From: Salpingoeca rosetta
Taxonomy: Eukaryota; Protista; Choanoflagellata
Length of the DNA stretch: 11,363 nucleotides
Assembly: GCA_033442325.1 (NCBI GenBank)
Contig: JAWQFM010000017.1
Location: forward strand, 710,060 to 721,422
Direction of reading: 5' to 3'
Made by a program: the position numbers and the translations under genes
Notes under the pieces: model-generated
Databases searched by the model: none
The model's input: the letters and a program-made list of their open reading frames with translations, nothing else
What the model was told of the DNA's origin: nothing
Shown: one piece after another, positions 1-11,363 of the stretch
How the letters are laid out: the number at the start of each line of letters is the position of its first letter
Position numbering within the stretch: the stretch's first letter is position 1

Positions 1-607
1 TCCATCTCAATGCCAAGAAGGACGCAGTTGCCGCGTTCCAGTCTTTCCTGCGCCAGACCAAGCTCCCCATCTCGCCCACAACAACAGCACTCCAGACGGA
101 TTCCGATGCCATCTTCCTCGGAGCTGACTTCCAGGCCATCGTCAAGAAGCACCTGAAGCAGCACCAGCAGTCCCCGCCGTACACCCAGGCGCAGAACGGC
201 ATCGTCGAGCGACAGGTGCGCACCCTCTCCGACATGGTGCGAGCCATGATCACGGGTGCAGGCCTCGACGCATCGTACTGGAGCCTCGCCTGCAACCACG
301 CCCTCCACATCCTCAACAACATGCCTCGCCCTTCCCTCCACGGCAAGACACCGCTGCAGATTGTCACGGGCTCGCTGCCCAAGCACGTGCCACAGCTGCA
401 CGTCTTCGGGCAGCCGGCCGTCGTCCACATCAGCACACAGCGCGGACGCCTGCAGCCCAAGGGCCGCCGAGGCATCTACGTCGGCCACAACAGCAGCAGC
501 AACAGCCACCTCGTCTACTTTGAAGACACGAACACCGTTGTGTCCTCCATCCACGTCCGCTTCCTTCCCTTCTCCAAGGCCGATGATGTCGTGGATGAGG
601 GGGAGGA
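1..607 (+). pseudogene. Family-A copia host copy, left arm: integrase core and C-terminal part, interrupted at 607 by the nested element
   Basis: Matches 3013-~3617 of the inner element with about 5 substitutions counted by eye. The frame starting at 3 encodes LQTDSDAIF...AQNGIVER...RRGIYVGH. The reading frame runs into the LTR at 608 and stops at 621-623. Confidence 0.93.
603..607 (+). repeat. Left target-site duplication GAGGA
   Basis: GAGGA immediately precedes the LTR start TGTTGAGAG at 608. The same 5-mer follows the LTR end ...TTTCTACA at 6063-6067. Confidence 0.88.
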
Positions 608-849
608 TGTTGAGAGTCAGTGAGTTTCTGTTTTGTGTTGAGTCCTTCCTAATTTGCCTTCTCATGTGGTTTTGTCTTGTTTGCCAACACCTGCTTTGTG
701 GTTTTTCCGTTGGAAACCTTCCTTTCTCTCTGCTGGCATGCATGTGTGCCAACTGCCTCTCTCTCCTCCTCCTTCCCTGCACACGTGAGTTGTGTGCCAT
801 GTGTGTGTATGTGTGTGCATGCCCGTCATGCTTGGGCAAATGCTATGCC
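608..849 (+). repeat. 5' LTR of family-A element (visible part; remainder and PBS hidden in gap 850-1207)
   Basis: Aligns to 5503-5749 with about 9 small differences. The remaining 313 bp of LTR would end near 1162, inside the 358-N gap, leaving about 45 nt for the PBS. Confidence 0.93.
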
Positions 850-1207
850 NNNNNNNNNNNNNNNNNNNNNNNNNNNNNNNNNNNNNNNNNNNNNNNNNNN
901 NNNNNNNNNNNNNNNNNNNNNNNNNNNNNNNNNNNNNNNNNNNNNNNNNNNNNNNNNNNNNNNNNNNNNNNNNNNNNNNNNNNNNNNNNNNNNNNNNNNN
1001 NNNNNNNNNNNNNNNNNNNNNNNNNNNNNNNNNNNNNNNNNNNNNNNNNNNNNNNNNNNNNNNNNNNNNNNNNNNNNNNNNNNNNNNNNNNNNNNNNNNN
1101 NNNNNNNNNNNNNNNNNNNNNNNNNNNNNNNNNNNNNNNNNNNNNNNNNNNNNNNNNNNNNNNNNNNNNNNNNNNNNNNNNNNNNNNNNNNNNNNNNNNN
1201 NNNNNNN
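850..1207. other. Assembly gap (358 N)
   Basis: Run of N. Confidence 0.99.
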
Positions 1208-1283
1208 ACTCGCTTGTGCTTCTTCTCTCCCTTCTGCTTGTTCCCCTCTCTTGTTTCTCCATCACCTTTCTTGAGCGTGCAGT

Positions 1284-4200
1284 ATGTCTGACCCGTCGGA
1301 CCACGTCGTTTCCACGCCAGGATTCAAGATGGACCTGCCCAAGTTCTCTGGCTCGCCCGGCACCTTTCATGCGTGGAGCATTCGCATGAAGATGGCGCTC
1401 AAGCTGCGCGGCGACGACGTCTGGGCAGCTGTGGAGGCAGGAGCGTCGTCATCAGGAGGTCCAAGCTCAGCGACACGCTCAAGTGCAAGGAGACCGACAG
1501 CAGGAGATCACGCCAACCTCACCGCTGCAAACCTCATCGCGTCCACGCTCTCAGGCTACCCCCTTCTCCTCTTCACCAACGGAGAAGCAGACGTCAACGC
1601 CGGCCAAGGATGGGCCCGGCTCAAGGACCACTACGCTTCGCAGGACCGCCTCCGCATCGCAGAGCTCAAGGAGGCGCAGCTTCACGTCCCCTGCGGCAAC
1701 CTCGCCCGCTTCTTCGAGCGACAAATGGAGCTGCAGCAGCAGTTGCAGGACGCAGGCGTGCGCCAGGACAACGAGGACCTCTTCACCATCGTCTGGAAGC
1801 AGCTGCCACGCTGGACAGCCCCGCTCACGCTTCCCTACTTTGCCAGTGGCCGCTTTCCCTCCCTCCTCGAGCTCAGCATCAGACTGCAGCAGCTGGAGCA
1901 GCAGATGCGTGGTTCACGCACACAGCCGCAGGCAGGCGGCTTCATGGCAAGCGCACCGCCACGCAGAGGCGGAAGACGCGGCTTCTCCAACAACAGCAAC
2001 AACCACGGACGCCAGGGACGCAACAATGGCAACAGCAACGGCAACAGCAACGGCAAAGGGCGCCGCTTCCGTGGCAACTGTCACTACTGTGGCAAGTATG
2101 GACACCGTGCAGCAGAGTGTCGCAAGAAGCAACGCGACAACGGAGCAACAGGCTTCACTGCACAGGCACAGCATCAACATGGTCAAAACGCAGCAACCTT
2201 CGTCGCTGCCACAGCTACTACACCCACGCAGCTGCATGACCCACTCACGTGGCTTGCAGACACGGGTGCTTCACACCACCTCACCTTCGTCAAGGACGCC
2301 TTCGTGGAGCTGACACCGCACCTGCAACAGCATCATCCACGCCACATCACTGCGTTTGGCGGCACACGTGTGCCCGTGCGTGGTGTTGGCTCTGTGCTGT
2401 TGCATGCACGCACGACGAGCGGAGCTACGATGCAGATTGTGTTGCAGGAGTGCCTCTACGTGCCCGAGGGCCAGGCCAACCTCATCGCCCTCGGTCGTCT
2501 GACTAGGGACAGCAGCGGCAGGCCAACGGGCCACTCGCAGCATGATGGCGCTGATGGGCACTACGTGCGCTTCAGCCACGGAGCCGAGGTCAAGCTGAAG
2601 GAGCGCAGCAGCCTCCGATGCTGGCCCATTGTTGCTGTTGGTCCATCCACGGCACACGGACTCACCGCCGATGCCTGCAAGCAACCACAGCAACCCGCAG
2701 CAGCTCCTGCAGCCCAGAGCAAGGTGCAGACACCATCGATGCATGAGGTGCTTGGCCACCGCAACGACAACGACGTGCAGCAGTACTGCAAGCTGATGGG
2801 CATCGACGATCGCAACGCCATCAGCAGCAAGCAGTGCGCAACGTGTGCAGTGACCAAGAGCACTCGTCACAGCGTCAGCAAGCACGCGGAGCGCACACAG
2901 GTGCCCGGCGAGCGCATCCACGCCGACATCGTCGACTGGACCGCGGACTCACCCACGGGCAAGCGCTACAGCCTCGTCATCGTCGATGAGGGCAGCAAGC
3001 TCCTGCATGCAGTCCATCTCAATGCCAAGAAGGACGCAGTTGCCGCGTTCCAGTCTTTCCTGCGCGAGACCAAGCTCCCCATCTCGCCCACAACAACAGC
3101 ACTCCAGACGGATTCCGATGCCATCTTCCTCGGAGCTGACTTCCAGGCCATCGTCAAGAAGCACCTGAAGCAGCACCAGCAGTCCCCGCCGTACACCCAG
3201 GCGCAGAACGGCATCGTCGAGCGACAGGTGCGCACCCTCTCCGACATGGTGCGAGCCATGATCACGGGTGCAGGCCTCGACGCATCGTACTGGAGCCTCG
3301 CCTGCAACCACGCCCTCCACATCCTCAACAACATGCCTCACCCTTCCCTCTACGGCAAGACACCGCTGCAGATTGTCACGGGCGCGCTGCCCAAGCACGT
3401 GCCACAGCTGCACGTCTTCGGGCAGCCGGCCGTCGTCCACATCAGCACACAGCGCGGACGCCTGCAGCCCAAGGGCCGCCGAGGCATCTACGTCGGCCAC
3501 AACAGCAGCAGCAACAGCCACCTCGTCTACTTTGAAGACACAAACACCGTTGTGTCCTCCATCCACGTCCGCTTCCTTCCCTTCTCCAAGGCCGATGATG
3601 TCGTGGATGAGGGGGAGCAAGTGCAGACAATCCACGACATCGTCCATGCTCCAGCTTCCNNNNNNNNNNNNNNNNNNNNNNNNNNNNNNNNNNNNNNNNN
3701 NNNNNNNNNNNNNNNNNNNNNNNNNNNNNNNNNNNNNNNNNNNNNNNNNNNNNNNNNNNNNNNNNNNNNNNNNNNNNNNNNNNNNNNNNNNNNNNNNNNN
3801 NNNNNNNNNNNNNNNNNNNNNNNNNNNNNNNNNNNNNNNNNNNNNNNNNNNNNNNNNNNGCAGCAGTGGCGACACCAGCCTCACGGAGCCTGCAAGCATC
3901 AAGCAAGCACTCAAGAGCCAGCAACGCAAGCAGTGGACTCAGGCATGCTTGGAGGAGATCGGGGCGATGGAGCGCAACGGCGTCATCAAGCTCATCCCAC
4001 GCAGCGCCGTGCCACGGCAACACACGCCCCTCAAGTCACGCTTCGTCTTCAAGGTGAAGCGTGATGCGGAAGGCACGCTGACGCGCTTCAAGGCACGCTG
4101 GGTCGCCAAGGGCTTCAGCCAGCGACCGGGCATCGACTTCGACCAGACCTACGCCCCAACACCAGCAGCCAAGACCATCCTCACCGTGCTCGCCGTCTCC

Positions 4201-5508
4201 CTGCAACGACAGCACCAGCTGCACCAGCTCGACTTCAAGTCGGCTTACCTGCAGGCTGATCTCAAGGAGGAGCTGTACATGGAGCTGCCGCCGCACTTCA
4301 CCGACATCGGCGACGGCGCTCAACGCTACGCGGGCAAGGTGTGCCGGCTGCTCAAGCCGCTCTACGGTCTCAAGCAAGCTGGCCGTGCATGGGCCAAGAA
4401 GCTGCACACCTTCCTCAAGACCAACGGATGGGCGCAGAGCCACGTCGACGCATGCCTCTTCACCAAGCTCCACGACGACGGACAGCGCACATGGATCATC
4501 ACGTACGTCGACGACCTCATCATCAGCGGCAGCAGCGAGCGCCACATCCGTGCCTGCAAGCAGCAGATCAAGGAGAGCTTCGAGGCAGAGGACCTGGGCC
4601 CGCTCACCTGGTACCTGGGCCTTCACCTGACGTCACCAGCTGACGGCGTGTTGCACATTGCGCAGACACAGGCCATCAACGACATCGTCAACGACTACAA
4701 CCTGGCAGCGGCAGCCAGCGTGTCCACGCCCATGCGTGTTGGCATCGACGCCTCCAGCATCAGCGAGCAGCCCGACCGACGCCTGCCTTTCCGCAACCTC
4801 GTGGGCTCGCTCCTGTACCTGGCCAACCGCACAAGACCAGACGTCAGCTTCGCGTGCGGACTGCTCTGCCGTTACATGGACCGTTACACGACGGTCCACT
4901 GGCAGGCAGCCAAGCACGTCGTGCGGTACCTGAAGGCGACGAGCGAGCACGGCCTCCTCTTCAAGCGACGCAGCGGCACGCGCAAGGACCAGCCGCTGGA
5001 CCTGGTGTGCTACAGCGATGCCAGCTTCGGCACAGACCAGCTGACGGGCCGCTCCACGACGGGCTTCACCTGCTACATCAACGGCTGTCTTGTGTCTTGG
5101 AGTAGCCGGCTGCAACCCACGGTTGCGCTGAGCACCGCTGAGGCCGAGTACATGGCCATCTCCGCTGCAGCGCAGGACGTCGTCTTCCTGCGGCAGCTGC
5201 TCATGGACCTCGGCGAGCCCGAGGCTGGAGCCACCAAGATGCTGACAGATAACCAGGCGGCCATCGCCATCGGCAACGACCACGTCACCAAGCCGCGCAC
5301 GAAGCACATCCGGGTACGCCACCACTTCGTGCGGGAGCTCATCGCCGACGGAACCATTGTGCTGCAGCACTGTCCCGGCACGCGGATGGTTGCCGACGCG
5401 CTGACCAAGGCACTGGACAAGCAGACCTTCGAGCAGCACCTGCCACGACTGGTGGGAACCTCGACGGCTGAGACGGAGCAGAGGAAGGCAGTTGAGGGGG
5501 AGTGTTGA
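1284..5508 (+). CDS. gag-pol: Gag-Pol polyprotein (Gag with CCHC knuckle, aspartic protease, integrase, reverse transcriptase, RNase H); one apparent +1 frameshift at ~3630 and a 200-N gap
   Basis: ATG at 1284 and Gag N-terminal motif LPKFSGSPGTFHAWSIRM. CHYCGKYGHRAAEC at 2079-2120, WLADTGASHH from 2250, HHCC at 2742-2846, and DDE at 2925/3111/3219 with D-35-E spacing. RT motifs FKARWVAKGFSQ, QLDFKSAYL, LYGLKQAGRAW and YVDD (4504-4515). RNase H motifs YSDAS, STAEAEY, TDNQAA, TKHI and ADALTK. Stop TGA at 5506-5508. The span is 4225 nt; removing one extra A gives 1407 codons plus stop. Confidence 0.9.
2079..2120 (+). other. Gag nucleocapsid zinc knuckle CX2CX4HX4C
   Basis: Translation CHYCGKYGHRAAEC. 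Confidence 0.95.
2742..3600 (+). other. Integrase domain (HHCC zinc finger, D-D(35)-E core, degenerate GKGY region)
   Basis: HEVLGH...CATC; IHADIV; LQTDSD; QNGIVER; GIYVGHNSSSNSHLVY...VVSSIHVRF. Confidence 0.93.
3608..3617 (+). promoter_or_regulatory. Candidate central polypurine tract TGAGGGGGAG
   Basis: Exact 10-nt copy of the 3' PPT (5493-5502), located just after the IN domain near the element midpoint. Also present at 596-605 and 11352-11361. Confidence 0.65.
3660..3859. other. Assembly gap (200 N)
   Basis: Run of N. Confidence 0.99.
3862..5508 (+). other. Reverse transcriptase-RNase H portion of pol (open frame after the gap)
   Basis: Uninterrupted frame from SSGDTSLTEPASIKQAL through YVDD and the RNase H motifs to AVEGEC-stop. 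Confidence 0.95.
5494..5502 (+). promoter_or_regulatory. 3' polypurine tract GAGGGGGAG
   Basis: Purine run directly abutting the TG of the 3' LTR at 5503. Confidence 0.92.
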
Positions 5509-6062
5509 GAGTCAGTGAGTTTCTGTTTTGTGTTGAGTCCTTCCTAATTTGCCTTCTCGTGTGGTTTTGTCTTGTTTGCCAACAACACCTGCTTTGTGGT
5601 TTTTCCGTTGGCAAACATTCCTTCCTCTCTGCTGGCATGCATGTGTGCCAACTGCCTCTCCTCTCCTCCTCTTTCCCCTGCACACGTGAGTTGTGTGCCA
5701 TGTGTGTGTGTGTGTGTGCATGCCCGTCATGCTTGGCAAATGCTATGCCTGCGTGCCATGTAGTGTTGTGAAGTGTTGTCTGTTGTGCATGCTTGCCTGC
5801 AAGCATTCATGCCATGCCTAGCATTGCTCTGCGCGCGCATGTATGCATGCTGCTCATTGTTTAGATTGTTTGTGTTCGTGCACACTCTGCCCATGTCGCC
5901 TTGACAGCGTCATTGACTGTGTGTGCACTTGTCTAGTGTTTGTTTGAGCGTGCTGCCCGAGTTGATTTGGCAGCAGCTTGTTGTGCTTGTTCATTCTCCT
6001 TGTGTTCTTGTTTGTTGCGTTTGCCTACAGTAAACACACACACCACCTGTCGTGTTTCTACA
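5503..6062 (+). repeat. 3' LTR of family-A element (560 bp, complete)
   Basis: Begins TGTTGAGAG and ends TTTCTACA (imperfect terminal inverted repeat TGTWGA). Both boundaries are confirmed by the inverted copy at 8430-8985. Confidence 0.96.
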
Positions 6063-6067
6063 GAGGA
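6063..6067 (+). repeat. Right target-site duplication GAGGA
   Basis: Follows the LTR-terminal CA. Removing 608-6067 restores the in-frame sequence GAT GAG GGG GAG GAG CAA GTG (DEGEEQV). Confidence 0.88.
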
Positions 6068-6359
6068 GCAAGTGCAGACATCCACGACATCGTCCATGCT
6101 CCAGCTTCCCAGTGCACGTGACAGCAGCAACAGCACCACTGACGGTGAGCCACCAACGGTTCACATCGACGAGGACCAGGACGAGGATGTCGAGACAGAC
6201 TTCCTGCTCACGGACTTTGACGCCGACAGCAGCAGCGACACCAACGACGCCAACTACGACCCCGACACAACAGATGCAAGCGACACCGAGGCAGGCGCGT
6301 TCACAGCAAGCAGCAGTGGCGACACCAGCCTCACGGAGCCTGCAAGCATCAAGCAAGCA
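6063..6359 (+). pseudogene. Family-A host copy, right arm: acidic IN-RT linker and start of RT
   Basis: EEQVQTSTTSSMLQLPS...DEDQDEDVETD...SSGDTSLTEPASIKQA. Its ends match 3616-3659 and 3860-3909 of the inner element. Truncated by a gap. Confidence 0.9.
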
Positions 6360-6745
6360 NNNNNNNNNNNNNNNNNNNNNNNNNNNNNNNNNNNNNNNNN
6401 NNNNNNNNNNNNNNNNNNNNNNNNNNNNNNNNNNNNNNNNNNNNNNNNNNNNNNNNNNNNNNNNNNNNNNNNNNNNNNNNNNNNNNNNNNNNNNNNNNNN
6501 NNNNNNNNNNNNNNNNNNNNNNNNNNNNNNNNNNNNNNNNNNNNNNNNNNNNNNNNNNNNNNNNNNNNNNNNNNNNNNNNNNNNNNNNNNNNNNNNNNNN
6601 NNNNNNNNNNNNNNNNNNNNNNNNNNNNNNNNNNNNNNNNNNNNNNNNNNNNNNNNNNNNNNNNNNNNNNNNNNNNNNNNNNNNNNNNNNNNNNNNNNNN
6701 NNNNNNNNNNNNNNNNNNNNNNNNNNNNNNNNNNNNNNNNNNNNN
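6360..6745. other. Assembly gap (386 N)
   Basis: Run of N. Confidence 0.99.
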
Positions 6746-8429
6746 GGCTCCTCCTTGTCGGCTGGCTTGTCGACGTAGCCCGTGCAGAGCGGCGTGCCGA
6801 CAGGCTTGCAGTCAGCCATGCCGAAGGTCTCCAGCACGTTGCGCAGGTAGTGCTCCTGGCTCATGGTGACGGTCCTGGCCTTGTGGTCGTGCTGCACCTT
6901 GATGCCGAGACATATGTCTGGACTGCCCAGGTCCTTCATCTTGAAGCGCTTGGAGATGGAGTTCTTGAACGCGGCCATGTCGCTGTCGCTGTCGGCGAAG
7001 ATGAGCAGGTCATCCACGTAGACGGCAACCCACATCACCTTGCCACCCTTGCAGGTGCGGCGGTAGATGCAGGTGTCCGTGGCTGTGGCGACGAAGTCCT
7101 GCTCGCGCATCCAGGCGTCCAGCGTGTGGTTCCATAAGCGCGGGCTCTGCTTCAGGCCATACAGCCCACGCTTGAGGCGCAGGACTGTATTCGGCGAGAA
7201 GATGCCGTCGACGGCCGGTGGCTGGACGTAGATCTCGTGGTCCACGGGCGCGTTGAGGAACGCCGTGTTGACGTCCATCTGCTGGATGTCCATGCCACGC
7301 GCGACGGCCATGGCGAGCATGGTGCGGATGGCTGCGATGGTAGCCGTCGGGGCAAAGGTGTCCGTGTAGTTGACACCGTGGACCTGGGAGTAGCCCTTGG
7401 CAACCCAGCGCGCCTTGTACTTGATCACCTTGCCCTGGTCGTCACGCTTCTTCCGAAAGATGACCATGCTGCGGAGCAGCTTGTGGCCCTTGGGAAGGTC
7501 AGCGCGAGGCACGACGTCGTAGACGTCATTGGCCTGCATTGCCGCAAACTCGTCCAGGATGGCTTGGCGCCACTCCTCAGAGTCTGGCGAGGCAAGCGCC
7601 TCCTTGACGGTGGCTGGCTCAGCTGACGTGGCAAAACTGCCAGCAGCGATGTCTGGTAGATGACCACCCACTGCTGATATCTTCTCCCCCGTACCAGCAG
7701 CGCTGGTGGCAACGTGACACGTGGTGGTTGAGCCACCAGAGGTGTCCTTGTCGCCGAGGGTCTCGGACACCAGCAGCTGGTCCCAGACGGAGCCGCCAAG
7801 GGCGCGTGGCTGGAGCTGCGGCTCCCCCGCACGTGGTGCAGTGGGAGCGCCGGTGGCACTGTCCTCGGTCGAACGCTGAGCGGTCTTGTTGGCATGCGAA
7901 GCAGAGGCACTGCTGTCGTCCTGCTCTTGCTGCTGCTGAGAGGAGGCGGCGTCCTTGTTCTTGATGGCGCCGAAGCGTGCGTGGATGGTGTGGACAACGC
8001 GTCGCGTGTCCGGCATCCAGACGACGTGGGCCTGGTCCTCCTCGGCGAAGCCGACGTAGACGCCGACGCGTGAGCGTGGGTCAAGCTTGTGCCGCGTGCT
8101 GCTCTTCTCCACATGCACGTAGGCCGGCGAGCCGAAGACGCGCAACAGGCTGACGTCGAAGGCGTGCCCAATCAGGGCCTCGAAGGGTGACTTGTCCTTG
8201 AGGCTCCTGCGTGGCGCGATGTTGTGCAGCAGCGTGGCGTGCTGCACGGCGAAGCCCCAGAACGGCTTGTCCAGGTCCGCAGCAAACAGCATCGTACGCG
8301 CCGTCTCGAAGAGGGTGCGGAAAGTGCGCTCCGCGGATCCGTTCTTGGCCTGCGAGTGCGGTGGCGAGAAGCGCTGCTTGATGTCGAAGGCCAGGCACAG
8401 GTCGGTGAAGTCCTGGCTCTTGAAGACGG
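6746..8429 (-). pseudogene. pol: Second, divergent Ty1/copia family (family B): integrase core/C-terminus, linker and reverse transcriptase, interrupted at 8429 by a family-A LTR
   Basis: Open frame VFKSQDF...SPPHSQAKNGSAER...LRVFGSPAYVH...EPATVKEAL...YKARWVAKGYSQVHG...QMDVNTAFL...LYGLKQSPRLW...YVDD (7009-7020)...FKMKDLG. Same motifs as family A but a clearly different sequence. The first ~29 aa of track ORF 6349..8514 are LTR read-through. Confidence 0.93.
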
Positions 8430-8985
8430 TGTAGAAACACGACAGGTGTTGTGTGTGTTTACTGTAGGCAAACGCAACAAACAAGAACACAAGGAGAATG
8501 CACAAGTACAACAAGCTGCTGCCAAATCAACTCGGGCAGCACGCTCAAACAAACACTCGACAAGTGCACACACAGTCAATGACGCTGCCAAGGCGACATG
8601 GGCAGAGTGTGCACGAACACAAGCAATCTAAACAATGAGCAGCATGCATACATGCGCGCAGAGCAATGCTAAGCATGGCATGAATGCTTGCAGGCAAGCA
8701 TACACAACAGACAACACTTCACAACACTACATGGCACGCAGGCATGGCATTTGCCAAACATGACGGGCATGCACACACACATGGCACACATGGCACACAA
8801 CTCACGTGTGCAGAAGGAGGAGGAGAGGAGAGGCAGTTGGCACACATGCATGCCAGCAGAGAGGAAGGAATGTTTGCCAACGGAAAAACCACAAAGCAGG
8901 TGTTGTTGGCAAACAAGACAAAACCACACGAGAAGGCAAATTAGGAAGGACTCAACACAAAACAGAAACTCACTGACTCTCAACA
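8430..8985 (-). repeat. Family-A 3' LTR, inverted (556 bp, complete)
   Basis: Reverse complement of 5503-6062 with roughly 15 differences by eye. On the + strand it starts TGTAGAAAC and ends CTCTCAACA. Confidence 0.96.
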
Positions 8986-9137
8986 CTCCCCCTCAACTGC
9001 CTTCCTCTGCTCCGTCTCAGCCGTCGAGGTTCCCACCAGTCGTGGCAGGTGCTGCTCGAAGGTCTGCTTGTCCAGTGCCTTGGTCAGCGCGTCGGCAACC
9101 ATCTGCGTGCCGGGACAGTGCTGCAGCACAATGGTTC
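8980..9137 (-). pseudogene. RNase H C-terminal remnant of the inverted family-A copy
   Basis: Reverse complement of 5351-5508 (TIVLQHCPGTQMVADALTKALDKQTFEQHLPRLVGTSTAETEQRKAVEGEC-stop). Homology ends abruptly at 9137. Confidence 0.92.
8986..8994 (-). promoter_or_regulatory. Polypurine tract of the inverted family-A copy
   Basis: CTCCCCCTC on + equals GAGGGGGAG on -, abutting the LTR. Confidence 0.9.
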
Positions 9138-9307
9138 TGTGCCATGTCGAACGCAAGACAAGCAGAGGATGTGCGTGTGTTTGTGTGTGCGTGCGTTAGC
9201 GTAGTGGTATGCTCACTTGTCTGCGTGTGTTTGTGTGGGTTTACTGTGTGATGTGGAAGACAGACGGGAACAGGATGATGAACACAAGTGAAGCACTCCC
9301 GCATTGT
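9138..9307 (-). mobile_element. Probable LTR terminus of a different element inserted in the family-A RNase H
   Basis: Non-coding TG-rich sequence starting with TGTG exactly where family-A homology ends. On the - strand it carries ACAGTAAAC plus a CA-rich tail like the family-A LTR 3' end, and finishes ...GGCACA. Confidence 0.5.
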
Positions 9308-9988
9308 NNNNNNNNNNNNNNNNNNNNNNNNNNNNNNNNNNNNNNNNNNNNNNNNNNNNNNNNNNNNNNNNNNNNNNNNNNNNNNNNNNNNNNNNNNNNN
9401 NNNNNNNNNNNNNNNNNNNNNNNNNNNNNNNNNNNNNNNNNNNNNNNNNNNNNNNNNNNNNNNNNNNNNNNNNNNNNNNNNNNNNNNNNNNNNNNNNNNN
9501 NNNNNNNNNNNNNNNNNNNNNNNNNNNNNNNNNNNNNNNNNNNNNNNNNNNNNNNNNNNNNNNNNNNNNNNNNNNNNNNNNNNNNNNNNNNNNNNNNNNN
9601 NNNNNNNNNNNNNNNNNNNNNNNNNNNNNNNNNNNNNNNNNNNNNNNNNNNNNNNNNNNNNNNNNNNNNNNNNNNNNNNNNNNNNNNNNNNNNNNNNNNN
9701 NNNNNNNNNNNNNNNNNNNNNNNNNNNNNNNNNNNNNNNNNNNNNNNNNNNNNNNNNNNNNNNNNNNNNNNNNNNNNNNNNNNNNNNNNNNNNNNNNNNN
9801 NNNNNNNNNNNNNNNNNNNNNNNNNNNNNNNNNNNNNNNNNNNNNNNNNNNNNNNNNNNNNNNNNNNNNNNNNNNNNNNNNNNNNNNNNNNNNNNNNNNN
9901 NNNNNNNNNNNNNNNNNNNNNNNNNNNNNNNNNNNNNNNNNNNNNNNNNNNNNNNNNNNNNNNNNNNNNNNNNNNNNNNNNNNNNNNN
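9308..9988. other. Assembly gap (681 N)
   Basis: Run of N. Confidence 0.99.
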
Positions 9989-10003
9989 CGAGCAACCACA
10001 CAA

Positions 10004-11363
10004 GCAGACACGGGTGCTTCACACCACCTCACCTTCGTCAAGGACGCCTTCGTGGAGCTGACACCGCACCTGCAACAGCACCATCACGCCACATCACTGC
10101 GTTTGGCGGCACACGTGTGCCCGTGCGCGGTGTTGGCTCTGTGCTGTTGCATGCACGCACGACGAGCGGAGCCAGGATGCAGATTGTGCTACAGGAGTGC
10201 CTCTACGTGCCCGAGGGCCAGGCCAACCTCATCGCCCTCGGTCGTCTGACCAGGGACAGCAGCGGCAGGCCAACGGGCCACTCGCAGCGTGATGGCGCTG
10301 ATGGGCACTACGTGCGCTTCAGCCACGGAGCCGAGGTCAAGCTGAAGGAGCGCAGCAGCCTCCGGTGCTGGCCCATTGTTGCTGTTGGTCCATCCACGGC
10401 ACACGGTCTCACCGCCGATGCCTGCAAGCAACCACAGCAACCCGCAGCAGCTCCTGCAGCCCAGAGCAAAGCACACACACCATCGATGCATGAGGTGCTT
10501 GGCCACCGCAACGACAACGACGTGCAGCAGTACTGCAAGCTGATGGGCATCGACGATCGCAACGCCATCAGCAGCAAGCAGTGTACAACGTGCGCAGTGA
10601 CCAAGAGCACTCGTCACAGCGTCAGCAAGCACGCGGAGGGCACACAGGTGCCCGGCGAGCGCATCCACGCCGACATCGTCGACTGGACCGCGGACTCACC
10701 CACGGGCAAGCGCTACAGCCTCGTCATCGTCGATGAGGGCAGTAAGCTCTTACATGCAGTCCACCTCAACGCCAAGAAGGACGCAGTTGCCGCGTTCCAG
10801 TCTTTCCTGCGCGAGACCAAGCTCCCCATCTCGCCCACAACAACAGCACTCCAGACGGATTCCGATGCCATCTTCCTCGGAGCTGACTTCCAGGCCATCG
10901 TCAAGAAGCACCTGAAGCAGCACCAGCAGTCCCCGCCGTACACCCAGGCGCAGAACGGCATCGTCGAGCGACAGGTGCGCACCCTCTCCGACATGGTGCG
11001 AGCCATGATCACGGGTGCAGGCCTCGACGCATCGTACTGGAGCCTCGCCTGCAACCACGCCCTGCACATCCTCAACAACATGCCTCGCCCTTCCCTCCAC
11101 GGCAAGACACCGCTGCAAATTGTCACGGGCTCGCTGCCCAAGCACGTGCCGCAGCTGCACATCTTCGGGCAGCCGGCCGTCGTCCACATCAGCACACAGC
11201 GCGGACGCCTGCAGCCCAAGGGTCGTCGAGGCATCTACGTCGGCCACAACAGCAGCAGCAACAGCCACCTCGTCTACTTTGCAGACACAAACACTGTTGT
11301 GTCCTCCATCCACGTCCGCTTCCTTTCCTTCTCCAAGGCCGATGTCATGGATGAGGGGGAGGA
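10004..11363 (+). pseudogene. Further family-A copy: protease-integrase fragment
   Basis: Matches 2256-~3617 with scattered substitutions, a 1-bp deletion near 10085 (CATCCACGC to CATCACGC) and a 3-bp deletion near 11341. It begins at the protease ADTG motif and runs off the window end. Confidence 0.92.

What the first reader, a model, noticed from the sequence alone, without database searches (positions are those of the whole stretch)
596..6067. Copia element integrated into a sister copy exactly at the internal PPT copy
Seen: 596-605 is TGAGGGGGAG, identical to the 3' PPT (5493-5502). The TSD GAGGA (603-607 and 6063-6067) overlaps its end, and excising 608-6067 restores the host frame DEGEEQV. 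Established: copia integrases make 5-bp TSDs, and Ty1 and lentiviral cDNAs carry a plus-strand discontinuity at the central PPT. Inference: landing on this one short motif in a ~5.5-kb element may reflect targeting of the central PPT, either in chromosomal copies or in a second cDNA molecule before or during integration. The two junctions (IN-to-U3 and U5-to-linker) are also those expected from deletion-type autointegration, though host and inner copy differ by about 5 SNPs.
Basis: partly seen in the sequence, partly recalled or inferred. Interest (0 to 1): 0.75.

Follow-up and report, generated by a model that had tools for sequence, protein, structure and literature searches.

The report
Copia element nested at sister's internal PPT
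A jumping gene of the choanoflagellate Salpingoeca rosetta has inserted into another copy of itself exactly at a short internal priming signal, but a census of 20 other self-insertions shows no pile-up there, so this is most likely one ordinary nested insertion in a transposon-only island.

Summary
An Srospv2 (Ty1/copia) element at 608-6062 sits inside another Srospv2 copy. It is flanked by a 5-bp duplication, GAGGA, that overlaps the end of an internal 10-nt copy of the 3' polypurine tract. Removing the insert restores the published Gag-Pol frame.

Both assembly gaps match the lengths expected for one colinear element.

The internal PPT copy is probably a real central PPT. It is conserved in 22 uninterrupted copies. 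The sister family Srospv3 carries internal copies of its own, different PPT.

Targeting is not supported. I found 21 independent Srospv2-into-Srospv2 junctions. Their sites are spread evenly (KS p=0.67), and only the index case lies at the PPT copy. None of at least 29 Srospv3 copies has an LTR start (either family's) next to its internal PPT.

Srospv2 lies almost entirely in one island of at most 40 kb per scaffold, made almost wholly of copia elements. Self-nesting is therefore expected there.

A rare flap-directed event, as known for Ty1 autointegration, remains possible at about 20%. Linkage of the two junctions is unproven. Public 454 and Sanger reads could settle both points.

Other readers of this scan noted copia nests and one autointegration-like chain elsewhere in this genome.

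The parts
1..607 (+). Host Srospv2 copy, integrase C-terminal coding part. The frame is open and it ends inside the purine run.
   Evidence: It differs by 5 substitutions in 605 nt from the inner copy's 3013-3617. The stretch begins directly after a 3.2-kb N run.
596..605 (+). Internal PPT copy (candidate central PPT) of the host copy
   Evidence: Identical to the 3' PPT at 5493-5502. Conserved in 22 uninterrupted copies.
603..607 (+). Left copy of the target-site duplication GAGGA
   Evidence: Five bp is the length published for all S. rosetta copia-like families (PMC6875170).
608..849 (+). First 242 nt of the 5' LTR of the inserted element. The rest is in the gap.
   Evidence: Alignment A1. 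It carries two variants found nowhere else in the assembly.
850..1207 (.). Assembly gap hiding the rest of the 5' LTR and the primer-binding region
   Evidence: The expected length is about 365 nt against 358 N.
1284..3659 (+). Gag-protease-integrase reading frame of the inserted element, with 792 open codons
   Evidence: Pol_BBD at residues 323-408 and SH3_retrovirus at residues 706-765.
3608..3617 (+). The inserted element's own internal PPT copy, uninterrupted and in the short GAG-less allele
3660..3859 (.). Assembly gap in the integrase-RT linker
   Evidence: The interval is 199-200 nt in other copies.
3860..5508 (+). Reverse transcriptase and RNase H reading frame. The stop codon at 5506-5508 lies inside the LTR.
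   Evidence: RVT_2, E=8e-56.
5493..5502 (+). 3' polypurine tract
   Evidence: It directly precedes the LTR in every 3' LTR context sampled genome-wide.
5503..6062 (+). 3' LTR of the inserted element. This is OTU '3_GAGGA' of the published Srospv2 LTR alignment.
   Evidence: It shares a unique GCGCGCGC variant with the published sequence. Its first third differs from the published version.
6063..6067 (+). Right copy of the target-site duplication GAGGA
6063..6359 (+). Host copy resumed: the integrase-RT linker, with an open frame, running to the next gap
   Evidence: It is 99.3% identical to the C24 and C65 copies.
6746..8438 (-). Srospv3 fragment (integrase to RT) with its own internal PPT copy at 7822-7831
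   Evidence: It matches the published Srospv3 reference.
8439..9140 (-). 3' end (RNase H tail, PPT and LTR) of another Srospv2 copy, nested in the Srospv3 fragment
9989..11363 (+). Third Srospv2 copy (protease to integrase). Its contig stops exactly at ...GAGGGGGAGGA, before more than 20 kb of N.

Best explanation
One ordinary integrase-mediated insertion. A Srospv2 cDNA integrated into a chromosomal Srospv2 copy and made the family's usual 5-bp duplication (GAGGA).

The event happened inside one of the small islands, one per scaffold, that hold nearly all Srospv2 and much of Srospv3. These islands consist almost wholly of copia sequence, so a new insertion there lands in a sister element more often than not.

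The hit on the internal PPT copy is real. That motif is probably a working central PPT. The coincidence is best read as chance: one of 21 evenly spread self-insertions.

Shown here: both junctions, the duplication, the restored frame, the even spread of sites, and the confinement to islands.

Inferred: that both junctions lie on one chromosome molecule, and that islands arise from regional targeting or from selective retention.
For: Junctions, duplication and restored frame.

The host allele GAGGAG is the majority allele, in 20 of 22 copies.

Both gaps fit one colinear element.

Census of LTR ends genome-wide:
- 21 independent Srospv2-in-Srospv2 events.
- Internal sites, in window-equivalent coordinates: 1604, 1901, 2115, 2300, 2758, 2973, 2994, 3123, 3447, 3583, 3617, 4321, 4405, 4445 and 5470.
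- Six further events lie in LTRs.
- The two orientations are balanced, 7 to 8.
- KS test against a uniform spread gives p=0.67.
- At least 7 more events are in Srospv3.

The duplicated 5-mers show no purine preference.

No TGTTG-type LTR start lies next to the Srospv3 internal PPT copies, although at least 29 copies carry them.

Nearly all of 148 Srospv2 landmarks lie in one island of at most 40 kb per scaffold. The non-N part of the window is about 81% Srospv2 and 17% Srospv3.

In the published LTR alignment, the 3' LTR of this insertion carries the same rare markers (CTCAT, TTTCTC) as the 5' LTR seen here. This fits one element.
Against: The site coincidence is tight:
- By analogy with the 3' PPT, the plus-strand primer would be cut after ...GAGGGGGAG. 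That point lies inside the 5-bp duplication.
- Chance gives about 2% for this, and about 5% for any overlap with the 10-mer, across 21 events.

Ty1 shows that integrase can be drawn to a central PPT flap (cited in PMC7197481).

In this assembly the two LTRs differ by 5 substitutions and 6 indels in 241 aligned nt. I attribute this to the assembly, but did not prove it.

Two gaps leave the linkage of the junctions unproven. The contig 3860-6359 has identical 50-nt ends, as either a circle or a collapsed repeat would give.
Confidence: 0.6

Rival explanations
1. Flap-directed integration, as in Ty1 autointegration. The target was not chromatin but a Srospv2 cDNA carrying a plus-strand discontinuity or flap at its central PPT. 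Integrase joined LTR ends there, either within one cDNA or between two cDNAs. The product reached the chromosome by integration of the composite or by recombination with a resident copy.
For: - The internal motif behaves like a real central PPT: it is an exact copy, it is conserved, and Srospv3 has internal copies of its own variant PPT.
- The predicted primer cleavage point lies inside the duplication (inference).
- Chance placement is about 2-5%.
- The junction types equal those of deletion circles (PMC4751563).
Against: - It is a single event.
- None of the 20 other self-insertions is at the motif. This bounds any such route to less than about 14% of self-insertions.
- No case exists at the Srospv3 internal PPTs.
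- Circles are dead ends, so extra steps are needed to reach a chromosome.
- The 5' LTR has variants private to this locus, which is unlike fresh cDNA from an active copy.
Confidence: 0.2
2. Assembly product. The two junction contigs derive from extrachromosomal circles, or from two different loci. The Newbler/Arachne scaffolder threaded them through a generic Srospv2 copy, so the nested element as drawn does not exist on one molecule.
For: - Every contig in the window ends in a repeat.
- There are two gaps inside the element.
- The third copy's contig stops exactly at GAGGA.
- Contig 3860-6359 has identical 50-nt ends.
- The first third of the 3' LTR differs between this assembly and the published alignment, and here resembles the neighbouring minus-strand LTR.
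- Assembly was by 454 plus Sanger at 33x (PMC4054682).
Against: - A matching 5-bp duplication of the majority allele at both junctions is not something an assembler invents.
- Gap sizes fit the expected lengths.
- No two-LTR circle junction is present in the assembly.
- The published survey independently lists this 3' LTR with flank GAGGA.
Confidence: 0.12
3. Local preference in chromosomal DNA. The purine run, or an R-loop on a transcribed copy at the RNase H-resistant tract, makes this spot a favoured target in chromatin.
For: - In the host allele the run is 12 purines.
- A second insertion, in opposite orientation, lies 34 nt upstream in another copy (C10).
Against: - All-purine duplications are 2 of 62.
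- One neighbour within 34 nt is expected by chance with p=0.20.
- 22 Srospv2 and at least 29 Srospv3 copies carry the motif uninterrupted.
Confidence: 0.05

Closest known systems
Nested LTR-retrotransposon insertions in transposon-rich islands (own knowledge: for example maize intergenic nests, and centromeric copia or gypsy clusters of fungi and oomycetes)
   Same: An element lies inside a sister element. It has a family-typical target duplication, and the host is colinear once the insert is removed. Several nesting levels occur in one small region: Srospv2 in Srospv2, Srospv2 in Srospv3, and a probable Srospv1 LTR in Srospv2.
   Different: Here the islands are tiny (at most 40 kb), there is about one per scaffold, and they sit in a 55-Mb gene-dense protist genome. 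None of the papers I searched describes them.
Ty1 autointegration at the central PPT DNA flap (Garfinkel et al. 2006, J Virol 80:11920; known to me through PMC7197481 and PMC4751563, because the paper itself is not held)
   Same: The element is a copia-type element with an internal PPT copy in the integrase region. An LTR end is joined to the element's own sequence at that motif. The junction pair equals that of deletion circles.
   Different: The Ty1 events are many, extrachromosomal and dependent on the PPT. Here there is one event, placed in a chromosome scaffold, with host and insert differing in sequence and no clustering.
Central polypurine tracts of Ty1 (PPT2), EVADE/ATCOPIA93 and lentiviruses
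   Same: An exact internal repeat of the 3' PPT lies in pol. There is more than one copy in Srospv3, as in EVADE (PMC7197481).
   Different: Function is inferred here from conservation and from co-variation between two families only. No plus-strand intermediates have been seen.
Srospv2, as described by Southworth et al. 2019 (PMC6875170)
   Same: The LTR start is the same, the length is about 5.45 kb, the LTR is about 554-560 nt, the duplication is 5 bp, and the Gag-Pol sequence matches. This very 3' LTR is in their alignment as '3_GAGGA'.
   Different: The paper does not mention PPTs, nesting or the island distribution: 'polypurine' has no hit in the text, and 'PPT', 'polypurine' and 'nested' have none in the supplements.

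Membership tests
Ty1/copia LTR retrotransposon, family Srospv2 | Domain order protease - integrase - reverse transcriptase (RVT_2 type) | tested here: met
   Pol_BBD and the integrase SH3-like domain lie in 1284-3659. RVT_2 (E=8e-56) lies in 3862-5505.
Ty1/copia LTR retrotransposon, family Srospv2 | LTRs with TG...CA ends and a PPT abutting the 3' LTR | tested here: met
Ty1/copia LTR retrotransposon, family Srospv2 | 5-bp target-site duplication | tested here: met
   GAGGA is at 603-607 and 6063-6067. This is the length published for the family.
Ty1/copia LTR retrotransposon, family Srospv2 | Identity with the published reference | tested here: met
   The LTR start and the Gag-Pol residues match Additional file 2 of PMC6875170.
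Ty1/copia LTR retrotransposon, family Srospv2 | Primer-binding site after the 5' LTR | tested here: inconclusive
   It is hidden in gap 850-1207 in this copy. Other copies have GATTATGAGACCCAGCC after the LTR. Its match to a tRNA-Met anticodon arm is my inference and was not tested.
Simple nested insertion (one element, one event) | Host halves colinear and in frame after removal of the insert plus one duplication copy | tested here: met
Simple nested insertion (one element, one event) | The two LTRs are sister copies | tested here: inconclusive
   In this assembly they differ by 5 substitutions and 6 indels in 241 aligned nt, and they differ at lineage markers. In the published alignment the 3' LTR shares the 5' LTR's markers.
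Simple nested insertion (one element, one event) | Both junctions on one chromosomal molecule | not testable with these tools
   Two N runs lie inside the element. No reads are available here.
Ty1-type flap-directed autointegration | A functional central PPT at the site | tested here: met
   Met at sequence level only. The 10-mer is exact and conserved in 22 copies. Srospv3 repeats its own variant PPT internally. A plus-strand break was not testable.
Ty1-type flap-directed autointegration | Independent events cluster at the central PPT | tested here: not met
   1 of 21 Srospv2 self-insertions is at the motif, with an even spread. There is no case at the Srospv3 internal PPTs.
Ty1-type flap-directed autointegration | Products are extrachromosomal circles | not testable with these tools
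   Only an assembly is available. No two-LTR junction is present in it. Contig 3860-6359 has identical ends, but a collapsed repeat gives the same result.

The most novel reading that the evidence does not exclude
This locus is a chromosomal fossil of flap-directed integration. A Srospv2 cDNA was joined into a second Srospv2 cDNA at the plus-strand discontinuity of its central PPT, and the composite then entered the genome. If so, the Ty1 'special DNA structure as target' rule would extend to a choanoflagellate, and such events could leave heritable nested copies.
Probability: 0.2. Interest if true: 0.65.

Novelty: new member of a known kind. Interest (0 to 1): 0.35.

Why it matters
As it stands, this is an ordinary nested retrotransposon insertion in a family already catalogued, so it matters little by itself.

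Two by-products are more useful:

- **Central PPTs.** Srospv2 and Srospv3 keep exact internal copies of their own, different polypurine tracts. This is good comparative evidence that central PPTs, known from Ty1, EVADE and lentiviruses, also operate in copia elements of the closest relatives of animals.

- **Islands.** These elements are confined to one small island per scaffold. That explains the frequent self-nesting and marks candidate centromeres or another special chromatin domain in S. rosetta.

The flap-targeting idea is directly testable with the public 454 and Sanger reads of this genome.

Tried and rejected
**Template switching or misassembly between the two identical 10-mers.** Rejected. 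That would join ...GAGGGGGAG directly to TGTTG. The extra GA and the matching right junction need a staggered cut.

**Solo LTR collapsed by the assembler.** Rejected. The 5' and 3' LTR pieces differ in their shared 242 nt.

**Plus-strand priming from the internal PPT giving an extended terminal repeat.** Rejected. It predicts neither junction.

**'The host has a 1-nt deletion and is defective'.** This was my own early reading, and I withdrew it. GACATCC is the majority allele and matches the published protein.

**LTR lineage discordance as evidence for two molecules.** Withdrawn after the published alignment showed a concordant 3' LTR.

**Breakpoints near the motif seen by BLAST.** Two of them (C24, C5) are assembly gaps. 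The C9 and C6 breaks abut unrelated sequence that I did not identify. The C1 and C8 breaks are the LTR insertions at 3447, and the C10 break is the one at 3583.

**Two-LTR circle junction.** None is in the assembly.

**Fetching more genome sequence.** I did not try to obtain those letters another way. The small scaffold C46, which carries the same LTR-end/protease junction twice, therefore could not be resolved. The stretch after the window is N for more than 20 kb.

**Garfinkel 2006.** The paper is not held. Its content is cited second-hand.
Full report
**What the window is.**
The window is G000:C17:710060-721422. N runs flank it: 3.2 kb on the left and more than 20 kb on the right. Earlier notes name the genome as Salpingoeca rosetta. 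I confirmed this: the LTR start and the Gag-Pol sequence equal the published Srospv2 reference (PMC6875170). Pfam gives the copia order, with a protease beta-barrel and the integrase SH3-like domain upstream and RVT_2 downstream.

- TGAGGGGGAG occurs at 596-605 and again as the 3' PPT at 5493-5502. Shuffles expect 0.01 matches in the window.
- The LTR is 5503-6062. Its first 242 nt follow position 607.
- GAGGA flanks both ends.
- Removing 608-6067 gives an open frame on both sides. That frame equals the published protein ...DDVVDEGEEQVQTSTTSS....
- Host and inner copy differ by exactly 5 substitutions in 605 nt.
- The inner copy lacks one GAG codon. 20 of 22 uninterrupted copies have the host's GAGGAG form, so the 5-bp duplication is read correctly.

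**The gaps, tested first.**
- Gap 850-1207: in 15 or more other copies the sequence at 1208 starts 48 nt after the LTR end. About 365 nt are therefore expected, against 358 N.
- Gap 3660-3859: the interval is 200 nt in the host and 199 nt in the closest relative. A length of 199 would keep gag-pol in one frame; 200 would not.
- Both gaps are compatible with one colinear element. The PBS, the U5 end of the 5' LTR and the frame across the second gap are not seen.

**Is the internal motif a real central PPT?**
It is present in all 22 uninterrupted Srospv2 copies found. It lies just after the integrase SH3-like domain.

The published Srospv3 reference has a different PPT, TGCGGGGGAG, abutting its 3' LTR. 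It repeats that exact 10-mer twice internally. One repeat is in the homologous integrase-RT linker. There is also a near copy. The window's own Srospv3 fragment shows the linker copy at 7822-7831.

Internal copies that change together with each family's own PPT argue for function. The paper on these elements never mentions PPTs.

**Is the site targeted?**
I located all exact and near-exact Srospv2 LTR starts and ends in the genome. I fetched their flanks and placed them on the window by BLAST.

- Normal contexts are PPT|LTR and LTR|GATTATGAGACCC.
- The remaining junctions include 21 independent insertions into Srospv2-like sequence.
- Fifteen are internal sites: 1604, 1901, 2115, 2300, 2758, 2973, 2994, 3123, 3447, 3583, 3617 (the index case), 4321, 4405, 4445 and 5470.
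- Six are in LTRs.
- At least seven more are insertions into Srospv3.
- The internal sites fit a uniform spread (KS p=0.67) and orientation is balanced.
- Only the index case touches the PPT copy. The nearest other event is 34 nt away in the opposite orientation, which chance gives with p=0.20.
- The duplicated 5-mers show no purine bias.
- In Srospv3, at least 29 copies carry the uninterrupted linker PPT copy. No TGTTG-type LTR start lies within 8 nt after either internal copy.
- With none of 20 other events at the motif, more than about 14% PPT-directed self-insertions is excluded at the 5% level.

**Why self-nesting is common.**
Nearly all of 148 Srospv2 landmarks fall in a single island of at most 40 kb per scaffold. 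Most Srospv3 linker sites lie in the same islands. The readable part of the window is about 81% Srospv2 and 17% Srospv3, plus a probable Srospv1 LTR piece. An insertion into such an island will usually hit a sister copy. Whether the islands reflect regional targeting or survival of insertions only there is not shown.

**The serious rival.**
The coincidence is tight. By analogy with the 3' PPT, the plus-strand primer would end after ...GAGGGGGAG, at 605/606. That point is inside the duplication 603-607. Chance gives about 2% for this, and about 5% for any overlap with the 10-mer, over 21 events.

Ty1 autointegration is reported to occur at the central PPT flap (Garfinkel 2006, quoted in PMC7197481). 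Deletion circles carry exactly these two junction types (PMC4751563).

A rare flap-directed event therefore cannot be dismissed. I put it near 20%.

Against it:
- There is no clustering.
- Variants private to this locus lie in the 5' LTR.
- No two-LTR circle junction is in the assembly.
- Extra steps are needed for a circle or composite cDNA to become chromosomal.

**An apparent anomaly, resolved.**
In this assembly the two LTRs differ by 5 substitutions and 6 indels in 241 aligned nt, and at markers that separate LTR lineages. Srospv2 elements normally show 99.6-100% LTR identity.

The published LTR alignment contains this very LTR as '3_GAGGA', identified by a unique GCGCGCGC variant. There its first third carries the same markers as the 5' LTR seen here. 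In G000 that third instead is 99% like the minus-strand LTR 2.4 kb away.

The discordance is therefore most likely an assembly effect in a 454/Sanger hybrid assembly. LTR dating is unsafe here.

**What stays open.**
- The two junctions are not proven to be on one molecule.
- Contig 3860-6359 has identical 50-nt ends. Both a circle and a collapsed nested repeat would give this.
- The third copy's contig stops exactly at GAGGA before a long N run. This fits a Newbler break at a read-divergence point, but it could hide a second insertion.
- The public reads can settle all three points.

**Verdict.**
The internal PPT copy is genuine and probably functional. Targeting is not supported by the census. 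The finding is a new example of a known kind of event.

Noticed in passing
Genome-wide, for example C1:1.174-1.199 Mb, C8:1.503-1.543 Mb, C10:0.767-0.793 Mb and C17:0.710-0.721 Mb (this window): Nearly all Srospv2 landmarks, and most Srospv3 linker sites, lie in one island of at most 40 kb per scaffold. Only five landmarks lie outside. This is a centromere-like distribution that I did not find mentioned in the three S. rosetta papers searched.
   Followed up: partly
Window 7822-7831 (minus strand); published Srospv3 reference at about nt 2120, 3161 and 5234: Srospv3 repeats its own PPT (TGCGGGGGAG) exactly at two internal sites. Srospv2 repeats its different PPT (TGAGGGGGAG) once. This is co-variation that points to working central PPTs.
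   Followed up: yes
Window 11341-11363: A third Srospv2 copy ends its contig exactly at ...GAGGGGGAGGA, the same nucleotide as the host/LTR junction. More than 20 kb of N follow. It is either a contig break at a read-divergence point or a second interrupted copy.
   Followed up: partly
Window 5503-5700 compared with the published '3_GAGGA' LTR: The first third of this 3' LTR differs between this assembly and the 2019 published alignment of the same locus. Here it resembles the neighbouring minus-strand LTR (8813-9140). Sequence in these islands depends on the assembly version.
   Followed up: partly
Window 9138-9307: This stretch looks like the 3' part of a Srospv1 LTR on the minus strand, abutting the truncated RNase H end of the minus-strand Srospv2 copy. 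The match is 28 nt to the published Srospv1 LTR, judged by eye.
   Followed up: partly
C1:1194244 (L006) and C8:1524884 (L018): The same junction, Srospv2 integrase at window-equivalent 3447 joined to an LTR start, occurs on two scaffolds. In C8 the LTR's other side is Srospv2 at 4445, so there is no matching duplication. This suggests duplication or recombination between nests.
   Followed up: no
C46 (unplaced, 6062 nt): L054, L055, L083: The junction of an LTR end to Srospv2 protease (window-equivalent 2300) appears twice, 4.2 kb apart. Next to one of them is a low-quality-looking duplicate of the PPT and LTR start. It may be a circle-like or tandem artefact.
   Followed up: partly
Other copies, directly after the 5' LTR (for example L006:1004-1020): The primer-binding region GATTATGAGACCCAGCC contains the complement of a CUCAUAA anticodon loop. 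This suggests priming by an internal part of a tRNA-Met, as in Drosophila copia. The comparison is from my own knowledge and was not tested.
   Followed up: no
Window 5503-5508: The pol stop codon (TGA at 5506-5508) lies inside the first six bases of the 3' LTR. The 3' PPT itself is coding (…AVEGEC*), and both PPT copies encode E-G-E.
   Followed up: yes
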